A stretch of DNA of 64,000 nt from Candidatus Moraniibacteriota bacterium. GTDB taxonomy: Bacteria > Patescibacteriota > Minisyncoccia > Moranbacterales > UBA1568. The notes beneath the pieces were generated by a model, which saw nothing but the letters and a program-made list of their open reading frames with translations, had not been told where the DNA came from and searched no databases. The translations under genes and the position numbers were made by a program. Where the stretch lies: positions 24,002 through 88,001 of the forward strand of contig SSEF01000020.1 in the NCBI GenBank assembly GCA_008012175.1, read 5' to 3'. Positions 1 to 64,000 of the stretch are shown in pieces (positions within the stretch are counted from its first letter, which is position 1; every line of letters begins with the position of its first letter).

Positions 1-534
1 ACGCGCACTGTGGGAAGCAACGATGCCGCCGAGCGAGATGATGGCGATTTCCGATGTACCACCGCCGATATTGATGATCATATTGCCCTGTGCTGTATGG
101 ATTGGGATACCGGCGCCGATCGCGGCGAGGACTGGTTCCTTCACGACATACGCTGCTTTGGCTCCTGCCTTGATCGCCGCATCAACGACCGCGCGGCGCT
201 CTGTCGAAGTGATTCCCGCCGGCACCGACAAGACGATTTCCGGACGGATGAAGCGGACCCGGCCCATGACGCGATTGATGAAGTATTTGAGCATTGCCTC
301 GGTCACACGATAGTCAGCAATGGCGCCATCACGGAGTGGCTGACTTGCGGCAATAGTGTCTGGCGTGCGACCAAGCATCTCCTTGGCCTCGTTCCCGACG
401 GCGAGCACCTTGTTCTCAGAAAGCGAAATGGCGACAACGGACGGCTCGTTGATAACGATGCCTTGTCCCGGGACAAACACTAGTGTATTTGCCGTTCCCA
501 AGTCGATCCCAATTTTTTGTATGAGCCATCGCAT
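1..534 (-). CDS. mreB: Rod shape-determining protein MreB, N-terminal part; the gene runs off the window edge
   Basis: Own translation of the minus strand from the ATG at 534-532 gives MRWLIQKIGIDLGTANTLVFVPGQGIVINEPSVVAIS...GGGTSEIAIISLGG. This is the actin-like MreB N-terminal phosphate-1 motif and the overall MreB pattern. No stop codon occurs before position 1. Confidence 0.85.
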   Translation of the reverse strand, partial: MRWLIQKIGIDLGTANTLVFVPGQGIVINEPSVVAISLSENKVLAVGNEAKEMLGRTPDTIAASQPLRDGAIADYRVTEAMLKYFINRVMGRVRFIRPEIVLSVPAGITSTERRAVVDAAIKAGAKAAYVVKEPVLAAIGAGIPIHTAQGNMIINIGGGTSEIAIISLGGIVASHSAR

Positions 535-545
535 AGTGCCTCGAC

Positions 546-1811
546 CTAAACAGTCTCTCGGGAAATTCTTGCTCCGATACCCGACAACCGATCTTCAATC
601 CGCTCATAACCGCGATCAACTTGGTAAATATCCTCGATTATCGTTTCGCCCGTTCCTACAAGTGCTGCAATGATGAGTGCCGCACCAGCCCGCAGATCAT
701 AGCTCTTGATAACTGTTCCGCGGAGCGGTGTCTTGCCATGTATGAGTATCTGATGCGGATTAAGAACGGTCAGTTTTGCCCCCATCTTTTCGAGTTCAGC
801 CGCATAATTAAAACGACCTTCGAACATCGTATCAAAAATGAACGTGTCTCCGGTGGCTTGAGTCGCAAGAACAGCAAGAGGCGCCTGGATATCGGTCGGG
901 ATGCCAGGGTACGGGCGCGGATCAATCTGGAGAGATGGAGCGGAAAGCACTGGCGCGGGATGGATTGTGATCGCGTCCTCTTCAAAGGTGAAGCGTACGC
1001 CAAACTCGCGCAGACGTTCAAGCACGAGATCAAGATCATCTTCTCGGGCATGTTCAACCGTAATTTCGCTCCCTGTTGCCGCACCGAGGATGAGATAGGT
1101 CGCTGCCTCATTATGATCAGGCATGATTACGTGCTTCGCACCATGAAGATCAGAGCGACCACGGATGGTTATGGTATTCGTCCCGAGACCGGAAACAGTA
1201 GCCCCCATTTTCTCAAGGAAATGGCCGAGGTCGACGACGTGCGGTTCGCAGGCTGCAATCTTAACAGTCGTCTCACCCGGGAGGGCAGCCGCAAGCATCA
1301 TAATGTTTTCTGTCGCTGTCACTGACATTTGCCGCAAAACAACCTTGGCTGGCCGGCGGCCGGTTGCATCAATTACGAAACCTTTTTCTTCGGGCTGGAC
1401 TACGATACCAAGCTTTGCCAGCGCGTCGATATGTGCGTCAACCGGACGAGCGCCGATAACGCAGCCGCCCGGCTGACGCAATTCGAAATGATTGAAACGT
1501 GCGGAAAGCGATCCAAAAAGGAGGATCGAAGATCGAAGACGCTTCACTTTTTCTTGGTCTGCACGAGTCGGATCGATAGCATCCGGCGTGATGGCTACCG
1601 TCCGGTGCCCAAGCCACTCCACTGTAGCCCCTAAACTCTCGATGATTTCAAGCATCCGGAACACATCCTCTATCCGGGGGATGTTTTCGAGCACCGAACG
1701 TTCGCGCGAAAGAAGCGTCGCCGCAATGATCGGCGTCGCGGCATTTTTCAGCCCGTAAACGGGAATACGGCCGGACAGCTTCTTTCCGCCCTGGATTCGA
1801 AAGACTTCCAT
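546..1811 (-). CDS. murA: UDP-N-acetylglucosamine 1-carboxyvinyltransferase MurA
   Basis: 421 aa. The N-terminus FRIQGGKKLSGRIPVYGLKNAATPIIAA and the overall EPT-fold pattern are typical of MurA. It lies next to mreB. Confidence 0.9.
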   Translation of the reverse strand: MEVFRIQGGKKLSGRIPVYGLKNAATPIIAATLLSRERSVLENIPRIEDVFRMLEIIESLGATVEWLGHRTVAITPDAIDPTRADQEKVKRLRSSILLFGSLSARFNHFELRQPGGCVIGARPVDAHIDALAKLGIVVQPEEKGFVIDATGRRPAKVVLRQMSVTATENIMMLAAALPGETTVKIAACEPHVVDLGHFLEKMGATVSGLGTNTITIRGRSDLHGAKHVIMPDHNEAATYLILGAATGSEITVEHAREDDLDLVLERLREFGVRFTFEEDAITIHPAPVLSAPSLQIDPRPYPGIPTDIQAPLAVLATQATGDTFIFDTMFEGRFNYAAELEKMGAKLTVLNPHQILIHGKTPLRGTVIKSYDLRAGAALIIAALVGTGETIIEDIYQVDRGYERIEDRLSGIGARISRETV

Positions 1812-2057
1812 AGACCAGAGTATACTCCAAAAAAAACCTTATTTCAAGGCGCAATTCCGCCTCTTTTCCCTCATGAAAATGATAATCCGCTCATCGACGC
1901 GAAGGACGAGAGCGGCATCATTGAGGGTGGCGGCAGGCCTATTTTAGTGCTGCCGCGTGGGACAGGGACACCTGTTCCAGTATGCTTGAAAGCGCTTTAA
2001 CGCTTTTCTTTTTGTTTTTGTATTCTGTTTTTCGCACGAGAACGATGTAAAAAAAGA

Positions 2058-2083
2058 AAACGGGCGTTCACCCGTTTCTTCAT
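2058..2083 (-). terminator. Putative intrinsic terminator after the DGR RT gene
   Basis: Stem AAACGGG (2058-2064) pairs with CCCGTTT (2071-2077) around a 6-nt loop. On the minus strand it is followed by a T-run; on the plus strand 2044-2057 reads gtaaaaaaagaaaa. It sits immediately 3' of the RT stop codon at 2084. Confidence 0.5.
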
Positions 2084-3151
2084 TTACCTTACCAGTATAG
2101 CAGGTTTTACCCCCTCTGTCAAAGTCATTCTCTCTATCTTTTCCCTCAACCGATACCCGTTCCCATGGCTGAGCAATCCGAGATACGCATAAGCGTTCCT
2201 CTCGTCCAACATCCGAAACATCCTCCGCTTCGTTGATCCCCGCAATACGCGATGATCAGGGAAATGCACCCATCCGAGAAAGTCGACGCCCGAAGCAACG
2301 GCTTTGATCAACACCTTATCAGGATGTAAACAAAGTCCGAGTCGTTCCCAAAGAAATTTCCGGATCAATATCAGAAAACCCTCCAGTTGTTCACAGTCTC
2401 TCGACATGATGACAAAATCATCCGCGTAGCGAATGTAATACTTCGCTTTGAGCTTGTGTTTCACGAATTGATCGAATTCGTTCATGTAAATATTCACGAA
2501 AAGCTGCGAGGTCAGATTGCCAAGCGGTAACCCGATACCCGGTCTCTCTAGAGTACGAAAGCTCCGCATCACTCTTTCCAGCAACCAGAGAATATCCTGG
2601 TCAGGGATCCGGTCACGGAGAATACCAAGCAGTATTTCCTGATCGATCGACGCGAAGAACTTCCGGATATCGCACTTCAAGACCCACGCGGTTCTGGTAT
2701 CGTTACAAGAAATTTTCCTCGCAAACACTCGGAATCGATCAAGCGTCTTGTGCGTACCTTTTTCTTTGCGGCAGGAATACGAATCAGCGATGAAGAGCGT
2801 ATCGAAGAACGGATAGAGTATCCGGTAGATCGCGTGGTGGACCAATCGGTCTCTCACCGAAGCCTTGTGGATATCGCGTGGCTTGGGATCGTTTATTTTG
2901 AAGGCTTGATACCCGCCGTGCTCATACGTCTTGTTTTCTAGGTCTTCGTGGAGTGCGAAGATATGGTCCATGAGACGCGCCTCGAATACCTGGACATCTT
3001 GTTTGTTCTTCTTTCCCTTCAGAAATTCCTTCCATGCCTCAAGAAGATTTTCGAGAGATATGATATCATCGTAAACAACCGTTAATTTCTTCTTTGTTTC
3101 GCTATGGCTCTTCCTGGAGTTACCCCCCCCCGACTTGTACCAGTTTTGCAT
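2084..3151 (-). CDS. DGR reverse transcriptase. The full ORF extends to 3469, but the conserved RT domain begins near 3090 and the likely start is Met107 at 3151.
   Basis: RT motifs are present: ...LGNLTSQLFVNIYMNEFD (the DGR-specific [ILV]GxxxSQ variant of the QGxxxSP motif 4) and YADDFVIMS (the motif 5 catalytic YxDD). Upstream, RDRLVHHAIYRILYPFFDTLFIADSYSCRKEKGTHKTL matches the DGR Brt-like N-terminal region. The first 106 codons of the 461-aa ORF are the antisense strand of the avd-like gene and are probably not translated. Confidence 0.9.
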   Translation of the reverse strand: MQNWYKSGGGNSRKSHSETKKKLTVVYDDIISLENLLEAWKEFLKGKKNKQDVQVFEARLMDHIFALHEDLENKTYEHGGYQAFKINDPKPRDIHKASVRDRLVHHAIYRILYPFFDTLFIADSYSCRKEKGTHKTLDRFRVFARKISCNDTRTAWVLKCDIRKFFASIDQEILLGILRDRIPDQDILWLLERVMRSFRTLERPGIGLPLGNLTSQLFVNIYMNEFDQFVKHKLKAKYYIRYADDFVIMSRDCEQLEGFLILIRKFLWERLGLCLHPDKVLIKAVASGVDFLGWVHFPDHRVLRGSTKRRMFRMLDERNAYAYLGLLSHGNGYRLREKIERMTLTEGVKPAILVR

Positions 3152-3487
3152 AAGATAAAAGATGCGTATCTGTTTTGGTATACTCTCCTTTCTTCGCTTC
3201 CCAAGACACACCGCTACTCTCTCGGCCAGCGGATCGATCGTATCTTCATAGAATGCATCGAGTGCGTTTCGGCAGCCGCTTTTCTCTCGCCACAGGAAAA
3301 GATGCCATATGTCCGCCACGCTATCCGCAAAATCGATACGCTCAAGATTCTCCTGCTCGTCCTCTGGGAAACGAAGTCGATCGATACCAAAAAATATATC
3401 GCGCTTTCCGAAAAGATCGATGAGATCGGCAGGATGCTCGGCGGATGGAATGGACAACTCTCCAAACAAAACTCCTCCCGGAAATGA
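3104..3487 (+). CDS. avd: Avd-like accessory variability determinant. It belongs to the four-helix-bundle family, also annotated as the 23S rRNA intervening-sequence protein family.
   Basis: 127 aa. The C-terminal segment ...KKYIALSEKIDEIGRMLGGWNGQLSKQ matches the conserved Avd/four-helix-bundle C-terminal helix; compare bAvd ...AEVGRILGSWIARVNRK and IVS proteins ...ADEIGKMLNGLI. The N-terminal helix YLFWYTLLSSLPKTHRYSLGQRIDRIF matches the family's helix 1-2 region. The gene is on the plus strand, opposite to the RT, TR and target. Confidence 0.7.
   Translation: MALPGVTPPRLVPVLHKIKDAYLFWYTLLSSLPKTHRYSLGQRIDRIFIECIECVSAAAFLSPQEKMPYVRHAIRKIDTLKILLLVLWETKSIDTKKYIALSEKIDEIGRMLGGWNGQLSKQNSSRK
3123..3131. 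repeat. C9/G9 homopolymeric tract inside the antisense overlap between the avd and RT coding regions
   Basis: The sequence read is ta-ccccccccc-g. The tract covers avd codons 7-10 (T-P-P-R) and RT codons 7-10 counted from Met107 (S-G-G-G). Confidence 0.9.
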
Positions 3488-3505
3488 GAGGAGAAATGAA
3501 GAGAG

Positions 3506-3630
3506 TTGCGAAGCGCAGAGCCGGGTTATTGTCGTTCCAGTTGTTGTCGAGCCAGTTCCAGTTCAAGACAATCTGACCACCGTTCTCGATGAGGTACGGG
3601 ACGTTGAGGTTACCATTGCGGTTCTGCACG
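3506..3630 (-). repeat. DGR template repeat (TR)
   Basis: 125 bp are near-identical to 4030-4154. All 10 mismatches have T on the plus strand of this copy, which is A on the minus (sense) strand. The translated sense strand is Asn-rich (NGNLNVPYLIENGGQIVLNWNWLDNNWNDNNPALRFA), with AAC codons typical of a TR. Confidence 0.88.
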
Positions 3631-3929
3631 AATGTATAAGATGCCGTCTATACCACCGCCCATCGAATACTCTCAGGGTTGAATCGTATTCCGCATCTCA
3701 AATGCGCGAGTATCTTATACCAAGTATCTTCATTTTTTGACCCATTCGATAGGCTCAGGGTCATCCTGAGTTTTATCGAAGGATGAAGTGTCTGCATACA
3801 CCACTCTATCCGAAACGGTGGCCACGGATATTCTCAATGTATGGATACTGGATTCGGCCGCCGACGACCGTAATCACCTGCAAGATTCGCCTACTACCAA
3901 TCCCAGTGTATCAAAAAATGAGAAGTTGA

Positions 3930-3971
3930 AGAAATGAAAACCCCGCACTACCATGTAGGTAAAATGCGGGG
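3930..3971 (-). terminator. Putative intrinsic terminator after the DGR target gene
   Basis: Stem CCCCGCA (3941-3947) pairs with TGCGGGG (3965-3971). On the minus strand it is followed by TTTTCATTTCTTC. It lies 25-55 nt 3' of the target stop codon at 3995. Confidence 0.45.
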
Positions 3972-3994
3972 TCAAAGGACTAAGTATCAAGGGT

Positions 3995-4651
3995 CTAAGA
4001 GACCTGAGATACAGAGCCCTGAGGACTACTTGCGAAGCGCAGAGCCGGGTTATTGCCGTGCCAGTTGTTGCCGAGCCAGCCCCAGCTCAAGACAATCTGA
4101 CCACCGTACTCGACGAGGTACGGGACGTTGAGGTCACCATTGCGGTACTGCACGACTGATTTCCAGAGAGAGACTGCCTTGTCTCCGAAATATTTCCGGA
4201 AGATTTCGATGCCTTGCTTCTGGATTTCTTCGCCATCACGAAGCGACAGACAGCGTTCGAGTATCTTCTTTTCCTTGAGATACTCGTAGAGCTTGTGACC
4301 CTCGATACGTTGGCCATTCTTCTGCACGTCATGGAGCCAGAGGTCGACGGCCCCGAGGTCATACTCGACCGGACCGGTGGATTCCAGTTCCGGATGCATC
4401 ACCAGTTTCACCCAATCGGGATAGACGGGACGGATAGAACGATCGACATGAATGAGGGTGTCAAGCGGTGCTTCGGGTGCCAGAGTCGCTCCCTTCACTC
4501 CTTCACGAAGCACTTCAGCGAAACGTGACCGCCAGAGTTCACCATCGGTACTACCAACCTTGTTGACGGTGTCCAACAAGACTCCCAGTCGTTCTTGTGG
4601 GACACCCACGAGGGCACGGACGATGGGGGCGAGCATGTCATTTTTGGACAT
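3995..4651 (-). CDS. DGR variable (target) protein with a C-terminal C-type-lectin-like variable region
   Basis: 218 aa. The C-terminus ...VQYRNGDLNVPYLVEYGGQIVLSWGWLGNNWHGNNPALRFAS is encoded by the VR. It differs from the TR translation only at Asn/AAY-derived positions. The short GGxxxSWxxxxNNxRxAxR-like tail is typical of CLec-fold DGR targets. Confidence 0.85.
   Translation of the reverse strand: MSKNDMLAPIVRALVGVPQERLGVLLDTVNKVGSTDGELWRSRFAEVLREGVKGATLAPEAPLDTLIHVDRSIRPVYPDWVKLVMHPELESTGPVEYDLGAVDLWLHDVQKNGQRIEGHKLYEYLKEKKILERCLSLRDGEEIQKQGIEIFRKYFGDKAVSLWKSVVQYRNGDLNVPYLVEYGGQIVLSWGWLGNNWHGNNPALRFASSPQGSVSQVS
4030..4154 (-). repeat. DGR variable repeat (VR) at the 3' end of the target gene
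   Basis: Aligned 1:1 with the TR at 3506-3630, there are 10 substitutions and all fall at TR adenines. The 3'-proximal 26 nt (4030-4055 and 3506-3531) are identical and GC-rich, which is IMH-like. Confidence 0.88.
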
Positions 4652-4820
4652 GGTCTATCTCCTTTTTTGCAGGCACTAGCGGGCTCTCGAGAAATTGAGT
4701 TTGCCATAGTAGAGAAGGGCCTACATGAAGCCGCTTTCTGCTATGGCAAAACTGTATGATTTTTAAGGTTCGAAGTACTATCATACACCATTTTAGGTGT
4801 TCTGTCCAGGGTCGAGCAGG

Positions 4821-4858
4821 TCATTGAAAAGAGGCTTGCTACAGCCTCTTTTCAATGA
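4821..4858. promoter_or_regulatory. Perfect 15-bp inverted repeat (hairpin) downstream of trxB and upstream of the DGR target gene
   Basis: TCATTGAAAAGAGGC (4821-4835) and GCCTCTTTTCAATGA (4844-4858) flank an 8-nt loop. Confidence 0.4.
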
Positions 4859-4921
4859 CTCCACTCACATAACCCGCGATCGCTAATTAAGTGCTTACCG
4901 GACAAAAAAGAATGGCGGCAG

Positions 4922-5848
4922 TTAACCACCTTTGCGGACGAAGTCATAGGCGGCAAGCGCTGCCGTCACGCCCAGGCCGGCCGAGATATTGTTCTGCTTA
5001 TACGGAGCATCGGTCGCATCTCCGGTAGCGTAAATACCCAGCTTGGACGTTGAGGCATTCCTCGTATCGAGGACGATTTCACCACGCTCGTTCAAATCAA
5101 GGATATCCTTCACGAATTCAGTATTTGGAACCATGCCGATCTCGACGAATACCCCATCAAGCGCGATGTCCTTCTTTTCGCCTGATGTCTTGTCGAGATA
5201 GCGGAGCCCTTCAACATGAGCATTGCCAAGTATCTCGGCTGTCTCGCCGCTATAGATAACTCTCACTTTTGGGGAGGCAGCGATCTTGTCTTGGGTTACT
5301 TTGTCGCCTTTCAGCTCGGTACCACGAGCAATGAGCGTGATATCATCGGCATACGGCAAAAGGTCCTCGACAGCTTCGAGTGCCGAATTGCCGCTCCCGA
5401 TCACCGCAACCCTCTTGGCCCGGAAAAAAGGCGCATCACAAGTTGAGCAAAATACGACCCCCTTACCGATGAATCTCTCTTCACCTGGAACCTCGAGATG
5501 GCGATGCCGGCCGCCAGTTGCAACAATGACCGTCTTTGTTTCATAGCTCCCCTTATCGGTAATAAGCTGATAGCCGCCAGAGGAAAGTTCCTTGAGACCC
5601 GTTGCACGTTCACCGGTCCTGATTTCTATCCCCTCCTGTGCCCGTAAATGCTTCTCGAGCGCCTGACCGAATTCCCAGCCCGGGATGGTCACGGTCCCGA
5701 TCCAGTTTTCGATCGAAGCCGAGACCACCGACTGACTCAGGAAGCTTTCCGTGACAAAAAGCGTCTTCATCTGCTTTCGCGCCGCATACACCCCTGCCGC
5801 TACACCGCCCGGACCACCACCTACAATTATGCAGTCATACATACACAT
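4922..5848 (-). CDS. trxB: Thioredoxin-disulfide reductase (pyridine nucleotide-disulfide oxidoreductase)
   Basis: 308 aa. N-terminal FAD motif IIVGGGPGG, redox-active CSTCD (CxxC), and a second NAD(P) motif AVIGSGNSALE. Confidence 0.85.
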   Translation of the reverse strand: MCMYDCIIVGGGPGGVAAGVYAARKQMKTLFVTESFLSQSVVSASIENWIGTVTIPGWEFGQALEKHLRAQEGIEIRTGERATGLKELSSGGYQLITDKGSYETKTVIVATGGRHRHLEVPGEERFIGKGVVFCSTCDAPFFRAKRVAVIGSGNSALEAVEDLLPYADDITLIARGTELKGDKVTQDKIAASPKVRVIYSGETAEILGNAHVEGLRYLDKTSGEKKDIALDGVFVEIGMVPNTEFVKDILDLNERGEIVLDTRNASTSKLGIYATGDATDAPYKQNNISAGLGVTAALAAYDFVRKGG

Positions 5849-5853
5849 TTTGG

Positions 5854-6147
5854 TTATTGCATCTTAAACAGGCTCTTAAGATAGGCCTCGTCAATCTTTT
5901 TCTTCCCCTCCCACTTGCAGATAAAATCATCCTTAAGGAGCTCAACCCCGAGCATCGCAACTGCTTCGCGAATCGCCGAAATCTGCGCGATGATATTGAG
6001 ACACTCGTCGTTTCCCTCTACCATCCGCCGGATACCGCGAAGCTGTCCCTCAATACGGGCGATACGGGCAAGCACGGCATCGCGAGGAGCGCCAGGCTTC
6101 ACGCTTGCAATTGATTTCTTTTCAGGTCGAGCCATTGCAGTACACAC
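5854..6147 (-). CDS. Metal-sensing transcriptional repressor of the CsoR/RcnR/FrmR family
   Basis: 97 aa. IEGQLRGIRRMVEGNDECLNIIAQISAIREAV fits the DUF156 family signature with conserved Cys and His positions. Confidence 0.75.
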   Translation of the reverse strand: MCTAMARPEKKSIASVKPGAPRDAVLARIARIEGQLRGIRRMVEGNDECLNIIAQISAIREAVAMLGVELLKDDFICKWEGKKKIDEAYLKSLFKMQ

Positions 6148-6210
6148 AAAATATACCCTCTGGGGGTATATTACAAGCCGCTTATGAGGATGTCAACAGC
6201 GGTGCAGACA

Positions 6211-7629
6211 CTACCCTGTCTTGATAAGACGTTTAACTCCGTCACGGAATTGGTTGCCACGATCAAACTCATTCTGAAAAAGCCCAAAGCTCGCGACACC
6301 GGGCGAAAGTAGGACGACATCGCCGGAACAGGCTTCATCGGTTGCGACCCGAATTGCGTCTTCCATGCTCGTGACGACCGGAAAGACGGCTTCCGATTTT
6401 CCCATCGCAGTTGCCTCTTTCTCCATGAGGGGCAGGAGTTTTTCCGTTGCCGTCCCTTGAAGCAGGATCACTGCCTTTGGCTCGCTCACGAAAACACGCG
6501 CGAGCTCGGCATAATCAAATGCCTTGTCTGCGCCGCCTGCAATGAGCACGACTGGCTCCTCAAATGATCGAATTCCAGCAATCGCCGCTTCAGGCATGGT
6601 TGCCGCCGTATCATTATAAAAAACAACTCCGCTTTTCTCACCGACGCGTTCAAGCCGATGCGGGACACCAGCAAAGTTTTCAAGTGCCGCAAGAAGAGCA
6701 TCCGAACGTACGTTCTGGAGACGCGCTACAGCAATCGCTGCGAGGATATTGCCACGGTTATGCTGGCCCCGAAGTGCTGTCTTCGGCCAAGGGAAAAGCT
6801 CGGATTCCCTTTCCATCACCCGTTCAAACACATGGCCGTCCCGGACAAAAATCCCTTCATCCTGCAGCATGTCTCCATCGGAAAACCACACGACTCGACC
6901 AGGGGCTTTCGCCGCGAAAGCCCGTGTGCCTTCGTTGTCTCGATTAAGAATAAGCACATCGTCTTTCTTCTGGTAACGGAAAATGATCTCCTTATCGGAC
7001 ACATAAGCCGTCATCTTCTTGTAGTAGTTCAGATGGTCGGGATAGATATTTGTCACTACCGCAATAACCGGAGAGTACTTATGTGAAGCAAAGGATGAAA
7101 GACGCCAGCTCGAGAGTTCAGCAACCGCCAGCGCCCGCTCTGACACTTCATCAATCGCATCCAGAAATCCTACCTGATTGATCCCTACTCGGACGATTTC
7201 CTGATTGGACTGTTCAAGGATATGAGCGATAAGAGAAGCTGTTGTTGTTTTTCCCTTAGTTCCGGTGATGCCGATCATCGGCCGCTTTACAAGCGCAGTA
7301 AAAATGCTTGCATCCATCTCGACTGGTACCCCATTCTCCAAGGCGATCCTGATATACTCGTTTGTCCAGGGAATACCAGGATTCTTCACGACCATATCAG
7401 TTTGAGTGAAATCCTCTGGACGGTGTTGGCCAAGTACATAGACTATGTTCTTGTACTTCGAGAGTTCTGCCAGAGTTGGAGCGAGGTCTTCTCTTGTTTT
7501 GATATCAGTCGCAATCACTTCACGAACGCCGACATCGATTAGAAATTTTATCACTGCCAAAGCACCTCGGTTAAGACCGATACCGAAGACCGTGATACGC
7601 TTTCCTTTGAACCATTCGCGTTTCAACAT
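6211..7629 (-). CDS. murD: UDP-N-acetylmuramoyl-L-alanine--D-glutamate ligase MurD
   Basis: 472 aa. It has a Mur ligase N-terminal Rossmann domain, the P-loop GITGTKGKTTT, and the typical MurD length. Confidence 0.88.
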   Translation of the reverse strand: MLKREWFKGKRITVFGIGLNRGALAVIKFLIDVGVREVIATDIKTREDLAPTLAELSKYKNIVYVLGQHRPEDFTQTDMVVKNPGIPWTNEYIRIALENGVPVEMDASIFTALVKRPMIGITGTKGKTTTASLIAHILEQSNQEIVRVGINQVGFLDAIDEVSERALAVAELSSWRLSSFASHKYSPVIAVVTNIYPDHLNYYKKMTAYVSDKEIIFRYQKKDDVLILNRDNEGTRAFAAKAPGRVVWFSDGDMLQDEGIFVRDGHVFERVMERESELFPWPKTALRGQHNRGNILAAIAVARLQNVRSDALLAALENFAGVPHRLERVGEKSGVVFYNDTAATMPEAAIAGIRSFEEPVVLIAGGADKAFDYAELARVFVSEPKAVILLQGTATEKLLPLMEKEATAMGKSEAVFPVVTSMEDAIRVATDEACSGDVVLLSPGVASFGLFQNEFDRGNQFRDGVKRLIKTG

Positions 7630-7644
7630 AGTGAGAGAGTCACT

Positions 7645-8277
7645 TTATCGATCAGTTCTTCTCATGAGGCTGGAAGCGGCATACAAACCGAGCGCCACGA
7701 CACCACCAAGTATATCAGCAAGCATGTCTTTCTGAGCATCCCAAACATCCCCCTGACTCCCGAGAAAGGCAATTCCAGCCGCTGGATCACTCAGAGACAC
7801 GTACCACCATTCAATAATCTCGTAACCCATCGCAACGAAAGCAACGGCGAAAAGCGGGAGGAGGTAGGTAACGAATCGACGATTAGCTGCGCCCGTTTGG
7901 TCGACCCACTCAGCAATGGCGTAGGCATAGAAACCAACGGAAAAGTGCGCGACACGATCATACATGTTTCGTTCAAAACCGAACAGTTCACCAAACCATT
8001 CAAACGGTACTCGTTCGAAAGTATAGTGCCCACCAACCGTATGCGCAAAAACCAGCACGCTCATGAGTACGTAGGCAAGCGGAGAAAACCGGACTTCCCT
8101 GAAGTACAAGACCGTCAAGCAAAGAACGATGCCGACGATCGGCAGGTTCTCAGCGTACCAGACCATTCGGTCGTGCGGTGCAACGGAAAGGACGATGAAG
8201 AGTAGGATGTAGGCGCTCAGCAGGAATCTTGGTACAAAAGCATTCAAGCGCTCCATATAAATCACCAGGGTAGCCAA
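7645..8277 (-). CDS. DUF2238/YjdF-family inner membrane protein
   Basis: 210 aa and polytopic. The motif FERNMYDRVAHF resembles the RNxYDRxxHF signature of the YjdF family. Confidence 0.5.
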   Translation of the reverse strand: MATLVIYMERLNAFVPRFLLSAYILLFIVLSVAPHDRMVWYAENLPIVGIVLCLTVLYFREVRFSPLAYVLMSVLVFAHTVGGHYTFERVPFEWFGELFGFERNMYDRVAHFSVGFYAYAIAEWVDQTGAANRRFVTYLLPLFAVAFVAMGYEIIEWWYVSLSDPAAGIAFLGSQGDVWDAQKDMLADILGGVVALGLYAASSLMRRTDR

Positions 8278-9851
8278 GAATGCGGTTTCCGATAAATTGT
8301 ACCGGGCCGCTTGCCATTATACACCCCGTTTTCAATTACCAAAACGCCATTGATGAGGAGCGAGCTGACGCCTTCTGCATACTGATAAGGATCCTCTATC
8401 GTTGCCTTATCTGTAATAGTATTCGGATCAAATACAACGATATCCGCCAAATAGCCGGTTTTTAGAAATCCCCGACCAGCTAACTTGAACTTCGTTGCTG
8501 GCTTACCGGTCATCTTGTGCACTGCTTCCTCCCAAGAAAGCGAGTGCTGGCGCCGAACATATTCGGAAAATACCCGAGGAAAAGTACCGAAATTTCTTGG
8601 GTGAACGTGATCACCTGTTTTTGCATGTTCGAGAGTATAGCCCGATCCATTTGAACTCACGATCGAGAAAGGGTGACGGATCGCTTTCTGAACATTCTTC
8701 TCCGAAAGAGTCTCTAGCGAAACAATCGCCCGGCCCTCGCTCGCGAGCAGCACGTCGATAACAACATCTTCCGGAGACTTTCCATGAAGACTGGAAATTT
8801 CTGAAACCTTGCGCCGCGTGAGCATCTTGCTGATATTTGTGATGGAGAGGATCATTGAGGAATAGTCCGTGCCACTCTTCCGCATCTCAGCTACAACTGC
8901 CTCCCGAACCTTTGGATCGCGCAACCGGGCAAGCATGAGCTTGGCGCCATTTTCTGTTATCCAGGTTGGGAGAAATGTATACAGCACCGAACCCGTGACC
9001 GTATACGGGTAAACATCAAAACTAATATCCAGCTGATTGAGTGCTGCGGTCTCAATCAGATTGAAAGCTTCCTCCATGAGCGGCCAATTCTTCTTCCCAA
9101 CGGCTTTGAGATGGGAGATATGGAGTGGCACGTTGGATTTTCTCGCTACGGTAACCGCTTCCTCGACTGCCTTCGTGAGCCCTTCCCCCTCGTCACGAAC
9201 ATAGGTCGCATAAATCCCTTTCTCGCTCCGGACAAGGTCTACAAGCCGGAGAATTTCATTCATATGTGCACCGCGAGCATGCGTATAAAGAAGGCCCGTG
9301 GAGAATCCGATTGCCCCTTCGCGAAATGCTTGCTTCAACTGCCGTTCCATAACCTCCACTTCCGCATCATGAATCGGACGAGTTTCGTCTTTCATCGCAC
9401 CCCGGCGGAGAGTTCCATGGCCGATGAGCGTAGCAAAATTTACGGCCGGACGGCGCCTCTCAAGCGCCTCATAAAACTCGGCCAGGGTAAGCCAATTGAA
9501 GTTGATTTTGCTTACGTCAGTCCATTTTTGGATAGAGCGAATGATGTCCGGACGCACAAGCGGAGCGAGCGATGCTCCGGAATTGCCGCCGACGATTGTC
9601 GTTACGCCCTGATAGAGAAGGCTTTCAAGCGATGGAAAAGCCAAAAGCTGCCAATAGGTATCCGAATGATTATTCACGTCGATGAAACCGGGTGCAACAT
9701 ACTTTCCCGTTGCATCGATGACGCGCTCGGCAGCGCCGTTCACATTGCCGATAGCAACGATCCGCTCCTCCTGGATAGCAATATCGCCACGAAACATTGG
9801 CTCTCCAGAGCCATCAACTAAGGTTCCGTTCTTGATGAGAACATCGTACAT
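8262..9851 (-). CDS. N-acyl-D-amino-acid deacylase (D-aminoacylase), amidohydrolase superfamily
   Basis: 529 aa. N-terminus DVLIKNGTLVDGSG...IAIQEERIVAIG...ATGKYVAPGFIDVNNHSD (metal-binding HxH/HSD). C-terminal ...GYLADIVVFDP... is typical of D-aminoacylases. Confidence 0.7.
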   Translation of the reverse strand: MYDVLIKNGTLVDGSGEPMFRGDIAIQEERIVAIGNVNGAAERVIDATGKYVAPGFIDVNNHSDTYWQLLAFPSLESLLYQGVTTIVGGNSGASLAPLVRPDIIRSIQKWTDVSKINFNWLTLAEFYEALERRRPAVNFATLIGHGTLRRGAMKDETRPIHDAEVEVMERQLKQAFREGAIGFSTGLLYTHARGAHMNEILRLVDLVRSEKGIYATYVRDEGEGLTKAVEEAVTVARKSNVPLHISHLKAVGKKNWPLMEEAFNLIETAALNQLDISFDVYPYTVTGSVLYTFLPTWITENGAKLMLARLRDPKVREAVVAEMRKSGTDYSSMILSITNISKMLTRRKVSEISSLHGKSPEDVVIDVLLASEGRAIVSLETLSEKNVQKAIRHPFSIVSSNGSGYTLEHAKTGDHVHPRNFGTFPRVFSEYVRRQHSLSWEEAVHKMTGKPATKFKLAGRGFLKTGYLADIVVFDPNTITDKATIEDPYQYAEGVSSLLINGVLVIENGVYNGKRPGTIYRKPHSWLPW

Positions 9852-9875
9852 AACCTATCCACCGCTCATTTATCT

Positions 9876-10889
9876 TTATTTGACGAGCGTCACCATTTCG
9901 ACAAGTCGATTCGAGTACCCCCATTCGTTATCATACCACGCAACGATCTTTACCAAATCACCATCAATGACTTTTGTCAGTGACAAATCGACGATAGAAG
10001 AGTGCGGATTGCCTATGAAATCAGAAGACACGAGCGGCTCACTGGTCACCGCGAGCACGTGAGCATAACGCGGATTACGGCTCGCCTCCGTCAAGGCAGT
10101 ATTAATCTCTTGGACCGTCGTTTTCTTTTTCAAGAGAAACGTAAAATCTGTCAGTGAAACCACGACGGTTGGGACGCGAAATGACAGACCGTCAAAATGC
10201 CCTTTAAGTTCCGGAATTACCTGGGTCACAGCAATCGCCGCGCCCGTCGTTGTTGGGACAATATTCTGCGCCGCGGCGCGAGCACGACGCAAATCCCTGT
10301 GTGGACCGTCTTGCAAGCTCTGATCGGCAGTATAAGAATGAATGGTACTCATGAGTGCCTTCTCAATACCAAACCGTTCGTGCAGCACCTTAGCGACTGG
10401 CGCGAGTGAATTAGTCGTGCATGACGCATTGGAAATCATGGTCTCGCCAGCATAACCATCCGCATTTACACCGATAAGAAATGTTGGAACAGCACCATCA
10501 TCACCCTTTGACGGGGCAGAGAGTATCACGTGCTTCGCACCAGCCTCAATATGCTGCGCGATCGCGTCTCGATCAGTGAGACGCCCAGTACATTCAAGAA
10601 CAACATCAATTGCAAGCGCTTTCCATGGGAGCTTGAGAGGGTCCGGCTCGGCATACACAGGGTACTCTTTGCCATCGACAACAAGCTTCCTCTCTCCCGC
10701 TGTAACTGTTTTTGCATACTGGCCATAAGCCGTATCGTGCGCAAGAAGATGGGCCAAGACACTCGCCTCAGTCAGGTCATTGATCGCAACGATCTCTATT
10801 TCTGGCTTCTCCAAGGCTATCTTAAATGCTGCGCGACCAATCCGGCCAAAACCGTTGATGGCAACTCTCTTCTTTTCCATAGGCTGCAT
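9876..10889 (-). CDS. gap: Glyceraldehyde-3-phosphate dehydrogenase (type I)
   Basis: 337 aa. INGFGRIGR NAD motif, active site SNASCTTN, and C-terminal WYDNEWGYS. Confidence 0.95.
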   Translation of the reverse strand: MQPMEKKRVAINGFGRIGRAAFKIALEKPEIEIVAINDLTEASVLAHLLAHDTAYGQYAKTVTAGERKLVVDGKEYPVYAEPDPLKLPWKALAIDVVLECTGRLTDRDAIAQHIEAGAKHVILSAPSKGDDGAVPTFLIGVNADGYAGETMISNASCTTNSLAPVAKVLHERFGIEKALMSTIHSYTADQSLQDGPHRDLRRARAAAQNIVPTTTGAAIAVTQVIPELKGHFDGLSFRVPTVVVSLTDFTFLLKKKTTVQEINTALTEASRNPRYAHVLAVTSEPLVSSDFIGNPHSSIVDLSLTKVIDGDLVKIVAWYDNEWGYSNRLVEMVTLVK

Positions 10890-10926
10890 GTTAAACAGTG
10901 ATTTACGTCTTCTGTACTATACTCTC

Positions 10927-11787
10927 TCAGGCCCTGCCAGACGAACCGAAAAGATCCATCTTCGCCTTCACAGCTTCACGGAATGCTTCTCGAGCAGGCA
11001 TGAGTATTTTCCGGATATCAACGGCATCATTCGTAGGAAGTGTCTGACGAAGCGTCTGAATGAACGCTGTCTTCGTTGCAGTCTCGACATTGAAACAGGC
11101 GACACCCAGGCGGATGACTCGGTCAACCTTCTCTCCCTCCCAATCCGAAGCGCCATGGAGCACTAGTGGGAGATTGATGCGCTCACGAATCGCCGCCAGT
11201 CGATCAAAATCTGGCTCAGGCCGCTCAGGAAATGACCCGTGTGCATTGCCGATCCCAATTGCAAGGGTATCGACAGCTGTTGTCCGGACATAGGCATCGG
11301 CCTGCGCAGGATTTGTCATATACCTATCCCAATCCATATGTTCAATATCCGCAATTTCTCCTTTGTACGGAACGTTGCCCAGCTCCCCCTGAACGGTCGC
11401 GCCTTTCACATGAGCTTCACGGACGATTGCTGCGGTCGACTCCATATTCTCCTCATACGGCAATGTTGACGCGTCCATCATCACTGACTTGAAACCAATC
11501 GCGAGCGCCTCACGAACAACCGCTACATTACGGCCATGATCGAGATGGATCGCCAACGGGATATCAGGAAAATAAAAATCAGCGATATTCTTCACAAGAT
11601 GATACATCGCATGGCCACCGCCATACTGAAAAGTTTTCTCCGTCATCTGAATAATGACCGGTGAGCGTTTTTCGGCTGCAGCTTCCAGAATCGCCCATGT
11701 TGTTTCAAGATTGACGGTATTGAAAGCTCCTACAGCGTAACCGCTCTTTTGGGCCTCCGTCAGGATCTTCTTGGCTGAGATAATCAT
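10927..11787 (-). CDS. fba: Class II fructose-bisphosphate aldolase
   Basis: 286 aa. HLDHG metal-binding motif, GNxHG and LVLHGASD motifs of FbaA/TBP aldolases. Confidence 0.9.
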   Translation of the reverse strand: MIISAKKILTEAQKSGYAVGAFNTVNLETTWAILEAAAEKRSPVIIQMTEKTFQYGGGHAMYHLVKNIADFYFPDIPLAIHLDHGRNVAVVREALAIGFKSVMMDASTLPYEENMESTAAIVREAHVKGATVQGELGNVPYKGEIADIEHMDWDRYMTNPAQADAYVRTTAVDTLAIGIGNAHGSFPERPEPDFDRLAAIRERINLPLVLHGASDWEGEKVDRVIRLGVACFNVETATKTAFIQTLRQTLPTNDAVDIRKILMPAREAFREAVKAKMDLFGSSGRA

Positions 11788-11801
11788 AGCGTCCCGGGGT
11801 T

Positions 11802-12581
11802 TTATGACGATCGTCCTAAGGTTTGCTCGGCATCGAGCATCATCTTCACAAGTTCGCGCGGATACAGGCTCTCTCCACCGACAAGAACTCCTGCCATCTC
11901 GGCCTCCCAGGAGACAGATGCGAGCGTCGCTGCTTTCACTGACCCCCCGTAGATGACTGCTATACGCTCAGCCAGTACCGGGTCATAGAGCTCGGAAAAA
12001 AGCTTGCGAAGATAGACCCTGACCTGGAGGATATCTGCCGTTGAAGGCGTTATGCCCGTACCAATCGCCCAGCGCGGCTCGTAAGCAACTAATATACGCT
12101 CTGCAAAAAGTGGTGAGAGGCCAGAAAAAACCGGCCGGACAGTTCGCTCAATAACCGCTGCCGTTTCATCGCATCGGCGCTCCTCGGCCGTCTCTCCAAG
12201 ACAAACAATCGGGATCAGGTTCTCCTTGAGCGCAAGCCGCGTCTTCATTGCAACGAGCTCATCGGTCTCTGCCGCGTACATACGGCGCTCGCTATGGCCA
12301 AGAATAACGTATTCGACACCTGCGTCACGAAGCATGAGAGGAGAAATCTCGCCCGTGAAGGCCCCTTTTGTTTCCCAGCCCATATTTTGAGCAGCGATTG
12401 AAAAGCCGTCCGGTATATGACTGAAGCCTCCAAGATGGATGCTCGGCGGTGCAATAATACCGCGCGCATTCGGAAACGACTTGCCGGAGGATTCGCGACG
12501 GAGCTGTGACAGATACTCGGCCACTTCCTCACGACTTTGGAGGTTCATCTTCAAATTCCCGATGACATAGAAGGGCGCCAT
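11802..12581 (-). CDS. tpiA: Triosephosphate isomerase
   Basis: 259 aa. GNLKMN, GHSERR and AYEPRWAIGTG active-site motifs. Confidence 0.92.
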   Translation of the reverse strand: MAPFYVIGNLKMNLQSREEVAEYLSQLRRESSGKSFPNARGIIAPPSIHLGGFSHIPDGFSIAAQNMGWETKGAFTGEISPLMLRDAGVEYVILGHSERRMYAAETDELVAMKTRLALKENLIPIVCLGETAEERRCDETAAVIERTVRPVFSGLSPLFAERILVAYEPRWAIGTGITPSTADILQVRVYLRKLFSELYDPVLAERIAVIYGGSVKAATLASVSWEAEMAGVLVGGESLYPRELVKMMLDAEQTLGRSS

Positions 12582-12592
12582 ATGATTTTCTG

Positions 12593-13618
12593 TCAGGCTA
12601 CTTTCAACTGTTCGCGGAGAAAGGTGGCTGCTTTCTCGGGCTCGATCGATGAGATTTCGATCCCTGTTGAAAGCTCGAAGCCGGCCCAGGTCGCCGTATG
12701 CGGTGCAATTTCAATGTGCCACTGGAAATGCGGATAGTCCTTGCCATCACACGGTGCAGTATAGAGATAAAAATTATAGGCCGGATCTCCCAATCCTACA
12801 TAGATTGACTGGAGTGCTTTTTGAAGAGCATCGCCTGCTGTGAATTTTTCGGCCTCAGTCATCCGCTCGAAATATGGATTAGGTCGTTTTCCTACGACCC
12901 AGAGCTCAAATGCGACACGCGACGCATACGGAGCAAAGACAACAAAATCATCGTTCTCATAGACGAGTCGCTTTCGTTTTTCCTGTTCATAATCGACCAT
13001 AACACTGTAGACACGCTGACGATGACTCTTGTAGAAGCGCTCTGCACCGGAAAGGATCGATTCGACATATGGCGCTACGACCGGCACAGCCATGAGCTGG
13101 GAGTGCGGATGCGCGACGGAAGCGCCAGCTTCCTTGCCATGATTATGAAAAATCTGGATATAATTGACGCTCGCCTTGTTCATAAGCGCGAGATAACGGT
13201 CCTGATACGCGTCAAGGAGCTCCGCTACCTGCCAGTTCTCGAAAAGAGCGATCGAGCGATCCGCATCGCGCGTCACGATGACCTCATGGTATCCAACGGC
13301 AGACATGCCGAAATACGGACCATCAGCAAGCGACTTCGGACGACCATTTGAACGCGATACTGCCGGATACTTGTTGGGAAAAACCCGCAGGCTCCAGTCG
13401 CCGTCCGGGCGCATATAGATGAGTGTGTCTTCCTCTTGCCCGCTTGCTTCTGGATTCTCAAAAATATCCGGGCTCTTGGCCGTGTCAGCGCGGGGCGGAG
13501 CAACAAAGTCATCGGGACGCTTTGCTCGGGCTGTCGCTATGATGACCCAGTCCCCGGTCACCAGATCCTGCCGAAGTTCGGATACTCCTTGACGCTTGTT
13601 TTCTTCTCTGGCTGCCAT
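12593..13618 (-). CDS. galT: Galactose-1-phosphate uridylyltransferase (HIT superfamily)
   Basis: 341 aa. HPHSQ (HxHxQ) active-site motif and a GalT-like two-domain pattern. Confidence 0.75.
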   Translation of the reverse strand: MAAREENKRQGVSELRQDLVTGDWVIIATARAKRPDDFVAPPRADTAKSPDIFENPEASGQEEDTLIYMRPDGDWSLRVFPNKYPAVSRSNGRPKSLADGPYFGMSAVGYHEVIVTRDADRSIALFENWQVAELLDAYQDRYLALMNKASVNYIQIFHNHGKEAGASVAHPHSQLMAVPVVAPYVESILSGAERFYKSHRQRVYSVMVDYEQEKRKRLVYENDDFVVFAPYASRVAFELWVVGKRPNPYFERMTEAEKFTAGDALQKALQSIYVGLGDPAYNFYLYTAPCDGKDYPHFQWHIEIAPHTATWAGFELSTGIEISSIEPEKAATFLREQLKVA

Positions 13619-13660
13619 GGTATGTGTTTTTGTTCGTGTTTTCCTACTCCAGATCCTCGG

Positions 13661-14524
13661 CTAGGACTTGTAGTCACCTATCCTGTACTGCCCGGTCAAA
13701 AGACGCCATTTTGTCTTGAAGAGATCGATAAGCACCTGGATGAAACCGTTTGGGCCGGTAAGACTCACGGTCGAGCCTTCCTCATTCATCCAGCGGACTG
13801 GGATTTGTTTCACTTTGAAGCCCAGCTTTTCCGCGAGTACGATGAGCTCGAAATCAAAACCGAAACGATCAACCACCATTCGGCTCGCGATCGCCTCCGC
13901 AGCCTTTCCAGAGAGAACCTTGAACCCACACTGCGTATCTGGATAGCGCCAGAGCCCCAAGATGATGCGGATAAGCCAATTGCCTCCCTCGCCCATGATT
14001 TCCCGATGACGCGGCTGATGAACCTGGATGAATGAGCCTTCGATCTTGCGCGATCCGATTACAACATCATAGCCTTCTTGGAGGAGTGGGAGGCTCGCAT
14101 CAAGATGTGAGATGGCTGTTGATCCGTCAGCATCGAGAAAAACCCGGTATGTTCCCTTCCCTTCAAGAAGCGCCTGACGGACGACGTAGCCCTTGCCGTG
14201 GTTCTCGGGATTATTGACAACTCGAAGGTGCGGAACGGTAAGTGCATAGTTCCGGGCTACCTCAGCTGTATTGTCCGGTGATCCATCGACGACGACGATA
14301 ATCTCATAGGTAAACGTCTTGCTCTTGAGATAGCGATCAATCTCGAGCAAGTTATGGCCGATGCGCTCGCCTTCTTTGTATGCAGGAATCAAGACCGACA
14401 GGTATGGGGTCTCCATAGGAACGAAACAGTTAAAGCTTACGGCTTTATTGTAGCATAATAATCCCCAGTCCCGGGGAAAACCAGCCGCGGACAAGGAAGC
14501 TACAACGAGGAGAAATTTCATCAC
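13661..14524 (-). CDS. Family 2 glycosyltransferase (dolichyl-phosphate sugar transferase-like); the likely start is the internal Met at about 14416
   Basis: LSVLIPAYKEGERIG...IIVVVDGSPDNT...FLDADG are GT-A fold DxD motifs. Confidence 0.78.
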   Translation of the reverse strand: MMKFLLVVASLSAAGFPRDWGLLCYNKAVSFNCFVPMETPYLSVLIPAYKEGERIGHNLLEIDRYLKSKTFTYEIIVVVDGSPDNTAEVARNYALTVPHLRVVNNPENHGKGYVVRQALLEGKGTYRVFLDADGSTAISHLDASLPLLQEGYDVVIGSRKIEGSFIQVHQPRHREIMGEGGNWLIRIILGLWRYPDTQCGFKVLSGKAAEAIASRMVVDRFGFDFELIVLAEKLGFKVKQIPVRWMNEEGSTVSLTGPNGFIQVLIDLFKTKWRLLTGQYRIGDYKS

Positions 14525-14550
14525 GCGCCTTCATCTTCCCCTGCTATCGG

Positions 14551-14621
14551 TCGGGCTGCCGGGAATCGAACCCGGCCTACGTGCACCCCATGCACGCGTA
14601 CTGCCGATATACTACAGCCCG
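14551..14621 (-). tRNA. tRNA-Pro (anticodon GGG)
   Basis: Hand-folded cloverleaf. Acceptor CGGGCTG/CAGCCCG with the C1-G72 pair typical of tRNA-Pro. Anticodon stem CGTGC/GCACG, loop ATGGGGT with G37. T-arm CCGGG-TTCGATT-CCCGG. The 3' end is followed by CCG, so CCA is not encoded. Confidence 0.78.
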
Positions 14622-15126
14622 AATAACTTGTAGTCCCTGCGCTATTAAGAGGAAAGGAGTGTTTGAAACAGAGTGAGGATATCAAACTGGGAAGAAATTG
14701 AAAAGGAGTCTCTTGTGGAGGCTCCTTCTTGCCGCGTTGCGGCGGTGGCCCTGGGGCCGAAAGACGGTCATCTGCCGCCAGATTGCTTTTTCTCTTCCCC
14801 GAACGCCGGAATACCGTGTTCAGCGAGATGGTAGGATGTGTCTTCCATGTTCGGGTTCACGCTGCCATCATCCAGTCCGGTCCGATCAATAACCAGCGCC
14901 AGCCTTTCCCGAATGGTTTGCTCGGGGAGATCCAGGCGCCCTACTTGGTTCAGATCATCCATTTTATGCTCCTTTGAATCAGGGTAGAGGCATCGCCCCT
15001 ACAAAACAGAGAAAAACCCCGCTGATACGCACGGATGCGATTCAGCAGCAGGCCACCATATTCCCAGTCACCAGCCAGGAAATATACGCTATCCTATACC
15101 TATTGGATTTTTTTGCAAGGGCATAC

Positions 15127-15156
15127 AAAAAGGCCCCATCAGGGGTCCTTTTGGAA
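15127..15156 (-). terminator. Intrinsic terminator downstream of ndk
   Basis: GC stem AAAAGGCCCC...GGGGTCCTTTT. On the minus strand it is followed by TTTTTGTATG. It starts 20 nt 3' of the ndk stop codon. Confidence 0.55.
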
Positions 15157-15173
15157 GATGCTTCTACAGTTAC

Positions 15174-15806
15174 CTATTCAAGGATACCATCGAGATTTAC
15201 ATCGTAGAGGATCTGCTCCTGGACGAGGCGATACTTCAGGATCTCGGACTCTTCGAACCAGATCGGGATCTCGCGTTCGGCCTCCTCCGGACTATCAGAG
15301 CAGTGCACCAGATTTCGAACAGCACGGTTGTCGATAGAGGAAAGCGCGTAGGAATCCACGGTCAGGTCGCCGCGAATCGTGCCGACATCCGATGTGGTCG
15401 GTTCAGTCCCGCCGACGAGCTTCTTCACGATAGCGACGGACTGGTTGCCCTCGACGACGAACGCGAGGACCGGGCCTGATGTGAAAAAATCGACGTTCGC
15501 CTGGATGATGTCCTTGCCGTACTCGATCGGCTCCTTGTCGATAGAAAGCCCCTGAGCCTTGCGATCATCGACGACGCGCCCGCCCTTCTTCAGGAACCAT
15601 TCCTCGTCTTTGTTATAGTGCGTCCAGCACTGCTCCGCCTTTGGGAGGATGAACTTCATCGCCACGAACTTGAGGCCGGTATTCTCGATGCGCGACAGGA
15701 TAGTCCCCATGAGCGAGCGCTGGATAGCGTCTGGCTTCAGGATGACGAGCGAACGTTCTTTCTTCGGATGCGCGGCGACCATAGGCTCTTCCTTTATGAA
15801 AAACAA
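15174..15806 (-). CDS. ndk: Nucleoside-diphosphate kinase (longer than usual; the likely start is Met9)
   Basis: VILKPDAIQRSLMGTILSRIENTGLKFVAMKF and NLVHCSDSPEEAEREI (active-site His) are NDK signatures. Confidence 0.85.
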   Translation of the reverse strand: MFFIKEEPMVAAHPKKERSLVILKPDAIQRSLMGTILSRIENTGLKFVAMKFILPKAEQCWTHYNKDEEWFLKKGGRVVDDRKAQGLSIDKEPIEYGKDIIQANVDFFTSGPVLAFVVEGNQSVAIVKKLVGGTEPTTSDVGTIRGDLTVDSYALSSIDNRAVRNLVHCSDSPEEAEREIPIWFEESEILKYRLVQEQILYDVNLDGILE

Positions 15807-15855
15807 TTACGCTCGGACTCTAACACGAAATTCATTTTACTGCAAGGGTCTCGCG

Positions 15856-16704
15856 TTATTCTTTCCTCTTGCAGCGGTTTTCCCGACACGTATAGACAAT
15901 GTCGCCATCGGTATCCGTCCGACGGATTGCAGCACCGTGCGCTGAAAGCCGAGCAAGGACACTCGCATGCGGATGACCATAGCTGTTCTCCCCAACTGAG
16001 ATGACCGCTTCGTCTGGCTGTACGAGATCAAGAAATGCATCGCTCGTCGAATACTGCGAGCCGTGATGTGCCACTTTGAGAATAGCAGAGGGCCCGATAT
16101 CCGGGATGAACTGTTCCTCATCCGGCAGATCCCCCGCGAGGAGGAAGCTCGTCTCGCCGAATTCGAAACGAGCAACCACACTCCCCTCATTCGTCTCAGG
16201 CACATCGGCTGGAAGCGGCGCATATGGATAAAGGAAAGAGAGCCGACCGCCCTCTGGCAAATCAAGCACTGTACCGCGAAGCGCCGGGATGATCCGAGCA
16301 CCTTCACGCTCGAGGTCGCGATAAAAGAGAAACGCTGATTTCGTATCGGTCCGGGCACCGGTATCGGCAGCCATCACCACTTGATAGCGTTCGAGAAGAG
16401 CTGATAATCCGCCAACATGGTCGGCATCCGGATGCGTCGGAATGAGGAGTTCGATCGTCCGGTCGTAGAACGGCACATAGCGGCCGATCCGAGAGAGAAG
16501 ACGCCGCCCATCGCGACCGCCATCAACCAGGATCTGGTTCATGCCCTGCGAAATAAGAATGGCGTCTCCCTGTCCGACCGAGAGAAAAACAACGCGCGTC
16601 TCATCGATATCGGTATGGATAAGGTAGAGCCATGCGCCAAATACCACTACTAATACTGCAAGAAGTATTAGGAAAGTTGTTTTAGTGGCCCATCCCCAAT
16701 GCAT
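15856..16704 (-). CDS. comEC: ComEC/Rec2 C-terminal metallo-beta-lactamase-fold domain protein
   Basis: 282 aa. N-terminal TM helix, then HPDADHVGGL (an HxHxDH-like MBL motif) and VAHHGS. It overlaps the upstream comEC membrane part by 23 nt in another frame. Confidence 0.72.
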   Translation of the reverse strand: MHWGWATKTTFLILLAVLVVVFGAWLYLIHTDIDETRVVFLSVGQGDAILISQGMNQILVDGGRDGRRLLSRIGRYVPFYDRTIELLIPTHPDADHVGGLSALLERYQVVMAADTGARTDTKSAFLFYRDLEREGARIIPALRGTVLDLPEGGRLSFLYPYAPLPADVPETNEGSVVARFEFGETSFLLAGDLPDEEQFIPDIGPSAILKVAHHGSQYSTSDAFLDLVQPDEAVISVGENSYGHPHASVLARLSAHGAAIRRTDTDGDIVYTCRENRCKRKE

Positions 16705-18148
16705 AGCGTTTGCGTATTTTCTCTAGTCCGAAAAAAACAGCGCCCAAACTGACGTACCAGACTACAGTAAAAACCGGTGAACTGTCGAGACCAGAAAGGG
16801 TTGCCCAGGGGACGCCAGAAAAGATCTCGGCTGAACGAATGATCACCGCGAGCGGTAACCAGGCAAAGGGCAGTACGAGGAAACCGATCGTTGGAATAAA
16901 CGAGGTGAACGCGATAGCTGCAAGACCGGTAAACATGGCGATCGGGACGAGCGGGAGGATGAACGCATTTGCCAATGGGGCGACGAGCGAAAGCGTACCG
17001 AAGGCCCCGACAATGACAGGTAGCGTGAAGAGTTCGATAGTGATAGTCGTCAGGAAAAGCGCAGCTGCCTTGCCATACCAATGATGGAAGAATCCGAAAG
17101 TCTCAAAATGCCGCGCAAAGACAAGGAGTGCCAGGGTCGCGAGGAAAGAGAGCTGAAAACCGACATCATAGCGAATGAGCAGCGGATTTGCTACGAGCAT
17201 AATAGCGCCGGCAATGAGGAGTCCGTTCCATGATGCCGCCGGACGACCGACAAGGTAAGCACCGAAAGCGAGCCAGGCCATAAGCGCGGCGCGGAACGAA
17301 GCAGCTGAGCTGTCGATGACGAGAAGGAAAAAGATAAGCCCAATGACTGCCACTATAACTGCCCAACGCCGCCAAAGCCCGAGGCCAAGAGCGAGAATAA
17401 CGAGTCCCTCCGCAACGATGCTCATGTTGTATCCGGAGACTGCAACAATATGCGATAGTCCCGCGCGAGCAAACGCATCACGGATCTCTGGAACAAGACG
17501 GTCGCCTCCGCCCACGAGAAGGCCTGCAAGGAGTCTGGATTCCGGTTCGGGAAGGAGCGCACTCACCCGGCTTTCAAAATCAGACCGGATCAAGAAGAGT
17601 ATCTGGCGAAAACCGGATACTCCCCTATCTACTGATGCCTCAAAATGGCCACCGCGCTCACACGCATAGCCGATGCCCCGGCTCGCAAGGAACATACGGT
17701 AATCGAAATCCGAAGAAAAATTTTCAGGCCGTTTTAACTGGCAGGAAAAGTCAATCCTCTCGCCAGGCTGCCCAATGAAATCGATCGCAGCACGATACAG
17801 GATATCGCCGCCAGTCCAGTCGTTAGCAACGGGACGAAGCGCTACCGGCTGATAGAACACTCGAGTCTCTCCGCGGTCGATGATTTCGACCAGGCCAGAA
17901 AACTGAACCTCTCCGGCAAGTCCCTGCCAATGTTCGGCTGACCGGGCATACAAAAATATCCCGCCCCAGAAGGCAACCGCAAGCGCGATGCCGTGAAAAA
18001 CCTGCTGGCGTGATGAAATGAGGGCGATGAAAGCGATGCCGCCGGCAGTAAGAAGAAGTCCGATAACAATCGCTTCATGGAACAGCCACGCAGCAAGTCC
18101 CATGCCCGCGATCACTCCAATCGCCACCTCCTTCATCCATTGCGACAT
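16682..18148 (-). CDS. comEC: ComEC/Rec2 DNA-uptake channel, membrane part (DUF4131 plus competence domain). The ORF extends to 18289, but the likely start is the Met at about 18148.
   Basis: It is a highly hydrophobic polytopic protein. LSHIVAVSGYNMSIV is the ComEC competence-domain signature. Confidence 0.72.
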   Translation of the reverse strand: MSQWMKEVAIGVIAGMGLAAWLFHEAIVIGLLLTAGGIAFIALISSRQQVFHGIALAVAFWGGIFLYARSAEHWQGLAGEVQFSGLVEIIDRGETRVFYQPVALRPVANDWTGGDILYRAAIDFIGQPGERIDFSCQLKRPENFSSDFDYRMFLASRGIGYACERGGHFEASVDRGVSGFRQILFLIRSDFESRVSALLPEPESRLLAGLLVGGGDRLVPEIRDAFARAGLSHIVAVSGYNMSIVAEGLVILALGLGLWRRWAVIVAVIGLIFFLLVIDSSAASFRAALMAWLAFGAYLVGRPAASWNGLLIAGAIMLVANPLLIRYDVGFQLSFLATLALLVFARHFETFGFFHHWYGKAAALFLTTITIELFTLPVIVGAFGTLSLVAPLANAFILPLVPIAMFTGLAAIAFTSFIPTIGFLVLPFAWLPLAVIIRSAEIFSGVPWATLSGLDSSPVFTVVWYVSLGAVFFGLEKIRKRYALGMGH

Positions 18149-18191
18149 ATCCCGTCTGCGCTCCTTCCGATACCCAGCAGAAGGTAAAAAA

Positions 18192-18644
18192 TTATTGGTC
18201 GAATTTCTCCAGGACGCGACGAAAACCGCGAGCCGACCCGAACGATTGATATACACTTGCGAAACGGATATAGGCCACCTCATCGACATCCTTCAACTTG
18301 TCGAGAATTATCGTGCCAATATCCCGGCTTGCGATCTGATTTTTCTTCGCTTTCTCAGCGACGGTGTACTCGATCGCACCGATGAGTTTTTCCATCCGGC
18401 CCTGATCAAACGGCCGTTTCTCGAACGCCTTCCGGAGGCCCGTTTCGATCTTCTTCCGATCGTACGGCTGGTGACTACCATCCTTCTTCACGACTGACAC
18501 GCGGAACAGTTCGGCCTGCTCATACGTCGAGAAGCGTGCCTGGCAAGACAGGCACTCGCGGCGGCGGCGGATGACGCGTCCCTCGAGCGTCTCGCGCGAG
18601 TCGGTCACTTTCGATTCCGGATGATTGCAAAACGGGCAGCGCAT
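18192..18644 (-). CDS. nrdR: Transcriptional repressor NrdR
   Basis: 150 aa. MRCPFCNHPESKVTDSRE...RRRECLSC zinc ribbon followed by an ATP-cone. Confidence 0.92.
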   Translation of the reverse strand: MRCPFCNHPESKVTDSRETLEGRVIRRRRECLSCQARFSTYEQAELFRVSVVKKDGSHQPYDRKKIETGLRKAFEKRPFDQGRMEKLIGAIEYTVAEKAKKNQIASRDIGTIILDKLKDVDEVAYIRFASVYQSFGSARGFRRVLEKFDQ

Positions 18645-18759
18645 AGTAAGAAAATAGTGTGTCCCTCACTCTAGCAAATCGGGCTAAAAAGAAAAGGCCG
18701 CCCAGAGTGATACTCAGGCGGCAGAACGTTAGAACACGCAAGAATCGGCACTCTGTGAT

Positions 18760-19728
18760 TCAGAGCCGACGTGGTGGCTTCGGTCTCGGAACAACCGTGA
18801 CCACACGAGGGGCACCCTTTTTGTCAGGATAGTAATCCTTCGAGAGTACAGTCTGATCACAGCGATTCTCAAGCGGACACAGGGCACAGCTCTGTCGATA
18901 GCGTCTGAGTACGGATGGATCACTCCAGTCCGCATCCGGGTCATTGACTGCTAGGCGGCATGCCTCGCGCGAGAGCACGAAGAGGAGCTCCGAAAACAGT
19001 ACCGGGTCCATATCAAGAAATTGGTCAAGATATGACCGACCGATAGCGTCCCCAACCGCTAGGATCGGCTTCGGCGAATACGAACCCTCTGAGAGCCCGA
19101 TCATGCCCGTACTGATGAGCACTCGCAAGTGATGAAAGTCCACTGGAAACGACATGCTAATCCGCGGAATGAATCCCGCCCGCATGAGGTTGATGGAGAG
19201 GAGCGCGCACATCTTTTCCTTGAATGCGTAGAAGCCCCGATCCCGCGGCAGGAGATCATATCGCTCCTTATTTATCACCCGGGCCCGCACTTCGGCCTCA
19301 GTCGTCACCCCCTCATACACGTTGAGGATATCGCCATCCCAACCAGCAATGAGAGTTTCAGAGTTGCGCCGCCAAGCCTCACCATAACGTTGATGCTCCG
19401 GCACCGTCACGAACACATACTCAAGCCGCCGATCAATTTCAGACGCCGAGAGCTTGGCCGCACGGTATGGATCAAAGAGTTCGGGATATTTCTTCCGAAG
19501 CTCGATCGCCCGCGCAGTCGCCATATGACTCCGCACCTTCCCCCGAAGGAGATGAGTGACAAAGAACCAGTCATTGGCTGTCCAATCAGAAAGATCTTTC
19601 GGATCCACCATATGGTGGGGTACTCTGGCCAGATGTTCTGGTAGATAAGGAAACTCGTAGTCTTCACGAGCCGGAATAAGAAGGGCGAAATTACCACGGA
19701 CCCTTCGCCAATTGGTAACGATCTCCAC
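18760..19728 (-). CDS. Hypothetical protein with a C-terminal Cys cluster (CxxCx5C)
   Basis: 322 aa. No family is confidently recognised. The C-terminal SCALCPLENRC resembles the last three Cys of an Fe-S cluster loop. Confidence 0.45.
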   Translation of the reverse strand: MEIVTNWRRVRGNFALLIPAREDYEFPYLPEHLARVPHHMVDPKDLSDWTANDWFFVTHLLRGKVRSHMATARAIELRKKYPELFDPYRAAKLSASEIDRRLEYVFVTVPEHQRYGEAWRRNSETLIAGWDGDILNVYEGVTTEAEVRARVINKERYDLLPRDRGFYAFKEKMCALLSINLMRAGFIPRISMSFPVDFHHLRVLISTGMIGLSEGSYSPKPILAVGDAIGRSYLDQFLDMDPVLFSELLFVLSREACRLAVNDPDADWSDPSVLRRYRQSCALCPLENRCDQTVLSKDYYPDKKGAPRVVTVVPRPKPPRRL

Positions 19729-19896
19729 GATACCCCCCTTCGGAAGCAGTTTGGTTGCCTCTGATTATACCGGAAAAATGCCTGTTGGCAAGAGTAGCCT
19801 CTGGGAGAAGAAATCTAGCGTTCTCCCTTTGATAGAAAAGAGTTGCTTCCGAAAACCCGAGGAACGCCCTGGGTAGATCGACGGGCAAGAAGACCG

Positions 19897-21093
19897 TTAC
19901 TGCTTTCGGATGGTCAGAGACCGCATCAGAGCATTCAGCTGGTTGGGACTCGGGTCCAGATCACCATCCTTCCGCAAAAGATCAAACGAGCCCTCGATGC
20001 AGTCCTTTTCAAAACAATGCTCGTCCTTTCTGAGGTATTCTCGCAGCGCTTCCGAATAGAGCTCCTGTTGGAAATAGGCAAAGAACTTACCATCCTTCGA
20101 TATGCCCTGGAAGATATAGGTCGGCTGCTGCGCCGGGTCATAGGCCTGGAAATATCCTGCGTGGAGGTAGCCAACCCCATCGAAGTAGTCGCCCCGGATG
20201 ATTTGGTCCCGGTCGAGGCGACGCATCCCGGCATTGACCGGAGGAAAAGAAAAGAGTTTGCTCTCATCATCGGAAGAAAGTTTCTTACTGCCTCTGAGGT
20301 ACTGCTCCAACTTCAGGATATGCTCATAGAAATACGGGAGCGGCTCGCCGTTGCGGTGGCGCGCGAGCGCGCTGATATCGTAGATGCGGAGTTCACCTTC
20401 GGTACGAATTAACTCGTCTTCAAATTTCGTCCGCAGATAGCCGGGCTCATCGAGTTGCCATGGGACTTGCTTGTCTTCCAGATTGCCCGACGAAGGCCTC
20501 ACTGTCTCGGCATTGCTCGGGCCCCCACCTTTCCAGAGGATGTCTTCGCGGATGAGCCGCGTCTCCCCGAGGAGCTCTCTGTCATAGGCAGACACCTCGA
20601 CGAATTCTTTGTGTGGCGTATCCAGTATCTCGATGGTAACGAGTTCCTTCCCCGGTTTTTCGGGGACATAGGCCGCCACATACAGGTTCATCCCCGCTTC
20701 GGTCTGAGGCGTCGTCGCGAGCACGCGCTCGCCACTGGCTCCCGACACCGTGATGCGCACCTGGGCCGGATCGAATTTTGCGAATTCGTTCACGCCCGCC
20801 CCGATCGGGACACTCGTCCCCGTCGCAACCGTCATCTGCACTGGCGTATCATCATGGTCCGTCGGCGGTGAATACCCCCACTGGTCGAGGAGGAACCAGT
20901 AGCTCGGCGGCAGGCTCGCCGTATATGCGGCGGCCCCGGTGAGTTCTTGTCCTGCCTGATCGGTGACCGGCTCGATCACGGGCGTGTTCTGGTCGAGGAG
21001 CGAGGCGGAGTAGAGGAAAACGCCAGCGAGCACGAGTATCGTCAGTCCGGCGAAAAGGATTTTCTTTTGTTTCTGTTCGGCTTCCATGACCAC
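19897..21093 (-). CDS. Hypothetical membrane-anchored or secreted protein
   Basis: 398 aa. N-terminal signal anchor ILFAGLTILVLAGVFLY. No recognised domain. Confidence 0.5.
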   Translation of the reverse strand: MVMEAEQKQKKILFAGLTILVLAGVFLYSASLLDQNTPVIEPVTDQAGQELTGAAAYTASLPPSYWFLLDQWGYSPPTDHDDTPVQMTVATGTSVPIGAGVNEFAKFDPAQVRITVSGASGERVLATTPQTEAGMNLYVAAYVPEKPGKELVTIEILDTPHKEFVEVSAYDRELLGETRLIREDILWKGGGPSNAETVRPSSGNLEDKQVPWQLDEPGYLRTKFEDELIRTEGELRIYDISALARHRNGEPLPYFYEHILKLEQYLRGSKKLSSDDESKLFSFPPVNAGMRRLDRDQIIRGDYFDGVGYLHAGYFQAYDPAQQPTYIFQGISKDGKFFAYFQQELYSEALREYLRKDEHCFEKDCIEGSFDLLRKDGDLDPSPNQLNALMRSLTIRKQ

Positions 21094-21378
21094 TTAAGAA
21101 TTTGTTTTCCTAACAATTTCTTTTATTAGTTTAAACGCTGGCTTATAGATCGATAATAGTATTGCATCACAGTATCCATTATTCTTCTTTATTGTACCTT
21201 TCCACTTTGATCTCTGCATAGTAAATAAGATTTTTTGGAATGTCCTATACTTTTTCTGCTCAGCTAAGTTTTTTTCACGCTGTGCCAAATGCTCAAACAA
21301 TTCGAGTCGGTAAAGCTCCCCGTCGTAGTAATTTCTGTCGTGCACATGGCTACCTCTAGTATTAATTAGTGGCTCCAA
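21094..21378 (-). CDS. Hypothetical protein (AT-rich ORFan, Lys-rich)
   Basis: 94-aa ORF in a ~35% GC island. It overlaps the preceding ORF by 13 nt. Confidence 0.35.
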   Translation of the reverse strand: MEPLINTRGSHVHDRNYYDGELYRLELFEHLAQREKNLAEQKKYRTFQKILFTMQRSKWKGTIKKNNGYCDAILLSIYKPAFKLIKEIVRKTNS

Positions 21379-21848
21379 AGTTTTTGAAAATCCTTTAGAG
21401 CATCCTTCAGTTCCATTTCTAAGGCAGCGCTACAGTCGAGCTTTCTAGATTCTCTTCTTAGAAAAGAAACGAGTTTTTCAGCTCGCTTTTCAAAAATATA
21501 AACGGAGGAGAGATAATTTCCAATATGGTAAATGAACTGCTGGATTCTAGACATTCCATCTTTCCTTTTCTCTAACCCCCGTTGATACGAAGACATTATT
21601 ATAGGAAACCTCTCAAGCTGGGTTCGAGCAGACTCTAGTTGAGCAACCCTGTGACCGAACTCCTGCAACACCCGCTCTTTGTTTGTCAGTGGGAAGTTAA
21701 CGTCTTTCTCATCATGAGTTGAAATTGACTTGATAACTGATTTGGTAACACGTTTACTAGAAAAGAAATGATCAACTATAGCATTTTTTTCTTTCTTCCA
21801 TTTTTCAAAACTTTCTCTTTCTTTTTTCTCTTTTTCCTTTTGATTCAT
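21366..21848 (-). CDS. Hypothetical protein (AT-rich ORFan, Lys/Glu-rich)
   Basis: 160-aa ORF in a ~35% GC island immediately downstream of ftsZ. Confidence 0.4.
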   Translation of the reverse strand: MNQKEKEKKERESFEKWKKEKNAIVDHFFSSKRVTKSVIKSISTHDEKDVNFPLTNKERVLQEFGHRVAQLESARTQLERFPIIMSSYQRGLEKRKDGMSRIQQFIYHIGNYLSSVYIFEKRAEKLVSFLRRESRKLDCSAALEMELKDALKDFQKLWSH

Positions 21849-21892
21849 AGGATTTCCATAATATACAAAAAGCGCCCCGTAGGGCGCTTGGA

Positions 21893-23167
21893 TTATTTCT
21901 TCATCTTGCGGCGGATGAAGGCCGGGATCTCCAGGTCTTCTTCCTCGACGATGTCCTTGGACTCCTGCCGGAGGCTGAACGACTTCGGCTGGATCTTCTC
22001 TTCGATGATGAGCGGGGTCGGCTCGATCTTGCGCGACGTAAAGACTTGCGGCTCGTTCATTTCTTCCATCTCCTCGGCCGGCTCCTCGCGGCGATAGCTC
22101 GGGGTGTAGGACGCCGGAGTCTGGTTCTGCGGCTGGTTCTGCTGAGTGAGGGAACCGATAGTCGGGCTCTTGGCGCGGTTCACGAGGCCGATCGGCATCT
22201 CCTTTATCTTGCCTGAGTCGAAGCCAGTCGCCACGACCGTGATCTGGATATCGCCTTTCCGAATCTGCTCGTCCACGACGGCGCCGAAGATGACTTTCGC
22301 GTTCGGATCGATGTTTTCGGTGATGATATTGGCCGCCTCGTTGATCTCAAGCATCCCGATATCAGTCGAGCCAGAGATATTGAAGAGTACGCCCTTGGCC
22401 CCGTCGATCGAGAGCTCGAGGAGCGGGCTGTTGATAGCAGCGCGGGCCGCCTCGACGGCGCGGTTTTCACCGCTCGCGATACCGATACCCATGAGGGCGC
22501 TGCCAGAGTCCTGCATGATGGCACGGACGTCCGCAAAATCGACGTTCACGATACCGGGGCGGGTGATGAGGTCCGAGATGCCCTGCACGCCCTGGCGGAG
22601 CACGTCATCCACGATACGGAAGGCTGAGATAAGAGTGGTTTTTCGGTCAATGATAGAGAGGAGCTTGTCGTTCGGGATGGTGATGAGGGTGTCGACGCGA
22701 TCCTTCAGATTATTGAGTGCTTCCTCAGCGATAGCCCGGCGCTGCGAACCCTCGAAGGCAAACGGGCGCGTGACGACGCCAACGGTGAGCGCGCCGAGCT
22801 CCTTCGCCGTTTCTGCGACGATCGGGGCCGCACCGGAACCAGTGCCTCCGCCGAGGCCACAAGCAACGAACACCATATCGGCGCCCTTCAAGACTTCCTG
22901 GATCTCATCGCGGTTTTCCTCCGCCGCCTGGCGACCGATTTCCGGATTCATGCCGGCGCCGAGACCTTTGGTTAAGTTTTTTCCAATATGAACCTTCTCT
23001 TGGGCCTTTGAATGATGGAGTGCCTGCGCATCGGTATTGATAGCAACGAACTCGACGCCCTTGATCTTGGCATCAATCATCCGCGAAATCGCATTGTTCC
23101 CAGAGCCACCAACACCAACGACTTTGATTTTGGCAAATGTTTCGATGTCAGGTTTGATCTCGGCCAT
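21893..23167 (-). CDS. ftsZ: Cell division GTPase FtsZ
   Basis: 424 aa. Tubulin signature [10 protein letters not shown], and N-terminal [15 protein letters not shown]. Confidence 0.97.
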
Positions 23168-23301
23168 AGGGGCTCAAAGTCTAGCAATCGCCTAATTAGA
23201 AAAACATCCCGCGGACGCCGGGAGAAAGACGGGCACCACCCGGAGAAACGCTTGATGCACCACTCTATCACGCGGAATTGTGAAGTGTCAAGAAAGCAAT
23301 T

Positions 23302-24570
23302 TCAGGGAAGAAATCGCCTAAAAACCCCTTTGGCCCTGCTGAATGTGCTGCTCCAATCCCCTGGCAACTTATTCAGAAGTTGCGAAGCGGCACCAAAAGA
23401 GAAGCGATCATTCATGTCGTTCTCTTCAGCTGAAAGAAGTAGCAATCCGACGACCGTCGCCGAGGCGGGCCCATCCACATGATCGAGAATGCCGCCCAAA
23501 GGCTTTGGATAACCGATCTGAGCCGGAAGCCGCAAGGTTCGCTTGGCGAGTTCGACCGCACCCGGAACGAGCACACCGCCGCCGGTAAGAACAACTCCGG
23601 CCGGGAGCAGCGCTTCACGATTGATGCTCTTGAGTTCGAGATTCACGTAGTGGAAAATTTCTTCGAGCCGTGCCTCGATGATCTCGGATACATGGTGACG
23701 CGAAATTTCGTCATTCTCCTGAGAATCGAATTCTGAAAGCGGGATCGATTCCTTCTTACTGATCTCGGAAGGAATCGCGTGTCCGTACTGGAGCTTCACC
23801 GCTTCAGCAACATCGATCGAGGTCCGGAGACCAATTGCGATATCGCTTGTAATATGGCTGCCACCAACCGGGAGCACTGCAAGATGAAGCAGGTCTCCAT
23901 CTTCGAAAATGGCAAGGGATGTTGTATTGGCGCCAATATTCACGATGACAACGCCGAGCTCTTTCTGTTTTGCGCTCAGGATAGCCTCGGCTGAAGCGAG
24001 CGGTTCAGCGATAAAGTGACGGGCCGAGATGCCAGAAAGCTCGAGCGATCGGATGAGGTTTTTGAGATGATTACTCCCCGTCCCAATAACAAGACTTGAG
24101 AGCTCGAGCCGAACCCCTCGAAGACCAACAGGGTCTTTGATTCCTCCCTGATCATCAAGCCGGTAGTGTTGCGGAACGACATGCAAAATCTCCTTGTTCG
24201 GTCCGAGGACGGTGCGCGCCTGGGTTTCTTCGATAATGCGGGACAGATCGTCCTCTGTCACTTCGCCGTCTGCCTTTCCGACTGCAATGACCCCGATGGC
24301 TGAACTCGCAAAAAGATCAGCGCCGGAAACAGAACATGCAACCGCATCAACTGCCGTGCCTGCCATGCGTTCAGCTGCTTCAAGCGCGGCATTAATGGAC
24401 TTGGCCACCTCCTCCGGCTGAACAACAATCCCTCGACGGATACCAACGGACGGCGCAGTTCCAACTCCGATGACTTTTAATGGTCCGTCATCATACGGAA
24501 GCTCGGCAACAACCGCACGGATTGTTGCGGAACCGATGTCGAGTCCGACAGTGTAGTGTGATTTCGCCAT
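23302..24570 (-). CDS. ftsA: Cell division protein FtsA
   Basis: 422 aa. Actin-like ATPase: VGLDIGSATIRAVV and VVTGGGVLVPG. It sits immediately upstream of ftsZ. Confidence 0.92.
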   Translation of the reverse strand: MAKSHYTVGLDIGSATIRAVVAELPYDDGPLKVIGVGTAPSVGIRRGIVVQPEEVAKSINAALEAAERMAGTAVDAVACSVSGADLFASSAIGVIAVGKADGEVTEDDLSRIIEETQARTVLGPNKEILHVVPQHYRLDDQGGIKDPVGLRGVRLELSSLVIGTGSNHLKNLIRSLELSGISARHFIAEPLASAEAILSAKQKELGVVIVNIGANTTSLAIFEDGDLLHLAVLPVGGSHITSDIAIGLRTSIDVAEAVKLQYGHAIPSEISKKESIPLSEFDSQENDEISRHHVSEIIEARLEEIFHYVNLELKSINREALLPAGVVLTGGGVLVPGAVELAKRTLRLPAQIGYPKPLGGILDHVDGPASATVVGLLLLSAEENDMNDRFSFGAASQLLNKLPGDWSSTFSRAKGVFRRFLP

Positions 24571-24663
24571 AGGCCATTTAACAGCACCAAAAGAGGCAGA
24601 GCGAGAAAACGCTCATGCGGCTCATTATACAGGAAGAAAAAGATACCGGCCACCGCCTCGCAC

Positions 24664-25011
24664 CTACGTGATGTGAGGAATGAAGACAAGTAAGCCGACA
24701 ATCAGGGCTCCAAGCGCCGAAATCAGCACCGCACCAGCGACAAGGTCCTTGATAACTCGAACATACGGATGCACGCGCGGCTTTGTCATATCGAGCATCC
24801 GTTCGAATGATGTATTTACTAGTTCAAGCGACATGACTAGAACGGTAACCAACACTAGGATGGATCGTTCATCGGATGTTAAGGGAAAATACCAGGCAAG
24901 AAACCCGACTACCAACGCAAATGCGAACTCAATATGGAAATTCCTCTCCTCCCGGATGGCATAGCTTATGCCGGCAAAGGCGTGATAAAAGCTTTGGAAA
25001 AATTTACGCAT
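24664..25011 (-). CDS. dgkA: Diacylglycerol/undecaprenol kinase DgkA. The ORF extends to 25320, but the conserved domain and likely start begin at Met 25011.
   Basis: MRKFFQSFYHAFAGISYAIREERNFHIEFAFALVV...ELVNTSFERMLD is the prokaryotic DAGK signature. Confidence 0.8.
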   Translation of the reverse strand: MRKFFQSFYHAFAGISYAIREERNFHIEFAFALVVGFLAWYFPLTSDERSILVLVTVLVMSLELVNTSFERMLDMTKPRVHPYVRVIKDLVAGAVLISALGALIVGLLVFIPHIT

Positions 25012-25036
25012 AGCAGTGAGTTTTCTTCTTTGTTCA

Positions 25037-25498
25037 TCAACGGTCCGGCGAAAAAGCGTCGACCACGTCGTCCTGAATCTGAAACATCTGCTCCTCATGA
25101 TCGAAACCGACCAAATGAAGAACGCCATGCGAGAAGACATAGGTGAACTCGCGCTTCCATGATACACCATCCTCCTTAGCCGAACGAGCGATAAACTCCG
25201 GCGAGAGCACAATCTGGCCGAGATTGATCGGACCGGCCGGAGCCGCGAGGATAGCCCGGAGCCCTTCGAACTGTCCGAAAGAAAGAACATCGGTCGGTTT
25301 CGCTTTCTTGCGATAGTCACCGTTTAGCTTGGCGATCTCGGTATCGGAGACGCAGGCAACGTCAACCTTGACCGTCCGGGCTGCATCAAAGACCTGCGGG
25401 AACGAGCGCTCGAGCGTCTCGCGGACGATTGCCCGGAGAAAAGAAAGCGAGAGCCCGCGCAGGCTCCCCTCTCCATGGATCGTCATCCGGATCCGCAT
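25037..25498 (-). CDS. ybeY: Endoribonuclease YbeY (rRNA maturation)
   Basis: 153 aa. Zinc motif HGVLHLVGFDHE. Confidence 0.88.
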   Translation of the reverse strand: MRIRMTIHGEGSLRGLSLSFLRAIVRETLERSFPQVFDAARTVKVDVACVSDTEIAKLNGDYRKKAKPTDVLSFGQFEGLRAILAAPAGPINLGQIVLSPEFIARSAKEDGVSWKREFTYVFSHGVLHLVGFDHEEQMFQIQDDVVDAFSPDR

Positions 25499-25504
25499 AA
25501 CGCG

Positions 25505-25957
25505 CTATTTCAATTTAGCCGAGACGAGTTCTCGGACCAGGTTACCATCAGCGGCACCGACCGTTTCCTTCATGACAGCGCCCATGACGCGGCCCATGTC
25601 TTTGACCGTGGCGTCCGGCATCGCCGCGAGAACTTTCTCCACTGCTGCCTCGACCGCTTCGCGCGAGAGCTGTGCCGGGAGATAGGCTTCAATGAAGACG
25701 AGCTCGGCTCGCTCTTTCTCGACGAGGTCGGCGCGGCCGGCGGCCTGGTACTGAGCAATGCTGTCCTTTCGCTGCTTCACGAGCTTCTTGGCGACCGCCT
25801 CAACTTCGGCATCGGTGAATTCAGCCACCGGCTTCCGGGCCTCGATGGCAGCATTCTTGAGCGCGCTCTGGAAGAACCGGAGCGTATCGCGCTTCACGAC
25901 CTCGCCTGCCTTCATGGCAGCCTTCAACTCGTCGCCAATCTGTGTGATAAGAGCCAT
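25505..25957 (-). CDS. GatB/YqeY domain protein. The ORF extends to 26110, but the likely start is Met 25957.
   Basis: ALITQIGDELKAAMKAGEVVKRDTLRFFQSALKNAAIE... is typical of the YqeY family. Confidence 0.75.
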   Translation of the reverse strand: MALITQIGDELKAAMKAGEVVKRDTLRFFQSALKNAAIEARKPVAEFTDAEVEAVAKKLVKQRKDSIAQYQAAGRADLVEKERAELVFIEAYLPAQLSREAVEAAVEKVLAAMPDATVKDMGRVMGAVMKETVGAADGNLVRELVSAKLK

Positions 25958-26114
25958 AGGCTTCTTTGGTATAAAAAATTTTCTCATCTCGGGTGGATGT
26001 ATCCGTTTGGGCGGGATGCGAGGCGGCGGCGAGGCGCGGAGTAAGCTGTATTCGGGAATACAGTATCGAGCACCAGAGCCGCCAACGACGCAGCCCGCCA
26101 AACGGGACATTCAC

Positions 26115-26366
26115 CTAGCGGATCTTCTTCTTGATGTCGCGGAGGGCTTCATCATCGAAGCGGCCGAGCTTCTTCAAGCGATTGATTTCCTTGCGGATCT
26201 TCACTTTATAGAGCGCTTCATCGCGACGCTTCGGACGGCTCTGCTCTTCCTCGCGGAAGCGCAATTTTCGGACGCGCTTCAGGACGCCGGACTGCTGGAC
26301 ACGGCGGGAAAACCGGCGAATGAGCGCTTCGGCCGTCTCTTTCTCTTTTCGTTGGATATAGATCAT
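26115..26366 (-). CDS. rpsU: 30S ribosomal protein S21
   Basis: 83 aa and very basic. EALIRRFSRRVQQSGVLKRVRKLRFREE matches the S21 pattern. Confidence 0.8.
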   Translation of the reverse strand: MIYIQRKEKETAEALIRRFSRRVQQSGVLKRVRKLRFREEEQSRPKRRDEALYKVKIRKEINRLKKLGRFDDEALRDIKKKIR

Positions 26367-26462
26367 AAGGACCTCCTTTCTGGTCTGACGCGATTACTCT
26401 TCGAGAGAGCTCGCGTGCCCGGGCTCGTTCCAGGACGGAACGGGTGCGGACACGGGAATCCT

Positions 26463-26816
26463 CTATTTGCTGACTGGACGGATGCTCTCGGTGAGCCGCG
26501 CCCCGCCGAAGAGGTGGAGGTGGAGGTGTTGGACCTCCTGCCCCCCATGCTCCCCCACGCGAAAGAGCAGCTTATACCCTTTTTCCGAAATTTTCAAGTC
26601 TCGAGCGATATCCCGGGCGATCCGGAACATCTTTCCTACAATCTTTTCATCCTCGTCCTCCATCTCGGCGATCGAAACGATCCGCTTCTTCGGGACAATA
26701 AGGACGTGCACCGGGGTCGAACGATCGACATCAGGAAACGCCATGACTTCATCGTCTTCATAGAGAAAGGTGGCTGGGATCTCCCGGTCGCGGATTTTCT
26801 CGAAGACAGTCTTCAT
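26463..26816 (-). CDS. HIT-family (histidine triad) nucleotide-binding protein
   Basis: 117 aa. HVLIVPK and the HLHLHLFGG histidine triad. Confidence 0.82.
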   Translation of the reverse strand: MKTVFEKIRDREIPATFLYEDDEVMAFPDVDRSTPVHVLIVPKKRIVSIAEMEDEDEKIVGKMFRIARDIARDLKISEKGYKLLFRVGEHGGQEVQHLHLHLFGGARLTESIRPVSK

Positions 26817-26836
26817 ATGCTTGTTATTTGTCTCGC

Positions 26837-28342
26837 CTAGCGCTTATCATGATGGCGTTTCTCCTTTTCAAGACGCTCTTTTTCTTCCTCTTCTTCGTCA
26901 TCCTCGCTCGGCTTGGGGAGCGGGATACCATTCGGACCCATGAGCGCAGTATTGGCTTTCAAGATCTTCTTGGCTGCATCGACAAGCTTGTCCTGCATAA
27001 CCGTCTCCTGCGTACCGGACACCATGTCCTTCACGATGGCAGTGCCGTCAAGCGCCTCTTTCTGGCCGATGATGATAGTTACCTCGACGCCGAGGCGGTT
27101 CGCGACGCGGAGCTGGCTCTTGAGTGTTCCGCGACCAAACGATTCTGCGATGAGGATACCATTCTTCTCAAGGTCAGCGAAGAGGCGGAGCGATTTCTTC
27201 TTTGCCATATCGCCAAGCTGCGCGAGGAAGACGCGCGGCTTCGGCTCAACGTACGGCTTCACCTGGGTGCGCTTCATCTCGAGGATGATGCGGTCGAGGC
27301 CAAGGCCGAACCCGATCGCCGGTGTTGGTTCGCCGCCGAGCATCTGCACGAGCCGGTCATAGCGCCCGCCGCCACCGAGAGAATAACTCCGGCCCTCTTT
27401 GTCGGTCGAGCGGATCTCGAAGACAGTACGGGTGTAGTAGTCAAGCCCACGGACAAGCCGGGTATTGATCATGTACGGAAGCTCGAGCTCGTCGAGATAC
27501 TCAAGCAGGCGCTTGAAATGATCGCGTGATTCCTGATCGAGGTAGTCGAGAGACTGCGGTGCATGCGTTGTGATCTGGATGCACTTCTCTTCCTTGCAGT
27601 CGAGGATGCGCATCGGATTCGTCGTAAGGCGCTCCTTGCAGTTCTGGCAGAGGCGATGCTTCTGACTCTCCAGATAGCGGACGAGGACCTTCTCATAGTC
27701 GCGGCGGGATTCGGGCGTACCGATGGAGTTCACCTGGAACTCGATATTCTTCAATCCGAGGTCTCGGACAACGCGGAACGCGAGCTGGATCACCTGGGCA
27801 TCGAGGATTGGATCTTCTTCGCCGAAGACGTCAAAATTGGCCTGCGTGTGTTCGCGATAACGACCCTCTTGCGGCCGATCATAGCGAAAGAGGGAGCCCA
27901 TGGAGAAGAGTTTGATCGGCTTCGGCAGGACGCCCATCCCATGCTCAATATAGGCGCGGCACAGTCCGGCGGTCATCTCGGGGCGGAGCGCGACCCGATC
28001 ATTGCCACGCGTATTGAAGACGTACATCTCTTTGTCGATGATATCCGTACCTTCACCGAGCGTACGTAGATAGAGGTGGGCATACTCAACCATCGGGAGA
28101 TCGATGCGACGGTATCCATATTCGATCTGCGCATGCGAGAGAATACGACGCACCCTTTCCCAATACGGCTGTTCGTCCGGCAAGATGTCGCGCATACCAC
28201 GGAGCGCCTGGAGAAGCACTTCCTCTTGGGGCGCAACCGGGATAGCCGCGGCTGGTTTGGCGGATCTCTTTACAGCTGAAGCCTTAGCCTTCTTTACGGC
28301 TGGAGATTTCTTCGGAGCTTCCGTCTTTGTCGACTTGGCCAT
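26837..28342 (-). CDS. hisS: Histidine--tRNA ligase with Lys/Ala-rich N-terminal and charged C-terminal extensions
   Basis: 501 aa. Class II aaRS motifs (LRGMRD, FRYDRPQEGRYREHTQANFDVFG) and a C-terminal anticodon-binding domain. Confidence 0.9.
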   Translation of the reverse strand: MAKSTKTEAPKKSPAVKKAKASAVKRSAKPAAAIPVAPQEEVLLQALRGMRDILPDEQPYWERVRRILSHAQIEYGYRRIDLPMVEYAHLYLRTLGEGTDIIDKEMYVFNTRGNDRVALRPEMTAGLCRAYIEHGMGVLPKPIKLFSMGSLFRYDRPQEGRYREHTQANFDVFGEEDPILDAQVIQLAFRVVRDLGLKNIEFQVNSIGTPESRRDYEKVLVRYLESQKHRLCQNCKERLTTNPMRILDCKEEKCIQITTHAPQSLDYLDQESRDHFKRLLEYLDELELPYMINTRLVRGLDYYTRTVFEIRSTDKEGRSYSLGGGGRYDRLVQMLGGEPTPAIGFGLGLDRIILEMKRTQVKPYVEPKPRVFLAQLGDMAKKKSLRLFADLEKNGILIAESFGRGTLKSQLRVANRLGVEVTIIIGQKEALDGTAIVKDMVSGTQETVMQDKLVDAAKKILKANTALMGPNGIPLPKPSEDDEEEEEKERLEKEKRHHDKR

Positions 28343-28378
28343 AGAGGTGGCGTTAATGAGAAATAGTTTCGAAAAAAT

Positions 28379-29011
28379 TTAGTAGAGGGTCATCTCGGTA
28401 ACCGGCCATGCCCGAAGAAGCACTCGGCCGATGACTGCCGTTTTCTTGACTGGACCAAAGACACGCGAGTCGTAGCTGAATGCCCGGTTGTCCCCCATGA
28501 CAAAATACTCGTCTTCTCCAACCTTTGTCCGAGCGAGATCTGAAGTCTTCACGATTGAATCCAGATACGCACTCTCGTCAAGTAGATAGCCATCGGGATG
28601 AACCGCGTTGTAGATATACACCCTCCCCCCCTTGATCTCTACACTCTCGCCAGGCAACCCGATGACACGTTTGATGAAAAATTGGGACGGGTCACGCGGG
28701 AAACGGAAGACTACCGGCTCTTGGCGCGATAGCTCACGGAATGGGTCAACATCGATATCAACAAGCGGAATCTTCGTATGCTTCAGTCCAAACTCGCTAA
28801 TGACCAAATATTCCCCATCATCAAAATTCGGTTCCATGGATGAGCCCTGGACGAAGAACGGTTGGAACAAAAAAGTTCGAATCGGTATAATGACCACTGC
28901 AGCGAGGATGAGAATTTTTGCCATTTCCAGCAGCAGAGATCCTGTTGAAAGATACTCTTCATCTGGTTCGACTGGGACTGGGGACAGATTCTTTGATGTA
29001 TCTTCCATCAT
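28379..29011 (-). CDS. lepB: Signal peptidase I
   Basis: 210 aa. N-terminal TM helix, catalytic QGSSMEPNF (Ser) and ...IKRVIGLPGE... (Lys), and the GDNR box. Confidence 0.85.
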   Translation of the reverse strand: MMEDTSKNLSPVPVEPDEEYLSTGSLLLEMAKILILAAVVIIPIRTFLFQPFFVQGSSMEPNFDDGEYLVISEFGLKHTKIPLVDIDVDPFRELSRQEPVVFRFPRDPSQFFIKRVIGLPGESVEIKGGRVYIYNAVHPDGYLLDESAYLDSIVKTSDLARTKVGEDEYFVMGDNRAFSYDSRVFGPVKKTAVIGRVLLRAWPVTEMTLY

Positions 29012-29078
29012 AGTTAATTAGGGTATGAAGGCGGGAGAAGGCTGATCAACCGGGTCAACAACCGATAAAACAACCCAA

Positions 29079-30674
29079 TTGTACCACCTTTCACCGACGC
29101 TATCAAGAGGAGAAATGCCTTACTATAAAGAGAAAATTAGGAATCATCCCCCCGCAACCACTGGCCCGTTATCAGCCCGGGGATTTTCGCTTGGCCAGGC
29201 AGAACTCGGAGGATCTGAACGGACCACGCCACGGTTGCGCCGTTTCCTACAGCTCTTTATTGCGTCCGCGATTGGCTTATCGCTTGTACTTGGAATCGCA
29301 ACTATTTTTATAGGGACACGCTTCACCCAATCGCTACACTTTGAAAACCGCGACCTGTCATTCTTGAGCGGGATCCGTATCATCGGAGACTCGTTCCTCG
29401 GAACAGGAACCGCGCTCCGGGGCGAAACTGCCGGCCGAGTGAATATCCTCCTCCTCGGCCGCGCTGGAGAAAAATATCCCGGCCGTAATCTGACCGATAC
29501 CATCATGCTCCTCTCGCTCGACACTGAAAAGAAACTTGTCGGGCTCCTCTCGCTCCCCCGCGATCTCTTCGCGCCGATCCCTGGAACCGGACTTTCCACC
29601 AAACTGAACTCGCTCTACCAGATCGGATTGAACGAGGATGACGGCGCTGAGATCCTCCGGGAAAGCGTCGCTGAAATCACCGGCCAGCCTATTCACTACT
29701 ATGCCATGATCGACTTCGACGGCTTCGAACGGATGATTGATGCACTTGGCGGCATCCAAGTCGAAGTGATGCGCGACATCTACGATCCACGCTATCCCGG
29801 CAAGAACTACAGCTACGAGACCTTCGAGCTCAAAAAGGGGTGGCAGAGGCTCGACGGCAAGACCGCACTGAAGTACGCTCGCGAGCGGCATGACGATCCC
29901 GAGGGTGACTTCGGCCGGACAAAGCGACAACAACAGATCATGCAGGCAGTCCGCGACCAGGTCTGGTCCATCCCGACCTTCCTGAATCCGTTCACGCTCT
30001 CTGGCTTCCTCGAAAGTCTCGGTGAAAGTGTGACGACCGATATTCCGCCAGAAGAATTTGGCCGCGTGATCGAACTGGCACGATCCATCGATACGAAAAA
30101 TGTTTCGACGATTGTCATCGACGCTTGGAAGAAAGAGAGCTTACTGCGTGTTTCCCACGTCGAGAATGGCGGAGTCCGCGCCTTCATCCTCGTCCCGAGG
30201 AGCGGCACCTGGAGCGAGATCCGAGATGCGGCCGAGCACCTCTTCGAAGCGAATACTCTCGAGATGAAGCGCGAAGCGATGAAAAAGGAATCGGCCAGGA
30301 TCCTCGTCCTCGCCGCCCCTCGCTATCGGGCTAATGCCGAAGCGCTCGTCGCTGATATCCGCGAGACATTCCCTATCGCGAGCGTGAAGCTCCAAAGCAA
30401 TAGCGACTTGGACAGGGTGGGCGAAGCCGCTATGATACAGGACAAGAGTGGTGTCCGCGCCCCCTACACGCTCGATACGCTCATCGCCCGTTACGGCCTC
30501 GCGGTCGGCGATATCCGCGACACTGCCGGCCTGACTCGCGACGATACTGACCTCGTCATCCTGTACAATCAGTCCGGACCCGTTCTCCCGACACTCGATC
30601 GGACCGATACACTGATCGGCGAAACCGACTTCCAAGAACCGCTCGCTCCGCAGAAAAATCCGTATACTCGCTAG
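29079..30674 (+). CDS. LytR-CpsA-Psr (LCP) family cell-envelope phosphotransferase
   Basis: 531 aa. N-terminal TM helix. LCP core RNLTDTIMLLSLDTEKKLVGLLSLPRD...YARERH. Confidence 0.8.
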   Translation: MYHLSPTLSRGEMPYYKEKIRNHPPATTGPLSARGFSLGQAELGGSERTTPRLRRFLQLFIASAIGLSLVLGIATIFIGTRFTQSLHFENRDLSFLSGIRIIGDSFLGTGTALRGETAGRVNILLLGRAGEKYPGRNLTDTIMLLSLDTEKKLVGLLSLPRDLFAPIPGTGLSTKLNSLYQIGLNEDDGAEILRESVAEITGQPIHYYAMIDFDGFERMIDALGGIQVEVMRDIYDPRYPGKNYSYETFELKKGWQRLDGKTALKYARERHDDPEGDFGRTKRQQQIMQAVRDQVWSIPTFLNPFTLSGFLESLGESVTTDIPPEEFGRVIELARSIDTKNVSTIVIDAWKKESLLRVSHVENGGVRAFILVPRSGTWSEIRDAAEHLFEANTLEMKREAMKKESARILVLAAPRYRANAEALVADIRETFPIASVKLQSNSDLDRVGEAAMIQDKSGVRAPYTLDTLIARYGLAVGDIRDTAGLTRDDTDLVILYNQSGPVLPTLDRTDTLIGETDFQEPLAPQKNPYTR

Positions 30675-30682
30675 ATACCTCT

Positions 30683-31231
30683 ATGACCACGCTCATTGTT
30701 GGCCTCGGCAATCCCGGCCCGGAATACGCTCTCACCCGCCACAATATCGGCTTCCTCGCGCTCGATCGGCTCCGCGAGGAGTTCGGCGCGCCCGAGTTCC
30801 GACCCGAAGCAAAATTTTTTGCCGACCTCTCGTCCACGATCGTGAACGGAAACAAAGTCATCCTCGCCAAGCCCACGACTTATATGAACGAGTCCGGCCG
30901 CGCTGTCCGAGCGATCCTCGACTACTACAAGCTCGATCCGAAATCGCTCGCCGTCATCCATGACGACCTCGACATCGCTCCTGGCACGCTCCGCGCCACC
31001 GACTCATCGCGGGCTGCTGGACACAATGGCGTCCAGGATATCATCGATGTGCTCGGCACTCAGGACTTCTTCCGTCTTCGTCTCGGCATCGGCCGACCAG
31101 TAGACGTCGAAGGTGCCTGTATGTCGTCCCACGACTATGTCCTCGGTCGTTTCTCGGAAGCGGAGTCGAACGGGCAGGCCGCCCTCTTCGACGCTCTCGT
31201 CGCCGCCGTCCGGGCACGCCTCTCCAGCTAG
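30683..31231 (+). CDS. pth: Peptidyl-tRNA hydrolase
   Basis: 182 aa. LIVGLGNPGPEYALTRHNIGF and HNG motifs. Confidence 0.92.
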   Translation: MTTLIVGLGNPGPEYALTRHNIGFLALDRLREEFGAPEFRPEAKFFADLSSTIVNGNKVILAKPTTYMNESGRAVRAILDYYKLDPKSLAVIHDDLDIAPGTLRATDSSRAAGHNGVQDIIDVLGTQDFFRLRLGIGRPVDVEGACMSSHDYVLGRFSEAESNGQAALFDALVAAVRARLSS

Positions 31232-31376
31232 ATCAGAGCCGTTCGCGCATATGAAAACCGCCCGGGCGATCGGACGGTTTTTATTGTTGATGCTAAAGAA
31301 TATAGCTCCGATTTTTTTTGATAAAAAACAGGCGGCTTGGCAATCTCTTGCCATGCCGCCCATGAAACGATTCCGT

Positions 31377-32780
31377 TCAGAACGCGAATCGCAGACCGGT
31401 TACGATCTGATGATCCGAGGTCCCTGCATCACCGCCGGCGAGCCGCCTGTAGAGCGTCACGAACCAACGCACCGGACTGTCACCAATCGGCATTGAAACA
31501 TCGCCTTTCAGCATAGTGACCGGTTCGGTATTTCCCGGACCGCGGATGTGATACATCCCCAGATTGGTCGCTACCCCGTTCCACTGCCAGTCATGCTGCC
31601 ACCAGAGACCGGTTTGGCTCCCTGGCCGTCCGCCGGTATCCAGGAGGACGAGCTGCACTTTGCCGCAGACTTCCCCGCCACAGACCACCGCTTGAGGCGC
31701 GTGGATGCCGAGTTTCGGAATGAGCCGGTAGTAATTGTACGAGAGATCAGTACGCAGCCCCTCGATAGATGACCGCCAGCCGACCGTGACATCGATTTCC
31801 TGTCCGTCAGGTGTCTGCATTCCGGACGAAGCCCAGAGATTCAAGTACGCGCCCGTCGCCACATGGCTCGCCTCCACCCACGGTTGGATCACCGGACCAG
31901 GAGTCGGGACAAACCCGCTGTTGAGGACATACTGATTCTGAAGACTCATTCCACCGGACCAACTAAGTTCGGCTGCTGGCGAGTCCTCGTCCTTCTTCTT
32001 CTCCGGGCTCGCCGCCTTCACCGCGATCGGACAGATCACAGAGAACGCCGTGCTCACCATGACGGTGACGACTCGTACAAGATCACGGAGCTGCTGCTTC
32101 GGATCACCCCGATATGCGAAGAGCGTGACTGGCCAGGCGAGGAGCGAGAACGGAAGCCGTCCCATGAGAATCTCGAACCAGATATTGAAACCCTGGCCCT
32201 TGAGGCGGATCAGGAAGACAAGGAACGAGAGCACCATCCCCTCGGCATAGAGATACAGGATCTCTTCGCCGTGAAACTTCGTCTCGATGCCGTCGGAACC
32301 GATCAGCTTCTGTTCCCATCCTGGATGCTCGGCATCGAACCGCTCCCGTGCCGCACCAATCTCCTGAGCTGAGAACGCTGCGCGATATCTCTCTGATGTG
32401 GTGAACTGTGTCAGAGACTGGTCCGCGCCGAAACACTCTCTGTATGCCTGAGCCAAGCCTTCAGGTACTGCAGGTATCCCCTTGAAAACCCGTCTCATTA
32501 GCCGGCACTGGTTCTCGGCCTGACTCTTGGCCACAAGCTCCTCGAAATATCCGATTGCATCGCTCTTTAGCGGAGCAGTACTTATCGCCTGGTACTCACG
32601 TACCAGGGTGACGATCTCCTCAGAAGTCTTGAGATATTCCCTGTGGACCGTCTCACTCGTAAGCCGCGTGAAATGAAACAGTGCGACTACGAAGAGAAGA
32701 GTAAAGAGCACTATCTGTGCCCATATCCAACCATCTTGCCCGCTCGAAAATTCTCGGGCCTCACATCGCAGCGTCCTCAT
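31377..32780 (-). CDS. Hypothetical polytopic membrane protein with a beta-rich, Trp-rich C-terminal domain
   Basis: 467 aa. Four or five predicted TM helices. The C-terminus ...VTGLRFAF ends in an aromatic residue. Confidence 0.45.
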   Translation of the reverse strand: MRTLRCEAREFSSGQDGWIWAQIVLFTLLFVVALFHFTRLTSETVHREYLKTSEEIVTLVREYQAISTAPLKSDAIGYFEELVAKSQAENQCRLMRRVFKGIPAVPEGLAQAYRECFGADQSLTQFTTSERYRAAFSAQEIGAARERFDAEHPGWEQKLIGSDGIETKFHGEEILYLYAEGMVLSFLVFLIRLKGQGFNIWFEILMGRLPFSLLAWPVTLFAYRGDPKQQLRDLVRVVTVMVSTAFSVICPIAVKAASPEKKKDEDSPAAELSWSGGMSLQNQYVLNSGFVPTPGPVIQPWVEASHVATGAYLNLWASSGMQTPDGQEIDVTVGWRSSIEGLRTDLSYNYYRLIPKLGIHAPQAVVCGGEVCGKVQLVLLDTGGRPGSQTGLWWQHDWQWNGVATNLGMYHIRGPGNTEPVTMLKGDVSMPIGDSPVRWFVTLYRRLAGGDAGTSDHQIVTGLRFAF

Positions 32781-32972
32781 GGATATTTCCTCCGAAGTGG
32801 ACTCATCCGAAACCGTCGGAACCGCGGGTTACTACATAGAAAAGAACGAAATCCTTTATATCACATATTTGTAATCATGTCAACTATGCTTGAATGGTAC
32901 ACGCATGGTACGGAAACAAAAAGAGACTCGGGAGAGCCTCTTTTTGAATGATCTCTATAGTAGTCGGAGGGA

Positions 32973-33647
32973 TTATTTCTTCTCTTCCTTCTTCTCACCC
33001 TCAGCACCTTCCGGCGTTTCCTTTACGACGCCCTCCACCTTGGTCACATCCATCTCGACTTTCTCGTCGAGAGCGGCGACTTCGGCCTCGGTGCGCGGCG
33101 CCTCGACGAGCGCGACGATCGTCTCGAGCGTCTCGAGCATCTCGACACCCGCCGGGAGCACAATATCCGAGACCTTGAACTGGTCGTCGAACGTGGCAAG
33201 CCGAGCGAGATCAACTGCGAGGGAATGCGGCAAATCCTTCGGGAGACACTTCACCTTCACCTCATCGAGATTCTTGATGAGAACGCCGCCGAGCGCCTTC
33301 ACGGCCGGTGCCTCACCTACGAATTCGAGCGGGATATCGGTCTCGATCTCCTCGTTCATATCCACTTGGTAGAAATCAATATGCATGAATCGTCCCGAAA
33401 GCGGATCGATCTGGACATCATGAACGAGGACATTCACAGCTTTTTTCCCGTCAAAGGAAAGCTCGACAATAGTACTCTCGCCTGCCGCCTTGTACAGCTT
33501 GGTGAAATCTATATAACGAACCGAGAGGTTCATTGGCTCCTTACTGTGCCCATACCGAACCGCCGGGATGAACCCATCTTCACGAAGTTTGGAGAGGGAT
33601 TTCCCAGACTCCTTCCTTTCCAGCACATTCAGCTTCAAAGTATCCAT
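32973..33647 (-). CDS. rplY: 50S ribosomal protein L25 / general stress protein Ctc
   Basis: 224 aa. MDTLKLNVLERKESGKSLSKLREDGFIPAVRYG is the L25 N-terminal signature. There is a C-terminal acidic tail. It is convergent with pth. Confidence 0.85.
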   Translation of the reverse strand: MDTLKLNVLERKESGKSLSKLREDGFIPAVRYGHSKEPMNLSVRYIDFTKLYKAAGESTIVELSFDGKKAVNVLVHDVQIDPLSGRFMHIDFYQVDMNEEIETDIPLEFVGEAPAVKALGGVLIKNLDEVKVKCLPKDLPHSLAVDLARLATFDDQFKVSDIVLPAGVEMLETLETIVALVEAPRTEAEVAALDEKVEMDVTKVEGVVKETPEGAEGEKKEEKK

Positions 33648-33692
33648 ATAATATTTATCGGTAGTTTATAAGAAAACTAGTCACTACTTTAC

Positions 33693-34013
33693 CTACCGGA
33701 TAAGCTCATCAACACTCCGGTGCTCCTTCAGGAACCGATGAACTGTCAAAACTTCATCGCTTGAAATGACTTCTCCTTTGAAAAGCCGCCTGGCTTCTCC
33801 CTGCTCAAGATCAGTGAGCACTCCCATGGAAACAACGCCGACAGGCGACATTGAGACATAGACAAGGCTCGATGCGCTGCAACTCTCGCAGGTGAGATGA
33901 AGCGTGGAGCGCTTGTCTTCCTGGTCGAGGAGCAGCACCTTGGCTGGCCGGTACTCCTTGCTGCAGACCGGGCAATGGACAAGGGCCTTCAGATTTTCGA
34001 GGTTAGGCTTCAC
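33693..34013 (-). CDS. Hypothetical small zinc-ribbon-like protein
   Basis: 106 aa. Two CxxC pairs (CPVCSKEY and CESCSASS). Confidence 0.4.
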   Translation of the reverse strand: MKPNLENLKALVHCPVCSKEYRPAKVLLLDQEDKRSTLHLTCESCSASSLVYVSMSPVGVVSMGVLTDLEQGEARRLFKGEVISSDEVLTVHRFLKEHRSVDELIR

Positions 34014-34258
34014 GGTACTAGTTTACCCTGTTGAACAACTTTGAACAATTGAAGTGCTCCAAGGAAGAAAAGGACCTTCTTGGCAGAAAATCTTCTTCAA
34101 TGTTTCACAAGCGTCTATAGGTGAATCAAAAAATGCCCTGGACCAGCAATTTTTGAGTAAAACTAGTGTACCAGGAAGACCTACCGGGGTCAACCCCGTT
34201 TCATTGAATGGAAATTGACCAGCATCTTCCGCAATGCTAACCTACAGCGTCGTTCTTT

Positions 34259-34849
34259 TTGATAAGGAGCCTGGAAATGAGCACTTCTTTCGCTCTTCTC
34301 TTCATGCGTGCCATCGCGCTCGATGAGCGCCCCCCTCTCCGCTTTCTCCAGAATCGTGACTGGAGCGGGCTCTGGCAGATACGCGAACACCTCATCCTTC
34401 GCGCCGCAAATGCTGCCTTGCACCGGGGCCGCTCGTACCGTGACTTCCGTGTCGGCGCTGCTGCCTATGTCACGTGCCGGAAACCCGACCTCATGCGTTC
34501 GCTCGGCCGGACACCGCAGCACATCTATACCGGCGCCAACTGGAAACTGGGCCCAGACGAGCGCAATACCTGCGCCGAGCAGGAAATCGTCGCTCAGATC
34601 CGCCAGAACCAGCACTTCTTTCCGGCACGGCGGATCCTCGCCCTCACCGTGTATGGCTCACCCCAGGACGAGCCCGATGCTGAGAGCGGCATCCGGACAC
34701 CGACCCTCCATCCCTGCCGACACTGCCGGCGGCTCCTCCGAGAAATCCCCGAGATGCGGCCGGACACAGTCATTATCACGGCATCGCCCGATGGTCCGAT
34801 GGAACTCATGTCGTTTGCTGAACTCCTCCGCATCCACGGAATGGCATGA
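34259..34849 (+). CDS. cdd: Cytidine/deoxycytidylate deaminase family protein (tetrameric CDA-like) with an N-terminal extension
   Basis: The core LILRAANAALHRGRSYRDFRVGAAAYV...CAEQEI...PCRHCRRLL is the CAE...PCxxC zinc-binding signature of cytidine deaminases. Confidence 0.68.
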   Translation: MIRSLEMSTSFALLFMRAIALDERPPLRFLQNRDWSGLWQIREHLILRAANAALHRGRSYRDFRVGAAAYVTCRKPDLMRSLGRTPQHIYTGANWKLGPDERNTCAEQEIVAQIRQNQHFFPARRILALTVYGSPQDEPDAESGIRTPTLHPCRHCRRLLREIPEMRPDTVIITASPDGPMELMSFAELLRIHGMA

Positions 34850-34963
34850 ATGGACACGGCCGTTTCTTCCTTTGCAAGACCAATGTCTTGCTTTTTTTTC
34901 CAAAACAAAAAAGAGCTGGTCAGGCTCTTTGGAATTTTATTGACCATTTTGATTCGGAAGGTC

Positions 34964-35521
34964 CTACTCAGCCCAACGGCACGCCTTGAGAAGCGGCCAG
35001 AGATAGAGATTGCCGTCTTCTCGGGCAAATTGGGATATCCCCTCTCCCTCGAGGCCAAAGAACCTGATGGCGATAGCAGACATGGCTGCCTCCTCCAAAT
35101 CAGAGAGACCCGGAGGGCCAAACGGTGCATGGTCACCAGGAATGATTCCGTCCCAACGCGCGTTGGGTATCTGAGTCGCAATCCGGTCAAGACGGTCGAC
35201 AGCGAAAATGTCGGCTGAAGGAGAGGTTCCCGCAAATGAACGGATTTGATCGACTCTCCCCGATGCACGAGAAAAGCACCGCCCAAGCCGCTCAGGAATG
35301 GCGCTGCCAATCCTCATTGCCAATATCGTCCCTTCATTGGTTCTCCCGAAAAGTTCATCCATGGCTCGAAAAACTTCGGCCGCGATATCGGCAAACCGGC
35401 TACTCTCAAAAGGATAGCCGGAACACTCCTTTACGATTGCTTGATTCACGATGCTCCTTTCGTCGACAGATAATTTGGAAACACATTTGTGGACACATGT
35501 GAATTTAGGAAGAGGTCCCAC
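34964..35521 (-). CDS. Hypothetical protein
   Basis: 185-aa ORF with no recognised motif. Coding is uncertain. Confidence 0.35.
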   Translation of the reverse strand: MGPLPKFTCVHKCVSKLSVDERSIVNQAIVKECSGYPFESSRFADIAAEVFRAMDELFGRTNEGTILAMRIGSAIPERLGRCFSRASGRVDQIRSFAGTSPSADIFAVDRLDRIATQIPNARWDGIIPGDHAPFGPPGLSDLEEAAMSAIAIRFFGLEGEGISQFAREDGNLYLWPLLKACRWAE

Positions 35522-35704
35522 TCGGCGTTTCGCTTGGAAATAAAAGGTACGAGGCCCTTATGATAGTTTTTTACAGTCCTACCGTCAAGGGTATACGAGG
35601 CATCCTTCGCTCATCGACACGATCCATTCCCGTACTGACGATGACTTCGCCTGACTCCGGCATGTCATCCGAAGACGACATGGGGCGCCCCGCCTGAGAC
35701 GAAA

Positions 35705-37759
35705 CTACACGTCGAGATTCTTTACGTTCTTCGCATGCGTCTGGATGAAACGGCGGCGCGGCTCGACTTCGTTCCCCATGAGGACATCAAAGAGCCTGTC
35801 AGCCTCCTCCGCATCGTCGATCGACACCTGGAGCATGAGCCGATTGTCCGGATCCATCGTCGTCTCCCAGAGTTGCTCCGGGTTCATTTCGCCGAGACCT
35901 TTGTAGCGCTGGATATTGATGCCGAAGACGTTCTCTCCGCCCTCACTGTTCGCATCGGTATTCTCCGTCCCTTCCGGCGCCTCCTCTTTCGGTTCAACGA
36001 TTTTTTTCTTGGCGGCTTTGGCGCTCTTTGCTGCTTCGGCGGCTGACCGGATCGCCTCAATCACGCGGTCTTTCTCCTCCTCAGTATAGGCATAGCGCAC
36101 ATCCTTCCCCTTCTGGAGCCGATAGAGGGGCGGCTGGGCGATATAGATATAGCCGCCACGGACAAGCTCTTCGAAATAACGGTAGAAGAACGTGAGGAGG
36201 AGCGTGCGGATATGCGAACCGTCGACATCGGCGTCCGCCATGATGATGATCTTGTGGTAACGGAGACGCGAGATATCGAACGTCTCGCCGATGCCGACGC
36301 CGAGCGCGATAATGATCGGCTTCAGCGTATCGGACTTCACGACCTTGTCGATAGTCGTCTTCTCGACATTCACGAGCTTGCCCCGAAGCGGGAGGATCGC
36401 TTGGAATTCGCGGTTCCGGCCCTGCTTGGCAGAGCCGCCGGCCGAGTCTCCTTCTACGATGTACAGCTCGCTCCGGCTCGCATCCTTGCTCGAACAGTCG
36501 GCAAGCTTCCCAGGAAGCGTCATCCCTTCGAGCGCGCCTTTCCGGATGACAGCATCCTTGGCAGCACGTGCCGCGATCCTCGCCCGGACAGTGAGGACAC
36601 ATTTGTCGATGATGGCGCGCGCGTCCGATGGATGCGTCTCGAGGTAATCGGCGAACGCCTCGGCTACGACGGCCTGGACCGCGCCGCGGACTTCGGAATT
36701 GTTCAGTTTGTCCTTGGTCTGGCCTTCGAACTGCGGATTGGCAAGCTTCACCGAAACGACTGCTGTGAGGCCTTCGCGGAGATCCTCAGCAGAAAATGTC
36801 CCTTCTTTCTCCTTGATGAGATTATTCTTCTTCGCGTAGTCGTTCAGGACGCGGGTTAGCGCCATCTTGAAGCCAGTGACATGCGTACCGCCGCCCGGGT
36901 TCACGATATTGTTCGCAAACGAGAACATGTGCTCCTTGAAGCCATCGGTATACTGAAGTGATGCTTCGACATAGATGTTGTCGACCGTTTTCTCGACATA
37001 GAACGGCGTTGCATTCTTCAGCTCTTTGCCCCGGTTCAGGAATTTCACGAAGGAAATGATGCCCGAGTCAAAGTAAAATCCGTGCCGGACAGCAAGGTGT
37101 TCATCAGCTTCGGAGAGCACCTTGCGCCGGTCCTCACAGAGAATCTTTACACCCTTGGTCAGGAAGGCCTGATAGCGCAGGTACTCGAGGATCTTCGTCC
37201 AGCTATAGACGATCTCCGGAAAGATCTCAGGGTCGGCTTGGAACGCGACCGTCGTCCCCGTCCGGTCGGATTTGCCGATCGGCTTCACCGAAGCCTTCGG
37301 CTTGCCCTGCCGGAATTCCTGGAACCAGATCTTCCCTTCCCGATGAACGGTCACCTGAGTGGAAACGGAGAGCGCGTTCACGACCGAAACGCCGACGCCG
37401 TGGAGACCGCCGGAGATCTTGTAGCCGTCGCCGCCGAACTTGCCGCCTGCATGGAGGATAGTGAGCACTGTCTCGAGCGTTGATTTCTTGGTCTGTGGAT
37501 GGATGTCGACCGGGATGCCGCGGCCGTTATCAGTCACTTCGACGAAATTATCCGGCAGGAGGCGGACGACGATATCTGTCGCATAGCCAGCCATCGCCTC
37601 ATCGATCGAGTTGTTCACTACTTCCCAGATGAGATGATGCAAACCCTCAGGCGAGGTACCACCGATATACATACCTGGACGCTTTCGCACGGGATCAAGA
37701 CCTTCCAGGACCTGGATCGATTTAGCGCTGTAGTTGTCTGCTGCTTTCGATTTCGCCAT
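35705..37759 (-). CDS. gyrB: DNA gyrase subunit B
   Basis: 684 aa. GHKL ATPase motifs (LEGLDPVRKRPGMYIGGT, GLHGVG). Toprim motifs (EGDSAGGSAKQGR, the PLRGK-like segment). C-terminal ...KNLDV. Confidence 0.96.
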   Translation of the reverse strand: MAKSKAADNYSAKSIQVLEGLDPVRKRPGMYIGGTSPEGLHHLIWEVVNNSIDEAMAGYATDIVVRLLPDNFVEVTDNGRGIPVDIHPQTKKSTLETVLTILHAGGKFGGDGYKISGGLHGVGVSVVNALSVSTQVTVHREGKIWFQEFRQGKPKASVKPIGKSDRTGTTVAFQADPEIFPEIVYSWTKILEYLRYQAFLTKGVKILCEDRRKVLSEADEHLAVRHGFYFDSGIISFVKFLNRGKELKNATPFYVEKTVDNIYVEASLQYTDGFKEHMFSFANNIVNPGGGTHVTGFKMALTRVLNDYAKKNNLIKEKEGTFSAEDLREGLTAVVSVKLANPQFEGQTKDKLNNSEVRGAVQAVVAEAFADYLETHPSDARAIIDKCVLTVRARIAARAAKDAVIRKGALEGMTLPGKLADCSSKDASRSELYIVEGDSAGGSAKQGRNREFQAILPLRGKLVNVEKTTIDKVVKSDTLKPIIIALGVGIGETFDISRLRYHKIIIMADADVDGSHIRTLLLTFFYRYFEELVRGGYIYIAQPPLYRLQKGKDVRYAYTEEEKDRVIEAIRSAAEAAKSAKAAKKKIVEPKEEAPEGTENTDANSEGGENVFGINIQRYKGLGEMNPEQLWETTMDPDNRLMLQVSIDDAEEADRLFDVLMGNEVEPRRRFIQTHAKNVKNLDV

Positions 37760-37773
37760 ACGAGAGAAAATTG

Positions 37774-38151
37774 CTAGGGACGACTATATTGACGGACAGT
37801 GAATTCGATAAGAAGGATGAGAGCAAGAGCAAGGAGAACAAACCACCAGACGAGATACCCGAAGAATTGAGCGAGAGCGAGGCTCGTTCCCCAGGCGCCA
37901 AGCAGAGCTCCCTGCCGAACAGATCCAATGAGATACCCCTGAAAAGCAGATTGGCTTAGAAAACGCCGGGCGAGCGTAAGAAGAAAGAGCGTCGCTGCCG
38001 ACGTGCTAAGCATCCATAAGGCGACAAAAAAAAGTGTCTGCCCCGCGACCGTCAGCGCCGCTGGATCGACCCCAAAAATGAACACCCCGAGAACACCAAG
38101 AGCTACAAACACAAGGAGGCGGAAGAGTATGACTGCTGTATGGACGCGCAT
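37774..38151 (-). CDS. Hypothetical small membrane protein
   Basis: 125 aa with three or four hydrophobic segments. Confidence 0.4.
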   Translation of the reverse strand: MRVHTAVILFRLLVFVALGVLGVFIFGVDPAALTVAGQTLFFVALWMLSTSAATLFLLTLARRFLSQSAFQGYLIGSVRQGALLGAWGTSLALAQFFGYLVWWFVLLALALILLIEFTVRQYSRP

Positions 38152-38285
38152 CGGGAAAGGTACTTAACTATCACTGCCACTGATCCCAGTATATGGCTTT
38201 TTCTCGGACTTAGCAAGATATAAATTGGCTTATTTAAAGGAAAAATTTGCTTTTTTCCTGATAGTATGGGCAACGTAATTCTGGC

Positions 38286-38855
38286 TTATTTTTCCTCAGC
38301 AGCACGAGACACATACGTGCCCTTTTCAGTATTTACCACAACCCGGTCGCCGGTCTTTATGAAGAGCGGGGTCGTAAGTTGCATCCCAGTTTCGAGTACA
38401 ACCACCTTGTCGCCACCGGAAGCCGTATCACCCTTGATCCCCGGAGGGGCGTCTGCCACGGTGAAAGTCATCTTAATCGGGAGCTCGACATTGAGCGGGC
38501 GCCCATTCCAGTTGAGCATCGTCACCTCCGTCCCGTCGACGAGATAGTCAGCGAGGGAGCCAAGCGTACCCTTATCCAGTACAAACTGGTCATAGTCCTC
38601 CATGTCCATGAAGCTGTATTCATTCCCCTCATGATAGAGGTACTGGGCCTTCGACTTCGTCACTTCGGCTTCATCAACCTTATCCTTGTCCTGGAAGGTA
38701 TAGTCGATGATCGCGCCCGAGAGGAGGTTCTTCAGCTTGGTTCGCATGACCGCGCCACCGCGGCCGAGAAAGCTATGCTGGTACTCAACGACGACATATG
38801 GCTCTTCGTTCCAGAGGATGCGCTTGCCGGTCTTGATTTCAGTAAGGTTCAACAT
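38286..38855 (-). CDS. efp: Elongation factor P
   Basis: 189 aa. KTGKRILWNEEPYVVVEYQHSFLGRGGAVMRTKLKNL is the EF-P N-terminal KOW signature. Confidence 0.92.
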   Translation of the reverse strand: MLNLTEIKTGKRILWNEEPYVVVEYQHSFLGRGGAVMRTKLKNLLSGAIIDYTFQDKDKVDEAEVTKSKAQYLYHEGNEYSFMDMEDYDQFVLDKGTLGSLADYLVDGTEVTMLNWNGRPLNVELPIKMTFTVADAPPGIKGDTASGGDKVVVLETGMQLTTPLFIKTGDRVVVNTEKGTYVSRAAEEK

Positions 38856-38973
38856 ATGAAGTGTAGGACAAGAAATTTTTTCGTTTTAGACGAAATGTGA
38901 GACGCAACCGAAAGCTCCAGGAAAGGATGGAAGCGATAGCAAAACAGTCACTACAGGCAGAAACGAGTAAGGT

Positions 38974-39174
38974 TTACTTCACGACGTATGGAATGAGGGC
39001 CATGAAACGGGCGCGCTTGATTGCTAACGTGAGGTTGCGCTGTTCGGTCGCTGTCAGTCCGAAACGCTTCGGCGGATAAATCTTCCCCTGGGAGTTGAGG
39101 AAGCGACGGAGAAAATAGGCATCCTTGTAGTCCAGGCGGCCGAGCTTCTTCCGTGAGTCTTGATCGAGGGTCAT
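38974..39174 (-). CDS. rpsR: 30S ribosomal protein S18
   Basis: 66 aa. LDYKDAYFLRRFLNSQGKI...LTAIKRARFMALIPY is the S18 signature. Confidence 0.88.
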   Translation of the reverse strand: MTLDQDSRKKLGRLDYKDAYFLRRFLNSQGKIYPPKRFGLTATEQRNLTLAIKRARFMALIPYVVK

Positions 39175-39202
39175 AATAGATAGTCAGTAATTAACGGTAT
39201 AT

Positions 39203-39712
39203 TTAGAACGGAACGTCTTCGATTTTGATCTCTTTCTCGTCATCGAGATTGATCGTCGGAATCTCTTCTTCTTGGACTGGAGCAGCGTTCCGATTTGCAG
39301 CCATGGTGTTCGACGGGGTACGCGGTGCAACCGATCCGGAAGGCGATCCGCCCGCCCGGGAGCCGAGCTGCATGTTCTCGCCGACGACTTCCGTCACGCG
39401 GCGCTGAGAGCCATCCTTAGCTGTATACTCACGGGTCTGGAGCCGTCCCTCTATGAAGAGCTCCTGGCCCTTGGTAAGATATTGCCCAGCAATCTCCGCT
39501 TGGCGACCCCAGAGAATTACCGTGTGGAATTCTGTCTTTTCCTGCTTTTGGCCACTCTTATCGGTCCAGAAATTATTCGTTGCCATCCCGATAGTCGCGA
39601 CACTCTGTCCGGTTGGAGTTGTCCGAATCTCCGGGTCCCGGGTAAGACGGCCGACGAGGATGACTTTGTTCACATTCATAGCCTTGTTGCTAAAATTATG
39701 GTTTGCGTTCAA
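39203..39712 (-). CDS. ssb: Single-stranded DNA-binding protein (the likely start is Met12 at 39679)
   Basis: MNVNKVILVGRLTRDPEIRTTPTGQSVATIGMATN OB-fold, and a C-terminal acidic tail ending ...DDEKEIKIEDVPF. Confidence 0.9.
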   Translation of the reverse strand: MNANHNFSNKAMNVNKVILVGRLTRDPEIRTTPTGQSVATIGMATNNFWTDKSGQKQEKTEFHTVILWGRQAEIAGQYLTKGQELFIEGRLQTREYTAKDGSQRRVTEVVGENMQLGSRAGGSPSGSVAPRTPSNTMAANRNAAPVQEEEIPTINLDDEKEIKIEDVPF

Positions 39713-39730
39713 AATCCCACACGATAGAGA

Positions 39731-40258
39731 TCAGATATCGAGCTTCTCCTTCAGCTGGGCATCGATCTCCTCCTTGCTTGCATCTTTAGCTGGAGCTACC
39801 GGAGCAGGCATGGCGGCTGTACGACCCTCGCTGAACGGGGTAGCCGAACGCTCGCGACGGAAGCCACCGCGGGAGCGCGGATCCTTCTTTACATATTCGG
39901 TGCGCTCGATAGGCTTCAGCTCTGGAAGATCATCTGCTCGGAGGATGAGCGTGCGCAGCACCGTCTTCGAGAGGGAAAACTTTCGGTTGAGCCGAGTAAT
40001 CGCGTCCCCCTTCGCCATCTCAGCTTCAAACTCTGCTGCCGAGAGCTCGCCCTTATCCGGCAAAGTGAAGCGACGGGCAATATAGATGCCCCGCATCTCA
40101 CCTTCGACCTCGTAGGCAAGCTTACGCTTGTCCTGAGTCTCAGGCGCCAAGAATTCAGCTCCTTCCTCACGGCAGATTCCTTCAACTTCGGCCCGAATCT
40201 GATCAAGCATCGGCTCCTTACTCTCCCCGACCAGGTAAAACAGTTCGTATTCACGCAT
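39731..40258 (-). CDS. rpsF: 30S ribosomal protein S6 with a C-terminal extension (the ORF extends to 40291)
   Basis: MREYELFYLV...RKLAYEVEGEMRGIYIARRF. It is first in the conserved rpsF-ssb-rpsR operon order. Confidence 0.85.
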   Translation of the reverse strand: MREYELFYLVGESKEPMLDQIRAEVEGICREEGAEFLAPETQDKRKLAYEVEGEMRGIYIARRFTLPDKGELSAAEFEAEMAKGDAITRLNRKFSLSKTVLRTLILRADDLPELKPIERTEYVKKDPRSRGGFRRERSATPFSEGRTAAMPAPVAPAKDASKEEIDAQLKEKLDI

Positions 40259-40456
40259 ATACCCTAAATCTCTTAGCGGTTTAGAAAACAAAATCCCACA
40301 AACAATTCCGAAAGTCGTGGGACAGGCAGGTTCCTATCTCGAACGAACGTTCAAGCGGGAGCCCTTGGACTTTCTGAGTTGTTTTAGGAGGATACCAGAA
40401 CGAGATGCCTTTGGCAAGAGGAACGCTCCAGGAGCACTCAGCCCGATCGAGAGCAA

Positions 40457-41734
40457 TCAGTTGAAGAGCTTCTTATAGTTCTTTGACCAATAGACAATGC
40501 CATTATAGTAATGAGCATTGAAGGCTCCTAGATAGTTAATCGATGCCTTTCGGATGGTTGCCTCCTTGTCCGATGTCGCCCCAGCTTTGCGGAGCTTGAT
40601 AGCCATAGCCATAACGCCATCGGTCAGGCTCCACGGATCAGGATTCTTGTGTCCGGTCTTGGAACGAATCTCGGACTCATAGCCACGCCAGACATCCGAC
40701 ATGAACTGCGCCACGCCCATTGCGCCGCCCTGTCCGATATAATTTGGCGAGCAGGAAACCTTCTTCGACTTGTTATACCCGAGCGCATCGACGATATCGT
40801 AGAAAATTTCCTTGCGCTTGTAGAGAAGGTTGATGGATGCCTTGTACTTGCTCCCATACTTCTTATACCGAGCAATCGACACCTTCTCCACCTCGGCATA
40901 AGTACACTGACCAGTATTCGCTCCGAGATTCGTCTCCATCTTGAGGAAGCCGTAGAGAACACCTTCGGGAACGCCGGTCTCATCACTCGCATCCTCGACC
41001 GCCTCGCGGATATCCTTGGCGTTATAGGATTTCCCCGTCAAGGTTGCCAAGTCACCCTGGAGTTCGGCTAGTTCTTTCTTGAGACGAGCGACTGTCTTAG
41101 CGACGTCTTCGACATCCTCAAGCGTCTCTTGCTGATCAGAGACCAACACGTTTTTCTCAATCGACTTCTTCTGAAGCAATGCCTCATGATCCTTCTTTGC
41201 ATCCTCAAGCGAAAGCTTTTGGGATTCCGTGTCCGCTTTAGTCAGAGCCAAGGCGGTAAGTGCGGATGAGATTTTTTCCCCAACCGTGAGTAGTCTGTCA
41301 GGGTCATTCACAACATCCGTAAACTGCTCCTCGGCAATAAGTATGCGCGGAAGCGGCCATTCTCCTTGGTAATATAGTTCGCGCATAAGCCCGGCGATAA
41401 CGCCCTTCTTCCCTTCGATCTGCTCTTCCAGAAGTGCGACTTCAGCCTCTTTTCGCTCGATAGTATTGGCAGCTTGACTAATCCTGATCTGCGTTTCAGC
41501 GATCGCTCGCTGCGTCGAGGAGAGCGAGGCGTTGATGCCGGCAAGCTCCGCCTCGAGCGCCTTTTTCTTCGCTTCAGCCGCCTTCAGCTTCTTTTCAACA
41601 TCAGAGATATCGTCCTTGATTTCATCAGCATCATCTTCGGCTGAAACCGGTAGGGTCGTAAGAAAAATCCCGCTCGCTACGAGAAAAGAGAAAAGGAAGG
41701 AAGCTGATCGAAGCTTGTTTATTTTTGTACCCAT
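40457..41734 (-). CDS. Secreted coiled-coil protein with a C-terminal lytic-transglycosylase-like (SLT) domain
   Basis: 425 aa. Signal peptide, a long coiled-coil region, and C-terminal GQGGAMGVAQFMSDVW resembling the SLT AMG(L/V)MQ motif. Confidence 0.55.
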   Translation of the reverse strand: MGTKINKLRSASFLFSFLVASGIFLTTLPVSAEDDADEIKDDISDVEKKLKAAEAKKKALEAELAGINASLSSTQRAIAETQIRISQAANTIERKEAEVALLEEQIEGKKGVIAGLMRELYYQGEWPLPRILIAEEQFTDVVNDPDRLLTVGEKISSALTALALTKADTESQKLSLEDAKKDHEALLQKKSIEKNVLVSDQQETLEDVEDVAKTVARLKKELAELQGDLATLTGKSYNAKDIREAVEDASDETGVPEGVLYGFLKMETNLGANTGQCTYAEVEKVSIARYKKYGSKYKASINLLYKRKEIFYDIVDALGYNKSKKVSCSPNYIGQGGAMGVAQFMSDVWRGYESEIRSKTGHKNPDPWSLTDGVMAMAIKLRKAGATSDKEATIRKASINYLGAFNAHYYNGIVYWSKNYKKLFN

Positions 41735-41790
41735 TTTCCTATTATACCCTATGAAAAAAGCGGCTCTAGAGAGCCTCTTTTTCCGATTTT

Positions 41791-42813
41791 CTATTTGGCT
41801 GTCTCAGCCTCAAGCTCCTTGACTCGCTTCCAGACAGCTTTTTCAATCTCCTTCGCCAACTTTGGATTCTCCCGGAGAAAAGTCCGCGCCTGCTCCCGGC
41901 CGACACCGAGTTTCACCTCGCCGTAGAGGTGGCTGTTCCCTTGCTTCCTGATAACCTCGTACTTCAGACCGGTATCAAGTACGTCATCGCTCCAGGAAAT
42001 ACCTTCGTTATACATGATGAAGAACGACGTTGTTCGGAATGGTGGCGCGACCTTGTTCTTCACCACTTTCACGTTCACCTGATTACCGACGACTTCCTCA
42101 CCCTTTTTCACCTGAGCGCTCTTCCGGACCTCGACGCGGACCGAGGAGTAAAACTTCAGCGCATTGCCGCCAGTTGTTGTCTCTGGATTGCCGAACATGA
42201 CTCCGATCTTCATGCGCAGCTGATTGATAAAAATCACGACAACGTTGGAGCGGGCGATGATAGCCGTCAGCTTCCGGAGCGCCTGGCTCATGAGTCGCGC
42301 TTGACGACCGACATGCTGATCACCCATCTCACCTTCGATTTCCGCCCGTGGAACAAGCGCCGCGACCGAGTCGATGACGATGACATCGACCGCATTCGAT
42401 CGGACAAGCGTCTCGACGATATCGAGCGCCTGTTCGCCGGAATCCGGCTGCGAAATAAGAAGGTTATTTACATTCACACCGATGCGCTTCGCGTACTCGG
42501 GATCAAGCGCATGCTCCGCATCGATAAAAGCCGCGACGCCACCGGCTTTCTGGGCATTCGCGATCGTATGAAGTGTCAAAGTCGTCTTGCCTGATGACTC
42601 TGGCCCGTATACTTCGACAATACGGCCGCGCGGCATTCCACCGATACCGAGTGCGATATCGAGAGAGAGCGAACCTGTCGGAATCGCCTCGACATCCACC
42701 TTCCGGACATCGCCAAGCTTCATGATCATCCCTTCGCCAAACTTACCCTTAATCTCATCGACAACTGCATCGATGTTTTTCCGCTCCTTCCCAACTGTTT
42801 TTTCCTTTGGCAT
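41791..42813 (-). CDS. recA: Recombinase RecA
   Basis: 340 aa. Walker [10 protein letters not shown], and the loop L1/L2 regions. Confidence 0.97.
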
Positions 42814-42825
42814 ATACTGTCTTGA

Positions 42826-43824
42826 TTATGGATTAGTACTGACTGGATCAGGGGTCTTGGTATTTATTCCTCTTCCCAGATATGTTTTTCCGCTTACAGC
42901 GATAGCCTGTTCGCCGACGCGCTCCGGTGGGCCACCGTCGAGAATGACCTCTGTCTCCCTGCCATTATCCGTCGTAAGCTGGATGGCGGCGACAAGCCCA
43001 GAGAAACGCTCTTCCTTCCCGGGAGAAAGGGTCCCGCTATAGAGCACTTCCTCACCGCTCATGATAGTAACGCTAATAGGCTTTGAAAGCGCCCGGACAG
43101 CGATATCGAACCCTGACGAATCAGGAGAAGCTGCCACCGAATTAAAAACGACTCGGCTCTCAATAGTCACGATCTCCTCTCTAGTCTTTTCAAAACGATT
43201 GGTTGCGCGGACAGCGATACGATTCAACCCCTGCTGCAAGGTGAGCTCTTCGGAAAATTTTCCGTCCGCTGTAACATAGACCGGCTCGCCGTTAGCCGTC
43301 ACCATGGCTCCCGGATCGGTTTGCCCATGAAGCTCCACCATCGATCCGTCAACTATTGCCCCAGGCAACGGACCGGCAATTGAAAGCCTCGGCTCTGCGA
43401 CAAAACTCCGAAACTCTGAGAAGAGATAAAAAAACGTCCCGCCAAGCACCATCATGAGCAGCACGATCAACACTGTTCGCGGCGTGATAATCCAGGCATT
43501 CATCGTCGGATAACGAACAGGATTCTGCACGGCGGACTCCTGGCCAAGATTTTCCCGTATATCTTTTTCCTTGTCGTAAAGCTTCAAGAAAGCATCATCA
43601 TTCAGCCCAAGATGCCGGGCATAGCTCTTGAGGAAGCCACGTACGTACACTTCGGCAGGGAGCTTCTCATATTCTCCATTCTCCAGAGACTCCAAATACT
43701 TCGCCTGAATTCGGGTCGCCTTCGCTATTTCGGCATAGCTCATTCGATACTGTTGCCGGAGTTTTTTGAGCTTCTCTCCCAGAGTCAGTGATTCGACTTT
43801 CTTTCGGACAAATCCATCGGTCAT
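42826..43824 (-). CDS. rodZ: RodZ-like cytoskeleton protein (HTH-XRE, TM and a DUF4115-like C-terminal domain). The ORF extends to 43989.
   Basis: HTH LTLGEKLKKLRQQYRMSYAEIAKATRIQAKYLESLENGEY, a single TM helix, and a C-terminal beta-rich domain. Confidence 0.62.
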   Translation of the reverse strand: MTDGFVRKKVESLTLGEKLKKLRQQYRMSYAEIAKATRIQAKYLESLENGEYEKLPAEVYVRGFLKSYARHLGLNDDAFLKLYDKEKDIRENLGQESAVQNPVRYPTMNAWIITPRTVLIVLLMMVLGGTFFYLFSEFRSFVAEPRLSIAGPLPGAIVDGSMVELHGQTDPGAMVTANGEPVYVTADGKFSEELTLQQGLNRIAVRATNRFEKTREEIVTIESRVVFNSVAASPDSSGFDIAVRALSKPISVTIMSGEEVLYSGTLSPGKEERFSGLVAAIQLTTDNGRETEVILDGGPPERVGEQAIAVSGKTYLGRGINTKTPDPVSTNP

Positions 43825-43918
43825 ATGTCCTACTATATCAAATCCCTCAAAAGACCGAAAGAAAAAACGGCTACCAGTCCGTTTCTTCCCCTCTCCTTCA
43901 AAAGGATAGAAAAAAGGC

Positions 43919-46324
43919 TTATATCTGCCATTTTTCACGAGCAGATTGGTCGGCGATCGGGTCATCACCGTACTGCTTCCCCTCTTCAAGAGTCTTCACG
44001 AGCACTTCGCGCTTTTTGTTCACTTCTGGACCGACCACGCCGCGCTGCTCGAGCGTCTGCATGACACGAGCCGCTTTCGGATAGCCGATCTTGAGGAAAG
44101 TCTGCAGATATGTTGTAGACGCCCGCTGTGTCTCGACAACCAGCTTCTTGGCCGCCTGATAGATCGGGTCATGCTCGTCCTCATCACTCGTTCCCGTGTT
44201 TTCGAGATCGATCGGATGTTCGTCACTACCTCCGAAATCCTCGCCGATCTCATCCAGCCCCTTGTCAATCTTCTGTTGTTCGAGAAAATGCACGACCTTT
44301 TTCACCTCGTCCTCAGAGACGAAGACACCTTGGATCCTCTGCAGCGTAGAAGCTTCAGCCGAAGAGTACAGCATATCACCATTCCCAAGGAGCTTTTCGG
44401 CGCCACCCGTATCGAGAATGGTTCGCGAATCAATCTGGGACTTGAGCTGGAAAGAAATACGCGCCGGCATGTTCGCCTTGATGAGTCCAGTGATGACATT
44501 GACTTCCGGTCGCTGAGTTGCCAGGACGAGATGGATCCCGACGGCCCGTGCCATCTGGGCGATCCGGATAATCGTCGCCTCGACTTCCTTTCCGTGCGCC
44601 ACCATAAGGTCAGCCATCTCATCGATCACGATGACGATCTGAGGCATCGGTGCCAAGCTCTCCTCTCGGACTTCACCTGTTTCCGAGTCAACAACTCGCC
44701 GCTTCTCTCCGCGAAGAAGCTTTTCTCGGTATGAAGAGAGGTCGCGCGAGCCGACCGTTTCCAGGATCTTATAGCGACGTTCCATCTCCGCCACAGCCCA
44801 ACGGAGCGCGCCAACAACTTTGTTGTTATCAACAATGACATCTGTCTTGAGATGCGGAATACCCTTGTACAATGAGAGTTCGACACGCTTCGGATCAACA
44901 AAAATAAATTTCAGATCTTCGGGTGAATTCTGATAGAGGAGCGAGAGGATAAGCGTGTTGATACAGACGCTCTTGCCAGACCGAGTCGTGCCAGCGATAA
45001 GCAGGTGCGGCATCCGACCGAGATCCGCGTAAATGTATTTTCCTGAAACATCCTGTCCAAGCACCACAGTCAGGCTCGACTTGCGCTCGCGGAACTCTTT
45101 TGACTGCAGAAGTTCCCGGAGACGGACATTTACCTTCGCCTTATTCGGCACTTCAATACCAATGAGCGATTTTCCTGGAATTGGAGCCTCGATCCGAATA
45201 TGATGGGCAGCGAGGGCAAGAGCAAGATCATTATGAAGAGTCGTAATGCTCGCAACCTTTACACCTACGGCTGGGCGAAAAGTATACTGCGTCACGGTTG
45301 GGCCAACGAAAACCTCTCCTGGCTCAACATCAATATGAAAATGCTTCAGTGTCCGGATAATGATATCCTTGTTCTGCTCGATATCACCCCCTCCGCCTTT
45401 CGCATCTGAAGCAGATAAGAGCTCGAGCGGGGGGAATTCCCATTGAATACGACGGCGCTTGGGACGAATAAAGGCCGGGACGAGGACAGTCTCATCTTCG
45501 CTTTTCATTTCTGGAACGCCTTCCTGCGCCCCAAGTTCGGCATCTTGTTCGCTTTCAGCAAATCGAATATTTTGAACGTTCATTGGTAACGGGGCTGACT
45601 CTGTAGCTTTCTCAACCGGAACATTGTCTACATCCAAAACCTTGGCTACCGGCATCGGTGACTCAACAGTCGGTTCGAGCGCATTTTCGAGCGAAAGGGC
45701 CGCATCCGGAGAGGTGAGATTTTCTGTTCCAGGGTAGCGCTTCTCTTCTTTTACCTGCGAGTTATTTTCTCCGAAACGCGCCGTTGCCCTTTCAAACCAG
45801 TGGAGAAGGGACACGTTGAAAGCCGCGATTACGCCGGAAACGAATAGGGTGAAGAGAACGACAAACGCCGCAATCTTTCCCATACCGCCCGATAAGAGAC
45901 TTGAGAGAAGATACCCTATATATCCGCCCCCTTCACGTGCGGCTGCCACGGCCTCGAGCTCCTTGGCCGTATCACCGAGGAAAAGGTGCGATAGCCCCAG
46001 GAAAGCAAGGAAGGCGAGCCCGAGACCAGTGTATTTTATAATGTCCGAGAGGCTTGTCTCATGTCGGCGGATAATGAAATAACCAACGAGCGGAAGCAAG
46101 GGGAGGAGAAGCCATTTGCTCCATCCAACAGATAGGCCGATACCTCTGTCAAGCAACTGGCCGAAAGATCCAGCCTGATCGATGAACGAGAGTAGGCAAA
46201 GGATGGAAAAGGCGACGAGAAAAACAGCGACGATGCCCCGCTTAGCATCACCTCCGAGCACTTCTTTCCTTTTCTCTCTCTGCGAATCTAAGTCCGCGCC
46301 GTCATTTTTCTTTTTTCTTCCCAT
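43919..46324 (-). CDS. ftsK: DNA translocase FtsK/SpoIIIE
   Basis: 801 aa. N-terminal TM helices, Walker A GTTRSGKS, and a C-terminal gamma winged-helix domain. Confidence 0.9.
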   Translation of the reverse strand: MGRKKKNDGADLDSQREKRKEVLGGDAKRGIVAVFLVAFSILCLLSFIDQAGSFGQLLDRGIGLSVGWSKWLLLPLLPLVGYFIIRRHETSLSDIIKYTGLGLAFLAFLGLSHLFLGDTAKELEAVAAAREGGGYIGYLLSSLLSGGMGKIAAFVVLFTLFVSGVIAAFNVSLLHWFERATARFGENNSQVKEEKRYPGTENLTSPDAALSLENALEPTVESPMPVAKVLDVDNVPVEKATESAPLPMNVQNIRFAESEQDAELGAQEGVPEMKSEDETVLVPAFIRPKRRRIQWEFPPLELLSASDAKGGGGDIEQNKDIIIRTLKHFHIDVEPGEVFVGPTVTQYTFRPAVGVKVASITTLHNDLALALAAHHIRIEAPIPGKSLIGIEVPNKAKVNVRLRELLQSKEFRERKSSLTVVLGQDVSGKYIYADLGRMPHLLIAGTTRSGKSVCINTLILSLLYQNSPEDLKFIFVDPKRVELSLYKGIPHLKTDVIVDNNKVVGALRWAVAEMERRYKILETVGSRDLSSYREKLLRGEKRRVVDSETGEVREESLAPMPQIVIVIDEMADLMVAHGKEVEATIIRIAQMARAVGIHLVLATQRPEVNVITGLIKANMPARISFQLKSQIDSRTILDTGGAEKLLGNGDMLYSSAEASTLQRIQGVFVSEDEVKKVVHFLEQQKIDKGLDEIGEDFGGSDEHPIDLENTGTSDEDEHDPIYQAAKKLVVETQRASTTYLQTFLKIGYPKAARVMQTLEQRGVVGPEVNKKREVLVKTLEEGKQYGDDPIADQSAREKWQI

Positions 46325-46521
46325 AGAATACCCATAGTATAGCAGTCTCGTGACAACCGAATCAAAGCCGACCAGACATCATGAGCACTATCAGACACAA
46401 AAGACAAAGAGGGGCGGTTCACCCGCCCCTCTTTTTCCACCAGTTTCACCCGTCTAGTGTAGCACAAAAACACCCCTCTTTCAAGGGGTGTTTTCTGTCG
46501 ATGCGCGATTTTTTGAAGCAG

Positions 46522-50106
<3,585 letters not shown>

Positions 50107-50128
50107 ATGTGTGGAGTAAGTGAGCGAA

Positions 50129-53100
50129 TTAGACTGTTTCAACGTCATCCTCTTCTTCCCCGTCCACCGAGACGGTCTTCGCCCCCTTCAGCTCGACATT
50201 GAGGCAGAGGCCCTTCAGTTCGTTCACGAGCACATGGAACGAAGCTGGAATATTTGGACTCTTGATCGCCTCGCCTTTGATGATAGACTCGTAGGCTTTC
50301 GATCGGCCGAGTACGTCGTCAGACTTGATGGTGAGCATTTCCTGGAGCGTATGCGCCGCACCGTAGCCTTCGAGCGCCCACACTTCCATTTCACCGAAGC
50401 GCTGGCCGCCGAACTGTGCCTTGCCGCCGAGCGGCTGCTGGGTGATGAGCGAGTAGGGCCCGATGGATCGCATATGAATCTTGTCGTCGACCAAGTGGTT
50501 CAGCTTCATGATATACATGACGCCGACAGTCGTCTCATTGTCATACATCTGGCCGCTCTTGCCATCGACGAGGCGGATCTTGCCGCTTTCTGGCAGGCCA
50601 GCTTCCTTGAGCTGCGCTTTGATATCGGTCTCCGTGACACCGTCGAGAGATGAGCTCGCGACCTTGTAGCCGAGCGTCGAAGCCGCCCAGCCGAGATGCG
50701 TCTCGAGGATCTGTCCGATATTCATACGGGAGGCGACACCGAGCGCGTTCAGGACGACATCGACCGGAGTACCATCCGGGAGGTACGGCATGTCCTCGAC
50801 TGGTGCGACATGGGAAATAACACCCTTGTTGCCGTGACGACCAGCCAGCTTGTCGCCGACCTGAATCTTCCTGAGCTGAGCGACGGAAATCTGGATCTGC
50901 TCGAAGACACCCATCGGGAGCTTGTCGCCCTTGTCGCGGGAGAAGATCTTCACATCGACAACCTTGCCGTGCTCGCCGTGCGGGAGATAGAGGGACGAAT
51001 CCTTCACATCGCGCGACTTCTCTCCGAAGATGACGCGGAGGAGCCGCTCTTCGGCGGTCAGATCGCCTTCGCCTTTCGGCGTGATCTTGCCGCAGAGGAT
51101 GTCGCCGGACGAAACTTCCGCACCGATGCGGATGATACCGTTTTCATCGAGGTTCTTCAGGCGGTCTTCGCCGATATTCGGGATATCGCGGGTGACGACT
51201 TCCGGCCCGAGCTTCGTATCGCGGACATCGAGAGAGAAATCTTCGATATGGATGGAGCTCCAGCGGTCGCGCTGCACGACGCGTTCGGAAATGATAATGG
51301 CGTCCTCGTAGTTGTAACCCTCCCACGGGATGAACGCGACGAGCATGTTCTGTCCGAGCGCGAGTTCGCCCTGCTCGGTCGATGCACCGTCAGCGAGGAG
51401 ATCGCCGGCATCGACTTTCTGACCCTTCGCGACGCGCGGCACCTGGTTCATGGACGTGAACGCGTTCGACTTCTCAAAGCTCTGGAGCGGGTATTCGCGA
51501 TCGAGATGCTCTTTCTTTGAGCCGACCGGCGCCTTGGAGCGGACGATGACATGGGTCGCATCGACTTCGATGACCTCACCGGCGTCAAGCGCGAGGACGA
51601 CCTGGCCCGAATCACGGGCAGCCTTGTCTTCGATACCCGTACCGATGACTGGCGACTCCGGCACGACACAGGAGACGGCCTGGCGTTGCATGTTCGAACC
51701 CATGAGGGCGCGGTTGGCATCATCATGCTCGAGGAACGGGATGAGCGCGGTCGCAATCGAGATGCACTGCTTCACGGAGACATCGATATAGTCGACGGCC
51801 TCAGCCTCGATCGTTTCCGGATGACCCTTCACGCGAGCTTCGACTTGGGTCTCATTGATATTGCGGTCGGCGTCGAGAGAGATGCCGGCATGCGCGATGA
51901 TCTTGCGATCTTCAACGATAGCGTTCAGGTACTCGATCTCGAGCGAGACGAACGGCTTCACCGCGACGGTCTCGCCTTTCTTCTTCCCGGCGACTTTCTC
52001 CGCCAGCGCTTCGGTCAGATGATCGCCCTTCTTGGCGACGCCCTCCACGGTCTCGCGGAGGATGCGACCGGTAAGCTCCTCTTTCTTCGCGGCAACCTCG
52101 TGCTTCACGATGAGGTATGGCGTCTCGAGGAACCCGTATTCGTTCACGCGGGCATAGGTCGCGAGGTGGCCGACGAGACCGATGTTCGGACCTTCTGGCG
52201 TTTCGATCGGACAGATGCGGCCGTAGTGAGAGTGGTGGACGTCACGGACTTCGAAGCCGGCGCGCTCACGGGTGAGTCCGCCCGGGCCCATGGCCGAGAG
52301 ACGACGCTTGTGCTCGAGCTCGGCGAGCGGGTTGACCTGGTCCATGAATTGCGACAACTGCGAGCTCGAGAAGAACTCCTTCACGGCGGCAGCGACCGGG
52401 CGCGGGTTGATGAGCTGCCCTGGGACGACGGTCTCGACATCGCAGGTGCTCATGCGGTCCTTGATGTTCCTCACCATGCGGTAGAGTCCGACACGGAGCT
52501 TGTTCTGGATGAGCTCGCCCACGGCGCGCACGCGACGGTTCCCGAGGTGGTCGATATCGTCCGCTTTGCCTTCCGGATCATTGTTGAGGCGGATGACCTC
52601 GCGGATGATGAGGATGAGGTCATCGATGTTCAAAACGCGGTTCTCTTCTTTGTCGGGACGATCGACTTCGAGCCGCTGGTTCAGGCGATATCGACCGACC
52701 GCGCCAAAGTCATAGCGCTCAAAATTGAAGAACATGCCGTCGATCATCTGCTTGGCATTCTCCTCGGTCGCGAGGTCGCCCGGACGCAGGCGCTTGTACA
52801 CCTCGCGATAGGCTTCGCCCTGGTTGGCGGCACCATCTTTGGCGAGGGTCGTTTCGATATAGTTGATGTCGCCCTTATCGATATCGACGAATGCCTTGCG
52901 GATCTCTTTCTCCACCATGCCGAACGCCTTGAGGAGCGCGGTCACAGCGAGCTTACGCTTGCGGTCGATCTTCACCGAGAGCACGCCGTCGAGGTCGGTC
53001 TCGATCTCGAGCCAGGCGCCGCGGTTCGGGATGATCTTCGCGCCAAAGAGCTTCTTGCCCTTCTGATACTCCATGGTGAAGAACACTCCGGGTGAGCGGA

Positions 53101-53620
53101 TGAGCTGAGAAACCACGACACGCTCGACGCCGTTGATGATGAAGGTGCCGCGTTCGGTCATGAGGGGAACTTCGCCGAGATAGATCTCCTGCTCCTTCAC
53201 TTCGCCGGTCTTCTTCATGAGGAGGACCGCCTTCGCGCGGAGCGGTGCCTCGTAGGAGATATTCTTGTCTTTCGCCACGCTTGCCGGATACTTCGGCTCG
53301 TCGAGGTAGTAGCCCGTAAGGGAAAGTTCCAGGTCCTTGCCGGTGAAGTCCGTGACCGGATTGATCTCGTCGAGGAGCTCCTGAAGGCCTTTCTTCCAGA
53401 ACCAATCATAGGAGGCCGTCTGCACCTCGATGAGGTCCGGCAGAGACACCGTGATGCGGTTCTTGAAGAACCGACGCTTCTTGAGTGAGGAACCCGTGCT
53501 GATCGCGTCCTTGACGCGCAACGTCTTGCCCTTGGTCATAGAAAAACACCCACGCCGCTCCGTCTTGCTGGCGAAAAGCAAGCCGGGGGTATGAGGATTA
53601 CGGTTATTTACTTGTCCCAA
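50129..53620 (-). CDS. rpoB: DNA-directed RNA polymerase subunit beta
   Basis: 1163 aa. The rifampicin-cluster region and the conserved GEMEVWALEGYGAA C-terminal motif. Confidence 0.97.
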   Translation of the reverse strand: MGQVNNRNPHTPGLLFASKTERRGCFSMTKGKTLRVKDAISTGSSLKKRRFFKNRITVSLPDLIEVQTASYDWFWKKGLQELLDEINPVTDFTGKDLELSLTGYYLDEPKYPASVAKDKNISYEAPLRAKAVLLMKKTGEVKEQEIYLGEVPLMTERGTFIINGVERVVVSQLIRSPGVFFTMEYQKGKKLFGAKIIPNRGAWLEIETDLDGVLSVKIDRKRKLAVTALLKAFGMVEKEIRKAFVDIDKGDINYIETTLAKDGAANQGEAYREVYKRLRPGDLATEENAKQMIDGMFFNFERYDFGAVGRYRLNQRLEVDRPDKEENRVLNIDDLILIIREVIRLNNDPEGKADDIDHLGNRRVRAVGELIQNKLRVGLYRMVRNIKDRMSTCDVETVVPGQLINPRPVAAAVKEFFSSSQLSQFMDQVNPLAELEHKRRLSAMGPGGLTRERAGFEVRDVHHSHYGRICPIETPEGPNIGLVGHLATYARVNEYGFLETPYLIVKHEVAAKKEELTGRILRETVEGVAKKGDHLTEALAEKVAGKKKGETVAVKPFVSLEIEYLNAIVEDRKIIAHAGISLDADRNINETQVEARVKGHPETIEAEAVDYIDVSVKQCISIATALIPFLEHDDANRALMGSNMQRQAVSCVVPESPVIGTGIEDKAARDSGQVVLALDAGEVIEVDATHVIVRSKAPVGSKKEHLDREYPLQSFEKSNAFTSMNQVPRVAKGQKVDAGDLLADGASTEQGELALGQNMLVAFIPWEGYNYEDAIIISERVVQRDRWSSIHIEDFSLDVRDTKLGPEVVTRDIPNIGEDRLKNLDENGIIRIGAEVSSGDILCGKITPKGEGDLTAEERLLRVIFGEKSRDVKDSSLYLPHGEHGKVVDVKIFSRDKGDKLPMGVFEQIQISVAQLRKIQVGDKLAGRHGNKGVISHVAPVEDMPYLPDGTPVDVVLNALGVASRMNIGQILETHLGWAASTLGYKVASSSLDGVTETDIKAQLKEAGLPESGKIRLVDGKSGQMYDNETTVGVMYIMKLNHLVDDKIHMRSIGPYSLITQQPLGGKAQFGGQRFGEMEVWALEGYGAAHTLQEMLTIKSDDVLGRSKAYESIIKGEAIKSPNIPASFHVLVNELKGLCLNVELKGAKTVSVDGEEEDDVETV

Positions 53621-53866
53621 CTACGGTCGACTTGATCGAAAACTCGACTGTACGCATCACCCGAACTTTAAGCGAGTAAGCTATCGAGAAACCACTTCCC
53701 CTCTTGAAAACAGTTTTTCGACAGACCTCGTTCCAGAAATCGAAAACTTTCTCTAAAGTACTCACGAGTCTAGCAAGCGCTGAAAATCCTGTCAAATAGG
53801 ACAGAAAACCCCCTGGCTCGTATCGGGCCGCGGGTTCATTTCAGCTACTTTTTGTCTGTTTTTGCT

Positions 53867-54157
53867 TCACTCTATTCTTAGAGCAACGCTATCACTCACG
53901 GCCCAAGTATACACTTTTGCCACCGTCTCGGCAATTTTCACGCTCGTGAAATTTTCAGAAACATCGGTTTCAAGGCGAAAATCGGTCACATCCTCGGGAT
54001 TCAGGTCGTTTTCGGAAAGGAGCGCCTCTATCCCCTGAAAGAGCTGCCGCCCCAGATCCCGGCTCTCGGCCCAGCTTTTTTCCGCCACGGCCTCCCCGTC
54101 CCGCATGAGTACGAGCCGTGCATCGGTCTTAGTGAGAGTAAGGAGAAAGGAGTACAT
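53867..54157 (-). CDS. Hypothetical protein resembling only the N-terminal part of TsaB/YeaZ
   Basis: 96 aa. DARLVLMRDGEAVAEKSW...NDLNPEDVTDF parallels the TsaB N-terminus, but the ORF stops after about 96 aa. Confidence 0.3.
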   Translation of the reverse strand: MYSFLLTLTKTDARLVLMRDGEAVAEKSWAESRDLGRQLFQGIEALLSENDLNPEDVTDFRLETDVSENFTSVKIAETVAKVYTWAVSDSVALRIE

Positions 54158-54165
54158 ACCTAGAT

Positions 54166-54435
54166 TTATTTACTGGACATGAACGGAAGTATATCTTTTA
54201 TAAATTTCTTCTTCCTTTCGATCTCTTGAATTAAAGGCTCGTATTTAGCATCTAGCACCCGAATCTGGCCCTCAATAACGGGCATTGCAATTGTTTGACC
54301 TCTTACCTTATCTTTCTCAACATTCCAATCCTGATAGAGTCGTTCTTCCTTTCGTCTGTAGCATAGCATTACTAAAAAAGCACAGGACCAAACTAACGCA
54401 AATCCCAGAATACTTACCTTTGTTAACAGTTCCAT
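54166..54435 (-). CDS. Hypothetical small membrane protein (AT-rich)
   Basis: About 89 aa from Met23 of the 111-aa ORF. One TM helix. Local GC is about 38%. Confidence 0.3.
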   Translation of the reverse strand: MELLTKVSILGFALVWSCAFLVMLCYRRKEERLYQDWNVEKDKVRGQTIAMPVIEGQIRVLDAKYEPLIQEIERKKKFIKDILPFMSSK

Positions 54436-54439
54436 AATT

Positions 54440-55189
54440 TTATTTAAGCTTCTTCCAGTCGAATTTCCAGGGGTCAGTCTTCCTGCCCGGGGCGATATCA
54501 CCGTGGCCGACGACGGACTTTATCTTGTGGCGGCCTTTGATGTCGGCGATGAGCGCATTCACCGCTGCGTACTGCCTGTCCGTATAGCCGCTCTCCTCGG
54601 TCGCGATGATCTCGATACCGATGGAAAAGTCGTTCACGTTCTTCCGACCATCGGGCATTTTCGACGAGCCGGCATGGTAGGCGATATTCGCCTCTTCCAC
54701 CAGTCGGAGTACCGTACCAGAACGATCGATGAGGTAGTGGGCGCCCACGCCGTACTCTTCGTATTCCTCTATCGTCCGGCCGACCGAGTACACATCGCCC
54801 CCGAGCGCATTGTACGACGAGTGCAGCACGATCGTATCGATACTGCGCGGCGCGGGCGGCGTGCGGAAACCGAAGCGGAGGATGCGCGACTCGATGGACA
54901 GGCCAGCGTCTCCTTCCTTCTCTTCCTTTGGCTGGTCAACCGGCTTTTCAACTAGAACCTGAACTGGGGTAGGAGCTGGTGCTGTCGGTTTTACCTCTTC
55001 AGACGGAAGATCCGGGGTTGGGACAGATCCTTGCACGGCCGATTCCGGCGGCATAGGATCAGCCTCGAGTACAACAGCATCGTTTTCAAAAGCTATCTCG
55101 TCGAGCGGCGAATCGCCGGAAAAGCTGTGAAAAAGGCCGCCGATCGAGACGGAGAGGAAAGCGATGAGGCCGAGAAAGAGGCGGATCAT
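54440..55189 (-). CDS. N-acetylmuramoyl-L-alanine amidase (Amidase_2/PGRP fold), secreted
   Basis: 249 aa. Signal or anchor peptide. The core GAHYLIDRSGTV...AYHAG...FSIGIEI...GHGDIAP is the zinc amidase_2 signature. Confidence 0.8.
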   Translation of the reverse strand: MIRLFLGLIAFLSVSIGGLFHSFSGDSPLDEIAFENDAVVLEADPMPPESAVQGSVPTPDLPSEEVKPTAPAPTPVQVLVEKPVDQPKEEKEGDAGLSIESRILRFGFRTPPAPRSIDTIVLHSSYNALGGDVYSVGRTIEEYEEYGVGAHYLIDRSGTVLRLVEEANIAYHAGSSKMPDGRKNVNDFSIGIEIIATEESGYTDRQYAAVNALIADIKGRHKIKSVVGHGDIAPGRKTDPWKFDWKKLK

Positions 55190-55245
55190 AAGGGTCCTTA
55201 TTTGCCTCGATTATACTCCGGAAACAGAAAGTCGTCTGATAGTAG

Positions 55246-55482
55246 CTAGCGACGCGATTTTCTTGTAAGAAAAAGGGTTCCGGCCGCGCCGATCGCTGCG
55301 CCGAGGGACAGCGTGACGGCGGCTGCTTGGCGCGGATGCTTTTTCACATAGCGTTCGACCGCGCCGAGCGTATCGACGAGCTCCGTCTCGACACGAGTCA
55401 CCTCGCGGAGCGCCTGGCGCTTGGCTCGGGCGAGTTCCTTCTCGATGATGGCCTGCATTGTCCGGCGATCCGCTACATCCAT
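55246..55482 (-). CDS. DUF883/YqjD(ElaB)-like small membrane-anchored protein (the ORF extends to 55638)
   Basis: C-terminal ...HPRQAAAVTLSLGAAIGAAGTLFLTRK TM anchor, with a coiled-coil N-terminus. Confidence 0.35.
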   Translation of the reverse strand: MDVADRRTMQAIIEKELARAKRQALREVTRVETELVDTLGAVERYVKKHPRQAAAVTLSLGAAIGAAGTLFLTRKSRR

Positions 55483-55492
55483 ACCGGTAGCG

Positions 55493-55828
55493 CTAGCGGC
55501 GTCGCGAAAACAGCATGACAATGCTGGTGATGACGAGGATGAATGTCCCGACAGCGATCTGTCCGATGCCGGGAAATCGGACGAGAGCATTGATGACTTC
55601 GGCGCTTCCCGAGAGGACAAAGACGATCCCGACGCCAAGGAGGAGGAGCGCGAAGAGCCGCTGCACGGCGCGATTGATCACGATATGCGCCCGATCCTCG
55701 GCGAGGACCGAGATGCGGTCGATAAAACTCTCGACCGTGCCGAACATACGCTCGACGAAATACGGGATGAAGCTCCAGCGTTCCGGATTTTCCTTTTCTT
55801 CCCTCATTTTTTTTGTGTTTTCAGACAT
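55493..55828 (-). CDS. Phage-holin-superfamily-like small membrane protein (the ORF extends to 55882)
   Basis: Two TM helices (ALLLLGVGIVFVLSG and IAVGTFILVITSIVMLF) with a charged N-terminus. Confidence 0.4.
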   Translation of the reverse strand: MSENTKKMREEKENPERWSFIPYFVERMFGTVESFIDRISVLAEDRAHIVINRAVQRLFALLLLGVGIVFVLSGSAEVINALVRFPGIGQIAVGTFILVITSIVMLFSRRR

Positions 55829-55832
55829 AGAG

Positions 55833-57212
55833 CTAGCGGCGATTGACTTGATTGTATCTATTATCAAGAATTGAAAGCGCATCGTTTATATTACGCTCGC
55901 CCCGAACAATCGAGCTGATTGTATCGATGAGCAGTCCTTCGACCTGTTCGGTATTCCCGGGCTTCCAGCTCTTGGCGATGAGATTGCCGTTTGCGAAAGG
56001 GCTCAGGACTACGTCGCCCTGCTGATCGCGTATGAGGTCGCGACGCGCAGCAGGCTTCCTGGTAAGTTCAAGGTATTTCTTCGCCGGATCAAGCGCGACC
56101 GGGAAATCCGCCGCGCTCCCCGAGAGAGCGTTCGAGAGGCGTACCGTACCAGATGAATGCGGCAGGGTCAGATATGACAGCAACTGCCAGGCCTCGTGTA
56201 CTCTCGCCTGCTGGTACCGCTCTGTCGGGAGGGCGGTCTCTGGCCGTGACTGATCGATGACCTGCGCCTTATTCTTGGCTACTGCGAATCCCCAGTAGTT
56301 CGAGAAGTCCACTGGCGGCTGGCCATCAAACTGCGGCAGTGGTGCGACGGCAAAATTGAGCTTTGCATTTTTCTGCCGGATCGTCGCGTAATGATACGAA
56401 TAGTTTATCATCATCCCGAGCGTCCCCTCATAGAAAGCATCAATCGAGTAGTGCTGCCGCTGATTCCAGGTATAGACCGGGAGTCCAAGCCGTGAAAACT
56501 GGGTATAGAACTCCAGTGCCTGTCGATCGGGTTGCTCGCTGAAACGCGCATCTGTAATCGATGCCCCGTACTGCATCATGAGGGTCAGCAGAATATCGGA
56601 AGATCGGTTGATATTCTCACCTGATCCTAAGGCTATAGCGGCTTGATTGATATTGCCGAAATCATCCTGCTTGACCAGGAGCGGAACCATGGCGACGAGC
56701 TCTTCCCAGGTCTTCGGTGGCGCAGAGATTCCGGCAGCATTGAAGATGTCCTTATTATAGTAAAGCGCGAGCGAATCAACCGAGAGCGGGACGGCCATCA
56801 CTTGCTTTTTCTCATCAAGAAAGTCATCAGCAACGACGTCGACAAACGCATCACGGATAGTCTTCTCGGTAAACATCGCTGCAGGAGCCGGTATCGCCTT
56901 GTCGGCAAAACTCGAAAGCCAGGTATTCCGCAACATGAAAATATCCGGCCCGTTCCCCGAAGCCATGGCATCCAAGAGATCTTCTTTGTATGTCTCCGGG
57001 GCGAGCTTTCGGTACTTTATATCCTTGATGTGCGGATTGATCTTCCGATAATCCGCAACTATCTGATTGAAAATATCAGAATCATCGAACGTACCCCAGA
57101 CATCGAGCGTGATCTCGTACGGAACAGACTCGGGCTCTCCGCAACCAGAAAGCACCAGGATAAAGCCGCTAAGAAAAGCAAGCGAGGCGATACGCATTAG
57201 CCGATGTTTCAT
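55833..57212 (-). CDS. ABC transporter extracellular solute-binding lipoprotein (sugar-type SBP family 1)
   Basis: Lipobox LVLSGCG after Met37. The size and pattern fit a family-1 solute-binding protein. The ORF extends to 57320. Confidence 0.7.
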   Translation of the reverse strand: MKHRLMRIASLAFLSGFILVLSGCGEPESVPYEITLDVWGTFDDSDIFNQIVADYRKINPHIKDIKYRKLAPETYKEDLLDAMASGNGPDIFMLRNTWLSSFADKAIPAPAAMFTEKTIRDAFVDVVADDFLDEKKQVMAVPLSVDSLALYYNKDIFNAAGISAPPKTWEELVAMVPLLVKQDDFGNINQAAIALGSGENINRSSDILLTLMMQYGASITDARFSEQPDRQALEFYTQFSRLGLPVYTWNQRQHYSIDAFYEGTLGMMINYSYHYATIRQKNAKLNFAVAPLPQFDGQPPVDFSNYWGFAVAKNKAQVIDQSRPETALPTERYQQARVHEAWQLLSYLTLPHSSGTVRLSNALSGSAADFPVALDPAKKYLELTRKPAARRDLIRDQQGDVVLSPFANGNLIAKSWKPGNTEQVEGLLIDTISSIVRGERNINDALSILDNRYNQVNRR

Positions 57213-57219
57213 AGGCATT

Positions 57220-57867
57220 TTAGTGTTTCTTTTCTGCAAGAAAAGCATAGTGGAATCCACCAACTGGTGGCTCGTCAACGACCGTAAGCCCCGCTTCCGC
57301 CAGGGTATGCCGCAAATCATCCGGCTTCATCCGAAGTTCTCTGTCGGGACCGACAACCGATTCGCTCGGATCCCACTCGATGATGAGCGCTCGACCATTC
57401 GGCTTCAAGATCCGTGCCACTTCGCGCAAAATAGCTTCCTTTTCCTTGTTCTGGAGAAGCACATCCTTTGCAAGCACCCAATCTGCCGTCTCCGATCCGA
57501 GACCCGAACCATTCACGCGCTCTAGATTGCACCGCTGAGGAACAATATTCGTGAGACCGAGGGTCTTTGCCTGACTCGTGATCGCCTCCAAGGCGGACGG
57601 CAACACGTCAAGCGCATAGACCGTTCCCTCCGGACCGACAGCACGAGCAAACTCTAAAGAGAAATGACCGGAACCGGCGCCAAAATCTGCGACTACGTCC
57701 CCGGAACCGACCGAGAGAGAACGAATCACTTCTCGCGGCTCGACAAATGTCAGGCTTTTTGGTACGCCCATAATTTTATTCGTCATTCTCAACACCTCTT
57801 TGATTGTACAACGAAGAGAGCGAGTTTCCAACGCCAGAACCTCAACAAATAGTTGCTCTCCGGCCAT
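57220..57867 (-). CDS. Class I SAM-dependent methyltransferase
   Basis: VADFGAGSGHFS (motif I) and ILKPNGRALIIEW. Confidence 0.72.
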   Translation of the reverse strand: MAGEQLFVEVLALETRSLRCTIKEVLRMTNKIMGVPKSLTFVEPREVIRSLSVGSGDVVADFGAGSGHFSLEFARAVGPEGTVYALDVLPSALEAITSQAKTLGLTNIVPQRCNLERVNGSGLGSETADWVLAKDVLLQNKEKEAILREVARILKPNGRALIIEWDPSESVVGPDRELRMKPDDLRHTLAEAGLTVVDEPPVGGFHYAFLAEKKH

Positions 57868-57897
57868 TCTTTCGCTACACTGTGCTCGTCACAAAAC

Positions 57898-57984
57898 GGA
57901 AAGGTGGCCGAGTGGTTGAAGGTACTTGCTTGGAAAGCAAGCGTACGAGCAATCGTACCGAGGGTTCGAATCCCTCCCTTTCCG
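57898..57984 (+). tRNA. tRNA-Ser (anticodon GGA), type II with a long variable arm
   Basis: GGAAAGGTGGCCGAGTGGTTGAAGG...CTTGC-TTGGAAA-GCAAG...GGGTTCGAATCCC...CCTTTCC-G. CCA is not encoded. Confidence 0.88.
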
Positions 57985-58002
57985 CAACAAAGGATCTGGA
58001 GG

Positions 58003-58662
58003 CTAGTACGCCACTGGCATGGCAGGCATCGTCATTCCAGCTGGCAGCTTATCCTTCATCTCATCCATCATTTTCATCGACTGCTCGATCATCGCGCACT
58101 GGTCGATGAAGGAGACGTCTGTGGGGAGAGAGAAATCAACTGCGCTCGCTGCTTGGCACTGCACGTCCTTCAGACCATCAAACCCTTCACGGAGATCCTG
58201 AACAGAGGGGGCCGTATCCGACTTCTTAGAGGCGTCAGCTGACATGTCTTGGAAGCGAGCCGTCATCTTGTCGAGACAAGTTTTAGACATCTTGCTCCCC
58301 TGTTTCTCCTTGTCGGTCCAGGTGTACTGAGTCTCTCCATCGAAGAGGCCATGGACCGTCATATTCTTCATGACCGTTGTCGACTTGAATTTCTCGCCAT
58401 CTACCATGACGGTGGCCTGGATGGATTTGTCATCACCAATCGCATAGGCGCACTGCATCTTCCGACCGAGGCCCATCGCATCCTTGATGGAAGATACGAT
58501 GCCGCCTGTTTCTTTGGTTGCTCCCGCCACCTCATCAGAAACTCCCATCATTCCACCGTCTGTTTTCTCCATACCGGTCGAACCGGTCTCTCGGCTATTC
58601 CAATAGAGGAATCCGCCGATGAGAAGCACTGCCACGACCACGAGTCCAATGATTTTTCCCAT
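58003..58662 (-). CDS. Hypothetical secreted or membrane-anchored Met/Asp-rich protein
   Basis: 219 aa. N-terminal signal anchor IIGLVVVAVLLIGGFLY. Confidence 0.45.
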   Translation of the reverse strand: MGKIIGLVVVAVLLIGGFLYWNSRETGSTGMEKTDGGMMGVSDEVAGATKETGGIVSSIKDAMGLGRKMQCAYAIGDDKSIQATVMVDGEKFKSTTVMKNMTVHGLFDGETQYTWTDKEKQGSKMSKTCLDKMTARFQDMSADASKKSDTAPSVQDLREGFDGLKDVQCQAASAVDFSLPTDVSFIDQCAMIEQSMKMMDEMKDKLPAGMTMPAMPVAY

Positions 58663-58823
58663 AGCAAGAGAGGTTAATTGTCACTAGTATACCACTTGTC
58701 CAAAGACTCATTCGAAACTTTTTCAAAAAATCCTAGAAACAAGCCATCCACAGGCATAGTTCATGAACCTTCTCTGGTTTACAGCTGTTCTGTTTCCTGC
58801 TAGGCTCCCGGTACAGGCTTTCT

Positions 58824-59339
58824 ATGTTCGCGCAACTCTCTGAACCGACCGTACTTTTCGCCTGTCTGGGCGTTTTTTTCCTTTTACTGGCAATGCTTTC
58901 GGGAACTGTATTCATTCTCTTCCGGAAACTCGGGCGCCAAGAAAAGAAGCTCTCCGTATTCTTTTCAGGAAAAGAAGCCAAGGACCTGGAGACGCTCCTC
59001 CTCGAAGAGAAGGAGATCATCGCTTCGGTGGATGGCGACGTGCAGGAGCTCTTCGATATCTCGAACCAGCTCCATCAGCTCGGCAATCGGAGCCTGCACA
59101 AATGCGCCGTTCTGCGCTTCAATCCTTTCAAGGAAACAAGCGGCAATCAGAGCTTCGCTGTCGCACTCCTCGATGGGAAGGGAAGCGGTGTCGTTTTCTC
59201 ATCGCTTCACACCCGTGAAGGTACCCGCGTCTTCGCCAAGCCAGTCAAGCAGGGTGCGGCCGACGGATTCCCCTTTACTGAGGAAGAAAAGGCTGTGATC
59301 CGGGAAGCCGAACAGACTGCTCAGGAAAAAAAGGTCTAA
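58824..59339 (+). CDS. DUF4446-like membrane-anchored protein
   Basis: 171 aa. N-terminal TM helix. Recalled DUF4446 pattern (...RFNPF...SFAVALLD...GVVFSSLH...RVFAKP...). Confidence 0.45.
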   Translation: MFAQLSEPTVLFACLGVFFLLLAMLSGTVFILFRKLGRQEKKLSVFFSGKEAKDLETLLLEEKEIIASVDGDVQELFDISNQLHQLGNRSLHKCAVLRFNPFKETSGNQSFAVALLDGKGSGVVFSSLHTREGTRVFAKPVKQGAADGFPFTEEEKAVIREAEQTAQEKKV

Positions 59340-59393
59340 ATACGCTACCAAATTATCCCTCTTCAAAAACGTAAGCCTTACTTCAACATCACC

Positions 59394-61163
59394 ATGAGCA
59401 CTCCCGAGACCGTCACCACCAAATCCATCGCCCTTCCGGAAACCGTTACCGTCAAGAAACTGGCCGAGCTTCTGCGCGTGCCTGTTTCGAATGTCATCAT
59501 GGAGCTGATGAAGAACAAGATCATCGCGACCATCAACGAAGAGATTGATTTCGATACTGCTTCGATCATCGCGAACGACCTCGGCTTCGCTACGACCGCC
59601 GACACGACTGAAAAAGCCGGCTCGCTCACGCTTGAGGATCTTGCAAGTCTCGTCGCTGCAGAGAAGACCGAGACTGACCGTAAGCTCGTCTCCCGTCCGC
59701 CAATCGTCACCATCCTCGGTCATGTCGATCATGGCAAGACGACTTTGCTCGATACGATCCGCAAGGCAAACGTCGCGGCTGGTGAAGCGGGCGGCATCAC
59801 TCAGAAGATCAGCGCCTACCAGGTGAAGAAACATGGTGAACTCATCACATTCATCGATACCCCCGGCCACGAAGCCTTCTCCGGGATGCGTGAACGCGGT
59901 GTCTCGATCGCCGATATCGCCATCCTCGTCGTCGCAGCGGATGACGGTGTCCGACCACAAACCAAGGAGGTTATCCAGTTTATCAATGAAAAAAAACTCC
60001 CTGTCATCGTCGCCATCAACAAGATTGACAAGCCGGAAGCGAAGCCAGACCGCGTCAAGCAGGAGCTCGCCGAGCATGGCATCCTCTTTGAGGGTTGGGG
60101 TGGCGAAGTTATGTGCGTCGAGGTGAGCGCCAAGGGAAATATTAATATCGACAGGCTCCTTGACGCTATCCTCCTCGTCACGGAAGTTGAGGAATTTACT
60201 GCCGACGAAAAGCGTGATGGTCTCGCGGTCATTCTTGAATCCCACCTCGACCCGCAGAAAGGCCCTGTTGCGACCGTCCTCGTAAAGACCGGGACACTCA
60301 AGGTTGGTCAAGACATCATCGCCGGAAGCGCCTTCGGCCGCGTCCGCCGGCTCGAGGATTTTACCGGAAAGAATCGGGAGTCAGCTGGCCCATCAGTTCC
60401 GGCCGTTCTATACGGATTCAGCGATGTCCCGCAGGTGAACGATGTCGTCCAAGTCGTCTCAGGAAAATCACTCGCCCGGATGAAATCCCAGGAAGCGCTC
60501 CTCAAAGAGGGCGAGGTGAAGAAGGTGATCCGCAAAGAGGACGAGGACGTGAAGCGCCTCCCAATCATCATCAAGGCTGATGTTCAGGGTTCGCTCGAGG
60601 CAATTCAGCAGATCCTCGGCGCGATTGAACATCCCGAGGTTGTACTCGAGGAAATCGCTTCTGGAGTTGGCAGCATCACCGAGTCTGACGTAAAGCTCGC
60701 CGCTTCGAGCGGTGCAAAAATCTTTGGCTTTAATGCGGAACCAACTTCCGTCGCCAAGCGCATCGCCGAAACGAGCGGTGTCATGATTCAGAGCTTCAAC
60801 ATCATTTACAAGCTCGTTGAAGCCGTAAAGTCCGACCTCGCTGTCCTGCTTCCACCAGAAGTCATCCGGACTGACTTTGGTCGGCTCTCAGTTCTCGCCA
60901 TATTCAAGAGCGGCAAACGCGATATGATTATCGGCGGACGCGTTTCCGAAGGAAAAATCGTCCGGGGATCGCTCCTCGAAGTAAAACGCGATGGTGAAAT
61001 TCTTGGAAATGGAAAGATGGGCAATCTCCAGCGCAACAAAGAAAATGCTGATGAGGTCGGGCAAGGGAACGAATGCGGCCTTGTTTTTGACGGCTCGGTC
61101 AAGCTCGCCATCGGTGACACACTCATTTCCTACCAGGTTGAGGAAAAGCGCCGGACGCTCTAG
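59394..61163 (+). CDS. infB: Translation initiation factor IF-2 (short form)
   Basis: 589 aa. G-domain motifs GHVDHGKTTLLD, DTPGHEAF and NKID, followed by the C-terminal beta-barrel domains. Confidence 0.92.
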   Translation: MSTPETVTTKSIALPETVTVKKLAELLRVPVSNVIMELMKNKIIATINEEIDFDTASIIANDLGFATTADTTEKAGSLTLEDLASLVAAEKTETDRKLVSRPPIVTILGHVDHGKTTLLDTIRKANVAAGEAGGITQKISAYQVKKHGELITFIDTPGHEAFSGMRERGVSIADIAILVVAADDGVRPQTKEVIQFINEKKLPVIVAINKIDKPEAKPDRVKQELAEHGILFEGWGGEVMCVEVSAKGNINIDRLLDAILLVTEVEEFTADEKRDGLAVILESHLDPQKGPVATVLVKTGTLKVGQDIIAGSAFGRVRRLEDFTGKNRESAGPSVPAVLYGFSDVPQVNDVVQVVSGKSLARMKSQEALLKEGEVKKVIRKEDEDVKRLPIIIKADVQGSLEAIQQILGAIEHPEVVLEEIASGVGSITESDVKLAASSGAKIFGFNAEPTSVAKRIAETSGVMIQSFNIIYKLVEAVKSDLAVLLPPEVIRTDFGRLSVLAIFKSGKRDMIIGGRVSEGKIVRGSLLEVKRDGEILGNGKMGNLQRNKENADEVGQGNECGLVFDGSVKLAIGDTLISYQVEEKRRTL

Positions 61164-61304
61164 AAATAAAGATGATGTGTCATGTAAGAAGGCCGGCCGA
61201 TGCAGCCGGTTTTTTTACCGTCCTACGGAAACATGGATTGACTCCTCTTTCTCGCTATCCTATACTCGTCTTTCAACTCAACTCACATGCTAGACTGAAT
61301 CCGT

Positions 61305-62807
61305 ATGCATTGTTCGGTTCCCGTACCAGTCCTCGAAACCATCCAGGTGCTCGAACGCGCCGGCTTTAAGGCGTATATCGTTGGCGGATCGCTCCGCGAC
61401 CTCGTCCTCGGCCGCGATCCGAAAGACTGGGACGTGACGACCGATGCAAAGCCCGACGCGATCCAGAAAATATTCCCGGATTCTGTCTATGAAAATACCT
61501 TTGGGACAGTCGGTGTAAAGGTACCACGCTTTCTCGCATCTACTCCCGCCGAATACCAACATGATATTATCGAGATTACGACGTTTCGAACTGAATCTGA
61601 CTATCAAGATGGTCGTCACCCTGAAAAAGTTGATTTTGTCTCTTCTGTTGAGGAAGACTTGGCCCGCCGAGATTTCACGATCAACGCGATGGCCGGACGC
61701 ATCACAGCGACTACCGAAAATACCGTTGTTGAAATAATTGACCCCTTCGGAGGCCAGACTGATATTGAAAAGAAAATAATTCGTGCTGTCGGCAATCCCG
61801 AACAACGCTTCTCCGAAGACGGACTTCGGCTGATGCGCGCCGTTCGGCTCGCCATCGAACTGAGCAGCCCGTCGCAATCCATGCCCGACTGGTCCATCGA
61901 ACCCGCGACATTCACTGCCCTCAAAAAACTGGCTGACACCTTGCCACGGGTTGCTTTTGAACGTATCCGGGATGAATTCTCACGTATCATAGTTTCCGCC
62001 CGTCCAAGCGATGGGGTTACCCTTCTCCAAGAAGTCGGGCTCCTTCAGTATGTTATTCCGGAACTCACGGAAGGTATTGGCGTTACTCAAAATTTGCATC
62101 ATATTTATACCGTTTGGGAGCATAACTTACGTGCGCTCGCGACCTGCCCTTCAAAAAAGCTCGATGTCCGGTTGGCAGCGCTCCTCCATGATGTCGGAAA
62201 GCCCCGGACCAAGCGCGGCGAGGGCTATCGATCAACTTTTTACAATCACGATCACGTGGGAGCACGCATGACAAGGAAGATACTAGAACGCCTCCGCTAT
62301 TCGAAAAAGGTTGTCGATCATGCAGCCATGCTCGTTGACAACCACCTTTTCTACTACAATGTCGGCGAAGTGACCGAGGCTTCGGTCCGACGGCTTATCA
62401 AGCGTGTCGGGCTCGAAAATATGGATGATCTGATGGCTGTGCGTATCGGCGACCGTCTCGGTTCAGGCGTCCCGAAGGCAAAGCCCTACAAGCTACGGCA
62501 TCTAGAATACATGATTGACAAGGTCTCACAGGATGCGACATCGGTTAAAATGCTCAAAATCGATGGATCTGTACTCATGACCGAGCTACATCTTGCGCCG
62601 GGACCAAAAATTGGAGCACTCCTCGAGTGCCTCCTTGCAGAAGTCATTGATGATCCAGGCCTGAACGTTCGGCAACTCCTCCTTGACCGAGCACGCCAAC
62701 TCATGGATAATGACCTCGTTGTACTCAGAAACCTCGCTAAAGAACGTATCGATAGGGAGCGAGAATCTGAAGACAGGGCTATCCGGGGCCGCCATCGCGT
62801 AGTCTAG
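61305..62807 (+). CDS. cca: CCA-adding tRNA nucleotidyltransferase / poly(A) polymerase family protein with an HD domain
   Basis: 500 aa. GGSLRDLVLGRDPKDWDVTTDA (class II NTase GS...D.D), RDFTINAM, and HD motif LLHDVGKP. Confidence 0.85.
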   Translation: MHCSVPVPVLETIQVLERAGFKAYIVGGSLRDLVLGRDPKDWDVTTDAKPDAIQKIFPDSVYENTFGTVGVKVPRFLASTPAEYQHDIIEITTFRTESDYQDGRHPEKVDFVSSVEEDLARRDFTINAMAGRITATTENTVVEIIDPFGGQTDIEKKIIRAVGNPEQRFSEDGLRLMRAVRLAIELSSPSQSMPDWSIEPATFTALKKLADTLPRVAFERIRDEFSRIIVSARPSDGVTLLQEVGLLQYVIPELTEGIGVTQNLHHIYTVWEHNLRALATCPSKKLDVRLAALLHDVGKPRTKRGEGYRSTFYNHDHVGARMTRKILERLRYSKKVVDHAAMLVDNHLFYYNVGEVTEASVRRLIKRVGLENMDDLMAVRIGDRLGSGVPKAKPYKLRHLEYMIDKVSQDATSVKMLKIDGSVLMTELHLAPGPKIGALLECLLAEVIDDPGLNVRQLLLDRARQLMDNDLVVLRNLAKERIDRERESEDRAIRGRHRVV

Positions 62808-62865
62808 GCTGCCAGCTTTCCAGGAATGGAAACGACGCGTTTTTTCTTCCCGCCACATGAGACAT

Positions 62866-62936
62866 CGGGGCATAGTATAGTGGTAGTACGTGCGCTTCGG
62901 GTGCGTAAAGTCTGGGTTCGATTCCCGGTGCCCCGA
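62866..62936 (+). tRNA. tRNA-Pro (anticodon CGG)
   Basis: Acceptor CGGGGCA/TGCCCCG (C1-G72). Anticodon loop TTCGGGT (CGG, G37). T-loop TTCGATT. Followed by CTA, so CCA is not encoded. Confidence 0.75.
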
Positions 62937-63014
62937 CTACCTAAATCCTGCGGCGAGGAGAAAGCCCGTGTCGATCCCGATCTACAAGGATTGTCCTGAT
63001 ACCGCATAACTCTC

Positions 63015-63326
63015 ATGAAGTTCCTCATCCAAAATCCCGATGATACTACCGTTACGATCTTCCGACGAACTGGATATACGTTCCAGCGTGAGGAAAACGG
63101 TGAGATGAGCTTTGTTCGAGCACTTGCCAGTGCCGGATACCCGCGTTTTCATTGCTACGTAAAATCTCATCCCGAAGGCCTCGTCTGCAATATCCACCTT
63201 GACCAAAAGCGCGAAACGTATGGCCGCTCAGTTCGGCATCATGGCGAATACGAAGAGGATGGCGCGCTCGCTGATGAGGTTAAAAGGATTGGGCAGTTCA
63301 TCAAGGGCCTTGCTCGGCAAGCATAG
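63015..63326 (+). CDS. Hypothetical protein (tRNA-flanked ORFan)
   Basis: 103-aa ORF between tRNA-Pro and tRNA-Leu. No recognised motif. Confidence 0.35.
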   Translation: MKFLIQNPDDTTVTIFRRTGYTFQREENGEMSFVRALASAGYPRFHCYVKSHPEGLVCNIHLDQKRETYGRSVRHHGEYEEDGALADEVKRIGQFIKGLARQA

Positions 63327-63411
63327 GTGTAACAACCTTTTGCTTGCACCGCCCAAGACCTCTGCTAGTTAAGACTAGATACGGGGTATCGGGGCCGAGG
63401 AAAAAATATTT

Positions 63412-63495
63412 GCCATGGTGGCGGAATTGGTATACGCGCTAGCCTTAGGAGCTAGTGGGAGCAATCCCTTGAGAGTTCGATCCTCTCCCATGGCA
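63412..63495 (+). tRNA. tRNA-Leu (anticodon TAG), type II
   Basis: GCCATGGTGGCGGAATTGGTATACGCG-CTAGC-CTTAGGA-GCTAG-long variable arm-GAGAGTTCGATCCTCTC-CCATGGC-A. CCA is not encoded. Confidence 0.82.
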
Positions 63496-63723
63496 CTAGA
63501 TAAGAACCTCTTTCTGCTTGCAATGCGGCTAAACATGTTCCTGTTCTTCTGTACCGACAGCCAGCCGCATCGCTTCACGGAAACATACATAAAACAGGTG
63601 GGTATCAGTTCTAGACCATTTTTTCAGCCTTGATACGCACAAGGACCGAGGCAGTTCGAGCAGCCTTGGTTTTTACAGGAAACTCACTCCCGCATCCTGA
63701 ATGCGAGGAGAATACCCGTTGTA

Positions 63724-63975
63724 TCATTCACTTCCTAGCCGTCGCCTCTTCGAGAGAGTTTGCTCGGGAAAGTTCGGAATAATAGCGAACACCATCGCCG
63801 AAGCAAGAAGGATGAGCGCAGCAGAGAACAGGACCTTTAAGGAAAAGAGTACCGATCCCGGGAGATAACTAGCGATGAGCGCATAGTAACGCTTTGCTCC
63901 CGCAGCGGCGATATTCTCAATATCTGGCTGCTCTACCTGGATACTGCTGCCGAAGTAGCTCTCCGTTGTATCCAA
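63724..63975 (-). CDS. Hypothetical membrane protein, C-terminal part. It may continue beyond the window edge.
   Basis: Hydrophobic C-terminal segment. The ORF reaches within 25 nt of the window end. Confidence 0.3.
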   Translation of the reverse strand: MDTTESYFGSSIQVEQPDIENIAAAGAKRYYALIASYLPGSVLFSLKVLFSAALILLASAMVFAIIPNFPEQTLSKRRRLGSE

Positions 63976-64000
63976 CGCTGAAATCCCCCAAATATCTTCT

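Follow-up and report, generated by a model that had tools for sequence, protein, structure and literature searches.

What lies between murA and trxB in a Candidatus Moraniibacteriota genome, is it at work, and how might its activity be regulated? We addressed these questions in a 64-kb stretch of DNA (hereafter, the window) from a Candidatus Moraniibacteriota MAG. The locus is very probably a chromosomal, currently active diversity-generating retroelement (DGR) of a Patescibacteria (CPR) clade. An earlier, sequence-only reading had recognised a complete DGR gene set and had linked such elements to small-genome lineages; the gene set was present, each listed element lying where it had been placed or no more than a few bases away, and the host fits that setting. 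The features of the locus, with the evidence that defines them, are given below.

2048..2122, minus strand: ancestral intergenic element reused by the cassette (homologous sequence in the DGR-free relatives L094, L096, L097 and L104)
2084..3151, minus strand: DGR reverse transcriptase (RT), 355 aa from ATG 3151 (Pfam RVT_1, PDB match, motifs)
3104..3487, plus strand: avd (accessory variability determinant), antisense to the RT, TR and target (Pfam bAvd)
3123..3131, unstranded: homopolymer where avd and RT diverge, read as G9 on the RT strand and as C9 on the avd strand
3462..3505, minus strand: post-TR linker CUCUCUUCAUUU, 8-bp stem-loop (3493-3472) and UUUUGUUUGG (folding, z = -5.67)
3506..3631, minus strand: template repeat (TR), 126 nt (repeat alignment)
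3634..3737, minus strand: conserved structured RNA domain directly 5' of the TR (RNAalifold, pair counts, covariance model)
3929..3973, minus strand: stem-loop and U-tract after the target, stem 3973-3939 then UUUUCAUUUC, ~57 nt beyond the VR end and past the target stop
3995..4651, minus strand: target (variable-protein) gene, 218 aa, public record TXH07328.1 'hypothetical protein'
4030..4155, minus strand: variable repeat (VR), spanning codons 166-207 of the target, which has 218 (repeat alignment)
4780..4808, minus strand: promoter-like site of the target gene, TGGACA-17-TATGAT (predicted by consensus scan)
4820..4864, unstranded: left end of the inserted DNA, opening with a perfect 17-bp inverted repeat (4859-4843 / 4836-4820)

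The mechanical ORF of the RT spans 2084..3469 on the minus strand, with ATG 3151 as the nearest in-frame ATG, and it matched Pfam RVT_1 at E 1.9e-20. Both motifs named in the sequence-only reading were located, LGNLTSQ at 2524-2504 and YADD at 2428-2417, and they conform to the DGR motif 4 ([I/L/V]GxxxSQ) and to YxDD. The best match among solved structures (phmmer against the PDB) was a 328-aa reverse transcriptase, 8ub7-8ube, with E 5e-47 and 164 bits, which we take to be the Bordetella phage bRT; its IGSLTSQ and YMDD align with LGNLTSQ and YADD. Retron-type and group II RTs reached only ~1e-18 and at most 71 bits in the same search. The retron, Drt and group II identities were rejected, all such NCBIfam models scoring far below their cut-offs. 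By phmmer match scores and NCBIfam cut-offs, the RT therefore sides with DGR RTs and not with those of retrons or group II introns, as had been proposed.

The predicted Avd-like ORF was also present, on the plus strand, an orientation that the sequence-only reading had not stated. Pfam bAvd (PF22296) scored it at 46.7 bits, above the cut-off of 40, and NCBIfam DivGenRetAVD at 69.6 bits (E 2.3e-19), which is under the model cut-off of 80, with a match that starts at residue 13. The frame analysis placed ATG 3104 in frame only with C9 or C12, and translation probably starts at TTG 3146, immediately 3' of the C-tract. Where the tract is G9, gene callers read through from the avd antisense into the RT as one ORF of 461 aa, and avd is left unannotated.

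The TR and VR differed on the minus strand by exactly 10 mismatches; at every one the TR has A and the VR has a different base, and it is always the first or second codon position that is affected. The chance of 10/10 mismatches falling on A is 7.5e-7 (hypergeometric). The claim of a repeat pair with adenine-specific divergence was unchanged on re-alignment; a repeat search reported the pair as 129 nt at 91%, and an extra T-to-G difference was found at 3632/4156, the 5' edge of the repeat. The TR contains 34 adenines, of which 33 occupy codon positions 1 or 2, and 13 AAC/AAT codons. The last ~20 nt of the VR (CCCGGCUCUGCGCUUCGCAA) are G+C-rich, invariant and IMH-like. TR and VR are identical over their last 26 nt and diverge only past the repeat, so that IMH and IMH* are indistinguishable inside it. 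No second VR was found within the 64-kb window.

As had been claimed, the variable copy sits at the 3' end of a 218-aa target ORF. The protein comprises an N-terminal three-helix region followed by a conserved domain of ~150 aa, and its AlphaFold model has a pLDDT of 89. We found at least 218 homologues, those named being all Patescibacteria; none of them contained a Pfam domain, and the hypervariable columns coincide with the VR. No signal peptide or TM segment was visible in the target, which we infer to be a cytoplasmic binding protein. An AAGGAG Shine-Dalgarno sequence stands 8 nt ahead of its ATG 4651. The hairpin after the gene (-22.1 kcal/mol, z = -3.55, 0/200 shuffles) looks like an intrinsic terminator, and by analogy with the BPP-1 post-IMH hairpin it might possibly have a role in retrohoming.

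Most of the MAGs in which relatives of the RT (57-71% identity) were found bear the names of Patescibacteria lineages, such as Moranbacteria, Kaiserbacteria, Paceibacterota and 'Saccharibacteria'. Of the corresponding genome stretches, 585 were confirmed and 80 kept, 75 of them informative. Every one of the 80 whose upstream sequence is available has the cassette type of the window. The avd gene is antisense and directly upstream of the RT in 75/75 informative relatives, and a TR with A-biased mismatches lies next to avd, at the corresponding place, in 61 loci.

The RNA domain 5' of the TR is formed by P1 (3720-3709 with 3645-3634), which encloses hairpins P2 and P3, and conserved sequence continues upstream of it to ~3808. 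Across 37 loci, 96.2% of cells were paired, compared with 30-52% when the structure was slid (RNAalifold, pair counts), and covariation amounted to 200 compensatory cells (0/500 shuffles). The covariance model (R1) matched the window at 3618-3737 with 107 bits and hit once per DGR locus; no Rfam family matched the domain. On the other side of the TR, the post-TR element overlaps the avd stop codon in antisense. A hairpin with a U-tract follows the TR in 56/61 loci, against 4.6% of shuffles, and the 56 stem sequences are all different. The concept of an Avd-binding stem-loop just downstream of the TR comes from the preprint of Handa et al. on BPP-1; by analogy, the post-TR element is probably its counterpart and/or the terminator of the TR RNA. 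The sequence-only reading had every transcription unit capped by a hairpin and U-tract, which stood for the target, the TR and the RT, although the RT hairpin is ancestral; it did not stand for avd, which has no terminator of its own. The structure of the BPP-1 DGR RNA is solved. Together, the 5' domain and the 3' stem-loop delimit what is probably the DGR RNA of CPR elements. It is arranged unlike the BPP-1 RNA and offers a defined substrate for structural and biochemical work, and the covariance model marks TRs for annotators.

Natural populations of the same species were represented by contigs from 13 assemblies. The 13 contigs carried six VR alleles, whereas the TR was invariant in 12/12 same-species contigs. 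Each contig had 9-22 substitutions in the 126-nt VR versus 0-6 outside it, over up to 7.4 kb. The spectrum over the six alleles was A>G 50, A>T 15 and A>C 3, and nine 218-aa members of the target cluster differed almost solely at residues 169-201. VR heterogeneity, which the sequence-only reading had named as its own test, was found here in assembled contigs, adenine-only and next to a constant TR and flanks that are near-identical over up to 7.5 kb. Judged from these contigs, the DGR is active in nature.

The cassette (~2.75 kb) is an insertion, since in DGR-free relatives (MurA 65-79% identical) trxB adjoins murA, with a gap of ~190-650 nt. Homology between these empty sites and the window ends at ~4865 and picks up again at ~2108-2122. 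The left-end inverted repeat folds with -33.2 kcal/mol (z = -8.8), and the right end of the inserted DNA lies at ~2109-2123. The ancestral element contains a promoter-like TTGACA-17-TATACT (2122-2094), then a hairpin (2078-2057) and a U-tract, and the last ~13 RT codons are encoded by ancestral flank DNA. From its sequence, the hairpin with its U-run would serve as the RT terminator, borrowed from ancestral DNA. The empty sites in relatives, and the housekeeping genes on both flanks, bear out the earlier description of a chromosomal, non-phage element placed between murA and trxB.

Two other accounts of the locus must be weighed against a stand-alone, active DGR. The recurrence of one VR allele in six contigs and of another in three could be taken to mean that the element is a decaying relic, with VR differences dating from old divergence or produced by positive selection and recombination of the ordinary kind. 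We consider this extremely unlikely, as all 25 variable positions of the VR fall on TR adenines (25/25) and the 92 non-A positions show no variation, the flanks are near-identical over kilobases, and the RT, Avd, TR and RNA elements are all intact. The alleles recur across runs, and therefore diversification is not fast enough for every sample to differ. It is also improbable, if somewhat less so, that the cassette is carried by a prophage or another mobile element. The cassette is clearly inserted, its G+C content is 49.5% versus 53.5% for the window, a perfect 17-bp inverted repeat marks one end, and the neighbourhoods of DGRs vary between relatives; nevertheless, the ~2.75 kb of inserted DNA consists of DGR parts alone, integrase, transposase and phage genes being absent, and the flanking housekeeping genes lie on one strand. 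Moreover, in the relative L095 (MurA 74% identity) the RT likewise adjoins murA, which suggests long residence at the site. The empty-site comparison indicates that a 2.75-kb cassette can sit alone among housekeeping genes, with no mobility gene visible.

A candidate for the regulation of this active DGR is the homopolymer at the avd/RT junction. The G9 tract lies inside the RT reading frame (codons 8-10 from ATG 3151) and is the sole G/C run of at least 8 nt in the 64-kb window. With a tract of G9, ATG 3151 is in frame; with G8/G11 and with G10, the starts that remain are GTG 3209 or TTG 3204. Among the 75 informative relatives, 59 have a G6-14 run at the junction, and 11 have another simple repeat there, namely (GA)n, (CT)n, (GGCT)n, (GT)n or (GCTGATT)n. 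The simple repeat varies in those 11 while its position is kept, which argues that repetitiveness, and not sequence, is conserved. In many relatives the tract is located between CTGGYA (-35-like) and TAnnnT (-10-like) hexamers; of the 11 loci with the full pattern, 8 have the -10-like hexamer 7 nt ahead of the RT ATG. From these sequence patterns, we are inclined to regard the G8-11 tract as a slipped-strand contingency switch. RNA-polymerase slippage on G9-11 could blur the frames.

The tract might instead be a fixed structural or regulatory sequence (a promoter, 5'-UTR or RNA element), with length differences due to sequencing or assembly noise and with phase variation absent. Homopolymers of 8 nt or more are error-prone in sequencing, two of the contigs have, by their names, only 1.2x and 3.1x coverage, two contigs break at the tract, and each of the three frames offers some potential start codon. 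We find this explanation rather doubtful, because four lengths (8, 9, 10 and 11) occur among 10 otherwise identical same-species contigs. Over 3-7.5 kb, none of these has an indel outside the tract, except for L091, with a 1-nt deletion at 3802. Length polymorphism is repeated in assembled contigs of two other species, with G10/G12 in one and G7/G9/G10 in the other. The 11 relatives with a different repeat at the same position also speak against a fixed sequence, as does the location at the avd/RT junction of 56 of the 58 G/C runs of at least 8 nt in 800 kb of related loci.

More tentatively, the contingency switch may extend beyond this locus. Patescibacteria DGRs could carry a selected switch, a hypermutable simple repeat (usually G8-11) set exactly between the divergent avd and RT genes, that by slipped-strand mispairing toggles or tunes the expression of RT (perhaps of Avd) and makes mutagenesis phase-variable; together with the 5' RNA domain, it would represent an undescribed regulatory/RNA layer in the lineage that is richest in known DGRs. 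We found no report of phase variation in CPR bacteria in the literature searched. If the proposal is true, lineages would be able to hold on to a useful VR allele and to resume diversification later. A junction repeat that keeps its position through most of the clade, with polymorphism in three species, offers a concrete, testable answer to how DGRs are regulated and how good variants are spared.

In the mechanism that we propose, a minus-strand RNA would consist of the three-helix 5' domain (3737-3634), the TR (3631-3506) and the 3' stem-loop with its U-tract (3493-3462). RT (2084-3151) and Avd (3146-3487) would reverse-transcribe this RNA, misincorporating opposite template adenines, and the cDNA would then overwrite the 3'-terminal VR (4155-4030) of the gene for the 218-aa target. 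Each replacement would recode up to 20 codons, giving a theoretical repertoire of ~1e19 proteins in which a stop codon is unreachable. Shifts in tract length would let lineages stochastically raise or lower mutagenesis. We infer the RNA boundaries, the priming and the homing chemistry by homology with BPP-1.

Simple sequence repeat (SSR) contingency loci include the poly-G/C promoter spacers of Neisseria porA and opc, the (TA)n between the divergent Haemophilus genes hifA and hifB, the poly-C of Bordetella fim, and the poly-G ORF tracts of Campylobacter. The junction repeat is likewise situated in the 5' coding region or between -35/-10-like hexamers of divergent genes, its length varies among otherwise identical genomes, as it does there, and its type shifts between lineages while the position is kept. 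The difference is that the genes under control here would encode a mutator (RT/Avd) and not a surface antigen, and that the host is a CPR bacterium.

Wu et al. 2018 (PMC5758913) reported 'Architecture B3', with the order TR-(avd)-RT, in 90% of CPR DGRs. Roux et al. 2021 (PMC8144416) described DGR clade 2 as restricted to Patescibacteria, with targets without recognisable domains. The window has both the B3 layout with a reverse-strand avd and a Patescibacteria host. The gene order and antisense avd, the cellular and not viral nature of the element, the small target without a recognisable domain or TM segment, the C-terminal VR and the AAC-rich TR all agree with these descriptions. The DGR as such is an ordinary member of this well-described Patescibacteria clade, from which nothing essential differs: it is one more well-documented, demonstrably active example in a clade catalogued by the thousand. 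The avd/RT junction repeat, the structured RNA that precedes the TR and the insertion evidence from empty sites are not mentioned in the CPR DGR literature compared (PMC5758913, PMC8144416; the primary account of CPR DGRs, by Paul et al. 2017 in Nat Microbiol, lay outside this comparison).

For the target, the C-type-lectin-fold DGR variable proteins (Mtd, 1yu0; TvpA, 2y3c) are the comparison system. The BPP-1 element (mtd-avd-TR-brt) shares the [ILV]GxxxSQ RT motif, and our RT strongly matches the 8ub7-series RT. Avd is present and the TR-to-VR differences are adenine-specific in both; the VR likewise ends the gene and closes with a G+C-rich invariant segment, and the stem-loop just 3' of the TR resembles the BPP-1 Avd-binding stem-loop, although here it is followed by a U-tract. 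In contrast to BPP-1, avd lies on the opposite strand, between the TR and RT, and the post-VR hairpin is ~57 nt off, not adjacent to the IMH. The conserved structured RNA is found here mostly 5' of the TR, whereas BPP-1 has a 140-nt 3' spacer. Finally, our element is chromosomal and not phage-borne, and its target is not a tail fibre.

The cassette (2058–4651) lies on the minus strand, apart from avd, and comprises the following elements.

4651–3995, minus strand: target ORF of 218 aa, first in transcription order
After the target ORF and before TR, minus strand: non-coding stretch of ~360 nt
3737–3634, minus strand: conserved RNA domain of three helices, with conserved sequence on to ~3808; each DGR locus of the relatives found via RT (L001–L080) has a single copy
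3631–3506, minus strand: TR copy of 126 nt
Directly after TR, minus strand: linker CUCUCUUCAUUU, an 8-bp stem-loop (3493–3472) and UUUUGUUUGG
3104–3487, plus strand: avd ORF of 127 codons, between the repeat and RT; matches Pfam bAvd
Ending at 2084, minus strand: RT ORF, with an RVT_1 match

The sequence-only reading had proposed a DGR-type RT, and the motifs LGNLTSQ (2524–2504) and YADD (2428–2417) were indeed present. The top match among solved structures was a 328-aa reverse transcriptase (8ub7–8ube, E 5e-47), which we take to be Bordetella phage bRT, with IGSLTSQ aligned to LGNLTSQ; retron-type and group II RTs ranked far behind, at ~1e-18. The generic RT and DRT models of PADLOC also matched, as with any RT, and a defence-RT reading was dropped; no PADLOC model matched Avd or the target. 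The ORF described as Avd-like reached 46.7 bits against Pfam bAvd, above the threshold of 40, and E 2.3e-19 against the NCBIfam Avd model, yet under the cut-off of that model. A sequence search of the PDB with Avd matched nothing meaningful.

TR (3506–3631) and VR (4030–4155) aligned without gaps, and the adenine-specific divergence claimed for the pair held on re-alignment. All 10 mismatches (minus strand) have A in TR and another base in VR and affect the first or second codon position; the probability of all 10 lying on A is 7.5e-7. TR places 33 of its 34 adenines at codon positions 1 or 2 and contains 13 AAC or AAT codons, with stop codons unreachable and ~1e19 protein variants possible. 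No further VR was found in the 64-kb window by blastn or by an A-degenerate pattern search.

In natural populations the DGR is demonstrably active. Its target, TXH07328.1 of a Candidatus Moraniibacteriota MAG, clusters at 90% identity in a group of nine proteins, all 218 aa long, which differ almost exclusively at residues 169–201. We compared the window with 12 same-species contigs from independent runs (SRR17347198, SRR30113344, SRR8643121, SRR31222564-66, SRR13867566, ERZ15185895, ERZ4216102). Outside VR, each contig carried 0–6 substitutions across up to 7.5 kb, whereas the 126-nt VR carried 9–22, all at TR-adenine positions; TR was unchanged in all 12. Including the window, there were six VR alleles, and in this comparison, set beforehand as the decisive check, 25 of the 25 variable positions coincided with TR adenines. 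The substitution spectrum was A>G 50, A>T 15 and A>C 3.

At least 218 homologues of the target (200–260 aa) were found, none with a Pfam domain, and the few named ones are all from Patescibacteria. Their N-termini vary, a core of ~150 aa is conserved, and the hypervariable columns correspond to VR. In the AlphaFold model, which is confident (pLDDT 89), three helices at the N-terminus are joined by a linker to an alpha/beta domain, with VR on the last beta-strands of that domain. Foldseek searches of this fold against PDB and BFVD gave no significant match, and we accordingly refrain from classing the target as a C-type lectin; its sequence shows neither a visible signal peptide nor a TM segment. 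We infer a binding function for it, with a domain that may be CLec-like. One homologue, P0017 (L173–L182), 72% identical to the target, has unrelated neighbours (VTT_dom, Lnb_N, DHO_dh) and lacks RT, avd and TR in its vicinity. Its protein sequence recurs unchanged on 14 contigs; it is an orphan copy of a DGR target and apparently frozen. P0017 homologues were dropped from the test of tract variation, being orphan genes without an adjacent DGR.

The proposed insertion between murA and trxB was borne out by empty sites in relatives. In a metagenome scan with MurA, relatives (MurA 65–79% identical) had trxB beside murA, ~190–650 nt apart, and TrxB of the closest one was 85% identical; the gene order without a DGR is amidohydrolase-murD-csoR-like-trxB-murA. 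The closest relative, L094, is homologous to the window until ~4865 and again from ~2108 (from 2122 in L096 and L097), and therefore ~2.75 kb was inserted. The insert contains no integrase, transposase or phage gene. Its left edge is marked by a perfect 17-bp inverted repeat (4859–4820; GTCATTGAAAAGAGGCT / AGCCTCTTTTCAATGAC, −33 kcal/mol) without a U-tract, and AATGAC is present again near the right edge (~2126–2131); the inverted repeat and AATGAC are a possible recombination or insertion signature. The right end of the insert falls within the C-terminal tail of RT. The last ~13 RT codons are ancestral intergenic DNA, and so is a promoter-like TTGACA-17-TATACT (2122–2094, minus strand). The hairpin and U-tract reported to cap RT (2078–2048) do exist, but homology to the DGR-free relatives assigns them to the ancestral intergenic DNA and not to the insert.

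We must also note two observations on the murA side. At 2048–2122 (minus strand), a near-consensus promoter (TTGACA-17-TG-TATACT) is followed within ~15 nt by the hairpin and U-tract and then by a conserved murA leader of ~240 nt (1812–2047). This region is 77% identical to the DGR-free relatives, matches no Rfam family and could be a small RNA or attenuator upstream of murA. Moreover, in L095 (MurA 74%; 2–247 and 544–1806) the stretch directly before murA encodes the C-terminus of a DGR-type RT, 55% identical; the contig begins within RT, the remainder of which lies beyond it. Either an old DGR at this site has since disappeared from other lineages, or the site is a hotspot.

An RT scan of species-representative genomes yielded 80 loci, nearly all in Patescibacteria-labelled MAGs, with RTs 57–71% identical. 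An Avd homologue lies directly upstream of RT on the opposite strand in 75 of the 75 loci having upstream sequence, and 61 of these have a TR with A-biased mismatches in the same place beside avd. In nearly all of the 61, VR is on the strand of TR and starts ~390–550 nt upstream of the TR start. Two loci with a (GA)n junction repeat, L049 and L057, have VR downstream of RT on the opposite strand (7082–7253), i.e. another target placement in the same clade. The interest of the element lies in a hypervariable repeat conserved in position at the avd/RT junction and in a well-supported RNA structure flanking TR, both of which are properties of the clade and not of this locus.

The junction repeat is a G-tract on the RT strand (3123–3131), the sole G/C run of ≥8 in the window. 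Apart from changes in its length, one 1-nt deletion at 3802 (L091) was the sole indel in the same-species contigs. Two contigs had G8, two had G9 like the window, three had G10 and two G11, as read from assembled contigs alone, some with very low coverage, for a homopolymer, an error-prone type of sequence; two further contigs stop within it. A run of G6–G14, mostly 8–11, occupies the same place in 59 of 75 relatives, and 11 of the other 16 have (CT)n, (GA)n, (GGCT)n, (GT)n or (GCTGATT)n at the junction. Across 800 kb of related loci, 56 of the 58 G/C runs of ≥8 lie at avd/RT junctions. Length variation recurred in two additional species (L183–L189 and L192–L196): in one, G10 versus G12 was the sole indel in 5.7 kb among seven contigs with 0–1 substitutions, and the other had G7, G9 and G10, with zero substitutions over 3.5 kb in one pair.

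Tract length bears on where RT can start. In the window, the RT frame is opened by ATG 3151 with G9, only by GTG 3209 with G8 or G11, and only by TTG 3204 with G10; the probable Avd start, TTG 3146, is independent of tract length. A start downstream of the tract was rejected, as this genome, unlike most relatives, has no start codon there. ATG 3151 is the in-frame start closest to the conserved RT core, which begins at about residue 25, and no alignment of RT relatives begins ahead of residue 1 counted from this ATG. A 461-aa ORF from TTG 3469 was also discarded as the RT gene; its first ~106 codons are antisense of avd. The gene-caller models of the same-species contigs (L081–L092) at 2084–3469 and 3309–3740 are wrong and differ with tract length: RT was called as 461 aa including the avd antisense (G9), as truncated 283–295 aa (G10) or as 374–375 aa (G8/G11), a spurious 143-aa ORF was called across TR, and avd itself was left uncalled.

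We read the junction tract as a putative contingency switch controlling the DGR. A TAnnnT hexamer directly follows the tract in ~25 of 60 G-tract loci. The full pattern CTGGYA-N-G(n)-TAnnnT-N-ATG occurs in 11 loci, with spacers of 15–22 nt (mostly 17–19) and the RT ATG 7 nt past the hexamer in 8 of the 11; this is the layout of a putative leaderless promoter with the repeat within the spacer. Every tract-length frame has some possible RT start codon, and transcriptional slippage could blur the frames. No relevant paper emerged from a literature search, which stopped short of the primary CPR DGR paper, for a link of phase variation, homopolymers or SSRs to either DGRs or Patescibacteria. L077 has the sole G10 runs found off a DGR junction (3404–3413 and 5253–5262), each directly ahead of a −10-like hexamer (TATAAT, GATATT) and of the ATG that opens another gene; promoters with a G-tract may serve that organism more generally as a contingency device.

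TR is flanked by RNA structure on both sides. On the 5′ side, the 12-bp helix P1 (3720–3709 with 3645–3634) adjoins TR and encloses two hairpins. In an alignment of 37 loci, 96.2% of cells were paired, versus 30–52% with slid partners, and 200 cells were compensatory; the observed values were matched by 0 of 500 shuffles. A covariance model of the domain, R1, matched 73 DGR loci (at least 12 of them outside the seed alignment; 107 bits in the window), once in each, and these matches all lay on the RT strand immediately 5′ of TR. It had no match in an empty-site locus or an orphan-target locus. An extra weak match in L022 (12817–12980, minus strand, 33.5 bits), far from the DGR of that locus, may be a second or degenerate DGR. 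An Rfam scan of 1500–5500 at E ≤ 1 returned no family, and the domain is absent from Rfam 15. In the window, a hairpin lying further upstream (CACUUCA...UGAAG, 3786–3726) has a ~47-nt insertion in its loop, and this insertion is missing in most relatives.

On the 3′ side, a hairpin and U-tract follow TR in 56 of 61 loci, versus 4.6% of shuffles. CUCC...GGAG closing pairs are typical, and 56 different stem sequences occur. For 207 of 278 DGRs, CPR members included, the Handa et al. preprint reported putative "Avd-binding stem-loops ... just downstream of TR", and the post-TR hairpin is probably this element. The U-tract suggests that it may double as the end of the TR transcript. The predicted DGR RNA would span ~3808 or 3737 to 3462. 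In the window, the post-TR linker can form a strong helix with sequence past the U-tract; by eye it did not appear conserved in other loci, and we do not claim it.

The original observation is thus confirmed and its interpretation as a DGR supported. Wu et al. (PMC5758913) named the layout "TR-(avd)-RT" B3, and Roux et al. (PMC8144416) described "clade 2" as Patescibacteria-restricted and cellular, with targets lacking recognisable domains. The window element has the same TR-(avd)-RT order as the B3 DGRs of CPR and matches clade 2; therefore, it belongs to an already known kind of DGR and is an ordinary member of the CPR clade. It differs from BPP-1 in the position of the RNA: most essential RNA of BPP-1 lies 3′ of TR, whereas the conserved RNA structure in the window is mostly 5′ of TR.

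Follow-up and report, generated by a model that had tools for sequence, protein, structure and literature searches.

The window, a stretch of 64,000 nucleotides from a Candidatus Moraniibacteriota contig, carries what is probably a complete DGR of the Patescibacteria type in the B3 layout, with a separate structured RNA for the template repeat (TR), avd as a free coding gene, and a simple repeat tract as a switch. On the minus strand, the proposed order is a target gene with a C-terminal VR, a terminator-like hairpin, an extended -10 element, the TR RNA and the RT gene. The TR RNA is predicted to be about 435 nt long with ends near 3898 and 3464, and would be composed of a ~260-nt two-domain leader, the TR, a 9-nt strand S1' which pairs back to S1 in the leader, a hairpin and a U-tract. 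In this arrangement avd would be convergent with the TR RNA, whose terminal hairpin has the avd stop codon in its loop, and divergent from the RT gene, the 5' ends of the two genes overlapping.

The RT gene (2084-3151, minus strand) encodes 355 amino acids from ATG 3151 and matches RVT_1 with 73.9 bits. Its translation contains LGNLTSQ and YADD, in line with the motifs which we take to define DGR-type RTs, namely (I/L)GxxxSQ replacing the QGxxxSP of group II together with YxDD. The TR (3506-3634, minus strand) was delimited by repeat comparison with the VR (4030-4158). The two form a 129-nt repeat with 91% identity, and 10 of the 11 internal mismatches are an A in the TR when read on the minus strand. 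Because the mismatches fall at minus-strand TR adenines, the TR, the target ORF (3995-4651) and the RT are all placed on the minus strand, in agreement with the original prediction. TR/VR differences at TR adenines, an RT of the DGR type and a VR situated in a target ORF of the same strand together identify the element as a DGR. The target protein, 218 amino acids in length, gave no match in Pfam and NCBIfam searches. A terminator-like hairpin with a T-run is located behind the target gene (3941-3969, minus strand) and occupies the same position in most loci of alignment A3. The IMH-associated hairpin 3' of the VR was weakly enriched (34/57 loci against 22/57 shuffled). Scanning the window with Rfam gathering thresholds retrieved four tRNAs only, and an E-value scan of 3380-3820 retrieved only a chance match to RsaF.

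The plus-strand ORF at 3104-3487, predicted from the sequence as an Avd-like gene of 127 amino acids starting at ATG 3104, is confirmed as a genuine Avd protein gene lying on the strand opposite to TR, RT and target. Family match, fold and substitution pattern all point to this identity. In the HMM searches, the ORF matched Pfam PF22296 (bAvd) with 46.7 bits and an E-value of 5e-12, above the cut-off of 40, and the match runs from residue 17 to residue 116, covering model positions 6-104 out of 107. It also matched NCBIfam NF033474 (DivGenRetAVD) with 69.6 bits and an E-value of 2.3e-19, missing the equivalog cut-off of 80. The AF2 model of the protein (pLDDT 90.7) is a four-helix bundle, which Foldseek aligned with 4dwl_C (TM 0.78/0.90, rmsd 1.5 A) and also with the Avd chains of 8ub7. 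Searching the PDB with Avd by sequence or profile gave no match, and only the fold search succeeded. The protein has a pI of 9.76 and its gene adjoins the DGR RT and the TR. An exact-match look-up of the window Avd in the contig index returned no record. An alternative start at TTG 3146 would give a protein of 113 amino acids and is the start called in the closest relatives. Comparison with the closest relative (L081) showed 8, 4 and 31 substitutions at the first, second and third positions of the avd codons, respectively. Read in the avd frame, the codon changes are 29 synonymous and 9 non-synonymous, while in the antisense frame they are 6 and 32. The strand under protein selection is hence that of avd and not the antisense one.

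It had also been considered that the 461-aa minus-strand ORF (2084-3469) might encode a genuine RT extended at its N-terminus, the resemblance to Avd being a coincidence. This ORF is indeed open in the window, but such a reading is refuted. The ORF runs antisense to avd exactly in register, and frames of this kind are typically open by chance. Upstream of the region of homology, the RT frame meets a stop within 0-66 codons in 75 of 75 relatives, the closest among them, and keeps no conserved register; in L081, the antisense frame of avd is itself interrupted by a stop. The substitution pattern given above matches the avd frame, the 1832 Avd homologues found carry PF22296, and the predicted fold of the window protein matches 4dwl. 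The upstream part of the ORF (3152-3469, minus strand) is thus a non-coding shadow frame, and the RT begins, as originally delimited, with the Met at 3151, 48 nt inside the avd ORF read from ATG 3104.

The arrangement of the genes is conserved among the relatives. In 75 of 75 testable related loci, all from Patescibacteria MAGs, avd lies opposite to the RT and directly upstream of it, so the predicted inversion is shared by every testable related locus. The head-to-head position of the two genes with overlapping 5' ends was also borne out, and in L082 a head-to-head overlap of 21 nt is already called in the NCBI annotation. The distance from the TR end to the avd stop codon ranged from -9 to +47 nt in ~58 loci. 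The premise that described DGRs keep avd on the same strand does not hold, as an architecture B3, 'TR-(avd)-RT', in which a reverse-strand avd separates TR from RT, has been published and is assigned to 90% of CPR DGRs (Wu et al. 2018, PMC5758913). The order, the orientation and the Patescibacteria host group of the B3 class of CPR/DPANN DGRs are the same as here. The inverted avd layout is therefore not new and is the already described standard in Patescibacteria; taken as stated, it is the textbook CPR DGR layout, to which the window adds one further member. The overlap of avd and RT, the repeat tract, the structure upstream of the TR and the hairpin over the avd stop codon are not discussed in the available portion of Wu et al. 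2018 (PMC5758913).

Directly after the TR, an 8-bp hairpin is found (3472-3493, minus strand) which was terminator-like in the scan and has the avd stop codon (3485-3487) in its loop. It is followed by the U-tract TTTTGTTTGG (3462-3471, minus strand; consensus GAGTTTTGTTTT), which is the antisense of avd codons 120-123. Hairpin and U-tract occur within 13 nt after the TR in 51 of 58 loci. Across the loci, the stems have 6-13 bp and start ~13 nt after the TR, the arms covary strongly (z = -21.7 against shuffled partners), and the position of the avd stop codon floats relative to the hairpin. Synonymous-site conservation in avd is raised 1.4- to 2.0-fold at codons 120-125 only; it is at chance level (~1.0) throughout codons 17-111, with a slight synonymous excess at Leu112 and Gly113. 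The nucleotide-level constraint after the TR covers only ~45 nt, comprising S1', the hairpin and the U-tract and overlapping the avd stop and the ~8 codons before it, and the rest of antisense avd is without constraint. The gene is predicted to be freely recodable save at its two ends. We infer that the TR RNA would be an independent transcript, with at least partial termination at the hairpin and the U-tract. A G breaks the U-tract, so that transcription could continue into antisense avd and RT.

In BPP-1, avd lies upstream of the TR on the same strand, and an essential spacer of 140 nt, with a primer strand, a thumb ring and an RT-binding stem-loop, separates the TR from brt (Handa et al. 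2018, PMC6182149; bioRxiv 10.1101/2023.10.23.563531; PDB 8ub7, 4dwl). The original prediction gave the corresponding role to the whole antisense avd (3152-3505), which would supply the 2'-OH for priming as well as the structures bound by the RT, all within one transcript running from TR into RT. Antisense avd is physically the sole sequence between TR and RT, and the imperfect U-tract, the slight excess at Leu112 and Gly113, and the failure to detect a separate RT promoter in the window are also in line with this. Furthermore, the window RNA 3530-3421 folds better than its shuffles (z = -4.05), a 10-bp closing helix joining the TR end with GGAGAGUUG inside avd. Such a spacer is nevertheless unlikely and for the most part unsupported. 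A structured spacer of ~140 nt as in BPP-1 is not apparent from the alignments, in which synonymous constraint ends ~45 nt past the TR and avd codons 17-111 stay at chance. The closing helix of the window fold showed no covariation among the relatives (z = -0.58) and was for this reason rejected as a family feature. The hairpin and U-tract stand behind the TR in most loci, the strongly covarying scaffold and the duplex bracketing the TR involve sequence upstream of it, and many relatives have a -10-like box and an RT start codon just past the repeat tract.

A separate TR RNA ending near the hairpin also has to be weighed against another reading of the hairpin itself. Avd-binding stem-loops with stems of ~9 bp have been predicted just 3' of the TR in 207 of 278 Avd-containing DGRs, CPR included (Handa et al., bioRxiv 10.1101/2023.10.23.563531). 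The hairpin could be the counterpart of the Avd-binding stem-loop of BPP-1 (Sp 3-33) and not a terminator, in which case the U-rich run would be structural or protein-binding and the RNA would continue. We regard this as a serious possibility, falling only a little short of an even chance. The stem lengths and the distance of ~13 nt from the TR resemble those predictions (10.1101/2023.10.23.563531), but the motif, a G+C-rich stem with UUUUGUUUU behind it, is built like the terminator of the RT gene itself (2078-2057), and there is no sequence constraint past it. The roles in Avd binding and in termination are compatible if the hairpin does both.

Upstream of the TR, the relatives share a covarying two-domain leader scaffold of 50 pairs, with ~94% pairing across the loci. 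The distal domain (3784-3898, minus strand), beginning with GGTAGTAGGCGAA, has 30 pairs, 25 of them with compensatory changes, and 94.0% of its cells are paired compared with 71.4% after shuffling and 40-49% after sliding. The proximal domain (3636-3735, minus strand) consists of S1 (3735-3727), the invariant UACUUGGU (3726-3719) and the helix P1 (3718-3709 with 3645-3636), which encloses two hairpins. RNAalifold on 55 loci gave 20 pairs for this domain, 19 with compensatory changes, and 94.8% of the cells are paired against 70.7% shuffled and 32-52% slid. The strand S1' UCUUCAUUU (3494-3502, minus strand; inverted repeat I1) is the 3' strand of a duplex which brackets leader and TR, the upstream strand S1 being positioned ~100 nt before the TR. 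The energy of the cognate S1:S1' duplexes is -6.05 kcal/mol against -4.05 kcal/mol for permuted ones (z = -7.9; 0 of 5000 permutations).

Between the two domains, a lineage-specific hairpin insertion is found in a leader loop (3754-3775; minus-strand CTCAGGATGACCCTGAG at 3770-3754). It is absent from most relatives, and four loci (L012, L019, L010 and L039) carry other insertions at the same loop. The plus-strand hairpin with TTTT had been taken as the first terminator-like structure after avd, lying beyond the TR. The structure itself exists and was detected by a custom scanner, being unlisted in the terminator scan, but as an avd-sense terminator it was rejected, since a comparable structure was seen in 6 of 58 loci and in 14 of 58 controls; it is not a conserved avd terminator but an insertion in the minus-strand leader.

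The candidate promoter of the TR RNA is an extended -10 element, TGATACACT (3905-3913, minus strand), at a fixed position before a TAGGYG motif. Under a strict pattern, TGnTAnnnT is present 20-21 nt upstream of TAGGYG in 25 of 55 loci; a single 15-nt bin holds 24 matches and the bins elsewhere 0-3, and the -10-like columns are conserved in alignment A3. A sigma-70 scan for avd and RT promoters gave nothing convincing within the window. In avd sense, a TGATATnnT located ~100 nt upstream of Tyr22 (in the window the palindrome ATGATATCAT, 3060-3069) could be the avd promoter, but its conservation is hard to separate from that of the RT motif Y-D-D-I-I-S, which is encoded at the same site.

The window DGR has many features in common with that of BPP-1, including the Avd fold, the (I/L)GxxxSQ and YxDD motifs of the RT, the A-specific TR/VR differences, a stem-loop right after the TR which may correspond to the Avd-binding element, and a duplex flanking the TR. 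It differs in the inverted avd placed between TR and RT, in a constraint past the TR limited to ~45 nt, and in ~260 nt of covarying structure on the upstream side of the TR. The bracketing duplex has its 5' strand ~100 nt upstream of the TR here, whereas in BPP-1 it is within 20 nt. The scaffold functions of the downstream spacer of BPP-1 would sit mainly upstream of the TR in the present class. The covarying duplex would bring the leader strand S1 to the 3' end of the TR, and the inverted avd would thereby be free of RNA constraints. S1:S1' would set the 3' end of S1 (A3727, with the invariant UACUUGG behind it) against ...CGCAACUC of the template (3510-3503), a putative primer:template geometry comparable with the TR:Sp duplex of BPP-1 and with a1/a2 pairing in retrons, and this duplex beside UACUUGG probably sets the site of cDNA initiation.

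A similar geometry is known from retrons. The retron ncRNA (msr-msd) is self-contained, structured and encoded beside its RT, and the inverted repeats a1 and a2 close the RNA. In this way the priming nucleotide, which belongs to the 5' strand, comes to lie next to the base of the 3' strand from which copying starts. The a1/a2 geometry would recur in S1/S1', the difference being that the template here is a protein-coding repeat copied with adenine mutagenesis. To our knowledge, this DGR class has never been reconstituted, and the RNA predicted to be the one to express for this purpose is that from ~3898 to ~3464, rather than TR through RT.

The 5' overlap of avd and RT contains a homopolymer, C9 on the plus and G9 on the minus strand (3123-3131), which is a candidate slipped-strand switch. 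It is the sole G/C run of at least 8 nt in the window. A simple repeat is found at this junction in 65 of 75 loci (74 relatives and the window), about 10 being without one. In 55 of them it is a G8-G14 tract, and 10 more have other simple repeats, such as (GA)n, (CT)n, (GT)16, (TGGC)8 and (CTGG)10. In the 600 kb of loci analysed, 55 of the 59 long G/C runs sit at the junction, and an RT start codon follows the tract at a distance of 4-30 nt in most relatives. The tract is thus conserved in place and variable in length and unit among the relatives, as in known repeat loci. Differences were also seen between closely related contigs: C8 and C9 occur among contigs otherwise identical over 800 nt, a difference for which homopolymer sequencing or assembly error is possible. 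In one lineage, 4 of 10 contigs differ in the tract, three by insertion and one by an A->C substitution, and in a second one 1 of 5 differs in tract length, these being just the two comparable lineages with long tracts. In two C6 lineages, the tract length is invariant between contigs. The P0027 contigs say nothing about tract length, since sequences selected for an identical protein necessarily have tracts of equal length. Read in silico, the C9 of the window puts both RT ATG 3151 and avd ATG 3104 in frame, while the C10 of L081 puts both out of frame.

These observations suggest that the junction tract is a phase-variable switch, which would act by slipped-strand ON/OFF switching of the RT and may act on the long form of Avd too. 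The tract could instead be passive, serving as a G-rich RBS for the RT or a Pro-rich linker in Avd, with the length differences as sequencing artefacts and no phase variation. Its position before the RT start codon would allow a G-run to serve in Shine-Dalgarno pairing, sequencing errors are common in homopolymers, and just 5 of 15 contigs differ, by one base. We hold this to be a real possibility, though less likely than not. Di-, tetra- and heptanucleotide repeats occupy the same site in 10 loci, and being neither Shine-Dalgarno-like nor prone to homopolymer artefacts they weaken it. The concentration of nearly all long G/C runs at this place, the invariance of the C6 lineages and the change of frame that C9 against C10 causes for both genes in the window and L081 also speak against a passive tract.

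As a more general proposal, put forward tentatively and one that may well fail, B3 DGRs would depart from BPP-1 in having an independent, terminator-ended TR ncRNA of ~435 nt with RT/Avd-docking and priming elements upstream, and a phase-variable gate on mutagenesis. The literature searched yielded no description of a separately transcribed TR RNA whose scaffold is rearranged in this way or of such a gate, and no paper linking DGRs to repeats of this kind. Under a phase-variable junction, the hypermutable repeat would turn the mutator on and off in a stochastic and reversible manner, and any production of the RT may depend on it.

Contingency loci are known from other bacteria, for example the poly-G tracts in Neisseria ORFs and the TA repeats in the promoter region of the divergent hifA and hifB genes in Haemophilus influenzae. 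As in these phase-variation loci, the repeat here is at the 5' or promoter end of a gene, fixed in position and variable in length and unit. Judged from the sequence comparisons, length polymorphism, ON and OFF reading frames and a repeat between divergent genes would be further points of likeness. Should the tract truly act as a switch, hypermutation would itself be phase-variable in bacteria with tiny genomes that are probably host-dependent, which, if true, bears on how the cost of a mutator is limited in cells. In contrast to the known contingency loci, the gated function here would itself be a mutator.

The first 5 kb of the window carry a compact diversity-generating retroelement (DGR) on the minus strand. 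The target ORF (4651-3995, 218 aa), whose product has no match in Pfam or NCBIfam, contains the variable repeat (VR, 4158-4030) and has a terminator-like hairpin at 3969-3941. The template repeat (TR, 3634-3506) is 91% identical to the VR, and 10 of the 11 internal mismatches fall on adenines of the TR in the minus-strand reading. The RT ORF ends at 2084 and matches RVT_1 with 73.9 bits; LGNLTSQ and YADD are present in its translation and a terminator-like hairpin is situated 3' of it (2078-2057). The accessory gene avd (3104-3487, 127 aa) is positioned between TR and RT on the plus strand.

The product of this plus-strand ORF was identified as a real Avd. The HMM search proposed in the original prediction gave 46.7 bits with Pfam PF22296 (bAvd), above the gathering score of 40, and an E-value of 2e-19 with NCBIfam DivGenRetAVD, under the equivalog cut-off. 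All 1832 homologues carry PF22296, the best match being 91% identical, and their source names point to four-helix-bundle proteins of Patescibacteria. The AlphaFold model built with 29 homologues (pLDDT 90.7) showed four long helices with residues 1-9 disordered. In Foldseek the model superposed on BPP-1 Avd (4dwl) with TM 0.78/0.90 and rmsd 1.5 A, and it also matched the Avd chains of the DGR RNP (8ub7). The protein is basic, with a pI of 9.76.

When GTDB species genomes were scanned with this RT, 80 related loci were obtained, almost all of them from records labelled Patescibacteria/CPR or unclassified-bacterium MAGs. The avd gene was found on the opposite strand and head-to-head with RT in all 75 loci having enough upstream sequence. 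In about 58 of these a TR with adenine-specific mismatches was detected, with -9 to +47 nt separating its end from the stop codon of avd (18 nt in the window). The NCBI annotation of one relative also places RT and avd head-to-head, with an overlap of 21 nt. Wu et al. 2018 (PMC5758913) describe exactly such a layout as architecture B3, 'TR-(avd)-RT', and state that some DGRs require at least two transcription units. The premise that avd always shares the strand of TR and RT in described DGRs is therefore wrong, and the inverted layout of the window is known and typical.

The alternative that the 461-aa minus-strand ORF is real and the Avd resemblance coincidental was also considered. This ORF extends the RT frame upstream across the whole of avd, exactly in register with the avd codons on the antisense strand. 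The corresponding frame runs into a stop 0-66 codons before the RT homology in all 75 related loci, and the relative register of avd and RT is not conserved (25, 22 and 29 loci for the three registers, window included). Relative to L081, the closest relative, whose avd is 87% identical at the nucleotide level, the window shows 8, 4 and 31 substitutions on avd codon positions 1, 2 and 3. The changed codons are 29 synonymous and 9 non-synonymous in the avd frame against 6 and 32 in the antisense frame, which is interrupted by a stop in L081. Because of the closed frame in the relatives, this substitution pattern and the stop in L081, the RT extension across 3152-3469 is a shadow ORF.

The 140 nt that follow TR in BPP-1 hold an Avd-binding stem-loop, the priming A56, the cPRT-stop strand, a thumb ring and an RT-binding stem-loop (Handa et al., bioRxiv 10.1101/2023.10.23.563531). 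It had been proposed that the whole antisense avd serves as a spacer of this kind. For 74 avd genes aligned by codon, the ratio of synonymous-codon identity in same-residue pairs to its expectation was about 1.0 over codons 17-111, slightly raised at Leu112 and Gly113, 1.4-2.0 at codons 120-125 and 1.8-2.9 at codons 7-12. Directly after TR the consensus reads CGCAAC-UCUCUUCAUUU-[hairpin]-GAGUUUUGUUUU, the hairpin stem occupying 3493-3472 (minus) in the window. Strong covariation links its arms (mean -14.05 kcal/mol for cognate arms and -7.28 after shuffling of partners, z = -21.7). Between loci, the avd stop codon shifts from a position before this hairpin to one after it, so the hairpin is a nucleic-acid element and does not arise from coding. 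In 51 of 58 loci the hairpin and its U-tract qualify, by the definition used, as a terminator on the TR/RT strand. A 10-bp closing helix in the fold of the window (z = -4.05) was rejected as a family feature, as it shows no covariation (z = -0.58). RNA-level function after TR thus looks limited to about 45 nt, which overlap the last ~8 avd codons and the stop codon. The observation behind the original prediction is confirmed. Its interpretation is right in that avd is real and inverted, but wrong on novelty and for the most part wrong on the spacer.

Upstream of TR, a leader of about 260 nt (3636-3898, minus) folds in two domains with 50 covarying pairs. The leader and TR are bracketed by a duplex of S1 (AAAUGAAGA, 3735-3727, minus), about 100 nt upstream of TR, and the complementary S1' (UCUUCAUUU, 3502-3494, minus), together forming the inverted repeat I1. 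Across 46 loci the cognate S1:S1' pairs averaged -6.05 kcal/mol vs -4.05 for permuted ones (z = -7.9, 0/5000 permutations), and the signal persists when only the 36 loci without the consensus are taken (z = -7.4). From 55 loci, RNAalifold predicted the proximal domain, located between S1 and TR, as a 10-bp helix around two hairpins. Compensatory changes were found in 19 of its 20 pairs; 94.8% of cells are paired compared to 70.7% in shuffled and 32-52% with slid partners, and the covariation score is 0.735 vs 0.27. The distal domain, farther upstream, comprises 30 pairs, of which 25 show compensatory changes, and 94.0% of cells are paired (71.4% shuffled, 40-49% slid). Beyond it the alignment shows the target-gene hairpin and T-run, then a conserved -10-like block. 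The strict pattern TGnTAnnnT is matched by 25 of 55 loci, at a constant spacing of 20-21 nt upstream of the conserved GGTAGTAGGYGAA; a single 15-nt bin contains 24 matches, the others 0-3. The plus-strand terminator suggested for avd at 3754-3775 was discarded; the element (3770-3754) belongs to a lineage-specific insertion of 45 nt within a loop of the leader, and the same loop carries different insertions at other loci. No Rfam family matches the leader RNA, and neither it nor the repeat at the avd/RT junction was found described in the literature searched.

The predicted TR RNA would run from about 3898 to 3464 (435 nt, minus) from a putative extended -10 (TGATACACT, 3913-3905). It looks like a self-contained ncRNA in which S1:S1' closes the structure and the hairpin and U-tract form the 3' end. 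A3727, the last paired base at the 3' end of S1, would abut the template strand ...CGCAACUC (3510-3503), where the TR/VR homology ends; it precedes UACUUGG, of which the UUGG part does not vary in the alignment. From this geometry, priming by the leader strand instead of antisense avd is proposed. The TR:Sp primer:template duplex of BPP-1 and the a1/a2 pairing of retrons have the geometry proposed for S1:S1'. The post-TR hairpin may also serve as the Avd-binding stem-loop, which is predicted for many DGRs (Handa et al., bioRxiv 10.1101/2023.10.23.563531). Transcription of RT in the window could result from read-through of the imperfect U-tract or from an unrecognised promoter. A perfect palindrome at 3060-3069 (ATGATATCAT), ~35 nt upstream of the avd ATG at 3104, can be read on either strand as an extended -10 (TGnTATCAT). 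On the avd-sense strand, 48 of 73 loci retain a TGATATnnT motif; promoter and coding constraint are inseparable here because the site coincides with the conserved RT motif Y-D-D-I-I-S.

The 5' overlap of avd and RT contains a C9 (plus)/G9 (minus) run at 3123-3131, the only G/C run of at least 8 in the 64-kb window; a C7 at 28625 is the sole other long G/C homopolymer. G8-G14 is present at the junction in 55 of 75 loci (74 relatives and the window), and 10 more possess other repeats, namely (GA)6-12, (CT)10, (GT)16, (TGGC)6-8, (CTGG)10 or a heptamer. This junction accounts for 55 of the 59 G/C runs of at least 8 counted over 600,744 bases of loci. Ten contigs from different samples, with identical Avd (P0005) and no mismatch over 800 nt, carry C8 in six cases and C9 in four, one via substitution. 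A second lineage has C8 in four contigs and C9 in one; the tract is invariant in two C6 lineages. In the window, the RT ATG at 3151 and the avd ATG at 3104 are both in frame through C9. No in-frame ATG, GTG or TTG for RT follows the tract in the window, and the predicted RT start is ATG 3151 or none. In L081, C10 with flanks of equal length puts both ATGs out of frame, and the gene calls start avd from a TTG beyond the tract and RT from far downstream. A slipped-strand ON/OFF switch, a candidate for phase variation of the DGR, is likely but unproven, homopolymer sequencing error being the main caveat; full-text searches gave no paper tying DGRs to homopolymers or phase variation. Among the 54 loci with a tract of at least 8 (window included), an RT start codon lies just downstream in 45. 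TAnnnT immediately follows the tract in 22 of 54 vs ~5% expected by chance, with a start codon exactly 7 nt past it in 14 of the 22. Such a leaderless-type arrangement would place the repeat in the promoter spacer. In contigs L103-L107 (Avd P0055), a 205-aa ORF is called on the avd strand over the expected RT region and the opposite strand has no RT call, reflecting either a degraded RT or another shadow-ORF call.

Downstream of VR (3970-4029, minus), a series of short CTTAG/CTTGA/CTTTG-like motifs was observed, with stop codons in several frames. A small hairpin, GGTCT-CTT-AGACC, is situated ~25 nt past VR on the minus strand and recalls the IMH-associated hairpin of BPP-1. Hairpins downstream of VR are weakly enriched (34/57 loci vs 22/57 shuffled).

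Follow-up and report, generated by a model that had tools for sequence, protein, structure and literature searches.

The DGR locus of a Candidatus Moraniibacteriota contig raises the question of what a mononucleotide run of nine C (nine G on the complementary strand) is doing where two of its genes, those for the reverse transcriptase (RT) and for Avd (accessory variability determinant), overlap head to head. An initial annotation of the window (the whole stretch of 64,000 nucleotides analyzed here) had suggested that the run is a phase-variation switch on mutagenesis or, equally, a sequencing or assembly error. In the window, the RT gene (positions 2084 to 3151; 355 aa from the ATG at 3151), the template repeat (TR; 3506 to 3634), and the DGR target gene (3995 to 4651; 218 aa, without a Pfam match), whose 3' end holds the variable repeat (VR; 4030 to 4158), are on the minus strand, and avd (3104 to 3487; 127 aa) is on the opposite, plus strand. 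TR and VR form a 129-nt direct repeat with 91% identity, and because their mismatches are confined to TR adenines on the minus strand, we regard the locus as a genuine DGR. Pfam searches identified the RT as RVT_1 (E = 1e-20) and Avd as bAvd (PF22296; E = 5e-12), and a PDB sequence search with Avd was uninformative. The RT has thousands of homologs in Patescibacteria, and the NCBI MAG proteins matching the window (TXH07326.1, RT, 355 aa; TXH07327.1, Avd, 127 aa) are annotated with the same two start codons. The layout (target gene with VR, TR, inverted avd, RT) is identical to that of architecture B3, or "DGR clade 2" of Roux et al.; B3 is the TR-(avd)-RT form, with avd between TR and RT on the opposite strand, and makes up 90% of the CPR set (Wu et al. 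2018, PMC5758913). Other DGRs have been reconstituted in E. coli (PMC12875486). A terminator-like hairpin with a U run (3462 to 3493, minus strand, in the sense of TR and RT) lies 13 nt past TR, antisense to the avd stop codon, and is also present in the related locus L062. An Rfam search of positions 2000 to 4800 gave no matches, and an invertible avd segment is unsupported, since no inverted repeats were found on either side of the gene.

The run occupies positions 3123 to 3131 (CCCCCCCCC on the plus strand) and is both the longest homopolymer of the 64 kb and the sole C or G run of at least 8 nt in the window. A first-order Markov model predicts 0.21 C runs and 0.07 G runs of at least 9 nt per window, so its presence by itself is only mildly unusual, and its position is what counts. 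The avd frame from the ATG at 3104 begins ATG GCT CTT CCT GGA GTT ACC CCC CCC CGA, and the RT frame from the ATG at 3151 begins ATG CAA AAC TGG TAC AAG TCG GGG GGG GGT on the minus strand; read directly in both frames, the run thus falls in codons 7 to 10 of each gene, as first annotated, and contributes two prolines to Avd and three glycines to the RT. A simple-sequence repeat (SSR) contingency locus is recognized by a simple repeat that is long enough for slippage, such as a homopolymer of about 7 to 8 nt or more, and that lies either in a promoter or early in an open reading frame, which is how this C9 is placed in both avd and RT. Full-length Avd (127 to 128 aa) is obtained from the ATG at 3104 only with C9 or C12, and the remaining lengths give 15 to 18 aa. 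With G9, the avd and RT ATGs are both in frame; with G8, G10, and G11, both are out. The earlier statement that a change of one nucleotide would frameshift both genes therefore holds for Avd, which is cut to 15 to 18 aa, and for the RT as read from the ATG at 3151. An example sequence for a locked tract is CCACCTCCA.

We compared the tract, as assembled sequence, among 26 independent assemblies of the organism from 26 samples. Four lengths were recovered between identical flanks, namely, G8 in 6, G9 in 11, G10 in 7, and G11 in 2 assemblies, which include the lengths of 8, 9, and 10 nt that the initial annotation proposed to look for and extend to 11. This repeat-number polymorphism, of the kind seen at SSR contingency loci, is set against only five other variable sites outside VR in 3.1 kb, and an A8 run at 1829 never varies across the same assemblies. 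Runs from the same project were concordant (SRR347530xx all G9; SRR124870xx both G8), and three control species showed a single length each in 6/6, 4/4, and 8/8 assemblies (18/18; one genome closed), their tracts being G9 and G10. This constancy also counts against a slippery switch, although many of the control samples probably come from a single site per species. With four lengths recurring over 26 samples and the controls constant, the run is not an assembly error, and that part of the initial annotation can be set aside. TR is invariant in all of the assemblies that cover it (24/26), and VR varies between assemblies at TR-adenine positions and is a frequent contig break point. One VR allele was found with G9, G10, and G11, and the G8 assemblies carry four different VRs, which indicates that lineages now "OFF" (out of frame) diversified at some point.

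To place the tract in a family context, we assembled 154 Patescibacteria DGR loci of the TR-(avd)-RT form, comprising 80 GTDB species representatives (set 1) and 74 evaluable metagenome loci (set 2). The latter came from a metagenome scan with the window RT, which gave only relatives of 57 to 67% identity and hence served as a replication set. The avd gene is on the opposite strand in all of the set 1 avd matches and divergent upstream of the RT in 74/74 set 2 loci. A simple repeat is found at the avd-RT junction in about 95% of the 154 loci: a G6 to G14 run in 62 of set 1 and 60 of set 2, with (GA)n, (CT)n, (GT)n, or (GGCT)n in place of the G run at about 10 loci per set and no repeat at all at 4 loci in each set. 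The run length has its mode at 9 to 10 nt and ranges from 6 to 14 nt, and the long repeats of 24 to 36 nt at the junction include (GA)16-17, (TC)17, and (GGCT)6-10. Nearly all C or G runs of at least 8 nt in these sequences are at the junction (118/119 in 888 kb; 59/59 in 589 kb and 59/60 in 299 kb). Thus, related loci do carry the tract, and what is conserved is the presence of a repeat and not its sequence. The G run is unlikely to act as a Shine-Dalgarno sequence, as the spacing is at least 13 nt and (CT)n or (GGCT)n replaces the run at some loci. A hairpin of variable sequence adjoins the G run, directly 5' of it on the RT-sense strand.

Whether the tract gates avd depends on where avd starts, and the codon usage of the antisense RT segment is informative in this respect. 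The RT His8 codon is CAT at 103 loci and CAC at 4, and the ratio over six other conserved His residues is 424:423 (p = 7e-24). Four codons after His8, the RT uses xAT irrespective of the amino acid (GAT 69 : GAC 4 compared with 603:497; p = 4e-13), and the following Ile codon is ATC at 68% of loci compared with 30% elsewhere (p = 3e-19). Combined, the three biases read TGnTAnnnT-N7-ATG on the avd strand, an ATG whose first base is A in 96% of loci; TAnnnT-N7-ATG stands before avd in 78/146 loci, and in 59 of these the motif carries the TGn extension. A general AT-rich bias of the RT 5' end does not account for this, because neighboring codons are without bias (TTT/TTC 33:32; TAC at least as frequent as TAT; the one Ile codon being 68% ATC). 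A conserved avd-strand ATG with a promoter upstream of the run would put the run inside avd, and the conservation of Avd (xLLPVL), maintained through synonymous changes, extends right up to the tract. In the window itself, a -10-like hexamer, TAATTT (3083 to 3088, plus strand), lies 15 nt upstream of the avd ATG at 3104 and is a candidate avd promoter element; read directly, TAATTT-N15-ATG is common to the window and the loci L206 and L209, with N18 in L207. This geometry differs from the putatively leaderless N7 pattern of the family, and a consensus scan found no full sigma-70 site at the window's avd start. An avd start at TTG 3146 or at the conserved Leu after the run is rejected, as this Leu is TTA and not TTG in many loci, and is also disfavored by the conserved ATG and -10 upstream; a minor downstream start may nevertheless exist beside the upstream ATG. 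In about 70% of loci, the run is followed within about 45 nt by a TTG or GTG (TTG 3146 in the window), from which a slightly shorter Avd could start independently of tract length.

The RT start distinguishes the window's subclade from the rest. In most relatives, the RT start is 13 to 22 nt past the run, and the tract would gate avd alone. In the window's subclade, the RT has lost this usual downstream ATG and starts at the ATG at 3151 (common to the window, L206, and L209), whereby the same tract would also phase the RT; in this lineage, the stretch of RT frame from the tract to the conserved N terminus holds no ATG, GTG, or TTG, which argues for a start upstream of the tract, with rarer start codons being possible. 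The avd ATG lies 16 to 19 nt upstream of the C run in 8/8 subclade loci (7 species), and the avd and RT ATGs are both in frame in the window and L206 and both out in L209. The proposal that the tract gates both enzymes thus describes the window lineage but not most relatives, in which avd alone would be affected. Even in the window, the gating of the RT may be incomplete. Overlapping GTG/GTG/TTG codons at 3202 to 3211 on the minus strand (GTGTGTCTTGG), antisense to the conserved Avd PKTH codons, offer an alternative RT-frame start about 45 codons upstream for each tract phase, and gene callers chose these starts for the G8/G11 (P0001, P0125) and G10 (P0127) alleles. Since the other two RT frames have such a GTG or TTG about 45 codons upstream, the RT "OFF" state may be leaky.

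Across the family, 82 G-run loci have the avd ATG, and the body is in frame with it in 22 of these, shifted by +1 in 30, and shifted by +2 in 30; the in-frame share of about 27% is no higher than chance. Nor does the tract phase bring upstream starts into frame more often than expected (avd, 38 observed compared with 44 expected; RT, 7 compared with 7.7). This uniform distribution fits a mutational equilibrium, and it equally fits translation that never crosses the tract. The product from the avd ATG in out-of-frame loci is about 30 aa, and the Avd body is nonetheless intact, with at least 106 codons, in 58/58 out-of-frame loci tested. Together with the difference between 127 and 15 to 18 aa in the window, these undecayed OFF bodies reproduce the frame behavior of an SSR contingency locus. 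Of the four repeat-less loci that have the avd ATG, one carries an insertion and the other three (L052, L070, L158) are in frame. Comparisons of tract phase with VR diversity are anecdotal: assemblies of the ON species P0027 differ in VR and have contigs that end there, and in the OFF species P0106 and P0116, VR is identical in 4/4 and 3/3 assemblies. In the window's species, contigs break at VR in 4/11 ON and 3/15 OFF assemblies, numbers that are too small to weigh.

We therefore present the following model. The repeat would be a hypermutable contingency locus in the head-to-head avd-RT junction of the TR-(avd)-RT DGRs of Patescibacteria. The avd gene would be transcribed from an extended -10 (TGnTAnnnT) encoded antisense in RT codons 11 to 14 across the family, its mRNA starting at the ATG antisense to the RT His8 codon, and its frame would cross the repeat as poly-proline before entering the conserved Avd body. 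Replication slippage by one repeat unit would then shift this body in or out of frame with the ATG. RT activity requires Avd. Slippage would thus toggle the adenine mutagenesis of the target gene heritably and reversibly, changing protein output and, in turn, retrohoming. The length polymorphism, the conservation of the repeat, and the avd ATG upstream of the tract support the initial reading of a phase-variation switch, and on this evidence from comparative sequence analysis we consider it fairly likely that the tract acts as a reversible frameshift switch on Avd and, in the window lineage, on the RT too.

Among the alternatives, one that is compatible with the frameshift model is that the tract tunes transcription as the spacer of an RT promoter, its length altering the -35/-10 spacing. 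In many relatives, a -10-like TAnnnT abuts the G run 7 nt before the RT ATG, standing directly after the run in 29/32 loci whose RT ATG lies 13 to 14 nt past it; a consensus scan predicted CTGGCA-18-TAGAAT across the run in L062, and the terminator-like hairpin after TR implies that the RT needs a promoter of its own. Further, the distance from the N-terminal Avd codons to the -10 is 25 to 27 nt in 18/22 loci despite run lengths of 6 to 13 nt, with the compensation between run and flank length being only marginal (rho = -0.42, p = 0.05). The same constancy is, however, equally that of the modal in-frame Avd length plus or minus a one-base slippage (a sum of 26 being in frame). The putative -35 (TGGCAA/TGGTAA) is weak, repeats of 24 to 36 nt cannot fit a 17-nt spacer, and the window has TAACTC after the run, with no ATG at +13 and no predicted promoter. 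We regard a spacer role as unlikely.

A second alternative is that the repeat has a role independent of its length (e.g., as a non-B DNA structure or torsional element that separates the divergent promoters, as a site rich in purines for ribosome or protein binding, or as an RNA element), with the polymorphism a neutral by-product and Avd starting downstream of the run. In its favor, non-B DNA is known for poly(G), (GA)n, and (GT)n alike, the RT-sense strand has the variable-sequence hairpin next to the run, the frames are uniformly distributed across species, and the post-run TTG or GTG codons of about 70% of loci would supply the start. Yet poly(G) has no evident structural feature in common with (GGCT)n or (CT)n, and such a role leaves unexplained why the first base of the avd ATG is A in 96% of loci, why an extended -10 precedes it by 7 nt, why the avd body is in frame with it in the three clean repeat-less loci, and why Avd conservation runs up to the tract; we find it decidedly unlikely. 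Slippage of RNA polymerase or the ribosome, which would yield some in-frame Avd (and RT) at any DNA length, at a low level and without a heritable ON/OFF state, appears highly doubtful. It would account for uniform frames together with avd bodies that are intact everywhere, long homopolymers are well known to cause transcriptional slippage in bacteria, and on the RT-sense strand the G run has the hairpin immediately 5' of it. That is the wrong side of the run for avd transcripts, however; di- and tetranucleotide repeats at the same site are poor substrates, and such slippage is best documented on A/T runs, G/C tracts being DNA-level switches in Neisseria and Campylobacter. Finally, although homopolymers are prone to errors and some contigs have low coverage (L002, cov 3), an artifact at poly-G as the source of the polymorphism is exceedingly improbable, given the project-consistent recurrence of four lengths over 26 samples, the 18/18 reproducible G9/G10 tracts in the other species (closed genome included), the constant A8 run in the same region, and lengths of 6 to 14 nt over about 120 species.

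The frameshift switch has close parallels in the contingency loci of Neisseria, Haemophilus, and Campylobacter (poly-G/C in pilC, lgtA, and the C. jejuni capsule and LOS genes), with which it shares a homopolymer of at least 8 bases in the first codons, length polymorphism between near-clonal populations, an intact frame downstream in out-of-frame alleles, and substitution by other repeat types at the same site in relatives. It differs in that the window's tract would gate a hypermutation accessory protein and a polymerase rather than a surface or restriction-modification component, in that one tract lies within two antisense-overlapping frames, and in its Patescibacteria hosts. With the (TA)n of H. 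influenzae hifA/hifB and the poly-G/C spacers of Neisseria porA and opc, it shares a repeat between or overlapping divergent 5' ends and, in many relatives, one adjoining a -10-like hexamer. In contrast to these systems, most of the evidence here points to avd being affected through its reading frame in translation, none of the -35 candidates was convincing, and the (GA)n and (GGCT)n variants are too long to serve as promoter spacers. Switchable mutators, i.e., tandem-repeat or prophage-controlled mutL and mutS alleles, place a heritable and reversible switch on the genome-wide rate of mutagenesis; the DGR switch would instead act on mutagenesis confined to one variable region of about 130 bp. 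Leaderless mRNAs with a TANNNT -10 located 7 nt upstream of the AUG are well described in Mycobacterium and other Actinobacteria; such units have the -10 hexamer 6 to 8 nt ahead of a start codon that doubles as the transcription start, and here the TAnnnT-N7-ATG geometry occurs on both strands (RT, 29/32 type-I loci; avd, 78/146). Unlike known leaderless units, avd and RT are divergent and overlap by about 24 nt, each putative -10 being within the codons of the other gene. Neither a repeat tract, nor a promoter, nor phase variation of the enzymes is mentioned in Wu et al. 2018 (PMC5758913; full-text term search) or the other DGR papers searched, and no published description of the tract was found in the searched literature; Paul et al. 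2017 (PMC5436926), the primary paper on DGRs of the CPR, and one 2026 preprint, both outside that literature, may mention it.

No natural system diversifies proteins more extremely than DGRs, and they are particularly frequent in the Patescibacteria, ultra-small organisms that depend on hosts and in which restraint of their mutagenesis matters because continued mutagenesis would destroy a useful variant once it had arisen. The sequence comparisons somewhat favor the view that, in a Patescibacteria-specific DGR clade, hypermutation is itself a bet-hedged, heritable ON/OFF trait: the repeat in the avd frame (and in some lineages that of the RT) would keep most populations OFF, with rare in-frame revertants diversifying the target, and the divergent, 5'-overlapping leaderless genes would carry each other's promoters. 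Such dual-coded promoters, each -10 lying in synonymous sites of the other gene, would be a compact example of overlapping information. If the switch is real, tract phase should predict VR diversity within samples, the tract and VR being about 1 kb apart, and the switch would also explain why gene callers misannotate avd and RT at these loci and why many DGRs look "inactive" in metagenomes. A built-in stochastic switch of this kind would answer, for the whole clade, how DGR mutagenesis is restrained.

The neighborhood of the tract in the window is a complete diversity-generating retroelement (DGR). It comprises a reverse transcriptase (RT) gene on the minus strand (2084 to 3151; RVT_1, E = 1e-20), an accessory variability determinant gene (avd) on the plus strand (3104 to 3487; bAvd PF22296, E = 5e-12), a 129-nt template repeat (TR; 3506 to 3634), and a variable repeat (VR; 4030 to 4158) at the end of a minus-strand target gene (3995 to 4651), whose 218-aa product has no Pfam match and contains the VR as its C-terminal ~40 codons. 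All differences between TR and VR fall at TR adenines. The order target/VR, TR, inverted avd, and RT is architecture B3, seen by Wu et al. (PMC5758913) in 90% of the CPR DGRs of their set. An NCBI Candidatus Moraniibacteriota MAG matches the window, and its proteins TXH07326.1 and TXH07327.1 are annotated with the two start codons used in the initial annotation. Counted from these ATGs, the tract, nine C on the plus strand and nine G on the minus strand at 3123 to 3131, indeed occupies codons 7 to 10 of both avd and RT. It is the longest homopolymer of the 64 kb and the sole C or G run of at least 8 nt there; a first-order Markov model predicts ~0.28 runs of at least 9 nt per window, so that its location is notable rather than its existence. 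Separately, the avd stop codon is overlapped in antisense by a terminator-like hairpin with a U run (3462 to 3493, minus strand), which follows the TR after 13 nt in the TR/RT sense and is kept in a distant relative (locus L062, 1482 to 1515). Its presence suggests either a transcription unit for the TR RNA alone or a DGR RNA that includes the hairpin, along with the need for a separate RT promoter.

A profile search with one genome per GTDB species, from which the best 80 matching loci were kept (RT 57 to 71% identical), recovered avd head to head with RT in essentially all of them. A G run of 6 to 14 nt is found at the junction in 62 of these 80 loci and (GA)n, (CT)n, or (GGCT)n in ~10, with only 4 having no junction repeat; all 59 C/G runs of at least 8 nt in 589 kb of these loci are at the junction. 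The picture was replicated in 74 evaluable metagenome loci that form an independent set, all with avd divergent from RT: 60 have G runs, 10 have (GA)n, (GT)n, (TC)n, or (CTGG)n instead, and 4 have no repeat, while 59 of the 60 long C/G runs in 299 kb are at the junction. Thus, the proposed comparison with related genomes recovered a repeat at this position in most loci of both sets. Among 116 nonredundant loci, G-run lengths are unimodal, peaking at 9 to 10 without three-base periodicity. What is conserved is the place and the repetitiveness, not the sequence, which argues against a sequence-specific role (a Shine-Dalgarno site, for instance, or a particular RNA motif) and for mutability as the selected property. 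Two further features of the junction were observed. In many loci (for example, L044, L040, L172, L043, L019, and L072), the 34 nt ahead of the G run on the RT-sense strand contain a hairpin whose sequence varies; it overlaps the Avd LLPxLxK codons, ends 0 to 3 nt before the run, and is weak in the window (3132 to 3152). On the RT-sense strand, its folding energy is below that of shuffled sequences (P = 0.001), whereas the avd-sense strand shows no such difference (P = 0.45); a role in favoring slippage or in the RNA is conceivable. In the L106/L107 DGR (P0037 clade), the G run between avd and RT is absent and a 44-nt perfect palindrome, cacttagggactaagtcccc aatt ggggacttagtccctaagtg, lies ~20 to 65 nt upstream of the RT ATG instead.

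An RT start beyond the tract, envisaged by the initial annotation, holds for most relatives, where the ATG is 13 to 22 nt downstream of the run, but apparently not for the window, which is among the ~20% of loci with no canonical start between the run and the conserved RT N terminus, and where the RT frame must therefore cross the repeat. With a gap of 13 to 14 nt, TAnnnT directly follows the run and precedes the RT ATG by 7 nt in 29 of 32 loci, and such spacing is the geometry of leaderless mRNAs. For avd, whose start was otherwise ambiguous, codon usage at the beginning of RT points to a start. The conserved His8 is encoded by CAT in 103 loci and by CAC in only 4, whereas six other conserved His positions of these RTs are split 424:423 (Fisher P = 7e-24). 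Four codons further on, the form is xAT for any amino acid (GAT:GAC 69:4 against 603:497 elsewhere; P = 4e-13), and 68% of loci use ATC for the next Ile, compared with 30% elsewhere (P = 3e-19). No AT bias is seen in the codons neighboring these three sites, so the effect is not general to the 5' end. On the avd strand, the biased codons spell TGnTAnnnT, seven bases, and ATG, a putative extended -10 element with an AUG where transcription would be expected to start; of 146 loci, 103 have the ATG, 78 have TAnnnT-N7-ATG, and 59 have the full pattern. Since Avd conservation (xLLPVL, with synonymous changes) also reaches right to the run, the avd ORF probably starts upstream of the repeat and crosses it as poly-proline. 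RT codons 8 to 14 of the 146 loci (window equivalent, ~3060 to 3080) are thus dual coding, with the candidate avd promoter and ATG in RT synonymous sites, and the RT TAnnnT in turn sits within the avd ORF; the putative leaderless avd and RT transcripts would share ~24 nt at their 5' ends.

In the 82 G-run loci that have it, the avd ATG is in phase with the Avd body in 22 and shifted by +1 in 30 and by +2 in 30, a distribution indistinguishable from uniform. Translation from the out-of-frame ATGs would end after ~30 codons, but the Avd body stays open for at least 106 codons in all 58 such loci tested, so these are not decaying pseudogenes. Four loci have the ATG but have lost the repeat: the three free of insertions (L052, L070, and L158) are all in frame, and the fourth, L193, has an insertion with stop codons. 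This ~100-nt insertion separates the run (G8, interrupted context) from the RT start, disrupting the usual geometry. Loci with non-G repeats are in frame in 2 of 12 cases, and two related loci one CTGG unit apart (among other changes) include one in frame and one out. Taken together, a conserved start, an intact body, and a phase that is random with the repeat and fixed without it are the classic signature of a contingency gene.

The eight loci of the window's subclade (the window, L206, L207/L208, L209, L016, L129, and L026) all have an avd-strand ATG 16 to 19 nt ahead of the C run. This ATG is in frame in the window (C9), in L016, and in L206, which has C8 and a flank longer by one base; elsewhere in the subclade it is out of frame. 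The RT start ATGCA(A/G) is common to the window, L206, and L209; the avd and RT ATGs are both in frame in the first two and both out in L209, which favors the earlier proposal that one tract may gate both genes. Likewise, when tract lengths of 7 to 12 were modeled, only 9 and 12 gave full-length Avd (127 to 128 aa) and an ATG-initiated RT, the others leaving Avd at 15 to 18 aa, so that a one-nucleotide change would frameshift both genes as claimed. The other two RT phases have only a GTG or TTG ~45 codons upstream, within the antisense of the conserved Avd PKTH codons.

Several other explanations bear on these observations. The in-frame fraction is no higher than chance, and it is possible that avd starts downstream of the run, the repeat having a length-insensitive structural role; this leaves the conserved ATG and -10 element and the in-frame repeat-less loci unexplained. 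Slippage at the RNA level could make every phase leaky. The tract could also act on RT as a promoter spacer, which is compatible with the geometry in some relatives but fits neither repeats of 24 to 36 nt nor the window itself. That the length differences are an assembly or sequencing artifact is largely excluded by the following comparison.

The best protein match to the window's RT (P0001; 374 aa) is 100% identical, its differing N terminus reflecting the same DNA with G8, and the 90%-identity cluster holds more N-terminal variants. Assembly-level tract lengths, read from the contigs encoding them, are G8 in 6, G9 in 11 (including the window), G10 in 7, and G11 in 2 of 26 assemblies from different sequencing runs; by this reading of the frame, 11 of the 26 would be ON. 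The tract flanks are identical in all 26, the A8 run at 1829 is invariant, and, outside the VR and tract, only five sites vary in the 3.1 kb from target gene to RT, four of them private to one contig. Lengths agree within projects, and three other species with G9 or G10 tracts, used as controls for assembly noise, each have one length (6/6, 4/4, and 8/8 assemblies, a closed genome included); the polymorphism is hence very probably real. G9 (twice), G10, and G11 are all found with one VR allele, and G10 and G11 with a second in neighboring runs from a single project, so the tract changes no more slowly than the hypervariable VR does. The organism itself comes from >20 unrelated projects with near-zero nucleotide divergence (window 1800 to 4900 against 25 assemblies, L001 to L006 and L087 to L105), indicating a very widespread, near-clonal Moraniibacteriota lineage; many of its contigs stop at the VR, consistent with within-sample VR heterogeneity. 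Gene callers are misled at 3152 to 3469 (minus strand) and 3309 to 3740 (plus strand): given G9, they extend RT into the antisense of avd, to 461 aa (P0123), and given G8, G10, or G11 they miss avd and predict instead a spurious 143-aa ORF that overlaps the avd 3' end, making public annotations of these DGRs inconsistent.

The three control species, whose samples are of uncertain independence, give a suggestive link between tract phase and VR activity: VRs differ between assemblies, with contigs stopping at the VR, in the in-frame P0027 (G10) and are identical in 4/4 and 3/3 assemblies of the out-of-frame P0106 (G9) and P0116 (G10). The tract has the sequence-level features of the poly-G/C contingency-locus class and would work like those of Neisseria, Haemophilus, and Campylobacter. 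The DGR and the B3 architecture are already known, and the DGR literature searched by full text describes no such repeat or gating. What appears new is the combination of two features: a clade-conserved repeat predicted to gate targeted-hypermutation enzymes, and a divergent, overlapping gene pair in which each gene would carry the other's -10 element in synonymous sites. Avd is needed for RT activity in the Bordetella phage DGR. The explanation with the best support, which we consider fairly probable, is that slipped-strand changes in tract length act as a frameshift switch on Avd across the family, and on RT as well in the window's lineage, which would make DGR mutagenesis itself phase-variable.

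Follow-up and report, generated by a model that had tools for sequence, protein, structure and literature searches.

A direct repeat of 126 nt in the genome of a Candidatus Moraniibacteriota bacterium raises the question of whether its two copies are the template repeat (TR) and the variable repeat (VR) of a DGR, and, if so, whether this DGR is still active and how its activity may be controlled. The window considered here is the whole stretch of DNA analysed (64,000 nt), in which the repeat and the gene carrying its second copy are located as follows.

3506..3631, minus strand: TR, 126 nt with 34 adenines and 12 AAY codons in the VR frame
4030..4155, minus strand: VR, codons 166-207 of the 218-aa target ORF
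3995..4651, minus strand: gene of the target (variable protein), whose 218-aa product is identical to TXH07328.1

The two copies can be aligned without gaps over 126 nt, with 116/126 identities (92%) at an offset of 524 (plus-strand 3506-3631 versus 4030-4155). All mismatches (10/10) fall on TR adenines, appearing on the plus strand as T in the TR against C, G or A in the VR, an outcome having a hypergeometric probability of 6.8e-7 with 34 A among 126 nt. The adenine-only pattern proposed in an earlier note on this DNA is thus borne out, and neither mismatches off TR adenines nor indels between the copies were found when these were looked for. The repeat described there as 125 nt long with 115 identities is indeed gapless, but its true span is one position longer, since the first non-A mismatch, which sets the 5' boundary, occurs at 3632/4156. 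The TR and VR translations given in that note were both correct; its count of 23 TR adenines was not, the actual number being 34. Codon-aware comparison revealed the TR-to-VR changes N169Y, N173D, I180V, N182Y, N189S, N191G (two changes), D194G, N198H and D199G, so that 6/12 AAY codons were altered, and 33/34 TR adenines occupy codon positions 1 or 2. No second VR was detected by scanning the 64-kb window.

Genes expected of a DGR are found next to the TR, and the TR/VR reading was supported wherever it was tested.

2084..3151, minus strand: DGR reverse transcriptase (RT), 355 aa from ATG 3151; RVT_1 E=2e-20
3104..3487, plus strand: accessory gene avd, inverted relative to TR, RT and target; start at ATG 3104 or TTG 3146
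2057..2078, minus strand: terminator-like hairpin after the RT gene, from the terminator scan; found on both strands

The RT, which adjoins the TR, is of the DGR type, with the motifs LPLGNLTSQL and YIRYADDF ([ILV]GxxxSQ and YxDD of the DGR clade) invariant in the RT alignment (A5). Its best solved relative is 8ub7_A, a 328-aa chain named 'Reverse transcriptase' (E=5e-47) that we take, judging from chain length, to be bRT of the Bordetella phage, group II intron RTs being matched at ~1e-18. Similarity to PHROG 1423 was high (E=6e-109), and the best match in NCBIfam, which contains no DGR RT model, was a group II RT below cut-off. The RT frame is open upstream to 3469, antisense to avd, and its start codon has no obvious Shine-Dalgarno sequence. 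The Avd product matched Pfam PF22296 bAvd (E=5e-12, 46.7 bits for a cut-off of 40), PHROG 3206 'Avd protein of DGR' (E=3e-18) and, below the curated cut-off of 80, NCBIfam NF033474 DivGenRetAVD (E=2e-19, 69.6 bits).

The order TR, reverse-strand avd and RT, without other accessory genes, matches the definition of architecture B3, this TR-(avd)-RT arrangement representing 90% of the CPR set of Wu et al. 2017 (PMC5758913). The same target-TR-(avd)-RT layout was found in 31 related Patescibacteria loci, with avd inverted in 31/31 RT-bearing relatives. A CPR-restricted DGR clade (clade 2), with targets lacking recognisable domains, was described by Roux et al. 2021 (PMC8144416). With these CPR DGRs the element shares the host phylum, residence on a chromosome, a lone target that is encoded upstream and bears its VR C-terminally, an avd gene inverted between TR and RT, and a target devoid of recognisable domain or membrane anchor; no defining difference was found. 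The flanking genes (murA, mreB, murD and a thioredoxin-reductase-like gene) are housekeeping genes, and the DGR locus is therefore not a prophage. CPR DGRs were reportedly first surveyed by Paul et al. in 2017 (Nat Microbiol). The DGR of the window is thus genuine and ordinary, its kind and layout being already known (~90% of CPR DGRs), and it adds one well-documented example to thousands.

The evidence from natural populations is unusually clean. Contigs of the same species from independent samples, here assemblies compared with each other and not reads, are identical over ~2.8 kb except for ~5 SNPs and the length of a G-run, and these near-identical strains carry seven distinct VRs. Variation in the VR was observed at 25/34 TR-A positions and at 0/92 non-A positions (Fisher p=3e-19), and the TR was identical in 13/13 same-species contigs containing it. 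The check suggested by the earlier note, namely that population variation be confined to TR-adenine positions, therefore gave a positive answer on assembled contigs and seven VR alleles. In a set of 37 TR/VR pairs from related loci and same-species contigs, including the pair of the window, 525/605 mismatches were located at TR adenines, the non-A mismatches occurring mostly at the ragged ends of the automatic extension.

Two other explanations have to be weighed against these data. An ordinary duplicated gene fragment, or a pseudogenised paralogue whose divergence fell on adenines by chance, would account for the existence of a direct repeat and for nothing beyond that; it is refuted by the adenine statistics of the single pair and across strains given above, as well as by the recurrence of the pattern in ~30 independent relatives, and with a repeat free of indels and adjoining RT and Avd genes its probability is negligible. 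A relic DGR, in which repeats and genes are left from past activity and the target is no longer diversified, is slightly less implausible, since the G-run early in the RT frame varies in length between strains (8-11), 9/88 related loci bearing a simple-sequence repeat (SSR) have no in-frame RT start, and one of the relatives (L014) has a split RT. However, the RT, Avd and TR of the window are intact, the VR changes while the TR is perfectly conserved, and seven different VRs occur in backgrounds that are only ~5 SNPs apart over 2.8 kb, all of which makes a relic very improbable. The element is almost certainly a chromosomal, recently active DGR of the type typical for Candidate Phyla Radiation (CPR) bacteria, its activity being suggested by differences between assemblies.

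How the direction of transfer may be set in such a DGR can be addressed by comparing the 3' ends of the repeats and their flanks.

4030..4050, minus strand: GC-rich invariant VR 3' end (IMH-like), 21 nt, sense ACCCGGCTCTGCGCTTCGCAA; the TR ends identically (3506-3526)
3992..4004, minus strand: small hairpin GGTCT-CTT-AGACC, ~25 nt past the VR, across the target stop codon

The 26-nt identical 3' stretch proposed earlier is real in this genome, but two Asn codons within it (4051-4056) vary in sister strains, whose comparison places the last varying VR position at 4051. Its likeness to an IMH is confirmed as regards a GC-rich, never-mutated 3' end, with the qualification that TR and VR carry the same sequence there; the distinction between donor and recipient must thus rest on the flanks. 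In all relatives, TR/VR homology stops at ...CGCAA, followed by GT(A/T)AG after the VR and by CTCTTCATTTCTC after the TR. Identical IMH/IMH* sequences are known in some DGRs (Wu et al. 2017, PMC5758913). By analogy, the 5-bp post-VR hairpin may be a counterpart of the hairpin that follows the IMH in the Bordetella phage DGR, and inspection of relatives indicated hairpins of other sequence at the same place (e.g., GTGCA-CTTTC-TGCAC).

The target, annotated as hypothetical in a Candidatus Moranbacteria MAG (TXH07328.1), begins with a three-helix region, and its C-terminal part would form a CLec-like domain. Its transcription unit appears to end at a hairpin that the automatic terminator scan missed because the loop is longer than 8 nt.

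3931..3973, minus strand: terminator-like hairpin and T-run, end of the target transcription unit, identified from the sequence and with an equivalent in the spacer alignment of relatives

Structural neighbours of the target model are CLec-fold proteins, including Mtd (1yu0) and TvpA (2y3c), with which the target shares a VR at the extreme C-terminus and AAY-encoded variable positions. A Foldseek search of the first full-length model against PDB returned nothing significant, and membership in known CLec, FGE-sulfatase or DUF1566 families found no sequence match in Pfam, NCBIfam, PHROG or PDB, nor did the target-family profile match PDB sequences. The protein may have a ligand-binding role. Wu et al. 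2017 (PMC5758913) distinguish 'unknown VR' classes, UVR1-6, and the target family may correspond to one of them. As a widespread Patescibacteria family of ~208 aa with a confident model, it is open to structural and binding studies.

The region between target and avd, together with the sequence just past the TR, displays several elements pointing to a dedicated template RNA.

3905..3913, minus strand: TGATACACT, candidate extended -10 element of the promoter from which the TR-containing RNA would start, a conserved motif in relatives
3632..3898, minus strand: conserved structured 5' domain of the DGR RNA, beginning GGUAGUAGG, 12 helices
3726..3738, minus strand: 5' strand of a predicted TR-bracketing duplex (cPRT-Stop-like), AAAAAAUGAAGAU
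3494..3503, minus strand: 3' strand of the TR-bracketing duplex, CUCUUCAUUU, directly after the TR; non-coding, conserved in all relatives
3463..3493, minus strand: 8-bp hairpin CTCCTCTC/GGGAGGAG, then UUUUGUUUG, from the terminator scan

The motif TGnTAnnnT ends exactly 6-7 nt ahead of a conserved GGTAGTAGG in 27/33 related loci, and the transcription start and ends of the TR RNA are predicted from such sequence features. An alignment of 16 loci (A8) revealed 61 pairs in the 5' domain, 36 of them with compensatory changes; 96.9% of cells were paired, against 36-45% with slid partners, and the observed values were reached by 0/500 shuffles. No Rfam family was matched in a scan of 1800-4900 (E<=1); the TR RNA is a candidate new RNA family. 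The TR-bracketing duplex, a concept taken from the cPRT-Stop of Handa et al. (bioRxiv 10.1101/2023.10.23.563531), is suggested by the best partner of AAAAAAUGAAGAU, which within a 190-nt search window was in most related loci UCUUCAUUU, just past the TR, and by compensatory changes in the pairing AAAUGAAGA/UCUUCAUUU in four loci (L026, L071, L081 and L084). A local pairing (helix 8 of A8) is the alternative for 3726..3738.

The hairpin at 3463..3493, whose loop holds the avd stop codon (3485-3487, plus strand), has an equivalent of varying sequence after the TR in every relative, with compensatory changes in 6/7 pairs. It may serve as a stem-loop bound by Avd, as an intrinsic terminator of the TR RNA, or as both; stem-loops predicted to bind Avd were reported just after the TR in 207/278 Avd-containing DGRs, CPR included (Handa et al., bioRxiv 10.1101/2023.10.23.563531). 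In the 150 nt that follow the TR, a search for conserved long-range structure, or for pairing between template and primer, supported only this TR-proximal hairpin. An 8-bp match of CAACTCTC with GAGAGTTG seen in the window was dropped, as inspection of relatives indicated that it is not conserved. Overall, covariation supports the RNA elements predicted on either side of the TR, and the TR would be part of a structured RNA of ~435 nt with a terminator-like end and a promoter of its own.

The prototype BPP-1 DGR (mtd-avd-TR-brt) and the DGR of the window have in common the adenine-specific TR-to-VR transfer, the RT family, Avd, an AAY-rich TR, a GC-rich invariant 3' end, a hairpin after the VR, another immediately past the TR, and a predicted duplex of sequences on either side of the TR. 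In contrast to BPP-1, which resides in a phage, the present DGR is located on a bacterial chromosome, with a different gene order and avd orientation, and within its repeat no difference separates IMH from IMH*, two sequences that are distinct in Bordetella. The organisation of the RNA also differs: whereas a 140-nt Spacer with primer and RT-binding elements lies downstream of the BPP-1 TR, the stretch past the TR measures only ~45 nt here and closes with a U-run, and the large conserved structured RNA (~220-265 nt) is upstream. The DGR RNA of Bordetella has recently been studied by cryo-EM, and the covariation-supported TR RNA carries that work over to a class with another organisation.

In the DGR of the Bordetella phage, RT and Avd are established to make cDNA with mutations at template adenines; a similar course of events may be proposed here. 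A non-coding RNA of ~435 nt would be made from its own extended -10 promoter and would consist of the structured 5' domain, the 126-nt TR and a short 3' element (conserved motif, hairpin and U-run). The RT, together with a presumably pentameric Avd, would copy the TR into cDNA with misincorporation opposite template adenines, and this cDNA would take the place of the VR, its homologue in the 3'-terminal part of the target gene; the GC-rich 21 nt that never mutate, together with the dissimilar flanks, would set the direction of transfer. Up to ~20 codons, mostly AAY, would thereby be recoded in the C-terminal beta-hairpin/loop region of a small CLec-like protein, with the scaffold residues (W, G, L, P and PALRFA) remaining fixed.

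Control of this activity may involve the repeat tract located where avd and RT meet.

3123..3131, no strand assigned: SSR, C9 on the plus strand, which is G9 in the RT sense, at the head-to-head avd/RT junction

This tract, the longest G/C homopolymer in the 64-kb window, falls in RT codons 8-10 (GGG GGG GGT) and lies upstream of the avd TTG start, or within avd if translation starts at ATG 3104. An SSR was found at the avd/RT junction in 88/92 related loci, as poly-G (7-12) or as GA, GT or CTGG repeats, with units of 1 nt in 75 of the 88 tracts, 2 nt in 10, 4 nt in 2 and 3 nt in 1. Among same-species contigs, the tract measured 8 in 4 independent contigs, 9 in 6, 10 in 2 and 11 in 1. Lengths 8 and 9 were each found in both SPAdes-type and Logan assemblies, and one VR allele was shared by three contigs with lengths 9, 10 and 11, assembly error being possible for 10 and 11. 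An exact-pattern scan of JGI metagenome contigs for the G-run flanks of the species gave 0 matches. Frame analysis indicated that G9 keeps ATG 3151 in frame, whereas the only start in frame is a GTG 78 nt upstream of the tract with G8 and G11, and a TTG 73 nt upstream with G10. As the RT start precedes a G tract of variable length in this lineage, the RT may be out of frame in some strains; in ~80% of related loci, the tract is upstream of the RT start and outside the reading frame.

Several other readings of the tract were considered. A general role of the G-run as Shine-Dalgarno sequence of the RT was rejected, as in most relatives an AGGA-like motif distinct from the tract lies 8-12 nt beyond it, and GT, GA or CTGG repeats replace the G-run in other loci. 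As for a -35/-10 spacer, TAnnnT directly follows the tract in 17/88 loci and no fixed hexamer was found upstream. A sequencing artefact was dismissed on the basis of the internal position of the tract, its conserved flanks and its occurrence in ~90 independent assemblies from several pipelines.

Phase-variable (contingency) loci mediated by SSRs are known from the poly-G tracts of Campylobacter and Neisseria genes and from the TA repeats that separate the divergently oriented hifA and hifB promoters in Haemophilus influenzae. The present tracts resemble them in being G/C homopolymers of 8-12 nt, or di- and tetranucleotide repeats, with 1/88 units divisible by three, in lying at a gene's 5' end or between two divergently oriented genes, and in a copy number that varies between near-clonal strains. 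They differ in having no sharply positioned flanking promoter hexamers and in lying, in ~80% of related loci, upstream of the RT start and not in the reading frame. The variation in length (8-11) among clonal relatives suggests phase-variable control, and the slippery tract next to the RT gene may be a previously unreported on/off switch. Neither the tract nor the large structured domain 5' of the TR was mentioned in the DGR literature covered here, which does not extend to Paul et al. 2017.

Taken together, these observations lead us to a tentative proposal, with the balance of probability somewhat against it, in which SSR-phase-variable DGR machinery is combined with a template carried on a self-contained structured RNA whose RT-binding and priming functions have moved upstream of the TR. 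Its first part is that diversification may be under stochastic, heritable on/off (or level) control across this CPR DGR clade; the switch could operate by RT frameshift in the Moranbacteria lineage considered here, and in most others by altering the shared promoter/5'-UTR region. Its second part is that the template may reside on a ~400-nt structured small RNA, the RT-binding and priming functions located downstream in Bordetella being shifted upstream of the TR.

The SSR and the TR RNA matter more than the DGR itself. To our knowledge, the cellular regulation of DGR mutagenesis is largely unknown, and the slippery tract at the avd/RT junction, polymorphic among clonal relatives, provides a concrete and cheaply testable hypothesis on this regulation. 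If true, this would be a mutator with phase-variable activity of its own.

The two repeat copies, brought out by a repeat finder in window positions 1-7000 and then aligned base by base, cover plus-strand 3506-3631 and 4030-4155 in a gapless alignment (offset 524), with 116 of 126 positions identical. The repeat is thus real and one base longer than the 125 nt of the earlier note, whose TR and VR translations were reproduced upon re-translation and which had correctly placed every mismatch on a TR adenine: all ten carry T in the first copy, i.e. A on the minus (sense) strand. A non-A mismatch at 3632/4156 sets the 5' end of the homology. Since the TR sense strand holds 34 adenines in 126 nt, and not the 23 counted earlier, the probability of all ten mismatches falling on A is 6.8e-7 (hypergeometric). 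Almost all of these adenines (33/34) occupy codon positions 1 or 2 in the target frame, and 6 of the 12 AAY codons of the TR are changed in the VR. No further VR was revealed in the whole 64-kb window by a scan allowing any change at TR adenines.

Features of the DGR locus (window positions)
4651..3995, minus: target ORF, 218 aa, with the VR at codons 166-207
3973..3931, minus: terminator-like hairpin after the target ORF
360 nt, minus: spacer ahead of the TR
within 3632-3913, minus: extended -10 promoter TGATACACT, 6 nt before the 5' domain
3738..3726, minus: strand of a predicted duplex, AAAAAAUGAAGAU, upstream of the TR, able to pair with UCUUCAUUU
3631..3506, minus: TR, first repeat copy
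3503..3494, minus: second strand of that predicted duplex, UCUUCAUUU, just after the TR, predicted partner of AAAAAAUGAAGAU
3463-3505, minus: conserved non-coding motif CUCUUCAUUU, hairpin and U-run, right after the TR
3104-3487, opposite strand to target, TR and RT: avd ORF, 127 aa, with Avd matches
3123-3131, plus: C9 tract (G9 in RT sense), where avd and RT diverge, their frames meeting 5' end to 5' end
3151..2084, minus: reverse transcriptase, last gene of the cassette

The target protein, which matches TXH07328.1 of a Candidatus Moranbacteria MAG residue for residue, belongs to a 90%-identity cluster of nine proteins from different samples, in which the first 165 residues are invariant except for two substitutions and the VR is hypervariable. 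Contigs encoding these proteins, together with contigs having an identical neighbouring murA, were compared at the DNA level. Over about 2.8 kb, strain differences outside the VR were limited to two sites elsewhere in the target, three sites in the spacer and a homopolymer of varying length. Departures from the TR among the seven distinct VR alleles occupy 25 positions, and each of these is a TR adenine (25/34 A versus 0/92 non-A positions among same-species contigs, Fisher p=3e-19), and the TR was unchanged in 13/13 contigs having it. This is the pattern predicted by the test proposed in the earlier note, assemblies rather than reads being compared here. Of the 26 nt likened to an IMH in the earlier note, only 4030-4050 is invariant throughout, as the two Asn codons inside the 26 nt vary between strains. 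Because VR alleles vary only at TR adenines while the TR stays identical, this comparison of assemblies argues for a recently active DGR, and the population pattern supports the initial interpretation of the repeats.

The target ORF had no sequence match in Pfam, NCBIfam, PHROG or PDB. For the avd ORF, Pfam PF22296 exceeded its cut-off and PHROG 'Avd protein of DGR' also matched; NCBIfam DivGenRetAVD matched at E=2e-19, yet under the cut-off of that model. The RT displays the LGNLTSQ and YADD motifs and matches PHROG 1423 (E=6e-109). By far its top solved relative is the 328-aa 'Reverse transcriptase' chain of 8ub7 and sister entries (E=5e-47), whereas group II intron RTs reach only about 1e-18; judged by its length, this chain is probably Bordetella phage bRT. 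Since the DGR is surrounded by housekeeping genes, namely murA, mreB, murD and those for a CsoR-like repressor and a thioredoxin-reductase-like protein, it is chromosomal and lies outside any prophage. The RT frame stays open 106 codons further upstream (3152-3469, minus), antisense to avd, so that gene callers on sister contigs reported a 461-aa RT and never called avd, which is likely to be systematically missing from public annotations of these MAGs.

In Patescibacteria the target family numbers over 200 proteins, each about 208 aa long, with the common scaffold VPYLxExGxxVVxxWxWLxxxWxxxxPALRFAS; invasin and intimin, FGE-like domains and many animal C-type lectin-like domains (CTLDs) are named with it. 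The order target, TR, inverted avd, RT was common to 31 of 57 related genomic loci, and 525 of 605 mismatches fell on TR adenines across 37 TR/VR pairs, drawn from these 31 loci and same-species contigs, the window pair included. The same TR, inverted avd, RT order defines architecture B3, TR-(avd)-RT, which accounts for 90% of CPR DGRs (Wu et al. 2017, PMC5758913), and Roux et al. 2021 (PMC8144416) described a CPR-restricted DGR clade with targets lacking recognisable domains, in which new CLec variants were expected. Based on this order and clade, the window DGR is an ordinary member of a described class, the standard CPR type.

For about 40% of the genes in the target family, neither a TR nor an RT lies within 5 kb. 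Several such targets (those of loci L019, L027, L039/L044 and L042, and about 20 others, lack a nearby RT) differ almost only at adenines from a TR on another contig or genome: mismatches affected 3/86 non-A and 22/34 A positions for the L019 target against the L018 TR, and 1/96 and 11/24 for the L039 target against the L044 TR of the same MAG. Judging from these sequences, they look like remote, trans-diversified targets. Several MAGs with close relatives of the cassette (L010-L013, L018, L021-L022 and others) bear the title 'uncultured Bdellovibrionales' or 'Candidatus Saccharibacteria', labels that seem unreliable because synteny and sequence look like Moranbacteria/Parcubacteria.

Upstream of the TR lies a conserved stretch of about 220-265 nt that folds into 12 helices, with 61 pairs, 36 of which show compensatory changes; 96.9% of the cells in this 5' domain are paired versus 36-45% in slid controls, and 0/500 shuffles matched. 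In the window, the conserved 267 nt run straight into the TR (3632-3913, minus, including the promoter). The domain starts with GGUAGUAGG, preceded at 6-7 nt by an extended -10 motif in 27/33 loci. Rfam gave no match for the RNA around the TR. The 5' domain is a candidate new RNA family of CPR DGRs, and the TR would here be part of a self-contained RNA, about 435 nt long. In contrast to the Bordetella element, whose Spacer lies downstream of the TR, the counterpart functions may sit upstream. The helix 8 loop contains an insertion of about 45 nt (3739-3785, minus), itself a hairpin, CTCAGGATGACCCTGAG, which is restricted to the window's species and locus L010.

Directly 3' of the TR, the motif CUCUUCAUUUCUC is present in every relative, followed by a hairpin whose stem covaries with compensation between relatives, and by a U-run. 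In the window, this hairpin and U-run resemble an intrinsic terminator, and the loop contains the avd stop codon. Handa et al. (bioRxiv 10.1101/2023.10.23.563531) predicted Avd-binding stem-loops just 3' of the TR and a TR-bracketing duplex ('cPRT Stop') in 207/278 Avd-containing DGRs, CPR included. Similarly, CUCUUCAUUU of the window and AAAUGAAGA, which lies 5' of the TR, are able to pair, and the AAAAAAUGAAGAU/UCUUCAUUU pairing shows compensatory changes in several relatives. No further conserved structure was found in the 150 nt downstream of the TR, antisense to avd. On the strand opposite the TR (plus, 3488-3576), the conserved flank GAGGAGAAATG holds a Shine-Dalgarno-like motif and, 8 nt past the avd stop, an ATG from which a frame of 26 codons runs across the TR; this arrangement is probably a side effect of the conserved RNA motif.

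The C9 tract at the avd/RT junction is the longest G/C homopolymer of the window. Its length in same-species contigs was G8 (four, independent), G9 (six), G10 (two) or G11 (one), and one VR allele occurred in three contigs with tracts of 9, 10 and 11. A tract was found at the same place in 88/92 related loci (L002-L008, L146-L155, L009-L145), most with unrelated targets; among 80 metagenome loci, 58 had a poly-G of 7-12 nt and the rest GA, GT or CTGG repeats, and only one tract had a repeat unit divisible by three. With a conserved position, a free repeat unit and polymorphic length in clonal relatives, the tract bears the signature of a contingency locus. The RT start lies downstream of it in about 80% of the 88 (ATG in 56, only GTG/TTG in 14), this ATG being at a median of 16 nt past the tract with its own AGGA-like motif ahead. 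In the remaining 20% or so, the window among them, the RT frame must cross the tract, and half of these have no in-frame start; in the window, G9 keeps ATG 3151 in frame, and with any other length the sole starts left are remote GTG or TTG codons. No fixed promoter hexamers were found around the tract. It looks like a phase-variation element for the DGR machinery and may switch RT and/or Avd expression. A literature search, outside which Paul et al. 2017 fell, returned no paper tying DGRs to such a tract.

This recently active DGR is itself of an already known type. Its interest resides in the clean population evidence and in two clade features that appear new to the literature, namely the repeat tract at the avd/RT junction and, around the TR, the large structured RNA.
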